Positions 1 to 64,000 of a DNA stretch of 64,000 bases are shown here, one piece after another. The stretch spans positions 91,760,001-91,824,000 of the forward strand of contig NC_088799.1 in the NCBI RefSeq assembly GCF_011386835.1, in the 5' to 3' direction. The translations under genes and the position numbers were made by a program. The notes beneath the pieces are model-generated. The model was not told where the DNA came from and ran no database searches. It saw only the letters and a program-made list of their open reading frames with translations. How positions within the stretch are numbered: position 1 is the first letter of the stretch; each line of letters begins with the position of its first letter. This DNA comes from Chrysemys picta bellii (taxonomy: Eukaryota).

Positions 1-3000
1 CCCTCCACCTGGGGAAAACCCGCTTTGATTGGCTGCCTTCTCCACTTGCCCGCCTGGAAGAGGGAGCAGGCAGAGCCCAGCAGCACTATGTGGCTCCAAT
101 CCCGCCTCTCCTGTGAAAAATGGGTCAGTCTGCTTCCCCCTCCATCCCAGAAATACCAGGCCTGGGAAGGGGGTAACGGGGATGAAGAACCCCTGGGGGA
201 ACAGCAGTGAGGCTGGGGGGTCAGCATTGACTTGGGAGTTGAGGGGGCAGAACTGATTGCTGGGAAGTGTGGGGTTGGGGAGAGCCAGAGTTCGCTAATT
301 AGAATTGTGGGCTTGGGGAGAAGCTGGAAGCTCCATCCAATCCATCAGGCAGCAAGCAGAGCTCCTGCAGCGAGGGTGAGACTCACCTCACTCACTACGT
401 GTGGGAGAGTTGGCCATGCTAATTGGTACATGTGCCTGGGAAAGGAAGAGGGTTCAAAATCAAAAGAGAAGCAAAAATCCACAATAGATTTATAAAAAAA
501 AAAAAAAATCCTCATGATTCCAGGGGGGGAACTGACTCAGATTTTGTAACTCTTGGGGTTGGCAATGAGACGGGCACCCAAATTAGAGGCCACTTCTGAA
601 AATGTGAACCTAACCCCTTTTTGTAGCTCAGCCCCAGCTCCTCTGAGGATAACAACAATCCCTGTTGCACAGGGATGTTGCAGGGTGTATAGATTGATGT
701 TTGTGACACAAGGTGTTCTGGAATGCTATTGTTATTACAATGGAACATGCCAGAGGCACAGAGAAAGCACGGTGCCCCTAAAGCAGTGTGGGGGTAGGTA
801 GGGATGAGGGAAGACAGGAAGTATGGCTCAGTCATGGAAGCATGTGGAAACCTAGAGACCATGCCGTGTAGATTGTCCAGTCCACGAGCCAGTCCAGCAA
901 GTACACTAGAGACTGTTCCTTGGAGTTGTGAGTAAGAAGTAAGAGGGACCCACCAGAGCTTAGTTTACTGCTCGGAGACAAGAAAATTAAATGAAAGCTA
1001 AACACCAGAGAGTAGTCAATGAAACCCTGCTTTGAACATTAGCCCTCTGTGTTCTTAAATGGTGTTTTGCTTCCTGCCCCTCATTCAATCACACAGGGCT
1101 GTGCCCAATACCTTGCACTAATCATTGTTTCTTTGTGTAGATTGGTCAGGAATGTAACAGCCCCATCTGTGTTCTTTAGTGGGAAATTGGATTTAAGGGT
1201 CCTGGCTGAACTGCAGAAATTGATCCATTCTAACAGACTAGTAGTTCTGCTAAGGCTGCAAAAATGGGACCTGTAATTCCCTCACTAGCAGTGGCAACAG
1301 CAGAATCCGTAGCATAAACAAGGGGCCCATTGAACTTAAGCAGCTTTACCCTGACATCATCTAACTCTCTTTAGAGCTCCTTAGATTAAAAGGCCAGATG
1401 AATGACCCTGACTTCCCAAAGCTTGATGCTAGGCAGCCTTCTGGAGGAGACCAGAGACCCTGAACCAAGATTCAGGCCAGACCCCAGCCAGTGAAGCTTG
1501 AGTGCATAGTGATTTTTGTTGAGTCGCCAATGAAGAGAATTCCAACCCCTTCAAAACACTGGGCAGGGGGACTTCCAGAGCAGGGAGTCCTTCACAGAAA
1601 GAGGGGGAGAGATTCTGAAAAGACAAGTGTTGGGAGCAAGAAATGTGGAAGCAGGAACAAATGGAACCAAGTGGAAAGTGCAGGATAGATCACACCAGAA
1701 CCAAAGAGGGGGATAGGGCTTGTGACGGACAACCCAGAAAAACTTACTAGCTGTCTGGCAAGAGGCAGACCTTGTTCACCCTGCTGTCCAGACATAGGCT
1801 GTAGTATATCCATGGTAGTCATCAGAGAGGGAATATCTCCCGGTTCTCCAGCAAGTCATGCTCCATAAGGTGAGAAGAGTCCTGGCATTGGATTTCCATT
1901 ATAAAGAGCCCCACCAGGCCCAAGGGAGAATATTGTCCATGGATACTGTTGCCACCTGTCCAGCTATTCCCATGATCATCCTTTTATTTTATTTTATTAG
2001 AGGTAGCTGTCCTGGAAAATCTGTACAAGTGCTCAGTACACACTGCCAGCTCCCAGTTTTATGGGCTCAAAATAATCCCAGAAGTCCCCCACCTTTTTTT
2101 TTTCTTTTTTTTTAACTTCAGAGGTGGCAACCTTATCCATGGAATGTGGCTGGGTTCCCCTGTGTGAACAGTCACCCAGCTGCTGTATTTTGGACCCAAC
2201 CTTTGGATCCCACATGCTTCCAAGCTTCATGGGTCTGCGCAGAGTCTGGGCACTGGTTCCAAATCTGCCCTTTCAGGCATGCTCTGCTGATCTGGGGAAT
2301 CTGCCTGTCCAATTTATGAATGATGTGAGATTATGAACTCTCTGTATGTGTCTTTACCAAGCTGCAAACTCCATTTTTAACATGCAATAGTTTGCCATCT
2401 CTTTGTCTCCCAGTTGGACTGGAATTCCAATGGTGGCTGGCAAAAGGATAACAAAAGAGGGGTGTTAACTTAAGTGCTTGACCATTGAAATGTAATAGCT
2501 CTAGACCAAAGACTGGCTCTCAGCCAGGAGACCTAGGTTGTCGGAGAGAAGTTGCCTAACAATGAAATCCTCTGGTAGGACTCTGTGGTCACCTGTTAAG
2601 GCTGACCAGGGAGTCACCTCTGAAGGGGCTGGAAGAATATAAAGGGCCAAAGCTGCTGTTTGTGCACAGTCATTCTCTCTCCAGCCATCTTTCACCTGTT
2701 TAAGGTAGGGGAAGCTGCTGCAGGTGCTAGGTGAGATAGAGGGAACCCTGCCGAGCCGACCTGAACACAGATGGTTCTCCAAGGAGTCCCGAGGGAAGGC
2801 TGAGCTACAGTGAGGGGAAGAGCATATCGGTTTTTATTATTTTTGTGTGGATCTGTATATATCTCTCGTGATTAAGTAAAGAGCAACTGCAGCGTAGAGC
2901 CCTGTGCAAAGTGACTGTGTGTGTAACCCAGAAGCCTCGCACCTTCAGTGGGCTTCTGGGAGACGGTGTGTTTAATTACTGAGGTATCTTGGGGGTCAGC

Positions 3001-5595
3001 GATGGAGGTGGGGGCATGAGGCGGGTGGGTTGAGGGGCTCCATTTCTGTGAAGGGGTAACTGTGAGAGTTGGTGCCCAGGAAATGTGCTACAGCCAATTA
3101 ACACCCCCCTCCCCCGGAAGCTTACAACAGTGGGAGTTTCAAGAGGCTTGAATTCCTCTCTCAGCAATCTCGTGAGTGGCCAACAGAGGGCGCTGGATCA
3201 GATCTGTGACAGGGAACTAAAAGGATCTATGCAAGCACTCGGGGGCAGACCACTCCCTGAGTGGAAGTGTCTCTCTCCCAGTGCAAAGCAGAGCAGCATA
3301 GCACCAATGTGCTGGGCGCAAGGGAACCTGGCGATAGGCATGGTCCAAGCAGAGAAATTCACCCTGTTATCTATTTCTTTTCACTCCATTTCCTAGCATC
3401 TAAAGTCCCAGTGCCTGTGGTGGGGGTCGGAGGGAAGTCTATGGGCCAAACAGTTGATTTTCTGGAAGACTAAGGGTAATCGGACCCAAAGTGGCCCTGT
3501 CTGGCCTTTCACCAGCCGCAGTTTAGCTGGGATGGCGAGGAGCTCCACATCATCATCAGCAGAGGACTTGGCATCCTTTCCTTCTCTCCCTTGTGCCCGC
3601 CTGCTCAGTTTTCTCTCCCTGATCTTCACACACACAGTCCCTTTTTTCATCATCTGTCCTATCTCCTCCCTTCCCACTCTCCCTCCAGTGTTGCAACTGA
3701 CCGGCTTGTGACAGGATCTTTGGGCTTTGTGTTTAATTGATTCCCAAGCTGTCTCCATCTTTCAAAAGATAGGCTGAGGCAGGAAGCGTCATGGACTGAA
3801 AACAAAGCCACGTGAGCTGAGTTAGCCTCCATGCCAGCTAACCTAGAACACCGTGTCCCTATAGCTCCCGCTCAGGGTGTCCTTAGAAACGTATTGGGGT
3901 CTCAGTGCTTAGCAACACAAACAATATTTTAAGACGCAGACAAGAGATGGGTCCACTCAGAGCCCCCTTCAAATGTGGGGAAATTCAGATCGAAATGTTG
4001 GGTCTAATTTGGGCCAAAGTTCTCCTGAATGCTGCAGGAGAGCCAGGGGAGTTCCATTTACTTGAGTTCATGTACTTTTATTCTCCACTCACACTGGCTC
4101 CACCCCAGTCGAGCTCCTCCTGATTTCCCCCAGGGTGAGCAGAGTAGATCAAATCTTCTGTTATTTAATGGCGTTTGTTCCCTGGTTTGCACTCTTGATG
4201 CCCCACAAAGGGGTCAGGGCTGTTTTTCTCTTTCCTTCCCTGCTTGCCTCTGCCTACAACAAACTCCCTTCCCTTTCCGTGGCTCTTTAATCTTCTTAGC
4301 CTTGTGAAGGCTGCCGTACATTTCTCACCAGCAATGGGAACAAATGTCCGTTTGTTCTTGTCAGGGGACAGAGAGCACCTGGCCAGCCTTGGCATTTGCC
4401 ATACAAGCAGAGGCTTTGAAGGGAAAGTTGATAAGCCCTTTCAACTTTTTTATGATAATGTTCAGGAATTCTGACTCATACATCTTCAGCAGCTCCCTTG
4501 CATTTTTCTAGTACTAACTCCTATTTGGCTGGAAAGCAATTTTGTTTCGGTGAGTGAGTCTAACCAGAGTAATAGCAATTCAATGGAAAATGTCACTTCT
4601 AAAGGTGTAGATTGCGATCAGTGAATTTGTAGGTAATTTCACTGTGATTATGTAAAGAGAAAGTCATGGACCCTTCACATCTCCAGGCCACGGGTTCGTT
4701 CTGGCATCACTTACTCATGAAGGATTAATGCCAAAGAGCGAGCTGTTAGGACACAGAATGTAGGGAATGGATGGTCGGGGATTGATAATGAGGATATAGA
4801 GTCTTTAACCCATAGAACAGATTTGTTTAAAGTCCAGGCTGGTATTGGCCAAAAATGACTACAATCTGATAGCTGCTCAGTGACCTTTTACAGCAAAAAT
4901 AGGGGTTAGTCGGAGAGCCAGCAGTCCTGAATGCATGAATGCGGAGTGGGTAGGGAGGACAAAGGCAGCAGAGAAGGATGGGTTACGTTTTTGATTTGCT
5001 TTCCTATAGAGCACCAGTACTAATAGGGGAACTGCCCTCCTTTCCCAATTAATGCTCAGTATATAGAGAGGGGCCAACTGTGTGAAGCTTGGATTCGGGG
5101 GGCTCAGCTCTAGAGGTTTGGTTTAGACCCATCTGCAGCAGAAAGCAGAAAGCTCGCCTTCTTATTCATCCCTACAGCATCATGAGTCGTCTTGGTCTCT
5201 ACACAACACTTGAAGGACCAGGTTCCTGCCCTGAGCTGCTTACAATCTAACTCAGACCAACAGAAAACCAGGAACAACCCCAGCACAGGGAGGGTTGGAG
5301 ACCCCTTGGCAAGGCGATTAACATAGGAAAGCAGGAGAAAGAAGTGGGTTGTAAGGAGGGAAGTGAAAGCAAAATACCCTTAGTTATTCTGAAAGATCCC
5401 TTATGCAGATAGCTAATAGCTAGAAATCACTGAACACAGCCCTCATTCAGAGGGCGTGTGCGCAAAAAGCATTCAAAACCCAAGGCTAGAAAATGAATTT
5501 GTTGAGGGTAAGTGACTCAGCAGAGCCCTGCTCCTCTTTCCTCCGTCTTAAACGTGGCTGCAGTCAGAGAGGATTTATTCTTGGTTCCCCCAGTC

Positions 5596-8500
5596 ATGGC
5601 TCACTGGAGTCCTTCACTTCTTGGCTACATCGTCTTTTGGAACATTATTCGTTCACGTGTTGCTTTTCCAACAGGAGCCCCAGCATCAGCCTGTGAGAAT
5701 ATGATGCCTGTGCATATGGGGGTCCAGCCCCAGCCAAGTCCAGCCCCCTATGAGATCCAGATTGATGTATCTTCCTTCGTGAACAGGCAGCCGATTAATG
5801 GTAATTAAGTTCCAACGTCTTAACTGGATTGGTAAAATTCACTTAAAATCCATGATTTCTTCATAGTTTTGTTTGCATTTGGCATGCTTTCCGTGTAAAC
5901 GGATCAGTATTATTAGTGAGCTTCTCTTTTTCACCATGTTTTCTCCCTAAAATGTGTTTAGTAAGTTTCTGTTTAGTGAAATGAATTAAAACAACTGTGA
6001 GCAGATCAGCAGGAGAGGATCAGGAGAAACAAACTGAGAACTACATGGAGATGAGAAGCTGACGTTACAAACGCTATGCAAGTTATTTTAAAGTCTGCCA
6101 GGTCTGTATGCCAATCAAGTAATCATGATATGGCTGCATTCTGTTATAGTGACGCTGATAATCTAGTGATGAATCAGACAAGGGTTAGGCCCTCAGAGGA
6201 TGAATCCAGCATCTGGCAGGATTGGGCCAATGCCATGAAATCAGTGGATGATTTTAACTGGCACCAGATAGCTAAGGGAATTCTTAACTGGTGCAGGGCT
6301 ATCACCGATAGTTCGGTGATTTGTTTCTGTACCAAGGAAGGCAGTAAGCAGAAATTAACATCTGCTAGCTCTTTGGTGGCCCATTTGAAATGAGTTGGTG
6401 GTCAGATGCATAACTGAGGCTAGAGAAGAGATGTGACCTTCCCACGTCCCATAGTCAGTGGCAGAGTTGGGAATGGAAGCCGGGAGGCCTGACTCCCTGT
6501 CCTGTATACTAGTAACAAGACCATCCTTCCCCCTGCTGACTCACGCCCGGTTACTTGCTTAGCGTACAGTTCAATGTCTTCTTCATTTCCTTTCAGTCCC
6601 AATATGTCTCTGATGTCTTTCTTCTTCACCTCTCGCTATGGCTACCATCTGACCCTCTCTGCCCTCCTTTTCCAAGGGCTCAGACTCCCTCTCTTCACTT
6701 CTCCCCCAGTCCATTCCTCTTCTGGTTCTTTGTTACCCTTGATCCTAGAACGTAAGAATGGCCATACTGGGTCAGACCAATGGTCCATCTAAGCCAGTAT
6801 GTGGCTAGTGCCAGATGTGTCAGAGGACATGAACAGAACAGGGCAAATTTGAATGATCCATCCAGTTTCAGTCAGTCCCAGCTTCTAATAGTCAGAGGTT
6901 TAGGGACACCCAAAGCTTGCAATAGTGTCCCTGACCATCTTGGGTAATAGCCATTGATGGACCTATCCTGCAGGAACTTATCTAATTCTTTTCTGAACCC
7001 AGTTATACTTTCAGCCTTCGCAACATTCCCAGGCAACGAGTTCCACAGGTTGACTGTGTGTTGTGTGAAGAAATACTTGCCTTGGTTTGTTGTAAACCTG
7101 CTGCTTGTTAATTTCACGGAGTGACCCCTGGGTCTTGTGTCAAGTGAAGGGGTAAATAACACTTCCCAATTCACTTTCTCCACACCAGTCATGATTTTAT
7201 AGACCTCTATCATATCCCCCCAGTTCTCCTTAGTCATCTCTTTTCTAAACTGAACAATCCCAGTTCTTTTAATTGCTCCTCATCTGGAAGCTGTTCCATA
7301 CCTTTCATGATTTTCATTGCCCTTCTCTGCACTGTTTCCAATTCGAATGTATCTTTTCTTGAGAAGAGGTGACCATCACTGCCTGGCGTATTCAGTCCTG
7401 TCTCCTTGTACACCCTGGCTGCCTCCTGGAGGTGGAATGTGCTGCTGTTCAAGGCCAGGAAAGGAGGAGGAAGCCTTAGGTGCCGGCTCAGAAGTCCCAG
7501 GAGCTGCGAGAACAAGCGAAAGAGGAAAACTTGCTCCTTGTCCCTAGCCCTGCTTATAATCTCAATGGGAGCGGCACCCAGTTACCTGAGGGCAGAATTT
7601 TATCTAAAGCCTTTTTCACAGTCAGTCTCTGTGGTACTTATATTGCCCCAGGCCCATAGTAAAGGAGCACCTCACCCAACTTGCAGTCCCCTGTGAGACA
7701 GAGAGCTAGTATCATCCTTGTTTTGCAGATGGGGAAATCAAGGCACAGATAGACTAAGTGACCAGCCCAGGGTGCCATGGGAAGTCAGTGGCAAAGAGGG
7801 AATTGAGCCAGCGTCTCCTAAGTCCCAGGCTGGCACGCTAATCACTGGGCTAGTTTTGCAGACACAGCTGATGTGCAAAGATATAGCTGGTATATCTTTG
7901 GGGTTATTAATGGTAGTGACAGTTTGAGAAGCCAGCCCCAGCTATGGGTGACTAACATGCGACAGATGCATATACTATCTTCCAGTTCAGATTGTAGGGC
8001 CGGGATACAGAGGCCTGTTGCTGGAAGCTCGCACCTTTGGCTCCACTGCTGCACTTGGCACTTGGCAGAATCCTGCCAATAACACTAAGTTCTTACAGGT
8101 AAGCTGGGAGCTTCTCATTTCTAGCCTTATGGGGCATCGTGGCTTAATAAATACTGTGAAATTAAATGGCGCGAGAGAAACAACATGCAACAGCAAAGGC
8201 AGCTGGGAAACAGGAGACACGATGAGCTGTCCTGGGATCTCAGCGGTGGAGCAGGCAAGCTGGATCCCCAGGAAAGCAGCGTGCTCTGCCTCCCTCTCCC
8301 CCATACACACTGTGAGTTGTAGGAGACTACACACAGATGTGATGCGACCTGAGTAACCATTAACTCTCCCAGTGCTCGCTGCTTGGAAGGGCACAGAAGG
8401 GGTTACACCTCCATCCAGCTGGGCAGAATCCACAGGTTTGCAGGGCGTGGATTTCTTTCTCCACTGTTCCCTGTTCATATCACAGCTCTCTGGAGACCTC

Positions 8501-11500
8501 AGAATGGGGGATGGAGGGGCCGGTGCTTGAGGCCTGTGACTTCAGTGGAGCAGGGTGGGAGCATTTGGATTGATCAGGGCACGTTGCATGGGATGTCTAT
8601 TACCCAGGCTTTTGATGAGGGGAGGGGGATATCGTTGCTAAGGAAACAGGGTTTTTTTGTTTGTTTGTTTGTTTGTTTACCAATTGATTGTACATGCACC
8701 TAGTGCAGTGGTCCCCAACCTTTTTCTGTGGTAACCCCCCCTCACCTGTAATGCAATCTGTCCCGTGGGGCTGGAAGCAGAAGCCACAGCCAGGAGTCAA
8801 AGCCATGGTCTTGGCAGGGCCAGGGCCGGTGCAAGGAAGTTTTGCGCCCTAGGTGAAACTTCCACCTTGCGCCCCCCCCCAGCCCTGCAGCAGCTCCCCG
8901 CCCCCCTCTCTGCCTTGAGGCTCCCCCCTCCCCCGCGGCAGCTCCCTCCCCCAGCTCACCTCTGCTTCTCCCACCTCCCAGGCTTGCAGCTCCAATCAGC
9001 TGTTTGGCACCGTAAGCCTGGCAGGGGAGGAGAATTAGAATGGGGGTGGCATGCTCGGGGAGGGGGTGAAGCAGAGGTGAGCTGGGGTGGGGAGCTGCCG
9101 CATGGCTTCCTGGGCCAGGGGGGTGGGGAGCCGCCGCGGGGAGGGGAGGGGAGCTGCCGCAGGGTTCCCCACCCCAGCTCACCTCTGCTACGCCCCCTCC
9201 CCGAGCACACCGCCCCCCGCCGGCAATGACAGTAATTGCATGGAGTGGCCGCTGCGCTGGGAGAGGGAGTCTGAGCCGCACGTGTCAGTGCGCCGCCGGC
9301 AGCCCAACCCAGGAATGCTGTAAAAAAAAAAAAATTGGGGGCACCGCTGTTTGGCGCCCCCCAAATCTTGGCGCCCTAGGCAACCGCCTAGTTTGCCTTA
9401 ATGGTAGCACCGGCCCTGGCTGGGGCCGGAGTTGGGGGCAGAATGGGGTTGGGTGGTGTTCCCTCCCCACCCCCAATGGGGGCTGGTCCCAAGGCCCACT
9501 GCTCCCCCCGCCCCAAATGTTCCTTCTGTATCACCGCAGGGGAGCACTCTCCAGTTTGGGGATGTGTGTGACAGGTACACTATTCATTGTAACTAAACAA
9601 GTAATACATGGATTGATATTCTTTTTTTTTTTGCAGTGCTCTGGAAACCCAAAAGGTGCGATTACTCATTCTAACACCGAGTTAAAAACAAGCCTGACCA
9701 CTTATACCTGGCTGCCCCCAATCTCTGGTTGCCCTGCCGTTATTACATTCATGTAAGTAGCTTCATGAGAGAGTTCCCTTTTAAATGAAATCCCCTCCCC
9801 CTCCAATGGACATCTCAAACACGTTTTCTTCTCTTTTCTCTACCTATACATAATACAGTCAAACAGTTCAGCCGTTTAATATAGGGCAGGATTTTCAAAA
9901 GCACCTGAGTGATTCCAGAGCATAAGCCCCATTGACTTTCACGATCTTGTGCTCCTAAGCCACTTAGGTGCTTCTAAAAATGTCACCCACAATACATTAG
10001 GGGCTCAATCAGCAGCAGGGTCTCCCCAGACAAGTGAAAGCTGCACGTAACTAATGAGCGCTGATTCACACCATTCGGATTACAAATGATCTTAAAGCAG
10101 AAGAATGTTGCTATACTGCAGGAATAGTATTCTGATCCTTTCTGGGAGTGGAAGGATCTTCAGTTGGGAAGCCTTCTGAAAATGTCAGCCGCAGCTCACT
10201 TTTCTGTGTGCAAGACAGGGTGGATTCCCTTTTCCATGAGGTTAGGCTTACATTACCATTTGCTCATGAATTTATGAGCAAAGCAGCAATGCCATCACAG
10301 AAGGGCTACAATGAGTTACTGGAATATCTTTGTAGGGTGGGAGGGGGAATTCTTCCCATTTTATAACCATGTTCCACTGTTCTGTTTCCTTTTGAACAGG
10401 GCAACTGTAGCACAGTCTCGTGAAGTTTATTGGCTCGGTATCAAATCCAAAGTGATCTGGAGAGGTGAGTAATTAGTGAATGTATCATTCCAATTTAAGG
10501 CAGCGGATTGTGTAGCTAACTGCCATTAATGCAAATAGGAGTTAAAGATGCATCAAGAGAAAAGCCACTGATGTATCAGAAATGCAGAGAGTGCTAGTCT
10601 GCGTGCAGAGTGCTCTGAAATTATTTTTCTTCACCATACAAGGGATCAGTTCAGTTCACTAAGCTGGAATTTACATATGTAGCTCTTTGTCTCTCCTCCT
10701 AAATCATTCACTCCAGCCCCCTAAACTTTGTTGCTCTTCTCTGAACTCCTTCCAGTCTGAGAATATATTTCTGCTAACATGGTGCACAGAACTAAGTGAA
10801 ATATCCCAGGTCTCCCATGAAGATATGACTCGTATTATGGAGTAAAATGTCAGCCACTGCTACTGGCTAACGGGAGTCTTGCACAGAGAAGAAAAAATAG
10901 ACTAGTTACTCTAAGAGCTGACTCTCTCCTCCATCTGGAAAGGGGTAAAAGAGTAACTTGCCCCACTAGGAATTTGTGTATGCAAATATCGAAGTCATCA
11001 GAAGGGTAGAGAGCTGGTTTTGTTTCTGGTTCTTCTAGGGAATGAGTATCTTCCTCTCAACTCAGCTAATCAGAAAACTTTAACTGCGTTGAGGGCCAAA
11101 TGATGCATACTAATGTAACCCTACTGGAAAGGGTGCCGTGTATGCTGTTGCACAGCCTAGGACAAAAAATGAGCCACTATCTCTCTTTCAGTGTTAATTA
11201 TATGAAGACTTAATATCTGCAGTTGCTCAAATCTGGGTCTCAGGGCGCACTTGTGGGAGCTCAGGGTTCAGCCAGTGGGGCTGAAGCCCCGAAAGGCACC
11301 TCCCATGGGGCTGAGGCCCCAAACCCTGGCAGGTATGCCTTGGCTCTTGAACTTCTGAAGATTGTTGTATGTGGCTCAGAGGCTCAGTAAATTTGGCCAC
11401 CCCGGCATATAGCATGCTAGTCTCCAAGCCTGTTCAGTAACACAGCCTAGCAGTAGTGATCCAAACTACGCAGGAACAGACGTCTGCTAAAGTGGCTCCA

Positions 11501-13538
11501 ACATAGGTATTAGGTAGCTCCAACATTGTTAATTAGGTGGCTACTTATGACACATTTGAGGCAGGGAGTGGGAATCAGGCCTCCTAAATTCTGTTGGTGA
11601 CTCAGCATGTGATCATGGATAATTCATGTAAACCATGCCTCAGTTTCACCATCAGTAAAACAAGGATAGGCAATACCCCCCTCACACGGATACTGGGGCT
11701 TAATTAATTAATGTTTGTAATGTGCTTGGAGTTATTGAGTAAATAAAAGGAAGTAAGATACTGTTACCGCCTCTTCAATACAAAAACAAAAGCTCATTTT
11801 CAAGCTGATTGCTCATTAGGAAGAACAATTTAAAGGCCATTATTTTAGAGATTGTCTCTGCAACTTGCTTAGGGATCATTAATCCAGGGCTTTAGTGTGC
11901 AGTTAAGTGTTGTTCTTGTCTTACATAAGAGAAACAGTACTAATGACTTATAATCTGCCCTTACATGCAGGTGGCTTGGGTGATGGTAGTAGCCTGTGAT
12001 ATACAGGAGGTCAGACTAGATCAGGGGTTGGCAACCTTTCAGAAGCGGTGTGCCGAGTCTTAATTTATTCACTCTAATTTAAGGTTTCGCGTGCCAGTAA
12101 TACATTTTAACCTTTTTAGAAGGTCTCTTTCTATAAGTTTATAATATATAACTCAACTATTGTTGTATATAAAGTAAATAAGGTTTTTAAAATGTTTAAG
12201 ACGCTTCATTTAAAATTAAATTAAAATGCAGAGCCCCCCGGACCGGTCGCCAGGACCCGGGCAGTGTGAGTGCCACTGAAAATCAGCTCGCGTGCCACCT
12301 TCGGCACGCGTGCCATAGGTTGCCTACCCCTGAACTAGATGATCTAAGGGTCCCTGCAGGTCTTAAACGCTGACTGTATAGGGGAATTGTATAAGAGTTT
12401 GAGGGATGGTAGGAGGTCTCATTTTAAGTGGAAAAGACAAGCTCTGAAACCACAAATCATACTTAATTCAAATGCCTAGAGTGAAGGGGATTTGGAACTA
12501 TTCCCACTGAGTTAGCTAAGGATCAAGCCTAGGTAATTCACCAGAAAAGCACTATCTAGTTGAAGTGCTTTGACACAAACAGCACAGGTAGTATCCAAAT
12601 TTTACATTAAGTGTGTCTCATCCAAAAATCAGCTCTCTTTATTGGTATTCATTTATTCTGTAGCTGCTTGGTTTAACAGCAAGAACACTTTTGAAATGTA
12701 GTTAATCCGTTCTAGTCTGACTCATGGAATGACTTCCCTGAGACAGGAGCATTATATTTTAAAACCAACATAATAAATGATAGGATTGGCCCTATCAGTC
12801 AGAAAGGGATTCAAAAGCAAGACACAAAATGTCTCAAGTTATCAGTAAGGACACATAAGGCAACTGTACACCCTTTGAAAACCTGCAACTACACAGAACA
12901 TACAAGGAGTGAGGAAGTCATTTGATATGGTTGTCAGATTAATAATCAGGGTAGTAGTATAAAATGGCTAGAGCAGGAGACTAGGCACTTGTCTCACTGT
13001 GCTCCATTTTGCAACTGACTTACTGTGGGAGCTGGAGCACGTCATACAACCTCTCTATGCTCTGGGTTTTCCATCTAATCTAGGTACAATGCACACATCT
13101 CAATCGTTGTATAAAACATGCGGTAAATACACAGTAGTTTGAAATGTTTCTTAGAAGTTAATGAATGTCCTGTTCATTGCTTCCACAATCAACTGTGCTT
13201 AGACTTTGTTAATCCATAGATGTTGGTTGTCTGAAAAACAACAGTGATTACTAGGTACTGCCACTGATTGTGAATAGGAAGTGAACAAGTGGCAACTACT
13301 CGTTGCTTTTTCCCTATAGTTAAAACAGGGTTAAAGGGGGGGGAAACTGAGGACCACACTAGTATCAATGTTGCCTCACCTGTGTAATGAAAACTAGTTC
13401 TAAATTGAAGACATTTATTTTGTTTTCCAAACTACAGATTCTAAAGCTACATGTGGTGCTGAGAAGCTTACATGGACAGTAATTATTGTGACAATGATGT
13501 CTTTCCACTTACTGCTTTTACCTGGCTACTTATATTAA
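5596..13538 (+). CDS. Reeler-domain-only protein (putative defense protein / FRRS1-N-terminal-like), 199 aa, signal peptide + GPI-type tail; join(5596..5800,7986..8098,9637..9752,10400..10464,13438..13538)
   Basis: Five exons with canonical GT-AG sites and matching phases (1,0,2,1) total 600 nt with no internal stop. Protein: [199 protein letters not shown]. Reeler hallmarks: FPxGAPxxAC..MxPxH, PQ..P.PY.I, GLLLEAR, C.G....ITH, TW.PP, F.ATV.Q...YW. Strong Kozak (GTCATGG); AATAAA at 13576-13581. The last exon is the least certain. Confidence 0.85.
6746..7395 (-). mobile_element. CR1 LINE 3' fragment (ORF2 C-terminus + 3' UTR) in Reeler-gene intron 1
   Basis: Minus ORFs: [18 protein letters not shown]...[12 protein letters not shown] and [10 protein letters not shown]...RGHSVKL...[14 protein letters not shown], typical of CR1 ORF2. 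Confidence 0.9.
8821..9418. mobile_element. GC-rich hAT-type MITE nested in an older MITE (from about 8706)
   Basis: TIRs CAGGGCCGGTGC / GCACCGGCCCTG. The host element begins CAGTGGTCCCCAACC near 8706. The TSD is degenerate. Confidence 0.65.
12022..12332 (+). mobile_element. hAT (Charlie-like) MITE inserted in a CR1 3' tail
   Basis: TIRs CAGGGGTTGGCAACC / GGTTGCCTACCCCTG; 8-bp TSD GACTAGAT/AACTAGAT. Confidence 0.85.
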
Positions 13539-13643
13539 GTGTTGGCGTTTCAGAGGATCTATTAAACGGCTAAGGAATAAATACAGACCATGTATACAAT
13601 CACTGCATTTGCTCCTGCCATGAAGTGGATTCTGGAAGCCTAA

Positions 13644-13847
13644 GGCCTTTGTCTACACACGTTATACTGTTTTTAAACTATACCAATATAGTTAAAGTAA
13701 TGCAGCCCTCTAGTGCACAGTTATACTGGTACAGCTTATTCCCTACAGGCACATTATATAAATAGAACAATGTCCTCTCTCTGGGTATTATTCTCAACCC
13801 TAACCAATGCCATTTTAATATTACATGATTTGTATGTAGACTAGGAC
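13644..13847. mobile_element. PIF/Harbinger-type MITE
   Basis: Ends GGCCTTTGTCTACA / TGTAGACTAGGAC, flanked by TAA on both sides. Confidence 0.6.
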
Positions 13848-14744
13848 TAAGGTTAAAGTTGAGTAGTACAAAGCTATAGTGAAATCTCAGAGCAGCTAGA
13901 ACTGATCTGAAAAACAAAATTAACGCCATGCATTCTAAATTAGAACCTACAGAAGATCAAACTCATTTGATTTGTATAAGGAATGGTACACATCAGGATA
14001 TCACTACTATATCTGTATACCTTTTCATTATACATCAATAGTACAAAACATCTTTCAGAATTAAGACAATGGCATTGTATTCGCTAATGGTACATTAATA
14101 GTAGTGGTACACTCCAGAAGTAATTTCTTAAAAGGCTGGTCATTTCTTTAAGTAATGACTGTATTGCTACTATTCTTTGCAACCTCTCCTTTTTAAGAAG
14201 GGTATCCTATAATTGATTATGTGACAGCAGAAGCTGATGCTTTTAACAGCTTTATAATGAATAAGAAATTAAGGCTTAGCATTACTCATTGCATGCCAAT
14301 TTCATGAGGGGGGACACAATCTCAATAAATGGTTATTTTTGCTATTTACAGCAGCTTAGTAGTCTATTACTGTATCTGCAGAGAGTTATACAAGTTTCTG
14401 AAAATAACAGGTATATAAATAAAATAGATTTAACTCTCTCTGGCATGCCACTAACTTTCGTTGCAAGTTTCTTAGCTGGAAGCACATCTATAACTTTAGG
14501 GTAATTGCCTACCTCTGTTGTGTATTCCTTTTTGTATGTTTGACTGCAGAATGTTTATGGTTGGCTGTATTATTTTCAATATACACCTTTTAAAGTTATA
14601 CCAATAAAACAAGTGCAGAAACCCACTTTCATTTTCCAGGTTTATGTGCAACATATAACACATTGCATCAAATATACATGCATGTTTACTGGAGCTAAAC
14701 TGCTTCGTACAAGAACTAGGACTCTTCACTCAATGAGTTGCTTC

Positions 14745-16528
14745 TTAGTCAATGTTCTCCAATCCCTGAAAAATAAAAAGTGAAACACTCTTAACTATCC
14801 ATACAGAATTTACACCAATCTCACCGCCCCGTTTACGTTTCTCAGAAAGTACACATCTTTTTCTAACCATAAATTCCTCAGCAGAATAAGAAGTTAGCAT
14901 TGTCCAAAAAACATGCAATTTTTTAAAAAAATGGGGGAAAGAATCACAAAAGCACAATTAAGCAAACTCTAGTGATAGCATCACAGAAGTTACAAAGGGA
15001 AGAGACCCAATTCATCAAGGCAACCCTGTGCAAATTATACCATCCCTACATACCGTGACTGAAGGTGATCTGAAAAGGTTTTTCAAAGGAATGTTCTTTA
15101 CATTAGACATTTAGGTCTTGTCTGCTCAGGAACACTCTATGCTAACTGCAGAACCAGTGAAATTACATCATTTTAGTGGAGAGTGAAAAGTTGAGCAATT
15201 CAGAGGGAAAGGAATTTTGTCACTGTTTAAAATTTGTGTTAACCCCTAATTTCACTTTAATGACTAAATAAGGCTTGGGGAAAGGATGTAACAAATTAAA
15301 CATTCCAACCCCTTCTACTAATGCGACAGCTCATAATACACATGCTTAGAAACATCCCAGAGACCCCTAGAAAAAAACAGACCAGGCCATTTCTAATAAA
15401 ATATTACAGGCTTTCTTTGTATGTTATAAAGCAACAAATACAGGCACTCAAAAAAGCCTTTTGCATGTCACCTTTAAGTACTAGCAGTAGCAAGTCTTCA
15501 CTGAAGATATCAAGTGAGAATGAAAAGACACTAAATGCTAAAAGAGTCAGGCTTGGGGTGTGCACAGAAGATTGCATCCAGATTTGAACCCATCAAAGCA
15601 AGCCAGTCCACTGATTAGCTGTATGACAATGCATTAAAAATAAGCACTTGTTGTCTGCACCAGTTAGAAGGCTAAGTTCTACCCTCAGTTACCATCAAGA
15701 CTGAAGTAACAGAGAGCAGAACCCAGCCAAGGGTCTAACTCAACTCAAACAATAGCTAGTGCTCAATGCAGAGACATACAACTGTCATTTTCAACTCCTG
15801 GTTAGTTGAATTTTGAGGCGTTTGGATTTTGCAGAGTTCAGCTGCCTTGTATTTATAGATCTGCTCCGTCCTAGGTCGGAAGGAATTTACCTTGGACCGA
15901 TAGTATTCATTAACCCCCGACAGTCGCCTGTCTCTTTCCATCAGGTACCACTGGTAGGGATGGCGAGCGATTCTCTTTTCCTGCACACACAGAGCAACGT
16001 GTCACCGCACTGGGAGAACGGGGCTTGGACACGGCGCGGAGAGGGGAGCAGGATCGTGCCGCCTGGCCTGGACAGCGAGCTTGGGCTCGGACAAGGCCCC
16101 AAGTAGTTCCCGGGGTGGGGGAAGGGGAGCGGCGCTCTCTGCTGGACTCCAGCGGCTCGCTCTGCACAAGCACCGGGCAAGGGGTCCGTCCCCCGCGTCA
16201 GCTGCCCCCCCCCGCCCACTCCCCCCCCAGCACCCGCTCCCCTCCCCCGCCAGCGCCCGCTCCCCCCCAGCACCCGCTCCCCTCCCCCGCCAGCGCCCGC
16301 TCCTCCCCCAGCACCCGCTCCCCCCCCGCCAGCGCCCGCTCTCCGCGTCACCCCCCCGCTCCCGCTCCCTTTCCGTCCGGAGCCGGCCCAGCCCCCCGCC
16401 CCTCCTGGCTCCGCCCCGGCCCTGACCTTGCCCCCGTTGAGGTATCTGTGGATGTGGATGAGGGACACGCCGGGGATGGTCAGGAACAGGCCCATAATGG
16501 CCGCGCTGGGCAGGATCTCGTACCACAT
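14745..16528 (-). CDS. NDUFA1: NADH:ubiquinone oxidoreductase subunit A1 (MWFE), 70 aa; complement(join(14745..14765,15891..15980,16427..16528))
   Basis: [34 protein letters not shown] / [30 protein letters not shown] / GLENID*. Closely resembles human MWFE. Phase-0 GT-AG introns; exon sizes 102/90/21. Confidence 0.98.
16228..16341. repeat. GC-rich tandem repeat (about 40-bp unit, about 3 copies) in NDUFA1 intron 1
   Basis: CAGCACCCGCTCCCCTCCCCCGCCAGCGCCCGCTCCCCCC starts at 16228, 16268 and 16309. Confidence 0.85.
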
Positions 16529-17039
16529 CCCGGCGTCCGCTCGAGCCGCTACCGACCGCTACGCTAGACAGCCGACCCCAGGCCTACAAACGCGCATGCG
16601 CAAGCAGCCCCAAGTCGCCTGCGCATTAGCCCCGCCTCCGGACTACCCACAGGGCACCGCCTACCCATCATGCATCACGACGGCGCGCCGCCGCCATTGT
16701 GCCGAGGCAAAGGCCGCTGAAGGGTCACGAGTGCAACAGCGATAGGGCGGAGCTAGGCCCCCCGTGACTGTGGCGGTGGCGGCGCTTGGCGTCCCACTAG
16801 GCCTGCCACGGCTGCCGGGAACTTCCCGTGGCCCCGACGACCTGCTGGGAGCATGCCGGGAGCGGTCGCCCCCGTTAGCCCCAGTGCATGCCGGGAACTC
16901 CCAGCCCCACAGTGCTGTATCCTTGAGGAGGCGCCGCCGGCGCCAGGCGGCGGTTCGTGGCCCTTTAAGGCTGTGATCCCGCGAGAGGCGCAGCAGCCAA
17001 TGGGCGAGAGGGGGCGTGGCTCGCTGGCCGGAGAACGGG
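16529..17039. promoter_or_regulatory. CpG-island bidirectional promoter shared by NDUFA1 and UPF3B
   Basis: 511 bp between divergent ATGs, CpG-rich. Perfect NRF1 palindrome GCGCATGCGC at 16592-16601; GC box near 16629; ZNF143/SBS-like GCATGCCGGGA at 16851-16861 and 16886-16896; YY1-like GCCGCCAT near 16690; CCAAT at 16997-17001. Confidence 0.85.
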
Positions 17040-18855
17040 ATGAAGGAGGATAAGGAGAACACTAGGCCTAAAGAGAAGCGGGCGCCCGGGGGCCCCCTGG
17101 ATCTCAGGGGGGGCGGGGAGCCCGAGCGGCTCGAGCGGCCTAAGGACAAGAAGGAGACGCTCAGCAAGGTGAGGCTGGGGGCGGGGCCCTCGGGACCGCT
17201 GGGACTGAGGCTCCCTAGCTCGGGGCTGGGGCTGGCGGCGCTTCCCCCTCTCCCGTGCCCCGGCCTGCGCTCCTGCCGCCTGCCCTGGGCCCTGGCGGGC
17301 TGCTCCGTAGAGCCCAGCGCCTCAACCCCCGGACGGGGCCTCTGGACGCTGTTCTGGGGATGGGGCCAGGCAGGCCCAGGGCGCCCGGGCGAGTATCTGG
17401 CGGTGTCTCGTTTTTCGGTGCCCAGCCTGAGATGCCGAGATCTGATGGTTTGCCCAGGCAGGTGCTGAGCTCGCGTGGCGCTTTGAGTGTTGGCAGCACT
17501 CTGCAGAACCAAGGCCTGGGTGGCATCCGGACCCACTGGCCACCACGTGGGAAATGTTTGGCCCAAGTCACTTGCCCAAAGTAGCAGTTAGTGGTAGACT
17601 AGGGAACGGCGCTCAGGAATCTTGCCTTTGAATTCCTTGCTCTAATCACTTAGGGCCTGAGACTGCTCCTCCTGGGAAGTGAGGAGGAGTTTTTTCTTTG
17701 ACTTAAGTGGGTGCTGGATCAGGCCCCCAGTCTTTCTGTGCTTTCTTGAAGAATTGTGATGTTTCTAGATCACTCAGTACTTAAGATATAAAAATGGCAT
17801 TGAAGCCAGGCTGGGTGAAATAGATTTCCACATTCTTGACATGAGCCACAGTTGTTGACTTAGCTTTGTTATCCTATGGCATCTTTCAGGTAACCTCTGA
17901 AATAAAGTCGGGGCAGACAATAATTTTACGCTCTTAAAATTCTTGTGTTTAAGGTGGTAATTCGACGCTTGCCTCCTAGCTTGACTAAGGAACAACTTGA
18001 AGAACATCTTCAGCCTTTGCCTGAACATGACTATTTTGAATTCTTTGCTAATGATTCCAGGTACAACACTTCAGGTTTCAATTTTTTCATGTAACTCTAG
18101 TATGTCAATTAATGTACACTTGTCTATAGTGTGTATAGTTAAAATCATCAGCAACAAGCCAGCTTCATTTCCTTACACATTGCTATTTTTCTGTCCTTTT
18201 GCAGTTTGTATCCTCACATGTTTTCCAGAGCATACATCAACTTTAAAAACCAAGAAGACATAGTACTGTTCAGGGATCGCTTTGATGGTTATGTTTTTGT
18301 TGATCACAAAGGCAAGTAAACATAAAACTTGGTTATATACTAAAATGTTTGTATGTCAGCTATATTAAATGAGATTTAGGAGATTGTCAGGTAGTTTAGT
18401 CCCAATTTTTTTTTTCTTTTAGTGCCATAACTATACTTGGGCACCATATATCGAGATTAAATACGGGGTGCTTGCATGTAGTCTCTTCGATAAACTTCAT
18501 GACACTTTTTGTAGTTAGATTTTAAATACAGCTTAAAATAATAACAATAAAATCCCCTTTTTAAAGCAATATTAGTGGTAAATTTTCTAAACAAACTGCT
18601 TAAGAGGAATTCTAGCCCATTAGTAACTTACATGTATATAATCTAAGTTTAGTTAACTGTTATTTCAATATGTTATGTGGTTTTTTGGGAGCATTCAGCA
18701 CCTAATACTAAAGTCTTATAATACTAAGGCTGATATCCTCTAACACACACATTCTGGGTGAAATTCTGGCTCCATGGGAGTCTTGTGCACTGTTTCCAAT
18801 TGACTTCCAGAATTTCACCTGAAACTCTTGTTTTATTTGGCTATTTTTATAGATA

Positions 18856-18886
<31 letters not shown>

Positions 18887-21800
18887 AAGAGAGATTTTAC
18901 TTTTAATTTTTTTATTTTTCATCTTCCACCAACCAGTTGCTTTTTGTGAAATGGAGCTATGACAATTGAAGTCTCAGTTATTCAGAAGTGGCCAGCTTCA
19001 TGTTCCAAGCATCAATTTAAATTACCTAGATTCTCTGAAACTACTTCTCTGTTCTGCATGGACTTTTTTTGTCAATCATATTGGATTTTGTCAAGAACAG
19101 AAATTTCCCCTTTCTCCATATTCCCATTTGAACACACAGAGCTCTCTCTCCCCCTTCCCCACCCCCCCCAGTGAATGAAGCAGGAATTGGGGGTTGGGGG
19201 GGGGACAGCATGTGATCATAATGCATAACTATCGGGATGCTGAATTAAGGTTGCCTGAGCAACCTTAGCTCTGGCATTTCCTAACTTTTGAGTATTACAT
19301 TTTGCAACTTTAACTTTCTTTTAATGTAGTATTGTAAGTATTTTGTGTATAGGCTGGAAAGTGCTTTGAGATCCTCTTGCGATGAAAGGGTTATAAATAA
19401 TGTTGTCATGTGGTCAGATATATAAACATAAATTTCATAGCTACTATCTATTTATCTGTTCTAGTATTGTTTCTTATAAACATGCCCCAGTGTCCCTCCC
19501 CCAATATAATACACTGTCAGGAATTTAGTGTGTTGTGTTTTTTTTTTTTTTTTACCTTGGTGATTAAACAGTTTGAACATTTTACATTTAACAGGTCAGG
19601 AGTATGCTGCCATAGTAGAATTTGCACCTTTCCAAAAATCTGCAAAAAAGAAGAATAAGAAAAAGGATGCCAAAACTGGGACTATTGATGATGGTATAAC
19701 TACTAGGGTTGGTTGTTTGTATGCATGCATATGTGGAGATTTATGTGGTGCATGGTATCTAATAGAAATTTGAATTTATTTTGACTGTGTGGTGTCCTAG
19801 TGTAACAATATGTTTGATACTAAACACTTAACGTGCAACAATTACATTTCTGTTTTTCAAAATAACTTGTCTGTTTTACTATAACAAAAGTACTTAAGGT
19901 ATTATTGATATTATTATGATAGTACCTAGTGGTCCCCAGCAAGGGATAGGGTCCTGTTGTACTAGCTAACACCCACATATGTAATGAAAAGATGGTCCTT
20001 GTCCCAGTTAGCTTTTGTAGGCTTGGTACACTAGAAGAAAAACAGACAATTGCAAAACCAATAAAATATCTTAATAAGCACACTATGGAATAAAGTTGTT
20101 AAAATCTTGCATTATTACTATTAATTGTGTACTTTACAAAACATAACCAGACATGGTTCCTGCCTCCAAGTTAGATTTAACTTGGCTAAAGATAAATATT
20201 GGGCAGCAGCTCGTAAGACTATATAACCCATTCTTGTTTGTTCATAAGTTTGAAAATGCAGAGTGACTATTGACATTCCCAGAAGAGGGGTCAGTATGTG
20301 TATTTTGTAGCACAAACCAATCTTTCTCTCCAGACCCAGAGTATAAGAAGTTTTTGGAAAGTTACAGTGCAGATGATGAAAAGTTAACATCGACTCCTGA
20401 AACACTACTAGAGGAAATAGAGGCAAGAAACAAAGAGTTAATAGGTATGAAAACTTGTATGTGAACCTCTTCTCACAGTATAGGAAGACATACGAAGTAC
20501 AATATTTTGTAGGTTTGTGACTTTTGAACTTTGGGGACTCTACATTCCTTTTTAGATTATTTAGTATCATTAAGTCCTTAGAGTAATACTACTAGTGAAG
20601 ATCTACTTTATTCATCCCTGTTCCAGTCCCTCTTCTTAGTTTAAATTGCATATAGTAATCTTCTCCGCTACCCATACTAAACACCTGTGTTATGTGCTGT
20701 TAAATTCCAGTGATGGGTGCATTGGCTCCTTTAATATTAGTACTGTGGGATGGGAAGTGATATATAAATGTAAGTTACGACTCATTTAGTTTAGCTAAAA
20801 CATTAAATGAGGAGACATAGCCATTTATAAGTAAATGAAGAGTATACATTTTCAAGAAGAGAGAGAAGTTGTGGTACAAGTAAGACTGAAACCGAGCAAA
20901 ATTTAATATAGACTGAGATAAGACTTTCCCATCTAACTTATGCAAACATATCTTGATATTTGTAAAGGCAAAAATATTTATGTTCTTAATGTTTATTTAG
21001 CTAAAAAGACAACTCCCCTTCTGAACTTCTTGAAAAACAAACAGGTATGATTTCTCTGTATAATCTATGTAGAATCTTTTTGGTTACAGTTTTTGATAAC
21101 TTGCTCTTAGAACTTGTGTATGTACAGTGATGTCTGTATAGTAAAATTTTCTTTTGTGGTAAATGGATCTAAAGACCTTGTTTTAAATAATTCTCCCAGA
21201 GCTACAGAATTGTTCAGGTAGGTGGGAGCACTTCCTGCTTCCTTCTCTCCTCAGAAGAAAGTTGTGAAACTTTAAAAAAAAAAAAAAAAAAAAAAAGGCA
21301 GGGATGGGGGGAGGAAACGTCTTACAACTGATTGTTCTGCTACGGGACTGCATCCTGCTGCCTAACTGAATCCATGCTGCTCAGCAGATGGTAAGTGTAG
21401 TGGAGCAGATCTAGTGCATGCTTGCAGAGGAAAAATATAGTGTGTACAGGGCCTTAGTCTAATAATTATAATCATGTTTAAAATGGGGTGGGGTTTTCTT
21501 GTACTCTGTATCCCAAATACTTGGGTTCATGCTTAACAAACTGTGTGTTTTAGCAGGGATTGATAGTGGCTTCCAGAGAATTGATATCAAGCTATATTTC
21601 GCTTAACATGGTGGTTTAATAACAGTCCTTGTCACAGTGGAACACTGAGCGATGTGAGCTGCAGCTGTGTGACTGGCAAGCCATCTTCGGTGTAACATAC
21701 TGTTTGCAGCTACCAGGATTTAATTTAATGCCCTCTTGGTGTTTTCTCTCCTATGAACCTATTTTTCTTTCAGATGTGTTTAACTTTTTAGGGTGGGTTC

Positions 21801-24800
21801 TGATGTGTGGGTGTTTCATTTTAACTTCCATTAAAATATGGAGTTAATGATATCTGAAATATACATAATAATGCTGCTCCAGTGAATTTTGAAGCTTTCA
21901 ATAAGTTGCTTAAAAGTAGGATACAACGGGAGACACAAATGTTTTATAAAGCTGTATATTTTAGAGAATTTTGTGTCATTTTAGGACATGGTATCTTATG
22001 GAACTTTTAAAAGTAACTTTTTTTCTAATGTGGGAAATATTTTTTTTTTGTTTGTTCTCCCCCCCCCCCTCCCCCCCCTTTCCAGAGACTGAGAGAAGAA
22101 AAAAGAGAGGAGAGGAGAAGAAGGGAACTGGAAAGAAAAAGACAAAGAGAAGAAGAAAGGAGGAAATGGAAAGAAGAAGAAAGAAGGAAGAGAAAAGAAG
22201 CAGAAAAACTGAAGAAAGTTGATAAATGCCCAGAAAAAGAAAGGGATAAATCAAAGGACGAACCAAAGATTAAGGTACAGAACATGTCATTGTTATAGGC
22301 CGTTTTCCTCCCCCTTCCCTGTAAAAGTTGCATACAAAATGTGTTCACTGAATACTTATCCAAGAGTAATTCATGATCTTGAAGGAGTAGACTAGTTATT
22401 TCATAATGTTCATGTTTTTGTTAAAGTACAGTAAGGATTTGTATGTTGATTGTTAGTTGCTTTAGTTTTATCTTTAATAAACAATTTTCATTTGAATACT
22501 TGTGTATATGCTTTCATTCCCCAGAACATATGAATTTAATATAATCTGGGTAACTGGCTATATTTGATTACCATCTTCAGTATTTTATCTTGTTCTCATA
22601 CTGTACAGGGAAATGAATCCTATTCTGGGATTGGGATCATTATTTTAGTTGTAGACATTACTACCTCTGAGCATAGGGAGTATGGAAATAACTAGTTACA
22701 TATATGTATATTTCTCATGTTAAGCAGAAGTCACTTTGTTTTTCTTCACAGCTACTTAAGAAACCAGAGAAAGATGAAAGAGACTTGGAGAAAAAGGAAA
22801 AGTTCAAGAAACTGGAAAAAGAAATTGTGAGGGAAGAAAAGGCTGCTGGCGCACTAATCAGCGTGTCAGCCAAACGATCCGATGGGGAGACTAAAGAGGA
22901 GAAGGCAAAAAAGTTAGTATTCCAGTACTTAGTAGATGTGATTTACCAAAAAACCCCAGCCTTTCTAGACTAGTAATTTAAAACTTAGGCTGCGCTGTCC
23001 AGGAACAGCTTTTGAATTCAAATAAAGAAATGTCTCTGATCTGAATTGTCTGGGAGAGTGTACTCCTGATCGGGGAGTGGGGTGGGTCCATCTGGACTTG
23101 AACTATTTCATAGCTGTTCGTTTAATAGACAAATTTTAGTGTTTTATTATAAACACTTGGGCTTTCATTTGAAGATATTTACAAATGGAGCCCAATTCAG
23201 GAGGCACAGCCATTGGTCAAAGATGGCTTTAAGCCACCTCTGTGTCCTCCAAATTCTGGGGCTAGCTTTGGGCTTGCACAGTCTCTAACATAAATGAGAA
23301 CAGCTCCATAGCCTGCACTTATAGCAGCTTCTGAGAGCATAGGGGTCACTTTAAGTCCACAATACTCATAATGCATATCCCTTTAGAGGCCTTGGCAGGA
23401 AGGAAAAGTATGGCCATTCTTATGCCAGAATGCAGCCCAGAATGACAACCATATACTACAATAACTAATCCTCACAACATCCATGTGATGTATACAGGTG
23501 TGGGTTTCCCCCATGTGTCAGAGGAATGAGGCAGAGATTTAAGTAATTTCCAAGGCCACAGAGGGAGTTAGTCAGCTATGTGACTAGAACTGTGGGACTT
23601 CCTATCTGTAGTGTTCTCGCTCATTATCAAGGTTTACATCCTCACTGCAGTTATTTCTGTATCTGTAGTAAAATATGACTGTAGGCTTCTAGGATATTTT
23701 AACTCTTGTCTAAAATCTACAAATCCGTGTCTGACAACATTGATGCAAATTTGGAGCTGTAGTATTGATTACACAGATCTGTGGTTTTGATTATCCAGTC
23801 TTCTAAGCTTAATTTCTCGCTCTGTTTTTCATACAGACCTGAAGATGAATATGGAAAAGATTACAGGGACCGGGAGAGAGACTTTGAAAGAGAGAGAGAA
23901 TATGAGAGACAGCAGCGGGAGAAACAGAGACGCCAAGATGAAGAGCGTCGTAGGCAGAAGGAACGCTTTGAGAAAGAAAAAGTTTTTAGAAAAAGAGAGG
24001 AAGAGGTGAAAAAGGAGATAAACTCATTCAGAGAGAAAGGAAGGAAAAGTGAGCTTCCAGACTTTACAGGCAACACAGAAAAAGCTGAGAAAATAACCAA
24101 AGATGACAAAAAAGAGGATGCAGCTAAGAGAGATCGCATCAGAAATAAGGTGCTGGCTCTTTAAATTCACACCCATTCTATAAGGTCATGTTTGTGGTTT
24201 TATAGTAAATGTTAATTAAGGGGAAGGGTCATGCTATTTCTTACCTTTTTGAAATTTCTCCTTCATATAATAATTCAACTGTAAACTTTGCCATCGTGTA
24301 TGAGGGGAAAAATAGACAGATCTTGTAAGCTTTGCTGCTGCTAAGATGAACTTAGTCTTGGCAAATTTCTTGTTGCCTTTGTAGGAATTATGTACAAGTC
24401 CAGCTGTTACTGGCAAGTTCTGAACAAAAGTTAATAAATGTCTGTCCTGGTTTTGCCAGCAGATAAATGTTGGTTTTTTAACTCTTGTGTCACCAGAGAA
24501 CTGATCTGGTAGGACCAGATTCTTGCAGATGCTGCGTGTGGGTTAATGCCAGAAAGTACATCTCTGTAAGCGAGAGAAAATGATATAGCAAGCAGCCACC
24601 CCTATTATACCTTCTCCAAACACTGCAGAGGCTGCTGCATCAGGTATAAGGCACTGCTATGCAGTGTCATGGCACAGACCTCATGTTAATGTACTTATCG
24701 TTCTATATGCAAAATACCCCCAAAATATGTATTCCTTCCATTGATAGGAATACATCCAGTTTAGATGTGCATTAATTCTGCATTTGCAGCATCTGTGGGT

Positions 24801-25341
24801 GTGTGGGTGTGTGTGGGTGTGTGTGGGTGTGTGTGTGTGTGTTTTTTTCATGGTTTTTAGTTAAAAAATGTTCCTTGGGAGAAGCTTTGAAATTTGCTCA
24901 TGTGCTTGAAGAGGACAAACTGAATTGTTCCTTAAAATATTATCCTTGTGAATGCTTCAAAATACTTGGGTGCATAATCTAAAGCAGCATTCTCATCTGT
25001 GCTATTTGAGCAGTTACTCTTCGTCATTGAACTTGTAATGTTGGGTGTCACTGAATAATTAATATTATTTTGGGAAAGTCTGAAGTGGTCTGTGTGGTGT
25101 TCTATTTGCCTTTTTTAGTATCATCCCTTTAGAAATTATAGGAATTTGTCTAATAGCCAAAGCATCATACTGTCTGATACCTTCTGATTTATTTCAGGAT
25201 CGTCCAGCAATGCAGCTATACCAGCCAGGAGTTCGAAGTCGAAGTAGACTGTGTCCTTATGAAGACATGGTTACAAAGTCTGTGGACCAAGGAGCAGATA
25301 AACAGGAAAGTGAGACCAGTAATACAAAAGAAGAGGAGTGA
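17040..25341 (+). CDS. UPF3B: Regulator of nonsense transcripts 3B, 467 aa; join(17040..17168,17954..18060,18205..18311,19595..19693,20334..20444,21001..21044,22086..22274,22752..22912,23837..24149,25198..25341)
   Basis: MKEDKENTRPKEK...LSK/VVIRRLPPSLTKEQLEEHLQPLPEHDYFEF...RAYINFKNQEDIVLFRDRFDGYVFVDHKG (RRM-like Smg4/UPF3 domain), a KE/RE-rich coiled coil, and the EJC-binding motif RIRNKDRPAMQLYQPG. The 1404 nt join is in frame. Intron 3 donor is GC (AAG|GCAAGT). AATAAA at 25794 and 26318. Confidence 0.97.
18853..18886. repeat. (AT)n + poly-T microsatellite
   Basis: Seen directly in the sequence. Confidence 0.9.
24794..24842. repeat. (GT)n / GTGTGG compound microsatellite in the last UPF3B intron
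   Basis: Seen directly in the sequence. Confidence 0.9.
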
Positions 25342-26576
25342 TTAGCACACAGGCCTTATGTGTTCTGATTATCGAAGCAGCCAAAGAGCATGTACTACGC
25401 AATCCAGAAGTGCCTTCAAAGAGAAGGAACAAAGGAAGAAGAGGGGACATTGTGCTGTTGGATGTTTCTGGTTAAAGAACCTCAGAATTTGAAATGTGTT
25501 CTCATTGTTATTGGAATTTATTTTCATAGCATCAGACTACAATGGAGAAGAAAATGTTTGCAGTTTGCAAAGTAGAAAAGCTTTTTGTGGCCTTACGTAT
25601 GAGAAATGCGAGTCATGTGGTCAGGAGGATGGCACCTGGATTTAAAAGCAGAGCTTTTTTGTAAAGCAGTCCTGAACCAGTGTTTGATACACTTAAAAAG
25701 AGGAGCAAAGTTAAAGTTGCAGTTTTGCTCAAAAGCTAACATCCTATATTGCTATGCTGCGTGGTGTTTGAGTCTGAGACTACAATAGTTACAAATAAAC
25801 AGTGTAATCCTAGCACTAAAACCGAGTTCTCAGACTATGGTAGCTGGGCCATCAGTGGTCTGGGGAAGCCTTTTCCTGGTTTTCTGCAGAACAGACCTTT
25901 TCAAGATAGAAGCAGTAGGAAGTTTGGAAAGTGGGGAGAGGCCTTATAAAGAATCTTCCATGTAGGAAGTGGATTACTGAATGAAGTAGTTGAACTAAAA
26001 GATTGCAGTGTAGGAATAATTTTGTTATTACTGGGTATTTCCTTTTTTGATAAATTTGTCATGTAATGTCGTCTGCCTACCTACACTGAAACAATTTTTT
26101 TTTTTTAAATTTTAGTATCGCTGTGTAGAGTGTCTGATTCTTTTCAAGCATTCCCTCTTTTTTTCAGTGTCTTAAAAGTAGGAAACTTGCCATTTCAATC
26201 TCTGCTTCATCTTTCCTAATCCATTGGAGTGTTATTTCACAGCCCAGAAGAAACTTCACCAATAATGATCCTCTTTAAGCGAGCAAGTTTTAGCCTTAGC
26301 TGTTTTGTACTAAAACCAATAAAATATCTCAAAATATTAAAGATACTTTAACTTACTTGTCTTCAGTGAGACTTTTCTATTTGGGGGCATGACAGAGCTA
26401 GCCTTCTCATGAACTGTATTTATCCTTTATCAAAGCTTTTCATATTAATATTGTACATGAGTTAAGATTGTCAAATGGCCTCCAACTCCAACAAAAAAAT
26501 CCCTGTACTCTGCTGAGAACAGCAGAGAATACTAAACTAATACATCACTGTAGCTAAATTACAGAGCATAATGTTA

Positions 26577-26680
26577 CAGTAACTCCTCACGTAACATTGT
26601 AGTTATGTTCCTGAAAAATGCGACTTGGCTGACACAATGAAATCAAATCATACATTAATTCTCATAGTACATTAAAATCC
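26577..26680 (+). mobile_element. TcMar-Tigger-like MITE 5' end
   Basis: TA|CAGTAACTCCTCACGTAACATTGTAGTTATGTTCCTGAAAAATGCGAC resembles a recalled Tigger terminus. Confidence 0.5.
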
Positions 26681-28124
26681 AGCTCCTACACAGGGGAAAT
26701 CAGTGTTCCAGGACCATACTGTACACTGGGCATGTGGGGCAGGGGGAAATGTCAACTTATAATCATTACTGTCCCCATGTTTTCCACAGACTGTGTTTAT
26801 TATGGAAGATATCTTGCCGCTGAGGATGAGCAAGAAATCAAGGGAGGGTCTTTTCCAAGGGCTTCTGCCTTGGCCCTTATGCGGCTCACCTCTATGCAGC
26901 AATGCCCCTCCCCCGCCCCCAGTGACAGCAGAGTGGTGCAGGAAAGTTACCCTTAATAGGGCAAGAAACAAAGCCGCTCTGCCAAAGAACCTGTGGCAGC
27001 GGATTGCCCAGTAGCTCCATGAGAGTTTTGTGGAGATCTCAGAGGCAGATTTCCGTGAAGTGAGGGAGTCAATTAACACCCTGTTCTGCCGCTCACACAA
27101 GGCATGTGGTGGTACGCGCATCATACAGACACAAGCCTGCTTTTTGCAACCCTCCTGCCCCCATCCACGCACTTCACCAATTCCCAAAATCAAAGCCACT
27201 TACCCGGGCCCTCCCCTCCTGTTTGCGCTTTACTAAGCTACAGCAGCTCTGACTGGCTAGCCTTCTCCAGGGTAGAGAAAAGCTCCTGGCTGCATGCATC
27301 TCTGACCTCCTAGTCATCCTCTGCCTCTGGGTCCCGCTCCCTCTCCACATCCTTGTCCAAGATTTCCTCCTCTTGGCTCAGTCCAGTCTTGACTGGCATG
27401 CAAGCCACCGAGTATCAGAGTGGAGGTGGGGTTGCCACCGAGTATCCCATCCAGCTCTTTGTAGAACCAGGAGCTCATGGGCGCAGCCCTGGAGCGGCGG
27501 TTTGCCTCCCATGCCTTGTGGTAGGCGTTCTGCAACTCCTTCACTTTAACCCTGCCGTGTACTGTGACCCCGTCATGGCCCCTTTCTGTCATGCATCATG
27601 AAATCTGTTTGTAGGTATCATAATTTCTATGGCTGCAGTGCAGCTGGGACTGGACAGCCTCCTCTCCCTAAATGCTGATGAGGTCCAGCAGCTGAGTTTT
27701 GCTCCAAGCGGAGGATTGCTTGGTGTGTGGAGCAGGCATGGTCACCTGGAAAGATGCACTGTGACCACTGCTCACGGAGCAAACAGGAAGGGGACTTTCA
27801 AAATTCCCAAGGAAGTTAATGGATGGGGCTCACGGTTGGTCACCTGAGGGCAGGGCAGTTGAGTTCAAACTGATGACCAGAAAGGCGAGGACAGGCAGTG
27901 TGGGACACCTCCCGGAAGCCAATCGCAGCGCTGTAATCGACCAGGGTGTCTACACGGTAGCCCTGGCACAGAAAGCTGTACGCTTCTTGTTGGGGTGGGT
28001 TTTTTTACAGTGCTGCAACTGCACAGTTTCTGCACACTAAGTGGCTTGGCTGTGTGTACACCTAAGGAGTTACACCACAGAAAGCTGCTTTCCTGCGTAG
28101 AAACTTGCTAGTGTAGACAAGGCC
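26680..28124 (-). mobile_element. Decayed PIF/Harbinger transposon with Myb/SANT-like (trihelix) ORF remnant
   Basis: Minus ORF 27314-27592: RVKVKELQNAYHKAWEANRRSRAAPMSSWFYKELDGILGGNPTST. Terminus CTAGTGTAGACAAGGCC followed by TAA at 28125-28127. Left boundary approximate. Confidence 0.75.
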
Positions 28125-28640
28125 TAAGTTTGCCCATCCAAATAATGGCGTGACCGTGCCGAGTTGGAAAGAGCTGATTCCACACACGTCCTGTGCCAGC
28201 AGCAGACGCAGCCCCTGCCCTGAGAAGTTCACAATGGAATGACAACTGTGTAAGGCAAACTTGCTAACAACTGCTAATGTATCCCTTTTATTAATTTCCA
28301 CAAAAAAGCAGTTTTTTGAGGGTGACTTCTGTTATATTTTAAGAAAACCAAAGATTTACTCAAGAAACAAGAGTGCATTGAGGCCTTGTCCCCTCAAAAC
28401 AACATGGAGAGTAATCAGCTTGGGGGTGGTTTGAACGAGCCAGATGGGCTCGGTCTTTGGAGCGGGTTACAGCGGCTGTGTCAGCGTGGGATCCGGCACC
28501 TTAGACGCTGTCTCTTTAACACGGAGCAGGCGCGGGGCGTGAGTGAGCGAGAGACGAGGCTGCAGTGGTCCCGGGGAGGCGCTGGGTGTCGCTGTTCCCG
28601 AGGCCGCCTCCCCATCACCCCTTGCTCCCTAGCCCCACCC

Positions 28641-28689
28641 CCTCCTTTCCTGCGCCGCCATTGTAGTGACTGGCCGGTCGCTCCGCACC
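28641..28689 (+). promoter_or_regulatory. RPL39 5'-TOP pyrimidine tract / 5' UTR within a CpG island
   Basis: CCTCCTTTCCT about 49 nt upstream of the ATG, followed by YY1-like CGCCGCCATTG; typical of ribosomal protein genes. Confidence 0.75.
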
Positions 28690-32987
<4,298 letters not shown>

Positions 32988-33830
32988 AGAGCTGCTCTAA
33001 TGGGAACTCTAATGACATGTCTCTCCTGCGCCAAGACCTGAAATATGCATTGCTACAAAAACCACCACAGACCCATTTTGAAGCATTGAATCTTGTTGTT
33101 CTCCCCTCTCTCCCCCCACACGCCCAAAAACCAAACCAAACTGCAGTCTTGAAAGATGACTTTAATAGACTCTTTGGAATATTATAACTGAAAAATAAAG
33201 ACTCTGTTCAATTAGTGTTCTTTATTTCTGTGCTCAAATATATTGACTTAATTTGTATTGCCAGTTTACAGGTTTGTTAATAAATATGAGCATTATTGAT
33301 CCTTTGAATAAATGATTCTGGCTGAATTTATTACATGCATTGCTTGAGATGGGTGGGTAATGTGGAGAATAAAGACTGAAATTAATGTGTGCATTTATCA
33401 GTGTGTGATAAAAGATCCTGCCATCCCAATCTCTTATCTGTACTGTTTGAAACGAGCAGACAAAACTAGTATCTCCCTTTTGTAGCCTTTTGACATAATT
33501 ATACATTAACAACCAAACTTGGGATCCAATTTAGAAATATGAACTTGCCTTTACTTAAAAGAAAATCTCAATCTCTATCGAGAAAGAGAGGTGGCTGAAC
33601 TAGTCAGGATCACACTCATGTAGAATGTGCAAAGGACTCTACATGAATAAGTAAAATAATCAAACCCTTCTAAAGCAAACTGGAAAATCCCTAGTTCCCA
33701 GGAGGTTCCATCCTGTATTGTCTTGGTGGTTATAAATAGCTGTATTCATCTTATCTATGCCATCTTGCTAATATTTAACAGTCTGCCTAGTCGGTTTGCT
33801 TTATTCTGATACAACCCTTTTGTACACCAA

Positions 33831-33905
33831 GGGCCAGATTTTTCAAAGGTATTTAAGCACCTGTCTGCATCTTCAGATTCCTAAGTATCTTTAAAAATCT
33901 GGCCC
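33831..33905. repeat. Short palindromic interspersed repeat
   Basis: GGGCCAGATTTTTCAAAGGTATTTAAG...CCTAAGTATCTTTAAAAATCTGGCCC. Related palindromes near 9890-9980, 37810-37925 and 54460-55200. Confidence 0.55.
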
Positions 33906-35064
33906 CAAGTCTTTTTGCAGTGACTGGGATGTTGTATATTCTCCAAAATCGCAAGCAGTGTATATTGCGAAAATGAAGCATAGAGCGATCCACATGCATT
34001 GGCCACTTCTTCACATTCAGCTGGTGGTGACAAATTGTTTTTATGTCGCAGATCCAAAAGTGATGCATTACGAAAACCTTGCCCAGTCAATTTTTTATTC
34101 TCAAATAGCCAGATTGAATTTTGGAAATTTGCATTTGGATAGTCACTTTAATCCACACGAGATTTTGAAGGGGTATAAAAAGTCAACAGTGAGATGTTGG
34201 GGATGACTGGAGGTGAAAATCTTTCCAGTTAGGGTTATAAGTGACATTTAAACACTGAAGACTATCTGCTCTTCCTACTTCTGATCAGTTATCAGCACAA
34301 CTGAATGATTAATGCTTCTAGTTGCAACATAATAAAAAAAACTGATAGTTTAAGAAGGGTGGAGGAGGTTTCTCTGTGGAGGTGGGGAGGAATAGCAGTT
34401 GGGAATATAATTGGTTGAGTCATCAGTAATACCTGCACTCTGCAGTAATGACCCTTAACTAGATGATGTTGCAATTACATGGCACCTTGCATGCAAAGAG
34501 GGAAGTTCTACAAAGATCTTTCTAGTGGGGGAACTGGAACAGAGCAAGATGATTTGCTCAAGATCCACACTGAGTACCACTGTCAGTAGGAACTGAGACC
34601 TGTCTTGATCCCCTGCTCTCCACCATGTGGGGTCTGGTATATACATTCTTGGTACCTGGAAATAGCTGTGGTTTTACTTCTGTGCGCTGGTGCGGCTGAG
34701 ACCAAGCGAGCTTGGTGCTGAATGGAGCAGAGGAGTGAGCTGCAATTGCTCTCCCTTCTAAGGGAGTTTAGTTGAAACTCAGTTCCCTGGTGGCAGCACA
34801 CCACATCCTGGGGAAGCTTTAAGCCTTTATCACCATGCCTGCGGGGCCAGCAGAGACGCTATCAATTTTTAAGAAGATAAAGAGGGTGGAGCTGATCTTT
34901 TTACTGGAGTTCATAGTAAGGCAGTGAAGGTGCAGCATGTGCTGAGCTAGGTCACATACTTGCTTACGGCAGCTTGTTGGGCCTTACACAACTACCTCTC
35001 TCTCCAAAGGCATTTTGGGAATCCTAGTTACCAAAAGCAAGTGAGGCTGGTGCAGCATTAACCA

Positions 35065-35243
35065 GGGGAGGGATAGCTCAGTGGTTTGAGCATTGGCCTG
35101 CTAAACCCATGGTTTTGAGTTCAATTCTTGAGGAGGCCATTTAGGAATCTGGGGCAAAAATCTGTCTGGGGATTGGTCCTGCTTTGAGCAGGGGTTGGAT
35201 TAGATGACCTCCTGAGGTCCCTTCTAACCCTGATATTCTATGA
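35065..35243 (+). mobile_element. Full-length tRNA-derived (tortoise PolIII-type) SINE with CR1 3' tail
   Basis: A box GGATAGCTCAGTGG, B box GAGTTCAATTC, tail GATATTCTATGA; same family as 31632-31797. Confidence 0.88.
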
Positions 35244-36317
35244 TCAATTGTGGCTACCACAGTTGCATGCAGCCGGCTGGGGCTTTTTGTGTGGCCGCAG
35301 CCTCCTAGGTAGTGACTGGGGGGGGGGGCAAAGCAGTGTTAACAAATATCGCTTTTCACAGAAACAGATATACTAGCTAGCAAATATTTAATAAAAAAAT
35401 TTTAAAAGCAAAAGAAACAACAAAAAAGAACATGCAAAGAGCATTATTTTGTTTCTATTCTGTTTAGGCCTAGTAATGAATAGAGACAAAACTGTACATT
35501 ATTTTTATTGAGTGCAATAAATGCCTACATAAAAAATTACAATCATTTGGACATGTCTATGTGCATATTTATTTGTTTTTTCTAAAGTTAATTAAAGTTA
35601 TTTTACGAAAAATTGTCAGGGTGGCCACCAGCAAGAGTTGGTGGCTGCACTTTGAGGCCACCAAAAATGTCTAGTGAGACCCGTTGGGCTAGTGTTCTGT
35701 AACAGGCTTAGGACACATCAGTAATATCTGATCTTCCAGCAGCCCTTCCTGGGGATGTGTGATAGTCTAATTTCTGCATCACTGAGGGGAGGATAAGTCT
35801 GCAACAGAAGATGAGCACGAAGCATTAATAAAAATGATTCAAATGCTTCAAATCTAATGAGACCGTGTGCTGCAAGTAGTCTCACTCCAATTTTTTTAAA
35901 AGGAGCTTTCTCATGTTCAGAGGTCCTCCAGGAGCCCTGTGTCTGAAAGCTTTATCCACGGACTCTCTCATAAGTTTTCCTCATGTCTTTTTTTTGGTCT
36001 TTTTTTTTAATCCAAAAGTTTTTGTGAATCTTGAATTTCTTCTCTCTTCACAAGTACAACCACTGAGGAAGAGACCTGCTGTTTGAGGCTGCAGGCGTTT
36101 AGAAGATACAGCATTGAGGAAGGCTGAAAACCAACCCTGTTAGATCCATCAATCCCACCCCTCTCCTTTCTTGTTTGTTTCCTTTCCTTAACCTGGGCAG
36201 GAGTGATCAAAGCAATTATACCTACCAGGATAAGCTGCTGACAAAGTTTCTCCCCATCATGAGGGTCAGGGCTGGGATGAAACCAGTCACTTTACAATCC
36301 TGAGAGTAGAAGTAGAC

Positions 36318-37195
36318 CAGGGGTCTCAAACACGCGGCCCGGGGGCCACATGCGGCCCGCGAGCTCCTCGCGCGCCCCCCCCACCCTCCCCCAGTGTTTA
36401 CCTAGAGTGGCTCCGACCCGATGCGCACTGGGGGCGGGGCAGGGCAGGCTGCCTGCCTGCCCTGCCCTGCCCCGCGCCGCTCCGGGAAGCCGACGGAACC
36501 TGGGGAAGGAGGGGGCGCAGGGGTGTGTGTGGCTGTTGCTCCAGACACCGCCTCCAGCAGCTCCCATTGGCCACGAATGGGGAACCGCGACCAATGGGAG
36601 CTGCTGGGGGCAGTGTCTGAAGCAACAGCCCCACACACCCCTGCGCCCCTCCTTCCCCAGGTTTCATCGGCTTCCAGGAGCGGCGCGGGGGCAGGGCAGG
36701 CAGGGAGCCTGCCCTGCCCCCAGTGCGTGTTGGGCTGGAGCCCACCTCCCAAACCCCTCCTGCAGCTGAACCCCCTGCTGCACCCTGCACCCCTCTTGCA
36801 CCCTGACCCCAGGCTGCACCCCGCACCCCTCCTGCACCCCAACCCCCTGCCCTGAGCCCCCTGCCGCACCCTGCACCCTGATCCCCTGCCGCACCCCTCA
36901 CCCCTCCTGCACCCCACACCCCAACTCCCTGCCCTGAGCCCCTGCCACACTCCTCCTGCACCCCCTGGGAGCAGGGAGGGGGCGGAGTTGGGGTGGGGAT
37001 TTCAGGGAAGGGGTTGGAATGGGGGCAGGGAAGGGGTGGGAAGAGGCAGGGCAGGGGCTGGGCCTCATGGAAGGGGTGGAGTGGGGGCGGCGCCGAGGGC
37101 GGCGGGGGGGGGGGGAGATGTCAGTAAATGCGGCCCTCGGGCCAATGTACTAGTCCTCATGTGGCCCTCGTGGTCATTTGAGTTTGAGACCCCTG
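36318..37195. mobile_element. GC-rich hAT (Charlie-like) MITE
   Basis: Perfect 14-bp TIRs CAGGGGTCTCAAAC / GTTTGAGACCCCTG; TSD AAGTAGAC/AACTAGAC; internal CTGCACCCC arrays. Confidence 0.88.
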
Positions 37196-40162
37196 AACTA
37201 GACAATCCTTTCAGAAGGTATTTGTGGCAATGCTGGTCCAGGCAATAGGTTCAACTGATTCTTTGTTGTACAACTATTATTAGATAATTGTCTAGATAAT
37301 ACTTAGTCCTGCCCTCAGTGCGGGGGACTGGACTGACTGGTCCCTTCCAGTTCTATGATTCTACTACTGTTATTGTGCTATTTTATTCAGACAGTGGCAA
37401 CTTCCAGCAGGGAGCTGCCTTTTCCTTGGGAAAATAACTCCTTATAATTGTTTTGAAAACATTTCCCCGTTGAATCTTCCGTTTGATTCAAACCCTACCT
37501 TAAAGGGACAATGTCCAGACATATTTAGGTCCAAACTGGGGTTTGGTGAAAACAAGCTTGTACAGAATCTTGGCCAACGGGGCTATTTCCATATTTTAAA
37601 TGATTATTATTTCAGTGGCCGCTTGCTTTTTCCTCGTCACTTAGATTGAAAGCTCTTAGGGACAGGGCCTGCCAGGTTATACCAAGCCTAACGCAATGGG
37701 GTTCTGGTCCAGGACTGAGGTTCTTCTGCATTATAGTTCAGTTAAATAAATGTTCCTCGGCCTCCTGGGAACCCAGACTTTGCAAAAATGTGCTAATGCA
37801 CAAGAACCAGGAAATCAGGGCTGAGGTTTTCAAGGATGCTCAAGGAATTTGGATGCCCCAGTCCCACTAATTATAATGGAAACCAGGTGTCCAAGTCCCC
37901 TAGGCAACTTTGGAAATCTTTGCCTAAGTGGAGTAGGAACTGACCAGTCTGTTCTCATTATGTGTGCCGAGTGAAATGCAGAGTAACTTAGACTAGTTGG
38001 GTTTAGTAATCAAAGGTGCTGATGATAAAATAAGTCATTATTTCTATGAACCCTGCAGACCCAACACAACTAGGAGTCAGCTGGATTCTATCTCACATCA
38101 TTGTTTACATAGTCCTGGTCAGTTACATTGGTGCAATCTCACTGAAGTCTACAATTGCCCAGGTGTCACTGAGGGCCTAATTTGGCCTGCAGGATCTTTA
38201 TTACTGGTGATGATGCACAGCAAGGAAAGAAACTAGCTTGAGTCTCAGATCCCCTCTTATATTTCTAGGGCTGGCAGTTAGAAGAGAAACATTGTTCTCC
38301 CTTATAAATGGAGTCTAGAGAAGATGAGCATGGAACTCCAGGAGGCCATTTTACAGTCACTTCTCAAAGCAGAACCACACTATAAATAAATGGTACAGTT
38401 AAAAAAAGATCTGATTCTGTGTGAAACCGAGGCTGGGGCAGCTGTTAGTTTTAGGACATTCTAAGGCAGCCCCAAAACTTAAAACAAGTTGGGCAAAGTT
38501 CCATTTTTCTGATGAATAACATACACTTCAGACAGGTGAGTAGAATAGGATTTACCTTTTTAATACTTACAAATCTGAGCAGTGATACATTAGAAAGGGG
38601 GATTAGGAACCGCACCCTTCTTTGTCTCTCTGGAGTGTCACTTCACCTTGTGCCCTCTGTACCTTTGTTTGTTTGTTGTTCTTATCTATGTACTCTTTCC
38701 ATTTCTTAGAACAATGTGTCACCCGCTCCTCCTTCCTTTAGAATCTGATCTAAGTTCCTTTCCTCTGCATGGAACCCACCTACACTAACTTCCGCCTAAT
38801 CTGGCCCCCTTTCCCTCCCACCCAGAGCTCCGTTTATTAGTTTAAAATCTTCAAACCCCGGTGTAGAGAAGAGTGTTTCTAGCTCCCGTCCTTTCTCCAC
38901 GTTCTGTCCATCCTTTGGGAGTGCCACAGCTACTTAAACAAGCTGTACCTCCGCACTCCACCATTTTCTCTGTGCTCCACCACCGGAGTCAAATTGGGGA
39001 GTTAAGCTTTGATTTGACCCAGCAAATAGCTTCTAGGAAAAGAAATGTGCATGATACTTCTCAGGACATTTCGAAGGCACAAGTAGTTTAGTGGCATTAC
39101 CTGTTTTCTGTATTTTTCCTCCATGTTCTTCCTTAGCAGAGACATGTCATGAAAAGACGATTTTTGTTTTTGGAGTTTCAGCGGCTGCTTATTCCCCACC
39201 TGAAATCCAAGTCCTCTGTGACATCTCAGTGAGTCACCGTGGAATGTGTAATCACACGCTGCTAGCTGTCTGTCCAAGGCCCTCCGAGCACCCTGCAGGC
39301 AACAATCACGCTAATCTTACACCCTCACTGTGAAGTAGGGACGGGGCATTACCCTCATTTGGAAAAGAGGAAACTGAGGCACAGAGTGGTGCCCTGACCA
39401 AAGTCACGTGAAAAGCCTTTTGCATAGCCAGAAATAGACGCCAAGTTCTTCATTCAGTCCTGTGCTTTAACCACAAGACTGCACTTCCTCTGCCACTCCA
39501 TCCTATGACCTGTGCCTTTGGGCAGAGAGACACAGTAAGCAGCAACAGCAGAAGAACTAAAGGTAAACCCGCACCTCTTTCCATCCTGCTGTTCTCAGGG
39601 ACCGCGCTGGAGCAGGCGGGGAAACAATGTAAACAAAGCAGTGGCACCGGCACATCCTGCTGCTCTGCTTATAGCACCATGCCCTGGCCAACTGTGCAAA
39701 CCCTGAGTAAAGGGGCCTGTGCGGGGCACTTGCAGGAGGGCTGGGATTGGCAGGCTGCACTTCTGGGTCTCCATTCATGCTGGAGAGGTTTGGCAGCAGG
39801 AGAAATGTTACGGTAAGAGGCTTCCATTGGACGAGCAGCATAGTTACTGCAGGGCAAATCCTGCCCCCAGCTACGCGTGCACAATTGCTAAAGAGCGGCC
39901 TGCCAGGGGAATGGTGCACAAATAGCTACGGGCAGGATCCAAGCCTGGGCAGGTTTGCAGACGCCCTAGCCAATGGCTCTTGGGTAATCTCAATGCACCA
40001 GCTGCCATTGGTTAGTCCCGGCTCAGCAAGTCTCCTGTACCAACCCTTTGCCACCCCACTGCAGCCCCCTGCTCTCCTTCGCTGCTCCCCAGCCCCAGCC
40101 AAGCTGCTCTTTAAAACTAGTTCACAGGCAACATCAAACTGATTCTTAGCCACAAAGGACAA

Positions 40163-41248
40163 TTAAAGGTCTTGGAAGAATGAAAGTGCCTGTCTGAACA
40201 TGCTCCTGAAGGATGGCAGTCTGGTGAACACCTGGGTCCTCCGTTCAGCACCAGAGCCACCAGCCTCTCTGGACGACATGCAGTTGTTGTTGGTGTTCCA
40301 CACACCAAGCTGGGCCAGTTCTTCCTCTAAAGCCCCTGACAGCTCCTTCAGCTCCCTGGAGGCATCTGTTCTCAGGTACTGCCAGGCTTTGTGGCCGCTG
40401 TGGTCCCGCAGGCTTGTGTTGGCACCGTAGGCTCCCACCAACACCTTGATGACCATCTCGTGTCCCTGCAGGGCAGCCAGATGCAGGGGTGTCAGCCCAC
40501 CGCTGGCTGTGGGAATGTTGACATCTGCACGGTAGCCCTTCTTCTCTGCACAGGTGATCACCTCGATCAGGGCCTCATGGCAGCCATGCTTGGCCAGCCA
40601 GTGGAGGGCAGTGAACCCTGTCACAAAATCTCTCCTGTTCAGCAGGGTGGGATCCATGTCTACCAACCTCACAATGCTCTCAGGGTCCCCCTGGGCCACA
40701 GTCAGCATCCACTCATGCTCGAGGGGGTCTAGGGCTAAGGACAAGTCCTCAGGGCTCTGTTCCAACCTCTGCTCCAGCTCTTGTTGCGTCCCCACAGCAG
40801 GGCTGCTGCTGCTGGCTATCTTCTGAGCAGTTGCAAGCCACATAGCTCCCTCGCCTCCACTGCTCTGCAGCAGAACCTCCTTCAGACCTCTCCGCCGCGC
40901 GCTGCCCCGGCCTATGGAGAGCCTGGCTGTGTCAGAGCTCACATCCCAGTTACCTGAACCTCTACTAACCCTGCCCATGCTCCTGATCAGGTCCCTCTTC
41001 TGTGACTGGCGGAGATTCACGTTCCCCACTGCTGCTGCTGCTGAGGATGATGATAATGCCTGGACTTTGGGGTTGGGCGCCCGGCTGTCAGTAAGTGCCT
41101 CTGCTTGAGACTGGGAGGCCTCTGGCAACACATGTGGCTTAGTGCCCTTTGGTACCTCCAGACTCTCTTCCTTCTGCATCCTAGCCATGATGTCTCCCGC
41201 AGCCTTCACCATCCCCAAGATCTGCTCCTGTGGCTCCCCCAGAGGCAT
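40163..41248 (-). CDS. SOWAHD: Ankyrin-repeat protein sosondowah homolog D, 361 aa ORF (start codon uncertain)
   Basis: RRRGLKEVLLQ, LDPLEHEWMLTVAQGD, ankyrin repeats TGFTALHWLAKHG and GGLTPLHLAALQGHEMVIKVLVGAYGA...RDHSGHKA, C-terminal MFRQALSFFQDL. Syntenic position between RPL39 and SEPTIN6. Confidence 0.92.
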   Translation of the reverse strand: MPLGEPQEQILGMVKAAGDIMARMQKEESLEVPKGTKPHVLPEASQSQAEALTDSRAPNPKVQALSSSSAAAAVGNVNLRQSQKRDLIRSMGRVSRGSGNWDVSSDTARLSIGRGSARRRGLKEVLLQSSGGEGAMWLATAQKIASSSSPAVGTQQELEQRLEQSPEDLSLALDPLEHEWMLTVAQGDPESIVRLVDMDPTLLNRRDFVTGFTALHWLAKHGCHEALIEVITCAEKKGYRADVNIPTASGGLTPLHLAALQGHEMVIKVLVGAYGANTSLRDHSGHKAWQYLRTDASRELKELSGALEEELAQLGVWNTNNNCMSSREAGGSGAERRTQVFTRLPSFRSMFRQALSFFQDL

Positions 41249-43592
41249 CCGTCTCCCTTTAAGGCATGGTCGAGGCTTTCTGTGCTGCTGGGGTGTGGAG
41301 AAGTGGTTCCCTGTCCCGTTGAGACTCTGCCTCCGGTCTCCCCTCCTGAGCTCTCCGGCTGCAGAGCTTCCTGAGTCTGCCTTAGAAATGTCGCAAAGAG
41401 GAACCAGAATTTAGTTTCTGTGCTCGGGGGGAAGGCACTTGTTGTGAAATAAGTTACAGGCAGCAGCAGATTCTGGGCTGCAGGCAACACACCCTTCAGC
41501 TGATCACTGATTTTCAAAGACTTCACTGTCTGCCATTTATTTACCGAGGGACGCTAGAGCAATTTCCTCCCAGCCCCTCCTCTCCAAACTACCTGCTCCC
41601 TGGTTCTTAATATTCAATAACTCCCCAGACGGAGGCTGTGTTTTCCTCTCCTCTCCAGATTTTGGTGGCTTGTATGATAACATAGCTACATTACAACCCA
41701 CTGTCCAGCTGGATCTGCAGATCCGGGACCCGTTTGACTTCCTCCTTCCTACACACAAATCAGTGATAACAGCAGCCAAAAAAAAAAAAAAAAAAAGTTG
41801 CTCAGTCCATTCAAGCTGAAAGCAGGGAGTGACTTTTTCACTGGAACGGCTGCCACTTACCTTTCCAATTGCTCCTGTGCTGGGTGGGGAAATAGAGCTC
41901 CGGGTGGGCAGAATTCCCAACCTGCCTCTCGCTGGGCACCTTGAGGGCTGCTGCCAGCAGCGGGGCCCCTCCTCCTCGGCCCGTGGGCTCTCGCCGCCTC
42001 TCCAGACGCACCAGCCTGCTCCTTGCCGAGTTCCTTTGTGTAGGTTGCCACTGGTAAGCTTTGCTGCATAGTAAAAGCTGTGGCGGGACCTTTGTCCTCC
42101 TTTTCTACGGAGACAGATTAAGCTGCGGCATGTGACTTTTCATTTCTGCTGCAGGCCTGGCATTAACCTTGGCCATTGGGGATGTGAAACCAAATGCACC
42201 CACTTCCCAGAGAACAGAAAAACACGCACTGCAAAGGCACAACTGTGGGCCCCAAAAGAAGGGTTGCAAGTAAAACCAGTTGGGCCAGGCACTTTAAGGG
42301 ATTCACCTCGAGCATAAACAGCCGGATGGTGCAATATCTCTGGAGTTAGCAATGCACAGGAATGAAAGTGAGAGAAACCTGTGTTTGCGTGAGCTCGAGG
42401 TAACTGTAGTCAGAAGGAGCTGGGCTAATCTACAGGCTGAATATTCCTAGGAGGTGCTGAACAGCTGGTAAATGGGGATGTCCTCGTTTTCCATTGAAAG
42501 AGACTCTAAAGATCAGTGCAAGGCACGTACTTCCCCTCTTGTGGAAACTCCCTGTGATGAAGTGTGACGTGCTGTGTGTGTGAGAGAGACACAAAGATTG
42601 TCTGACTGCCACCTGCGGGATGGAATCAGAACTGTTTGACTATGTGTCATAGGCTCTATACTGCTAGCAGCTAATGGAGATTCTCCTAACTCAAGTCCTA
42701 GTGGTTTGTGCTTTTGGAGCAGCAGGACCTGAGTCCTATTCCTTCCGTTGCCTCAAGTTCTGACTGGCCACTCTGTGCAGCAAAGTGACACCCCCAGCTA
42801 TAAACACGCACATGCAAAAAGATCACAGGAAACACAGAGGGCTGCAGCTCCCATTTTAAGTCGCCCAGCAATCCAAAATGTATAATCGCTGGGGGATAGT
42901 TAATTTGCCTCCTTATTAAGCAGACCTTGAATGTGGCCAACAGTGTCCCATTGACAATAACCTCTCATCCTCCCCAAGGGGCTAGAAGTCCAGCAGCCAT
43001 GCAAGCTCCAGAGAGCTGTCACCGCCCCTTTTAATTCCAGATTAACACAGAGCTGGATCTACACCATGAGCAGCGTCAGGTGCCGGCTCTTGACTCAGAG
43101 CCTGCCATACACAATGAGACCAGGCTGTGGCACACTCATGCTGCTCTCAGACAGTCCAGGAATCAGCTGACTTACTCTCCAGTGCCCCAGTGAAATCATG
43201 GCCAAGCCAAATGAATAAGCCCTTTTTGGGTCCCTCCTTCTATTGGCCTTTACTTCTAGTTCTCAAAAACGTCGCAGCTGTAAAGCAGTTGGTAAAGTGC
43301 GCGCTTCCCCACACGTTGCCCCAACACTGTGTCTCGACCCTGATAAGGAGGGACAGCCTGGGATGAGTCCAGCCCTGCACATCTACTGAGACTGCAGACG
43401 GGGGGGCCCCCAATAACGGTACTGGAGGTTTTGTGTTAGAGACACATGTCTGCTGGGAAATGAACCAAACTCACTTCACGGAGGCTGCCAAACAGCCATT
43501 GTAGCTGTTGTTATTAGAACTTACTTGTGCTGTGATAGCGTGTAGGAGCCCATTGGGCTAGGTGCTGTACAAACACAGGCAAAAGGATGGTC

Positions 43593-44190
43593 TGTAACAG
43601 GGCAGTCTGCCCCTTTAAGGGTCAGATGGGCTAGGGAGTAGCCAGCCCTGTTCTGAGGAGGAGCCCAACAGGCAGTTGCTTGGATTCACCCACCCCAGCT
43701 GGACAGCAGCAAGTGACTGGGTCTGATGAGTCCCAGCTAGGGAATATAAATGAAGGCCCCAACTCTGGGTTGGTGCTTGAGCCTGGGAGAGGGCTGGGAG
43801 TTGTCAGAGGCAAAGGAGGAAGAAGACAGCGATGGTGACAACGTGAGTACCAGCAGGCCCTCGGCTAAGGAAAATCCTGCCCATGGAGCTGCTGGAGGCC
43901 AGAGAGGCTTGGCTGGGAACAGGACTACTACTTTGTTATTGGTCCCTGGTTCCTTTTTGGTGCTGGGGAGTAAGCAAGGCTCTGAGGTAAGGGTTACCCA
44001 CACTGAACCAGGGCGATAATCAGATCCACCACTCCTCCAAAGGGCTTTCAATCGGAGAGGGAAAGGCTCCCTCCTAACCTGGCCTGGGTTTGAATCTCTT
44101 AGCTTGACTGTCAGAGGCTCTGTATTTCTCTTTTGGTGGTGGGGAGGAGGGTTTGCAGAGAAACTTGCTCAAGGAGAGAGCGGCACACAG
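43593..44190 (+). mobile_element. Possible solo LTR
   Basis: Begins TGTAACAG and has a TATA-like ATATAAA near 43744; boundaries and TSD not established. Confidence 0.3.
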
Positions 44191-44200
44191 CGGAAGAGCT

Positions 44201-45084
44201 TAGGGTTGTCAGGCGTCCGCTTTTTGACTGGAACGTCCAGTCAAAAAAGGACCCTAGCGGTTCCAGTTGGCAGCGCAGCAGGGGCCCCAGGCTAAGGCAG
44301 GCTGCCTGCCTGCCCTGGCTCCGTGTGGCTCCTGGAAGCAGCCACCAGGTCCCTGCAGCCCCTAGACACACGGGCGGCCGGGAAGGGTCTCTGGTCCGCA
44401 CGCTGCCCTCGCCCCTAGTGCCGGCTCTGCAGTTCCCATTGACTGGGAACAATGACCAATGGGAGTGCAGGGGCAGCACCTGCAGACGCGAGGGCAGCGC
44501 ACGGAGCCTCCCTGACCACCCATCCGTCCAGGGGCCGCAGAGACCTAGTGGCCACTTCCTGGGAGCCGCAATAAGTGCTGCCAGGACCTGCACCCCCTCC
44601 CAATCCCCTGCCCCAGCCTGGAGTCCTCACCAGCACTCAAACTCTCTCCTGGAGCCTGCACCCGACAATCCCCCGCCCCAGCCCATAGCCTGCTCCTACA
44701 TTCTAAACCCATCATCCCCAGCCCCACTCCAGATCCCTCACCCTCTCCTATACCCCAACCTCCTGCCCCAGCCCAGAGCCCTCTCCTGTACCCCAAACCC
44801 CTCAGCCCCACCCCAGAGCCTGTTCTTCCAGCCAGAGCCCACCCCAACCCCCTGCCCCAGCCTGGAGCCCTCTCCACACCCTGAACCCCTCATTTCTGGC
44901 CCCACCCGGAGCCCATACCCCCCTACATACCCCAACCCCCAGCCCGGTTAAAGTGGGTGGGGGAGAGCAAGCGACAGAGGGAGGGGGGATGGAGTGAGCG
45001 AGGGGCGGGGCCTCAGAGAAGAGGCGGGACTGTGGGTGGGGCAGAGGTGTTCGGTTTTGTGCGATTAGAAAGTTGGCAACCCTA
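44201..45084. mobile_element. hAT (Tip100-like) non-autonomous element
   Basis: TIRs TAGGGTTGTCA / TGGCAACCCTA; perfect 8-bp TSD GAAGAGCT. Confidence 0.88.
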
Positions 45085-48000
45085 GAAGAGCTGCGAGCCA
45101 GGCCACCTGCTATTTGATTTGCTTTTCGTTCCTTCAAAGACGGTGCCTCACCTTTGGTAAGAGATCAGCTGGCAAGCGGGAAATGAGCAGAACAACACAG
45201 AGTGGCCTCCCAAGGGACTTTATCCTTCAGTGACTGCTGAGAGCCCCACAACTCACACACGGGCCTGCATTGCTAAGAGCGTCTCTGGACCAAAGCCTGC
45301 TTCCTGCTCGGCGCAGGGCGTTACGTGAATCCTCCAGTCCCCACCCCACAGCATGGGCCAGATACCTCACTACTGCTACTGCGGCCTTAAGGCTGGGGCA
45401 GTTACTGCTGTTGCTGCCTAATTCTCAGCTCTTCTGAGGCTTTTCCATGCTGCTGTAGCAGACCCCTGGGAGAGGTACTCCCCAGACCAGGCAGAACAGG
45501 TCTAAGGACTCTGTGCTAGCCCTACCATCCGTCCCTGACAAGGGGGTCATGGCAAGGCTGTGGGCAGGAAAGGGGGTATGGCTGGAGTGCACTGAGCTAA
45601 AAGGGAGCCATAGGAAGCCGAGGGTAACTTAGTGCAGTCTTCGGGCTGCTCTAACGTACACCGTGGGCCCCTAGCAGCTCCACAATACAGACAGTACAAA
45701 GGCAGCTTAAAGCCACTGTCCCAAGGACAGGAACAGAGGTCCCTAGAATTGGGATCTGAAACAGGCCCTGGCTGCTGCTCTCACTTCTTTTAGATCCAGT
45801 AAGTAGTTCCCCCAAAAGCCAGGCTATTTGAATTAGTTATTTGACACAGAGCCAAGCTGCACGCCCCAGAACACACACAGCCCTGCCATTGAAGACACTG
45901 GTAGGTACGTGCCTGTAAACCATGGCAGAAAACATTGGCACACAAGGAGTGACCGATAATGAGCCCTTCTTTTGCCTTCTGTTTTCCTCTGACTCTTACT
46001 GGGCAGAGAGCACTGTGCTAACTGAGAGCGTGTGCTGTCATCTGGCTGATGACTTTGGCCTGTGGGTTTTAATCTCTGTCCTCTGGAGCATCATGACGTA
46101 AATGACAATCTGTGCTCTAGACAGAAGAGGTCAAAAATATCGGGGCATTACGAGCAGATGAGTATCTCTCCTGTGCCGTTAGGAAAACCTCTCTCATAAG
46201 AGGTAAGGGAACTGCAGGCAGCTGATCGCGTGCTGCACATGCAGGGGATGTCAGACAGCTAGTAGCAGAGGGAAATACAGCAAATCATCTTGTATTAGAC
46301 ACTGAGATCAGCATAGCTGGAGGGAACTCAATGCTTCCCAATGGAGCAGGGTGTTTTCAAAACGAATCCACTGATGAGCTTGCTGGGTCCCATAGGCTGC
46401 TCCAGTGACTCTCAAGTGATGTCACTGCGGCAGCTCTGTCCTGCTGCACCGCCCGATCGGTCTGTTGTGGCCAGCAGTATTACAGCCATTCGAGATCTCT
46501 CCTGTGCGTCAGCGACTCCATTTGTGCACGTCTGTTTGTCCCTTATGGGACACGTTCTGCTCTGCTCTGCCATGTGGTGTGGAGCAAAAAGGGGTGGGAA
46601 AACTCCAAAGGGAGGGAACTGCACCATCTGTGACCGTGGGCCCTGGAGAAGTCCCTCCACGTGACCCCAATGCAGTAGGGTTTGCATTGCTGTTCATTTG
46701 CCTCCATAATATCCACCCACCTGCCCACACACACCTGCCAAGGTCATAATATTTGAAAAATCAGAAGAGGAAATAATTACTCCGGTGAGGCTGCTAACAT
46801 TAAACATTGATGTTTCTAGGAAAGGACAGGAGTATTTCCATCCATCGCTGTTCCACTTAGAAATAGTGAAGGCACTCCAGCCGCGTTAGAATGCCAAGTG
46901 GCGGTGACATGCACACGCAGGGAATGTGTGCTGGCTTTTATTCCCCGGGGCATTGCTGTAGCCATGGTGAGAGTAGACATGAGAGGTCGCTCTTGCTGCT
47001 CTGTGTTGCTTGAAGTAAATATGGTTAATGCATTTGGTAGTGGGACTAGTGGCTGATTCAGTCAGCACAGTAGAGAGGCTTCCTTTGTATGCAGATTTGC
47101 TATGCTGTGAGGGCCCAATCCTAGCTGTATTGGGAGCTCAGGATTTTGCCCACACTGACTCATCCAGTTTGAACTGTCCTGTCAGCCTCTCTTGGTTGCA
47201 AACTCCTTAGAGCAGACGCGGAGTCTTCCTCTGTGTTTTGTACAGAGCTGAGCATGCTCAAGGTGCTTAACAAATAATGAGGATCACCACAATAACTACA
47301 CTGGCTGTTAAAGGGCGCACTCTTGCTCCCACGGAAGTCAATGGAAGTTTTGCCCTTTACCTCCATGGGAGCAGCGACCAGCCAAAATTCCCTCGTCTCT
47401 GAAATGTCACCGCTCCTGTTTTTTTTTTTTTTTTCCCCATAGGTCTCTATTGTTAATTACGTATTAAGTGCTCCTCATCTCAGGAAGGCTTTGATTTGCC
47501 CTGCTTTCCAGCAACCTTCCTTCACCCCTCCCCATCTCCTTGATCCATCTCATTTCTCCTCTTTCTTTTTCTGTGCTACAAAAAGGGCATTGAAGGGTGG
47601 CTGTACTTTATATTCGAGCTAATTCAGCCAGTTACCCTTTTTACTTTAGGTTACATCTCTAATACAATCTCACGGGTTAACATTCCTTAAAATCCTAAAT
47701 TTAAAAAATGTAAGACTGTTTGACTCGCCTTTTCAGATGGCTGCCCAACCCCAGAGCAAGGCCATCTATGTGACCTGTCACTTGTGCCAACGGGATCAGA
47801 TCTGGGGAAGGAATCTGCTGCATACAGAAAACACACTAACTTCTATACAGCTCATACTGCACCGACAGGCAGGTAAATGTGATTGTGGGAGACTGCAGGA
47901 GGCAAGCAAGTGTAACGCAACTTGAAGAATTACAACCAATTCTGATCAAAACATACTTGGCTCCTCAAGGGTTTGTCCTGGGGAGAATTGCCTCTTAGCC

Positions 48001-48568
48001 GCTGTTTGACTCACAGGCTGCTGGATTGAATTAACAACATGAGCAGTTTTCTTTGGCAGCTGGGCACACACTAAAGAAATTGGTAAAAAAGAGGGTTTGT
48101 ATGTGGAATACTGAACTTGGAACCCAACAGAGATTGGGCAGCTAAGAAAGCCGTTTTGCAGAATAAGTTTAAACCACAGCAGCTCCAAAGACTATTAAAC
48201 AAGGAACCAGACTTTGTGCAGACTGAAGCAAAATAGTGCCCATCCTGGGAATGCTGGAGCACCGTGAACAATGTACGGTGGGGCTGTAAAGTACTTCAGA
48301 AAGGTGGTACCCTGCCACCAATCTGATTCCATTGAGGGAAGCCATCCTTCTTACAGACAACCTCAACTATGTATTATGGTTGGGCCATACTGTGCACCCA
48401 TTTTAGAGGCTATGTGGGAAAGCCTGGATCGTGTCAGGAAGCCAAAGCTAGTGAAGATTAAAACATAAATATCCATTGGTTTCCTCTTATGGAGCTGTGT
48501 GGTTTAGTCAGTGGCCTCTGGTGGTTAGAGAGGACACAGGGAATCAAGAAAATGGCAGCTGCTTGTGA

Positions 48569-48987
48569 CAGGGCCGGCTCCAGGCACCAGCTGAGCAAGC
48601 TGGTGCTTGGGGCGGCAGATTGTTCGAGGCGGCATTCTGCCCAATCCTAGGGCGGCACGGCCGCTTTTTGTTTTTGTTTTTGTTCTTGTTCCGCTCCGGC
48701 CGCCCTGTAGGGGGCGGTGGTGCGGAGAACCAGAGCGCCCTGCTGGGCAGTCCTCTTCCTTCCCTCCCCGCCGACCGGAGCGGAGCCCTCGCAGTAGGCA
48801 GCAGGAGGCGGCGCAGCGGGAGGGGCCGCGTGGCAGCGCCCCTGCTGTAGCCCTGGCCGCCCCCTTCTCTCTCTCTCCTGCCCGCTCCCTCCCCCTCGCC
48901 ACCCCCAGCTGGTCCCCCTGCACCTGCGCTCCGGTTGTTGTTGTTGTTTTTTTGCTTGGGGCGGCCAAAAAGCCAGAGCCGGTCCTG
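48569..48987. mobile_element. hAT-type MITE
   Basis: TIRs CAGGGCCGGCTC / GAGCCGGTCCTG; TSD GCTTGTGA/GCTGGTGA. Confidence 0.82.
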
Positions 48988-49773
48988 GCTGGTGACTCTG
49001 AGCTGGAGCGGTTTACCTCAGAGAATGGGCCGGGTATTCCATGCCTGTTGAGATCCACTGCTATGTTGGGCCCAGTCTCTAGTTCTGTACTCAAACAAGA
49101 CTTTCATTGGCTTCAAAGGGAGTTTAGCACTCAGTGAGGATGGGAGTTTATCTCCCTTTGGTGTTGTCAGAGAAAGCCCTTTCCATTAGGAAGTCTAAAT
49201 AGTTCTATTTCCTTAGAGCAGCAAATTTGCATAATCATTATCTATGAGATCCCAGTCAGAGATATGACACTGACATAATGGACAGAGGGACCCAAAGAGG
49301 AAGAGAAATGAGTGATACACAGAACTTCACTTCCCAGAAGGTCATTCTTGTTTCTGGCCGTCTCATTACTATCTGCAAAATATTACCCCAGAACTGTGAA
49401 TGGTTTGATTCCATGCTATGCCGACAACTTCCCAGCAGAATGTGAGCTGGGAAAGCTGAATGGGTAGAGAAAGATGGTAAAAGCTCAATGTGATCTCTGC
49501 AAGATCATCAAACTAACAAGCTTCCTCTGGGGCCACATGAATATTAAATCATATTTGCACATGGTTAATTGTCTCTATATACTTTAAATCCCAGGAAGCT
49601 GTTTACTCTGCATGTGAATTCTGGGTCTGCTCCTCCTCTCATACCAGCATAATTCCAGTGACATCCACTGAATTACTCCTGATTTATACTGGTGTCTGCA
49701 GGGAGATGAGACTGGGACACAATCCTGTGAGGTGCTGAATGCCTCCTGGTTTATTCCGCTTTATTCATAGATT

Positions 49774-52400
49774 ATAAAACCAGAAGGGGCCATTGTGATA
49801 ATCTGATCTCCTGCCTAATACAGTCCACAGCACTTCCCTGAATTAATTCCTGTTTGAACTACAACATCTCTCTTAGAAAAACATCCAATCTTGATGTCAA
49901 AGTTTCCAGTGATGGAGACTGTCACAGCCCTGGGTGGGTTGTACCAGTGGTTAATCAGCTGCATTATTATAAATTTACACCTCAGTTCCAGTCTGAATTT
50001 GTTTAGCTTCAACTTCCAGCCATTGGACCTCATGATACCTTTGTCTGCTGTTGCATAGTTCTTTAGCGGTCATTGATTTTTATTGATTTCCAATTAATTA
50101 CTCATGTAAAGAGCTGTGGATTGTAGGGGTCTAGTCCCAAAATAAAGATTATCCAGTTCTGTATCTGGTTGAGAACCCAATGTGCACAACAAAGACATAC
50201 TGAGGGCAAAGCAAAACTTTAAGCAATTTTATTAGCACAATTAGTAAAGACACAAATGCTCCAAGCCACATAAAATGATAGCAGTAATATAGTATGAAGC
50301 TAATTTTTGTACCATTCCTTATGTCTACTGCCACCCTTTCTTGGGGAGCTGATGGTAAGAGGCAAAGGTCCTGCTCTGTCTCTAGCGTGCCAAAAGAGTC
50401 CAGTGGTACAGATCTCTCCTTTCATGGTTGTCTGCCTATTAAAGGGGCTACGGGCTGTCATGAATATTTATACAAATACCCAGCCTCCTTTGTCCATATC
50501 TAACTTCCTCACCTTAATAATGTTGCAGTATCCTTATGGTACAGATTAGTATATTAATAGTCTTGACCTATTAGCATACATGCATCAATTCATTGCCAAG
50601 GCAAGTTTATGGTTAAGCATCTGCCAACATTTCTGTCCTAAAATATCCAAGTCTAGTATCAATTCAATGTTCCTGATATCATTTTGTACACACTTCCCTT
50701 CCCTGCCTTCCCAAGCACGATGTTCCCAGTACCCCAAAACTCAGGGGCACTGTTGGGCCACTTATTTATGCTAAAGTTCAGAGGCCTCAAAGCCTTATGC
50801 TAACTGCTTAAACTAATGCCTTACAGGTTGTAGGCCTGTAGGTTTCTTATGTGACTGTTAAATGAAATGCTAAGCTAGTTCTATAGCATGGGTAGCCTAC
50901 GGCAACCTATGGCACGCGTGCCAAAGATGGCACGTGAGCTGATTTTCAGTGGCACTCACACTGCCCGGGTCCTGGCCACCAGTCCAGGGGGCTCTGCATT
51001 TTCATTTAATTTTAACTGAAGCTTCTTAAACATTTTAAAAACCTTATTTACTTTACATACAACAATAGTTTAGTTATATATTATAGACTTAAAGAAAGAG
51101 ACCTTCTAAAAACATTAAAATGTATTACTGGCACATGAAACCTTAAATCAGAGTGAATAAATGAAGACTCGGCACACCACTTCTGAAAGGTTGCCAACCC
51201 CTGCTCTATAGGCTACACTGAAGAGCCTTCTTATTAAACTTCTGTCCCTCTTATAGGTAGTTATAGCCTGTGATCAAGTTACCCTTTAACCTTCCTTCTA
51301 ATAAGCTAAATAAATTGAACTCCTTTAGTCTTTCAGTATAAGGCATGTTTTCTAATCCTCTAATCATTCTTGTGGTTCTTCTGACTCTTGTGTATATGGC
51401 TCTCACTAGAAATGCACCCGTTCACTAATGATTCCCCATTCACAATTACATTTTGAGACCTGTCTGTTAGCTAGTTTTCAATCCATTTAATATATACCTT
51501 GTTGATTTTGTATCGTTCTATTTTTTTAATCAAAATGTCACACAATACTAAGGCAGAAAACTAAGTATGTTACATCAACACTATGACCTTTATCAACCAC
51601 AGATGTAATCTCATCAAAAAGAAATCAAGTTAGTTTGGCAGATCTATTTTCCATAAACCCATCAACACTGATGGTCCAGAGAGCTCCTTGGCCTGGTCTT
51701 TTAAAACTCTCAGATGCAAGTTAGCTGGATCTGCTGATTTAACAATGTCTGACTCTAGTAGTGGCTGTTTAACATCCTCCTGAGTTACTGTTGGAATGGA
51801 AAGTCTTTCATCAACATAAGATAAGAATACATCATCTGACTTTTCCAGAAATACAAAACAGAAATATTTATTGAACACTTCTGCCTTTTCTGCATTATTG
51901 ATAATCTTTTGGTTGTTTTTTGGGGTTTTTTTTTTTTAAGCCAGTGTAGCCTTCTGTCTCAGTTGTGGAATTGTGGCTTTTTGAGCACCTAGTAAAATAT
52001 TCTTAAATAGTTTCCAATTAGCATTCACATTTTTTCTATTTAAATTTTCTCCCAGATTTGGCTCATAATTGTTTTCAGCTTTGTGAATCTGGCTCTTTGT
52101 AAAATACCAATTATATAGCTATTACTGGTTTGGGGTTTATTCTGTTTCCACATTACAAACATAACCAAGTCATGATCACTTGCACCAAAGTAACCACTAA
52201 TTTTTAGTTCTGTGATAAAGATGAATTAATCTGTCAAGATGAGGTCTAATATAGAATTCTTCTGTTGAATGCAACACTTTTTGAATTAGGAAATTGTTAT
52301 CTATAATTTTTAGAAATCCTGAGCATGCTTTAGTACTGGCAGCATGAGACCTGCAGCTTATATCACTCGGACTGATAAATATGAAGGACCAAATCCTTTC
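49774..52400 (-). mobile_element. Old fragmented CR1 LINE, interrupted by insertions at about 50050-51230
   Basis: Minus ORF 49815-50033 SNGWKLKLNKFRLELRCKF...INHWYNPP is a CR1 ORF2 C-terminus; degenerate RT sequence continues at 51240-52400. Confidence 0.6.
50887..51203 (-). mobile_element. hAT MITE, inverted copy of the 12022-12332 family
   Basis: Reverse-complement similarity throughout; end GGTTGCCAACCCCTG; TSD TTCTATAG/CTCTATAG. Confidence 0.85.
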
Positions 52401-52764
52401 TTCGGATAAACATGCCCATAGAAGTCAATAAAAGTTGTGCTCTTAAGAATTTGGCCCATAGAATTTACTGAGATGGAAAAGGTCTATTTGGTTATAGAGG
52501 AACTATTGCCAATTTACATTAATGAGGTCTCTGCACTGTTTTAATGGATATTGGATCAGGCCCTTAGTCCATCCCCCACAGGGACCGAATGCTTTGTCCT
52601 CGCTGGTTTTGTGATACACTTCATGAGACATGGAAGTAAATAGCAAAACTGCTACTCATTAGACTGGGGAAAATAAAAGACTTTTCAGATATCCACTAAA
52701 AAGCCGGGCACGTTTTGCTTTTTCAATCTGATTAATTAGGAATGTGGCAAGTGGTTAAATATAA

Positions 52765-53772
52765 AGTTATGAGATGCAAAACTGGTTGGAAAACCATTCC
52801 CGGAGAGTAGTATTCAGTGGTTCACAGTCATGCTGGAAGGGCATAACGAGTGGGGTCCCGTAGGGATCAGTTCTGGTTCTGTTCAGTATCTTCATCAAAG
52901 ATTTAGATAATGGCATAGAGAGACACCAAGCTGGGACGGGTTGCAAGTGCTTTGAAAGATAGAATTAAAATTCAAAATGATCTGGACAAACTGGAGAAAT
53001 GGTCTGAAGTAAATAGGATGAAATTTAATAAAGACAAATGCAAAGTACTCCACTTAGGAAGGAACAATCAGTTGCACACATACAAAATGGGAAATGACTG
53101 CCTAGGAAGGAGTGCTGCAAAAAGGGATTTGGGGATCATAGTGGACCACAAACTAAATATGAGTCAACAGTGTAACTCTGTTGCAAAAAAAGCGAACATC
53201 ATTCTGGGATGTATTAGCAGGAGTGTTGAAGCAAGACATGAGAAGTAATTCTTCCGCTGTACTCCATGCTGATTAGGCCTCAACTGGAGTATTGTGTCCA
53301 ATTCTGGGTGCCACATTTCAGGAAGGATGTGGACAAATTTGAGAGAATCCAGAGAAGAGCAACAAAAACGATTAAAGGTCTAGAAAACATGAGCTATGAG
53401 GGAAGATTGAAAAAATTGGGTTTGTTTAGTCTGGAAAAGAGAAGACTGAGGTGGGACATAACAGTTTTCAAGTATGTAAATGGTTGTTACAAGGAGGAGG
53501 GTGAAAAATTGTTTTTCTTAACCTCTGAGGATAGGACAAGAAGCAATGGGCTTAAATTGCAGCAAGGGAGGTTTAGGTTGGACATTAGAAAAAACTTTCT
53601 AACTGTCAGGGTGCCTAGGGAGGTTGTAGAATCTCCATCACTGGAGATTTTAAAGAGCAAGTTAGCCAAACACCTGTCAGGGATGGTCTAGATAATACTT
53701 AGTCCTACCATGAGTGCAGGGGACTGGACTAGATGACCTCTCGAGGTCCCTTCCAGTCCTATGATTCTATGA
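52765..53772 (+). mobile_element. CR1 LINE 3' fragment, relatively young, with stops and frameshifts
   Basis: ORFs IQNDLDKLEKWSEVNRMKFNKDKCKVLHLG and RPQLEYCVQFW.PHFRKDVDK.ERIQRRATK; 3' tail CCCTTCCAGTCCTATGATTCTATGA. Confidence 0.93.
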
Positions 53773-56049
53773 TGCAGACTTCATTGCAGATTCAATGTCT
53801 GGCATTGCTGGCCATGAAATTTATAGACTGAATGTTATGGTCTGGTATTTTCAAAGGCGCCTAAGGGATTTAGATGCTGAACTCCTCCTTTCTTTAGGAG
53901 TTGGGTACCTAATCCCTTTAGGCATTTTTATAAATTCTATCTGTAATCATTTGCATCAGACTATATTTAAACTTTAAAAAAATAAGAAACATTAATCCAG
54001 TGCCTAGGAAAGATCAAATCGTTTTGATAAACCCTGGACAAATATACAAATATGTAAATACTTTCTTTTAAATATCAAAGAATTTACTAAGACTCACAGA
54101 TGTAAAATACTTAAATCCAAGCCATAAACTGTGATCCAGTCCCCGAGAAGTGCTTACAAACAACTCTGCATTAGCACAGGGTGCCATGTGTTATCCGGAT
54201 TATAAACTGAGAATACACTTTTAACCAATTAAGTGGTTTTTTTCCTGCAAAAGTCCATAGTTTCTCATTGTGTTTGCGCGTTCTGTTAGTCCCTTGCTCC
54301 GCTGTGGGTAGCAACAGCCCACTCTCAGATTAACATGAATTTGATTAAACTTCTAAAAAGGGTGGATTAGGAGTTTTATTTAGAAGTATAAATCAAATAT
54401 TGGTAGTATTTGTTAACTTCCACCAATGAGCTCAGTAATGTGTAAGACACAGAATGAAACGTGGGATGAAATCCTGGCTCCAGTGAAGTCACTGGAAATT
54501 TTGCCATTGACTTCAATCCCCCAAAGCTTAGATTAGACCTCCTGCAGTTCTGGTAGGTCACTTGCAGATTTGCATGGGCTTGATGCAGCCAATCATTACT
54601 TGTGTGAGTTGCCCTTCTGCATTCATATATACTAAGAATTAAGTCCAATTTTAATAAATCAGCCACAAAGTTTTGAAAAAGGAGTTGAAAAAGGAGTATC
54701 TCCTGATGCAGGCAATCTAGACAACATCTTTTGCAATGGAACTAGTCGCATTATAAGCATATCAGCAGTAGGGAAGGGTGTGCGGTCCCAAAAAAATATT
54801 GTAAGCACCTGATTGCATTCACTCAAAGGACCCTATGGTGTTATGAGTTAGTGATTCCCACAAGGAGATGAATACTTTCACTTTGCATCAGACTCAATGG
54901 GAGTTAAGGGTATTCAAAACATGACAGAATTGGGCCTGATCCTGTACTACTGAAGTCGACGGATACTCAGCTCTTACAAGGTCTCACAGGCTTAATCCTG
55001 CACTGGGCTCTGTTAAGGTGGGCTCTCTTGTGCCCATATGAAGTCCCACTGGAGCCACTAGGACTCTATACAGGCACAGGCTGAGATAGAGAATCCCAGT
55101 GCAGGACTGGAACCTCATTAAGGTGCCTAAGTGGGGATGTTGGTGCCTAAATTTAGCCACCCAAATTTGAAAATGTTGGCCCTGATTCCCAGACTGAGCA
55201 GAGAAATGGCTCCTACTGGCTCCTTGGATGGTCATGAAAATACTGTTTCATGGAAAGCATCAACCACTTTGCACAGAGGTCTGGATTTTGCAGGCTGGCA
55301 GCTGGAAAGAGTGGCTGATAATTGACGTGACAAATTGCAGGACTCCGACAAAAGTAAGGGACTAAATCTGCATCCTAGTGAAGTCATTGGAGATTTTGCC
55401 GTTGAGTTCAGTTGAATCGGGAATTTGCCCACAGACTTTGTTTTCGGGCTGCTCTGTAGGGAAACTGGACTTCCTAACTGACGTAACGTGTTAAGACACA
55501 AAGCTGATGATGGGAACACGTCAACATGGTTAACTTCCATATCTTTGCCAGTATTATCCAGACCCTTCCTTTCTCTTGGGGCAGGATTGTGCAGAGATAG
55601 GTTCCATCAAAACATGCCCCACTTGTTCTGCGATGGAGCCCAAGTAAAAGGAGGGCGTGTGCTGGCACTGTGAGTGAGTGATTCCATTTGTTCTCCCATT
55701 TAGACAAGAATGTTTGATCTGAACCATAAACAAGGCCAGAGACGCCCATCTTACACTGACCTGCATGGTGCTAACCTGTTTTATATTTTGTTCATGAAAT
55801 GTACTGAGCACATGGATAACATTTCCTCCCTTTAGAATACTTGCCAGGTGTTTATTTGTCCTCTCTGGCAGGCGGGGGTGTGTGAGTGAGGGGATGCTCC
55901 TTCACAGACAGGGAAATCACTCCAACTCTCCCTTCAGAGGGGTGGCAAAATTTTAAGAAGGGGGCTGTTCATGGTTCCCACTTGCCCCTGCTCATGTGTG
56001 GGGCCCCCTGACTGTGATGCAGCTTTGCATAGGCCCTGGGATCTGCCAG

Positions 56050-56900
56050 CATGCATTTTATCACAGGATGGGGGACCTTAGTAGATGAAAGGAATATAGT
56101 TGATGTAATATATTTGAATACAGCATTTATACCATCTCTCGTGGACGCTGAATTGAAAATAATTCATGTTGGCTTGGGTCAGAACACTAGCACATGGACT
56201 GAAAAGTGGCCAGAAGGCGTTAAACCAAAGGTAACAATAAACAGAAATGTCATGGAGTGTCATTGAGATTGATGTTAGCACCAGTCATCAGGCTGGATCC
56301 TAGGAGCAGTTCCATGTTGGTGCATTCAGTGCCTAACCTAAGAGGTGTTGGGGCTCGAGAACATGTTTTAATTTCATAACTGATGAGGGGCTATGAACTG
56401 CCAAGCCTAGAGGTGTTGGGACTTACGAACTGCCAAGCCCAGAGGTGCTGCTGGAGCTATGAATTGCCAAGCCCGGAGGAGTGGGGCCTCAGCCCTGACA
56501 CAAAATAACCAGTGGGTGAATCCCTCTGCATGGGCAGAGCACCACTGGGGTCTCCACCGACATGAAACTCATTGTAAGCTGGTGGCCTTATTTAACATCT
56601 TAATTAATAACCTAGAAGAGTGGAGTGAATTGTCTGTCATTGAATTCATCACAGATGATGCTAAATTGGGACTGAAGCAAGTTCAGAGAAGAGCAACCAA
56701 AGATAAGGGGTGGTGGTGGAGAGACTGAATATTGAGGAAAGGTTAAAGGAGATGCCCACCACCTAATGCAGCACATGCCAGCAGCCAGCAGAGTTTTTAA
56801 AGGGAGTAAACATCGAGCTGGGGCAGGAGCTATTTAGTGATATACCCAGGAGTAATTGAGATGAAGCTAAGGCAGGGAACAAGGCTTGAAATGTAGGAGG
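56050..56900 (+). mobile_element. Highly degenerate CR1 RT fragments
   Basis: VDVIYLNTAF and LFNILINNLE...ITDDAKLG...QVQRRATK resemble CR1 RT motifs. Confidence 0.55.
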
Positions 56901-57231
56901 ATTGAGGAGGGAGTCGGGGCAGTGCTGCAGGATCAGCGGGGGGAGGGATGTAGCTACTCCCAGCAGCAGGGCAGGGCTGAGATGGAGTCTGCATGGCCCA
57001 GGGGTGCAGGCGGCAGTGTGCATCGCCTGCGGGCAGGTAGAGGAGGAACGCATCCCCCCCAGGGGGAGCAGGGCGGGGGGGTACCTGGCCTGGGGCATCT
57101 CCCCCCGGCGCCGGCAGTGGTGCAGAGCTGAAGCTGGCTGTGCGTATGCGGGGGGGAGCAGTGGGGCGCATCTCCCCCCTCCCACGGCTCGCGCGGGGCG
57201 CTCCGCCGCCCAGATACATTGTAGCCGAGAA

Positions 57232-57402
57232 AAGAAGAACAGGAGGACTTGTGGCACCTTAGAGACTAACAAATTTATTAGAGCATCACCTTAGAGACTA
57301 ACAAATTTATTAGAGCATCACCTTAGTCTCTAAGGTGCCACAAGTCCTCCTGTTCTTCTTTTTGCGGATACAGACTAAGACGGCTGCTACTCTGAAACCT
57401 TT
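57232..57402 (+). mobile_element. Penelope-like terminal fragment with inversion and 32-bp tandem duplication, inserted in the SEPTIN6 CpG island
   Basis: Exact 15-bp target duplication CATTGTAGCCGAGAA at 57217-57231 and 57403-57417. 38-bp inverted arms at 57232-57269 / 57323-57360. Unit CACCTTAGAGACTAACAAATTTATTAGAGCAT at 57255-57286 and 57287-57318. Confidence 0.8.
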
Positions 57403-57714
57403 CATTGTAGCCGAGAACTCGCTTAGGGCTCGGGCCGGACCATTCCGAGCCGGGGGGGGGAGGAAGTTCAGCAGCTGCCTTTTCGGGGCGCGCAGCGGGG
57501 AGGGAGCGAGCTCGGGTCCGGCCCGTGGCCGGGCGAAGGGGGGATGTCGGTGCGGAGGGGCGCAGTGCCGGGGGCGAGCTGCGGGGCGTGGCGGGTGGGG
57601 CTGCGGCGCCGCGGCTCCCCCCCCCCCGGGCGCAGTGGGCGGGTCCCGGGGTAGCTCGGGCTCCCGGCTGCGCGAGGGGGCGTTTCCTGTTCGGCTTCTG
57701 GCGGCGGCGGGGCC

Positions 57715-57744
57715 ATGGCGGCGACCGAGATCGCGCGGCAGGTG
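57715..57744 (+). CDS. SEPTIN6: Septin-6, first coding exon only (the rest lies beyond the window)
   Basis: ATG GCG GCG ACC GAG ATC GCG CGG CAG GTG|gtgagc = MAATEIARQV (human MAATDIARQV). Strong Kozak, in a CpG island, syntenic. Exon 2 was not found before 64000. Confidence 0.9.
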
Positions 57745-58662
57745 GTGAGCGCGGGGCCGGGCTGCCCGGGCGGGGGCCCCCAGCGGCGCGGGGCCGGGGC
57801 TCGGCCGGGCCCCGGACGGGCGGGGGCTCGGCTGGCGGCGCGCCGGGGCTGCGGGGAACTGCCCGCCCGGGGAGCGATGCTGGGGCGTTGCCGATGCCGA
57901 ATGAATGGCTGCCCCGAGCGGCTCCGTCCATCCCCGGAGCCCGGGCTGCGAGCGGGACTCGTGCCGCTCCCGTGCCCGCGGGCTGGGGCGGGGGAACGAG
58001 CTGCTCCCCAGGTCCCCGCTGAGCCCCCTAGGGGAGATGGGCGGGACTGGAAATTGTGCGGCTCCCTGGCCCCGCGGGCTCGCACGTCCCCATTGCTCCG
58101 GAGGCAAAGTTTGGAGGCGAGCTCTGCCACCGGGTAGCTCTATAGCTCTTCCCCCTCCTCTCCCGGGGATCTCGGCTTTCACACTCCCCAGGGGATCCCG
58201 GCTTTCACCCTCTTCTCCCCCCCTCGGGGATCCCGGCTTTCACCCTCTTCTCTCTCCCCTCCCCCGATCCCAGCCTTCACCCCCGCTCCCTACTTCGCGA
58301 TCCCAGCTCCCCATCGCGGAGAGGGGCCAAGTGTGGCCCGTGTTTAAAGGGGAGAGTTTCTGTGGCTTCAGGGCTCTGCTGCGTTTGCAGCTCATCTGCT
58401 CAATGTCACATGTAGCGCTCTGTGCCACCGTGAAAGCCCAAGGGACTAATGAACCAGACAGGAAGGATGGGTCCATGGTTAGGTTGCTACCTTGGTGCTT
58501 GGGAGGCTGGGTTCAATTCTAGGCATGGCCACAGGCTTCCCTGTGACAAGTCACTGTGCTTCACTTCCCCCTCTGCAAACATGATAATAGCACATCCCTG
58601 CTTTACAAGGGTGCTGTGATGTTGCATACAGTGCTGGGGTGCTCTAAGTGCATGCTCTAGCT

Positions 58663-58883
58663 CAGTGGTTCTCAAACTTTTGTACTGGTGACCCCTTTCA
58701 CATAGCAAGCCTCAGAGTGTGATCCCCCCTTATAAATTAAAAACACTTTTTAATATACTTAACACCATTATAAATGCTGGCGGCAAAGCGGGGTTTGGGG
58801 TGGAGGCTGACAGCTCGCGACCCCCCCATGTAATACCCTCGTGACCCCCTGAGGGGTTCCGACCCCCAGTTTGAGAACCCCTG
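58663..58883. mobile_element. hAT (MER5/Charlie-like) MITE in SEPTIN6 intron 1
   Basis: TIRs CAGTGGTTCTCAAAC / GTTTGAGAACCCCTG; perfect TSD CTCTAGCT. Confidence 0.88.
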
Positions 58884-58999
58884 CTCTAGCTAGGTGAGGG
58901 GGAAGGGTTCCTAGTTAATCCACCCTCTGCTGAGGATGAGAGGGAGTTGTATGCATGGTTCTAGTGGTGGTGCAACTAATACATCTTATCACTTCAGGG

Positions 59000-59335
59000 C
59001 AGGGGTCGGCAACGTTTGGCATGCGGCTCGCCAGGGTAAGCACCCTGGCGGGTCGGGCCAGTTTTATTTATCTGCTGACGCGGCAGGTTCGGCCGATCGC
59101 GGCCCCCACTGGCCGCGGTTCGCCGTCCTGGGCCAATGGGGGCGTCGAGAAGCGGCGCAGGCGAGCGATGTGCTGGCCGCGGCTTCTCGCCACCCCCATT
59201 GGCCCAGGATGGTGAACCGCGGTGAGTGGGGGCCGTGATCGGCCGAACCTGCCGCGTCAGCAGGTAAATAAAACTGGCCCGGCCCGCCAGGATGCTTACC
59301 CTGGCGAGCCGCGTGCCGAACGTTGCCGACCCCTG
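59000..59335. mobile_element. Fully palindromic CpG-rich hAT MITE
   Basis: TIRs CAGGGGTCGGCAACG / CGTTGCCGACCCCTG; arms complementary along nearly the whole length; perfect TSD CTTCAGGG. Confidence 0.9.
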
Positions 59336-59340
59336 CTTCA

Positions 59341-59622
59341 GGGTATGTCTACACAGCATTTTTGAGCCCACAGGAGCAAGCCCTGCAGCCCGGGTGGACC
59401 AACTTGGGGTAACAAGACTCATGCTAATACTCTAGAAATAGCTGTGATGATGTGGTTTGGGCTCTGGAGCCTAGGGAGGGAGATGGCTGTTAGAGCCCAA
59501 GCTGTATCTTTAAAATGCTATATCTCTACAGCTGTTCTAGCACAAGCCCCACTAGCCCAAGTCTGTCAACCCAGGTGGGGTGGCTTGTTCCCACAGGCTG
59601 CAAAACACTGTGTAGATATCTC
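59341..59622. mobile_element. Harbinger-type MITE
   Basis: Ends GGGTATGTCTACAC / GTGTAGATATCTC followed by TTA. Confidence 0.55.
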
Positions 59623-59934
59623 TTAGAGGTTAGACCTGAAGGGCCTACGAGGTCATCTTGCCATAGCTGGGCACTGGAATAGAAGGCTAGTGTGGTATTA
59701 CCAACAAGGAATATCCTTGGTTGATCCTGTAGTTATTTTAAAAATAATGTGGCTTTATGACTAAAACGAATTAGCGAATTTTCTGTTGATTTCTAATATT
59801 AATGGGAAAGTCTTGTGCAGCTTCCATTGCTGTGAATCCTTGTTTACTTGGCATTGTTTCCCATCCATAAAGAGCCATACTTGACCATTTTTGTTCTTTG
59901 CTTATTAACAGCTCACTTTGCTAATAGACTTTTG

Positions 59935-61620
59935 AATCTTTCCTGCATTGCAGACATCACTTAGAACGCAAACAAGGCTCTTCCACGCCCGTCTATCTTG
60001 GGCCGCTCTTTGCGTGTCCCTGTGCTATTAAGCGCCATACGTTTTCTCTTTCTGAGTAGTATTTGATTTAGCTCCTTTTGCATTTTCCTCCAGCTGCTCA
60101 TGGCACACCTGCTCTGGCTTCATTCTTCGCACATGTCCCAAATATTTCCATCTCCTTTTCTGGATAACTCTAGCTATAAGGGGTTGTGGAACATGGATGA
60201 ATCTCTGCATTTGTTATAAATTGATTTAATTTAATACCTAGTATTTTTCTATGGCATTTACTTTTGAAGGCATTTAGACATTTGTCTGTACTTTTGGCAG
60301 ATTTCCAGCTTTCATATCCATATGTTAAGACGGGAATAACATTTGAGTTGAATATTTAGTTTGGTTTCTAAGCTGGCCACATCTTGGTTAAACTGGTGTT
60401 TGCAGCCTTGCCTTGCCAGTTGGTGACATTATTTCCTTCTGGACATCCCCCTTGGCATATTGTCATGGTATGAAAATTGGCACACTTCTTGTATTTCTTT
60501 GCCTTCTAAAATAAAATTCAGCATTGCATTCTCGTAAAGGGCTGTTGCACAGGACTGTTAAACACTCATGTGATGTGGCATGGCTACTGTTGCAAGGCAA
60601 TGTAGACAGCTAGCTATTCACATTGTGTGATTTAAAAAAAAAAAACTTTTTTTTAGACAGACAAAAAATGAATGTCACGAACTGAAAATGTCTTTATCCT
60701 GATAGAAGACTCATGCTGTCGTGGGCCCAGACTTGAGGCAGTGGTTTGTTGTGCAGTCAGTCGTAGCATGGTGGAGAAGAAGAGCACTGTTATCTTTTGA
60801 GAGCATTGTATAAGAAGGGTGGGAGTTGGATGGCACCAGAGATTTGTTGTGGGGATACATAACCTTTCGTCCCTATGTTGTCACTTTGATACCAGCCCAG
60901 GTCAGTAGTAATGGAAAATTATTACCATTTAATGGCTGTTGAGTAGTCTCTAGGAAATAAGTGTGGTATCGATCCAGTTTCCAGGGAACATGTATCCACA
61001 GCACAAAAATGATTGCTGTTATTGTCAGCCTCTGCGGTGATGCAAAGAATGAACTCCCCCCTTATCTCTAGAAGGCAGTTCTTTCTGCTCATGGTTGAGG
61101 CACCTTAGCAGCGCAGTGTAGATGGAGCTTCGGCTACTTTCTCCGTAGATGAATAGGTCCAAGTCTCAGTTGTTGTGAATCTGACACCTTTCACGAGCAA
61201 TAAAATCCTGATCCTGCAAGCTGATCAAATAGGTCCCACGTAGGCATTAGGCTTCTGCCCATGATGAAGTCATTGGGTCTCTGCTTGGATGAAGGGGTTC
61301 ATGTTGCAGAGAGGCGGTCAGCTTGCGGGTCTAGATTTGCATAGGAAGCTGTCATATGTAATTTATATAGTATAAAATTGAAAGGAATGGGCGGAGGGGT
61401 GCTGACTGTTTTTTCATATCCTATTTTTTTGGTGGAGGGAATTTTTCCTGGGAAAATATCCAAATAGTCTGACATCTCGGCAACCTTTGGCAAGGGCATC
61501 AAGAAGTGTTATTAATGCAGCTGTCAGAGTCTGGAATTGCAGAAGCACTTGACTGTTCTTGGATGTTGAATGGATGATCGGTGCAATCGAGTTAGAGGAG
61601 ACTGCCATCGTTTCTTCTTG
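59935..61620 (-). mobile_element. Degenerate RTE-clade LINE fragment
   Basis: Minus-strand remnants QKRRWKYLGHVRRM and AQDRRAWKSLV resemble the RTE ORF C-terminus; other RT motifs are badly decayed. Confidence 0.5.
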
Positions 61621-64000
61621 GTGAATTCAAAACCACTTTTTTTTAAATTAGCCTACTGATTTATTCAGTAATAACTGGGAAAGGAAAAGAAACATGAAGC
61701 CCTTTTCCTTCACAAATGTAATGCAGGCATCTGAAGTATAGCTATTTACACTGCCCATCAGGGATTTCTGTCATTGCATAAAAGAACCACATACTTGTAC
61801 AAGTCAGAAGTAGTCAGTGAAAGTGCTATTTTAGGCTGTCTTCTGATCAGAGCCAACTGGGGTCTAAATTAAGTGGGTATCATAATACAGAATCTTGCTC
61901 CCAGAAAGTGAAGTTGCTCCAAAATTCTTCTTGCTTAAAGATGAAGTGAAAATCTTTTTATCTGTTAAAAAGTTAGACATGGTTATCAAAGGACAAACTT
62001 CTTAGAAGAAACCGATAGTGGCCTTACCCAAATAAGCTCTTTTTTTGTACAAGTTTCTGGACAACTTCTTTGTTGAGAAAATTAGAAAATGTGTGACCCA
62101 GATTTTACATCCCAGAGTCTACCTTAAAATTCTTATTGAGGGCAGTCCATGGCAGAAGCTCTCGAGCGCATCCAAGCAAATGCAGTACAAAATACTGCAC
62201 CGACTGAAATATTTTCCTTCAGTTTTGAGCAAAATTAATTCAGGTCTGCATTGAAGCACTCAGTATGATTTGTCACCCTCACTCATACCTTGTTTATGAC
62301 CTAGACATTACATGTCGCAATAACCTGAGGACTGAGCCTTCATTTTGTACATTGAGGCTCTGGTCCTGAAAACGTGTATTTGCATAAATAGGCTGTGGGC
62401 AGGCAGAACATTTTTTGTCCATGAGTCTCCTCTCCACACAGATTTTCTCATTTCTGATGATTTTCTGGTATGCCCCAAGCAGCCTGAGTCTAAACCATTA
62501 CTTTCCAATACATTTCACTGCTTCTTATCTCTCAACTACTGGACTAAAGTGCCAAGGAAAATTAGTGGAGCTTTCTTAGGTGAGCTCCACTATATTTCAT
62601 AGTGATGGGTTTCATTTTATGACTGTTCTAATTTCCATATTTCAGGGCTGTTTATTGTTACAACTCTCCTTCCTTAACAGTGTATAGCAGCTTGATATGC
62701 CAAGTTATTTTACATAGTCTTTGTGTTTTAATGGGGGAGGTTAATGTACTATGATTAAAAAATCAGTTATTTACACAGTATTTGCTGCTTTGTCTGTAAC
62801 GGATGTGCAGTGTGGTTTAACAGCATTTTAAAACCACAGGTGACTAGAGAAGAGTGAACAGGAAGTGAATTGTAGATAGAGTTCTACTTGGTGAAATGTG
62901 CCTTGCCTCTTGTTCCATCCGTATCACATTTATATTTAGGGATGAAGAGAAAAAATATGTTCTGAATGAGAGCCTATGCTTCCACCCACATTCCCGGTAG
63001 CAAATCGGGTTGGATTCTTAGAGTTTCAGTGTTTTAGGTAATGTTCCAGCGCTGCAGATTTAAGATTTGGTATTGAAAATGCACTTGATATTTCTTCCTG
63101 TCTCTAGTTAGAATCCTGTTTATGATTCCTTCTCTGTTGCTTTTGTTAGTGCTCATCAGTGGAGTGTTTCCACTAGGTTACTGAGGTAGTGACGCACACT
63201 TAGTGGAGACAAAACAGTGCCTGAGATTATTCTGTTGGTTTTTATTTGTGTGCATGTGTGTGTGTTACACACAGCCTTTGCAAGCATAAGTTATTACAAT
63301 CTGATTCACCTCTTCTTCTCCTGTGTACAATATTCTCTAATTGTTACTCCTTTTTGAATTACTAGAATGCAGAGCTGCATACTCAGAAAGCCTTTGAGAT
63401 AAAGGTGACTAGAATGGATTCCTCTTATAAACATGTGATTTGGAGGCAAGGTGCTTTGGAATTCATCAAGCGCCATATTTGGTGAACATGTTGGCAGGAG
63501 GAAGCAGCCTCGCACACAAAATATGGCTGGGGGAACATATTTACACATAACAAGGCTGTAAATATGGCTAATGGCTGGAATGTATTGTGGAGCCTCAGAT
63601 TAAAAAAAAAAGCATCTATGTCTTAGTTTATTCCAAATGCATTTCTTGATAGCATTTTCCCTGTTCTAAAATATAGTTTAGTTCAATGAAAGAAAAACAC
63701 ATTTTATGGCCTTTTAAAAAAGGATTTTAGATATGTAAAGATATAAATCTGAGACTAAAAAAAAGTGACATTGATGCATTCTCTCACACTGGTTTTGGCC
63801 ACCTGATTACTGTAATACTTCTGACAAACTAATGATGCGTTTAAAAAGCCGAATGTGAATTTTCTGCACTGGAGAGTGAAATGCCTTATTTAGGGAGATG
63901 CCTTGAATGAGAGAAATGTCATTGTGGGGGGAAAACTGTTCTTGCTATCACATTTGCATGCAAATATATGAAATTAACACTGAAATACAATTTTGGATGA

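What the first reader, a model, noticed from the sequence alone, without database searches (positions are those of the whole stretch)
5596..13538. Intact, unnamed Reeler-only gene with a signal peptide and GPI-type tail next to NDUFA1
Seen: five exons splice in frame to 199 aa, comprising an N-terminal hydrophobic leader, one complete Reeler domain (4 Cys, one N-glycan sequon NNT) and a C-terminus [29 protein letters not shown]. That tail has small residues, a spacer and a hydrophobic end, as in a GPI signal. The ORF track shows only fragments of it. Known: vertebrate Reeler domains are mostly parts of larger proteins (reelin, F-spondin, FRRS1); stand-alone Reeler proteins (Hdd11/Noduler) are insect microbe-binding immune factors. 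In human, as recalled, the gene on this side of NDUFA1 is AKAP14, and I saw no AKAP14 exons here. Inference: a surface-anchored innate-immunity or matrix-binding protein kept in turtles and probably absent from mammals.
Basis: partly seen in the sequence, partly recalled or inferred. Interest (0 to 1): 0.78.

Follow-up and report, generated by a model that had tools for sequence, protein, structure and literature searches.

The report
Small GPI-type Reeler-domain gene beside NDUFA1
The five-exon, 199-residue Reeler-domain gene is real and transcribed, but it is the turtle copy of an already predicted, never studied vertebrate gene ("putative defense protein 3 / Hdd11-like") that no bird or mammal protein matched.

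Summary
There are five + strand exons (5596-5800, 7986-8098, 9637-9752, 10400-10464, 13438-13538), all with AG/GT borders, giving 597 coding bases and 199 aa. Contigs from probable RNA runs of two organisms join exons 2-3-4-5 at the predicted junctions.

The gene is not new. Its whole-codon translation matches Trachemys "putative defense protein Hdd11-like" isoform X2 at 161 of 161 residues. Orthologues of 190-205 aa occur in lamprey, sharks, teleosts (zebrafish name si:dkey-251i10.2), lungfish, amphibians, squamates, tuatara, alligator and turtles. No bird or mammal appeared among the hits.

AKAP14 is not replaced. In Mauremys, Caretta, alligator and Podarcis the order is AKAP14(-), Reeler(+), NDUFA1(-), UPF3B(+), and AKAP14 should lie just left of this window.

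The layout of signal peptide, Reeler domain, small-residue linker and C-terminal hydrophobic end is shared by 64 of 69 orthologues. That fits a GPI signal, but only by rule of thumb. dN/dS is 0.15-0.36 in deep comparisons and 0.5-0.8 within turtles.

An immune role is unsupported: fish papers report it falling after parasite or inflammatory challenge. This scan had not noted the gene before in this genome. Interest is low to moderate.

The parts
5596..5800 (+). Exon 1: start codon, signal-peptide-like leader (residues 1-23) and start of the Reeler domain (FPTGAP..., Cys33). It ends in phase 1.
   Evidence: Pfam Reeler profile positions 1-34, 18.1 bits. Collinear with exon 1 of the alligator, Podarcis, Mauremys and Caretta orthologues.
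5673..5674 (+). AG of an internal alternative acceptor inside exon 1 (ttttccaacag|GAGCC). In the Mauremys isoform models, upstream 5' exons appear to join here and bypass the leader.
   Evidence: Sequence. Isoforms P0231 and P0230 begin ...GAPTSAC directly after foreign N-termini. There is no RNA evidence for this in the window's species.
7986..8098 (+). Exon 2: Reeler core ([16 protein letters not shown]...) with the sequon N100-N-T102.
   Evidence: Spliced contig in runs X1 and X4. 37 of 37 residues identical to Trachemys P0226.
9637..9752 (+). Exon 3: Reeler core with Cys107, the AITHSN motif and Cys138.
   Evidence: Pfam Reeler profile positions 83-113, 17.7 bits. Junction 8098|9637 is in the contigs of X1 and X4.
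10400..10464 (+). Exon 4: last Reeler strands ([21 protein letters not shown]).
   Evidence: Exon scan. The contigs of X1 and X4 fit junction 9752|10400; the aligner placed it 3 nt to the left, on an ambiguous CA.
13438..13538 (+). Exon 5: linker [12 protein letters not shown] (candidate GPI attachment residues S168 or C172), hydrophobic end of residues 180-199, and the TAA stop.
   Evidence: Junction 10464|13438 is in X1, X3 and X4. The tail is conserved across the family.
13561..13581 (+). Two polyadenylation-signal hexamers: ATTAAA at 13561-13566 and AATAAA at 13576-13581, 23-43 nt after the stop.
   Evidence: Read directly from the sequence. Their use was not shown, because contigs run on past them.
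5328..5541 (+). Upstream block just before the start codon that is conserved with alligator; probably the proximal promoter and 5' UTR.
   Evidence: tblastx collinearity, L001 9718-9930 against window 5328-5541. The promoter role is an inference.

Best explanation
This is a functional, transcribed gene. It is the turtle orthologue of an old vertebrate gene that annotation pipelines call 'putative defense protein 3 / Hdd11-like' (zebrafish si:dkey-251i10.2). It encodes a 199-residue precursor with an N-terminal leader, one complete Reeler beta-sandwich, a short linker rich in small residues, and a hydrophobic end that runs to the last residue.

Shown here: the exon structure, splicing of exons 2-5, orthology, conserved gene order, the Reeler fold, and purifying selection over deep time.

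Inferred: the precursor enters the ER. The C-terminal ~25-30 residues are then exchanged for a GPI anchor, at S168 or, more attractively, C172. The Reeler domain ends up on the outer leaflet of the cell membrane. Cys138 probably bonds Cys172, tying the linker back to the domain.

By analogy with the heparin-binding F-spondin reeler domain and the glycan-binding insect proteins, the likeliest activity is binding of a polyanionic glycan or matrix ligand at the cell surface. The fish reports come from fins, skin and whole larvae. An inducible immune-effector role is not supported.

No bird or mammal orthologue was found in the protein searches, which suggests the gene was lost in both groups.
For: Gene model and phases.

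Splicing: one 323-nt contig in X1 (organism A) and in X4 (organism B) joins E2-E3-E4-E5, and the E4/E5 junction is also in X3. These runs hold only 0.10-0.20 of the locus words against 0.80-0.84 for the genomic runs, as expected of RNA.

Orthology: turtle proteins of 193-200 aa match at 88-95% on exon 3. There are 64 relatives with the same length and Pfam domain. Trachemys P0226 is identical in 33/33, 37/37, 38/38, 21/21 and 32/32 whole codons of E1-E5.

Domain: Reeler scores 89-95 bits on P0226, P0228 and P0005 against a cut-off of 21. The AlphaFold model of P0228 has pLDDT 93.3. Its best structural matches are the F-spondin reeler domains 2ZOT, 3COO and 2ZOU, with E 3e-8 and TM 0.64-0.67; a profile search also finds Spondin-1 at E 9e-9.

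Synteny: the order AKAP28 | Reeler | MWFE | UPF3 holds in alligator, Podarcis, Mauremys and Caretta.

Selection: dN/dS is 0.15-0.36 between turtles, alligator and lizard.

GPI-type end: 64 of 69 orthologues end in a hydrophobic stretch with 0-1 charged residues in the last 12. The median uncharged run is 18 aa, and 54% are under 19 aa. 64 of 65 have a small-residue triplet 5-13 aa upstream, against 61% at control positions.

Cys138 and Cys172 are both present in 38 orthologues and both absent in 30 (with three sharks re-read by eye).
Against: - The run type 'RNA' is a guess by the tool, and contigs cannot show the strand.
- The E1/E2 junction was not covered.
- In this species the leader ends R-S-R-V-A where other turtles have C-P-C, S-L-C or C-L-F. 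That puts Arg at -3 and -5 of the expected cleavage site, which is unfavourable for signal peptidase.
- No dedicated signal-peptide or GPI predictor was available. My small-triplet rule passes 61% of control positions.
- Within turtles dN/dS is 0.5-0.8, on only 5-13 synonymous changes, so recent constraint is not demonstrated.
- The disulfide is inferred from co-occurrence that reflects only two or three independent evolutionary events.
- No ligand, tissue or phenotype is known. The fish expression data are entries in differential-expression lists, and I did not verify by accession that they refer to this orthologue.
- Absence from birds and mammals rests on protein collections, not on genome searches.
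Confidence: 0.75

Rival explanations
1. It is a cell-surface or shed pattern-recognition protein of innate immunity. It would work like insect Noduler/Hdd11: the Reeler domain binds LPS, lipoteichoic acid or beta-glucan and triggers cellular defence.
For: Sequence relatives at 30-40% identity include invertebrate stand-alone Reeler proteins that carry the 'defense protein' names. Both have a single Reeler domain behind a leader. That the insect proteins bind microbial glycans is established knowledge, recalled rather than tested here.
Against: The name was transferred by similarity only. In salmon fins the transcript fell about 25-fold after sea-louse attachment, and the authors call it a protein of unknown function (PMC7177938). 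In zebrafish larvae the protein went down in CuSO4-induced inflammation (PMC7271515). In cichlid fins it appears in a differential-expression list alongside matrix genes such as actinodin, matrilin-4 and thrombospondin-4 (PMC5012078). No induction data exist for any reptile.
Confidence: 0.2
2. The hydrophobic C-terminus is not a GPI signal. The protein is either a single-pass membrane protein with no cytoplasmic tail, or it is secreted with the tail intact or removed by another route.
For: The window's tail is 20 residues long (180-199), and AlphaFold draws it as a helix at 180-199. No GPI predictor or experiment was available. My omega-site rule has low specificity, with a 61% pass rate at control positions.
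Against: More than half of the orthologues have uncharged ends shorter than 19 residues. The ends contain His, Pro, Gln and Ser and lack flanking basic residues after the stretch. Sea turtles keep an intact gene with the tail cut to 13 residues by a micro-inversion. That is too short for a stable membrane span but acceptable for a GPI signal.
Confidence: 0.2
3. The turtle copy is drifting towards loss, as already happened in birds and mammals. The ORF would be intact only because turtles evolve slowly.
For: Pairwise dN/dS within turtles is 0.51 (window against Mauremys) and 0.81 (window against Caretta), not clearly below 1. The leader is atypical in this species (R-S-R). The tail is truncated in sea turtles and in Chelonoidis.
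Against: The frame and all eight splice sites are intact here. The ORF is also intact in the Emydidae, Geoemydidae, Testudinidae, Chelydridae, Cheloniidae and Trionychidae sampled. Transcripts are spliced in two organisms. Exons 2-3 carry few replacements: against alligator, Sd is 25.5 and Nd is 17.5 over 75 codons. Most replacements fall in the leader and tail, which evolve fast in all secreted proteins.
Confidence: 0.05
4. These are the first exons of a longer FRRS1-like gene (Reeler + DOMON + cytochrome b561).
For: Some isoform models of the orthologues are auto-named 'putative ferric-chelate reductase 1'. True FRRS1 is a detectable relative: Amia FRRS1 matches at E 4e-16 and 34% identity.
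Against: Exon 5 ends in a stop followed by two poly(A) signals. NDUFA1 converges from the other strand, and its stop lies 1.2 kb away. Orthologues from lamprey to turtles all end at 190-205 aa with the same tail. The gene tables of four species list no DOMON or b561 product at the locus.
Confidence: 0.01

Closest known systems
Predicted vertebrate proteins 'putative defense protein 3 / Hdd11-like' (e.g. Trachemys scripta XP_034637152.1 = P0226, Mauremys reevesii XP_039343981.1 = P0228, Pelodiscus XP_006115469.1 = P0005; zebrafish si:dkey-251i10.2)
   Same: This is the same gene. It has the same five coding exons, a length of 193-200 aa, the same leader + Reeler + hydrophobic end, and the same neighbours AKAP14, NDUFA1 and UPF3B. 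Identity is 100% to Trachemys over the 161 comparable whole codons, and 82-92% per residue to the other turtles.
   Different: Differences are small. In the window the codon split between E3 and E4 reads Met, where the Trachemys model has Arg. The leader's c-region is R-S-R. Sea turtles and Chelonoidis have a tail 6-7 residues shorter.
Insect stand-alone Reeler proteins (Hdd11, Noduler, DFP-1/2/3)
   Same: Both have a single Reeler domain behind a signal peptide and about the same size. They are detectable sequence relatives, with invertebrate hits at 30-40% identity.
   Different: As recalled, the insect proteins are soluble haemolymph factors induced by microbes. The vertebrate family adds a C-terminal hydrophobic GPI-type end and, in fish reports, goes down on challenge. 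Microbe binding has not been tested for any vertebrate member.
Reeler (Reelin-N) domain of F-spondin, PDB 2ZOT / 2ZOU / 3COO
   Same: It is the best structural match of the modelled orthologue (E 3e-8, TM 0.64-0.67 on the target). It is also the only solved relative found by profile search (E 9e-9).
   Different: Identity is only 17-20%. In F-spondin the domain is the N-terminal part of a large secreted matrix protein, followed by spondin and TSR domains. Here it is the whole mature protein.
FRRS1 / SDR2 (ferric-chelate reductase 1)
   Same: It has an N-terminal Reeler domain and is related at about 34% identity (Amia FRRS1, E 4e-16). Pipelines name some isoforms of this gene after it.
   Different: FRRS1 continues into DOMON and cytochrome b561 domains (about 590 aa). 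This gene stops after the Reeler domain plus tail and lies at a different locus.

Membership tests
Reeler domain (Pfam PF02014) | Match to the family HMM above the curated cut-off of 21 bits over most of the 131-position profile | tested here: met
Exon by exon in the window: E1 scores 18.1 bits (profile 1-34) and E3 scores 17.7 bits (profile 83-113), in collinear order. The natural Trachemys protein P0226, identical to the window over 161 whole codons, scores 89.4 bits over profile 4-130.
Reeler domain (Pfam PF02014) | Beta-sandwich fold like the solved reeler domain of F-spondin | tested here: met
   The AlphaFold model of orthologue P0228 (about 90% identical to the window protein) has pLDDT 93.3. 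The Foldseek top eight hits are all F-spondin reeler chains.
Vertebrate 'putative defense protein 3 / Hdd11-like' orthologue group | About 190-205 aa with leader + one Reeler domain + hydrophobic C-terminal end | tested here: met
   The window protein has 199 aa and the same architecture. 64 of 69 orthologues share the hydrophobic end.
Vertebrate 'putative defense protein 3 / Hdd11-like' orthologue group | Position between AKAP14 and NDUFA1/UPF3B in sauropsids, convergent with NDUFA1 | tested here: met
   NDUFA1 (-) and the UPF3B start (+, 17040) lie to the right of the gene in the window. The same order holds in L001, L002, L005 and L006. AKAP14 itself is outside the window, by collinearity with L001.
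GPI-anchored proteins | Cleavable N-terminal signal peptide | tested here: inconclusive
   A hydrophobic core at residues 8-18 is present, and the orthologue is modelled with a helix at 6-19. However, the c-region here is R-S-R-V-A, with Arg at -3. No SignalP was available.
GPI-anchored proteins | C-terminal signal: small omega, omega+1 and omega+2 residues, a polar spacer of 5-10 residues, and a hydrophobic stretch ending at the C-terminus with no cytoplasmic tail | tested here: met
   Candidates are S168-K-A or C172-G-A, with a spacer up to W179 and a hydrophobic stretch at 180-199. The pattern is family-wide. This is a rule of thumb only; the control pass rate of the triplet rule is 61%.
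GPI-anchored proteins | Release from membranes by PI-PLC, or an anchor detected chemically | not testable with these tools
   An experiment is needed.
Insect Hdd11/Noduler immune proteins | Induced by microbial challenge | tested here: not met
   Literature on probable fish orthologues only: about 25-fold down in lice-infested salmon fin (PMC7177938) and down in inflamed zebrafish larvae (PMC7271515). There are no reptile data.
Insect Hdd11/Noduler immune proteins | Binds LPS, lipoteichoic acid or beta-1,3-glucan | not testable with these tools
   A binding assay is needed.
FRRS1 / SDR2 | Reeler domain followed by DOMON and cytochrome b561 domains in one product | tested here: not met
   The stop is at 13536-13538, poly(A) signals follow, and NDUFA1 converges 1.2 kb downstream. 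Orthologue products are 193-200 aa with Reeler as the only Pfam family.

The most novel reading that the evidence does not exclude
The family would be an unstudied, ancient vertebrate cell-surface molecule. A lone Reeler domain would be held on the outer membrane leaflet by a GPI anchor attached to a disulfide-bonded cysteine (C172 bonded to C138), a geometry I recall from Thy-1. It would act in matrix or glycan recognition in skin and fin mesenchyme rather than in immunity. It would have been lost independently in birds and in mammals from the otherwise conserved AKAP14-NDUFA1 interval.
Probability: 0.3. Interest if true: 0.45.

Novelty: already known. Interest (0 to 1): 0.3.

Why it matters
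For annotating this genome the result is routine: the window carries the expected orthologue of an already predicted gene.

There is some wider value. The immune-sounding name of this vertebrate family is an untested transfer from insects. The family has a conserved GPI-type architecture that I did not find described in the searchable literature. It occupies a fixed place in the X-conserved gene block (AKAP14-NDUFA1-UPF3B) in sauropsids other than birds, and no bird or mammal orthologue turned up.

This gives a clean case for studying gene loss in two amniote lineages. It also points to a tractable zebrafish gene (si:dkey-251i10.2) for finding out what a free-standing vertebrate Reeler domain binds.

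Tried and rejected
- **Single-sequence PDB search.** A search with orthologue P0228 found nothing. Only the profile reached Spondin-1.
- **Pfam on exons 2, 4 and 5 alone.** No hit, because the pieces are too short.
- **Exon 4 at 13282-13361.** I first considered this stretch ("[11 protein letters not shown]..."). I rejected it because the frame and acceptor do not fit, whereas 10400-10464 fits in phase, splice signals, sequence and RNA junctions.
- **AKAP14 or NKAP exons in window 1-5596.** None was found. Collinearity with alligator shows the window starts about 1.3 kb short of where the first AKAP14 exon would be.
- **Frog and Pelodiscus loci.** The frog locus (Spea, L004) had no neighbours within 10 kb, and Pelodiscus P0005 was not on record. 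Neither gave synteny.
- **Repeat in intron 4.** An Rfam scan of the heavily transcribed repeat at 11900-12450 gave no family.
- **Literature.** Searches for the gene names found only entries in expression or proteome lists and no functional study.
- **Earlier notes of this scan.** They hold nothing on this gene.

Full report
**1. The observation**

Reading the DNA at the borders and scanning all AG..GT open windows between exons 3 and 5 gives one consistent model:
- E1 5596-5800
- E2 7986-8098
- E3 9637-9752
- E4 10400-10464
- E5 13438-13538

Every acceptor follows a pyrimidine tract and every donor is GTAAG, GTAAT or GTGAG. The phases 0/1/0/2/1 close the frame, and the sum is 597 coding bases plus TAA.

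The product has these features:
- a leader with a hydrophobic core (residues 8-18);
- the conserved start of the mature protein, FPTGAP;
- four cysteines (33, 107, 138, 172);
- one sequon (N100-N-T);
- the end [12 protein letters not shown] followed by 20 mostly hydrophobic residues up to the last residue.

Searched exon by exon, E1 matches positions 1-34 and E3 positions 83-113 of Pfam Reeler (18.1 and 17.7 bits).

**2. Transcription and splicing**

Fourteen runs that the tool guesses to be RNA hold 10-20% of the locus words, against 80-84% for four genomic runs. I laid four of them on 7800-13750.

Run X1 (organism A) and run X4 (organism B) each contain a 323-nt contig made of E2, E3, E4 and the first ~29 nt of E5. 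The junctions are:
- 8098|9637, reported as GT..AG with the cut shifted by 3;
- 9752|10400, which the aligner placed 3 nt to the left on an ambiguous CA;
- 10464|13438, GT..AG, also present in X3.

The same runs also cover 12.6-13.46 kb without splicing. Their contigs run on from 13436 to about 14.1-14.9 kb, which reaches the last exon of NDUFA1. In X10 this cover exists without any cover of E2-E4. I therefore take it for read-through of the strongly expressed, convergent NDUFA1, or for another transcript, and not as part of this gene. Contigs cannot show the strand.

**3. What the gene is**

I ran a word search with the stop-free stretch that contains exon 3, scoring only the exon part. It returned turtle proteins of 193-207 aa that NCBI names "putative defense protein 3".

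A second search with the Pelodiscus protein returned 64 relatives of about 190-205 aa, all with Reeler as their only Pfam family. They come from turtles, alligator, geckos, lizards, snakes, tuatara, lungfish, frogs, many teleosts and sharks.

A filter-free HMMER search of 1.84 billion representatives found 21 clusters at E <= 1e-30. I labelled all of those 21 with cluster look-ups (together with names) and three more, down to about 2e-29. They add salamanders, bichir, chimaera and lamprey, and contain no bird or mammal.

Beyond E of about 1e-25 the hits I labelled are invertebrate stand-alone or multidomain Reeler proteins (hemichordate, echinoderm, mollusc, amphioxus). Vertebrate FRRS1 appears at E 4e-16. 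A goby member carries the zebrafish-derived name si:dkey-251i10.2.

Trachemys scripta isoform X2 (P0226, "putative defense protein Hdd11-like") is identical to the window in every comparable whole codon: 33/33, 37/37, 38/38, 21/21 and 32/32. It differs only at the codon split between E3 and E4 (Met here, Arg there). The window therefore comes from an emydid or a very close relative, and the gene is already predicted in that group.

P0226, P0228 and P0005 score 89-95 bits on Pfam Reeler over the whole profile.

**4. Fold**

I built an AlphaFold model of the Mauremys orthologue P0228 from 146 aligned relatives. Its mean pLDDT is 93.3. It shows a leader helix (6-19), a beta-sandwich (about 25-167), a less confident linker (block 171-180, pLDDT 75) and a terminal helix (180-199).

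Foldseek places the F-spondin reeler domain (2ZOT, 3COO, 2ZOU) in the first eight ranks, with E 3e-8 to 3e-6 and TM 0.64-0.67 on the target. A sequence profile also reaches Spondin-1 at E 9e-9.

**5. Neighbourhood**

- NDUFA1 lies on the - strand, with coding exons at 16528-16427, 15980-15891 and 14765-14745, giving 70 aa. Its stop is 1.2 kb from the Reeler stop, tail to tail.
- UPF3B starts at 17040 on the + strand, 512 bp from the NDUFA1 start, inside a CpG island.
- The gene tables around the orthologues give the same order in alligator, Podarcis, Mauremys reevesii and Caretta: AKAP28-domain gene (-), Reeler (+), MWFE = NDUFA1 (-), UPF3 (+).
- The window is collinear with the alligator locus from window position 749 onward. 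The alligator AKAP14 exons lie further left than the window reaches.
- In a piranha the neighbours are UTP14 and a mitochondrial carrier. As recalled, their human counterparts are also X-linked.
- Two earlier notes of this scan place RPL39 and SEPTIN6 further right in the window. This fits the Xq24-like block as I recall it, but I did not test them.

**6. Selection**

I located the orthologous exons in four loci and summed Nei-Gojobori counts exon by exon without joining them.

| Comparison | dS | dN | dN/dS |
|---|---|---|---|
| Window vs alligator | 0.54 | 0.20 | 0.36 |
| Window vs Podarcis | 0.95 | 0.26 | 0.27 |
| Alligator vs Podarcis | 1.86 | 0.28 | 0.15 |
| Window vs Mauremys | 0.099 | 0.051 | 0.51 (13 synonymous, 22 replacement changes) |
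| Window vs Caretta | 0.042 | 0.034 | 0.81 (5.5 synonymous, 14.5 replacement changes) |

Replacements concentrate in E1 (leader) and E5 (tail), while E2-E3 are well kept. Over deep time the gene is under purifying selection. Within turtles the counts are too small to tell. The intact frame in the six turtle families sampled argues against decay.

**7. The C-terminal end**

- Of 69 full-length orthologues, 64 end in a hydrophobic stretch. The mean Kyte-Doolittle value of the last 15 residues is above 0.9, and there are 0-1 charged residues in the last 12.
- The uncharged terminal run has a median of 18 residues (quartiles 16-22), and 54% are shorter than 19.
- 64 of 65 have a triplet with small residues at positions 1 and 3, located 5-13 residues before the hydrophobic start. 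The same rule passes 61% of random positions in the domain, so this adds little.
- There is never a cytoplasmic tail.

Together this is the textbook layout of a GPI attachment signal. It is poorly suited to a stable membrane span.

Sea turtles support this reading. Their tail is cut to 13 residues because the 24-25 bp between the 6-bp inverted arms CACTTA and TAAGTG (window 13506-13541) is inverted in Caretta, which brings a stop forward. The reverse-complement alignment scores 21-23 of 24, against -3 for the direct alignment. The gene otherwise stays intact there.

The cysteines at 138 and 172 are either both present (38 sequences: chondrichthyans, lungfish, tetrapods) or both absent (30 sequences: ray-finned fishes, lamprey, one frog) (three sharks were misaligned and re-read by eye). 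That suggests a disulfide tying the linker to the domain. It would make C172 (followed by G and A) an attractive attachment residue. As far as I recall, Thy-1 carries its anchor on a disulfide-bonded cysteine. This is a lead, not a test, and only two or three independent losses underlie the pattern.

**8. Function**

No paper in the searchable library studies the vertebrate protein. The mentions are list entries:
- down about 25-fold in salmon fins after sea-louse attachment, "a protein of unknown function" (PMC7177938);
- lower in cichlid egg-spot tissue, in the same list as actinodin-4, matrilin-4 and thrombospondin-4 (PMC5012078);
- present in yellow and brown but not white goldfish skin (PMC9854719);
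- detected as "precursor" in the zebrafish larval proteome, and lowered by CuSO4-induced inflammation (PMC7271515).

I did not verify by accession that each refers to this orthologue, though the fish members of the family carry those names. These hints point to skin and fin tissue and run against an inducible effector.

The best-supported mechanism is therefore a GPI-held Reeler domain that binds a glycan or matrix ligand at the cell surface, by analogy with the heparin-binding F-spondin domain and the glycan-binding insect proteins. I mark this as inference.

**9. Caveats specific to this window**

The leader's c-region reads R-S-R-V-A. Other turtles have C-P-C, S-L-C or C-L-F, and the differences are transitions, two of them TGT/CGT at CpG. 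Arg at -3 is unfavourable for signal peptidase, and I could not check this exon against reads.

Mauremys isoform models start in upstream exons and enter exon 1 at an internal acceptor (AG at 5673-5674), which skips the leader. One such upstream exon is recognisable in the window at 861-900. There is no RNA evidence for it here.

**11. Verdict**

It is wrong on novelty, on the gene being a turtle speciality, and on AKAP14, and the immune role is unsupported.

The gene is an already predicted member of a known domain family. What remains open is what the family does, and that question is of moderate interest.

Noticed in passing
window 13506-13541; L006 21950-21986: The last 24-25 bp of the coding sequence lie between 6-bp inverted arms (CACTTA ... 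TAAGTG). In Caretta the inner segment is inverted (reverse-complement score 21-23 of 24, direct score -3). This creates an earlier stop and shortens the tail by 6-7 residues. Natator and Lepidochelys have the same short end, and so does Chelonoidis, which is not a close relative, so the inversion may be recurrent.
   Followed up: partly
window 12587-13463 and 13436 to about 14900: The probable RNA contigs cover the last ~850 nt of intron 4 without splicing and run on past both poly(A) signals into the NDUFA1 terminal exon. In run X10 this cover exists without any cover of exons 2-4. It is probably NDUFA1 read-through antisense to exon 5, or a separate transcript. The strand is unknown.
   Followed up: partly
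window 11979-12376: An interspersed repeat of about 310 bp in intron 4 has summed contig depth of 4,000-49,000 in all four runs, with many loose ends at 12022 and 12332. It appears to be a very abundant transcribed repeat family. It has no Rfam match.
   Followed up: partly
window 8795-9590: A GC-rich block in intron 2 is open in several frames on both strands. It has depth of roughly 10-420 and several 'opposite strands' joints in the contigs. It is probably a repeated element with inverted parts.
   Followed up: no
window 6872-7581 (- strand): A fragment in intron 1 looks like the C-terminal part of a CR1-type LINE ORF2 (...[15 protein letters not shown]...). A similar piece lies at 53242-53688 (+).
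   Followed up: no
window 16427-17081: The NDUFA1 start (16528, -) and the UPF3B start (17040, +) are 512 bp apart in one CpG island (GC 0.65), with no gene between them. Alligator, Podarcis, Mauremys and Caretta show the same. In human, as recalled, RNF113A lies between these two genes.
   Followed up: partly
window 861-900 (+) and 5673-5674: A short ORF, MPCRLSSPRASPA, matches the alternative first coding exon of Mauremys mutica isoform X2 (P0231). That exon joins an internal acceptor in exon 1 and skips the signal peptide. There is no expression evidence for it in this species.
   Followed up: partly
window 5650-5658: The leader's c-region codons CGT TCA CGT (R-S-R) stand where Caretta has TGT CCA TGT (C-P-C). 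Two of the three changes are CpG transitions, and they put arginines next to the expected signal-peptidase site.
   Followed up: partly
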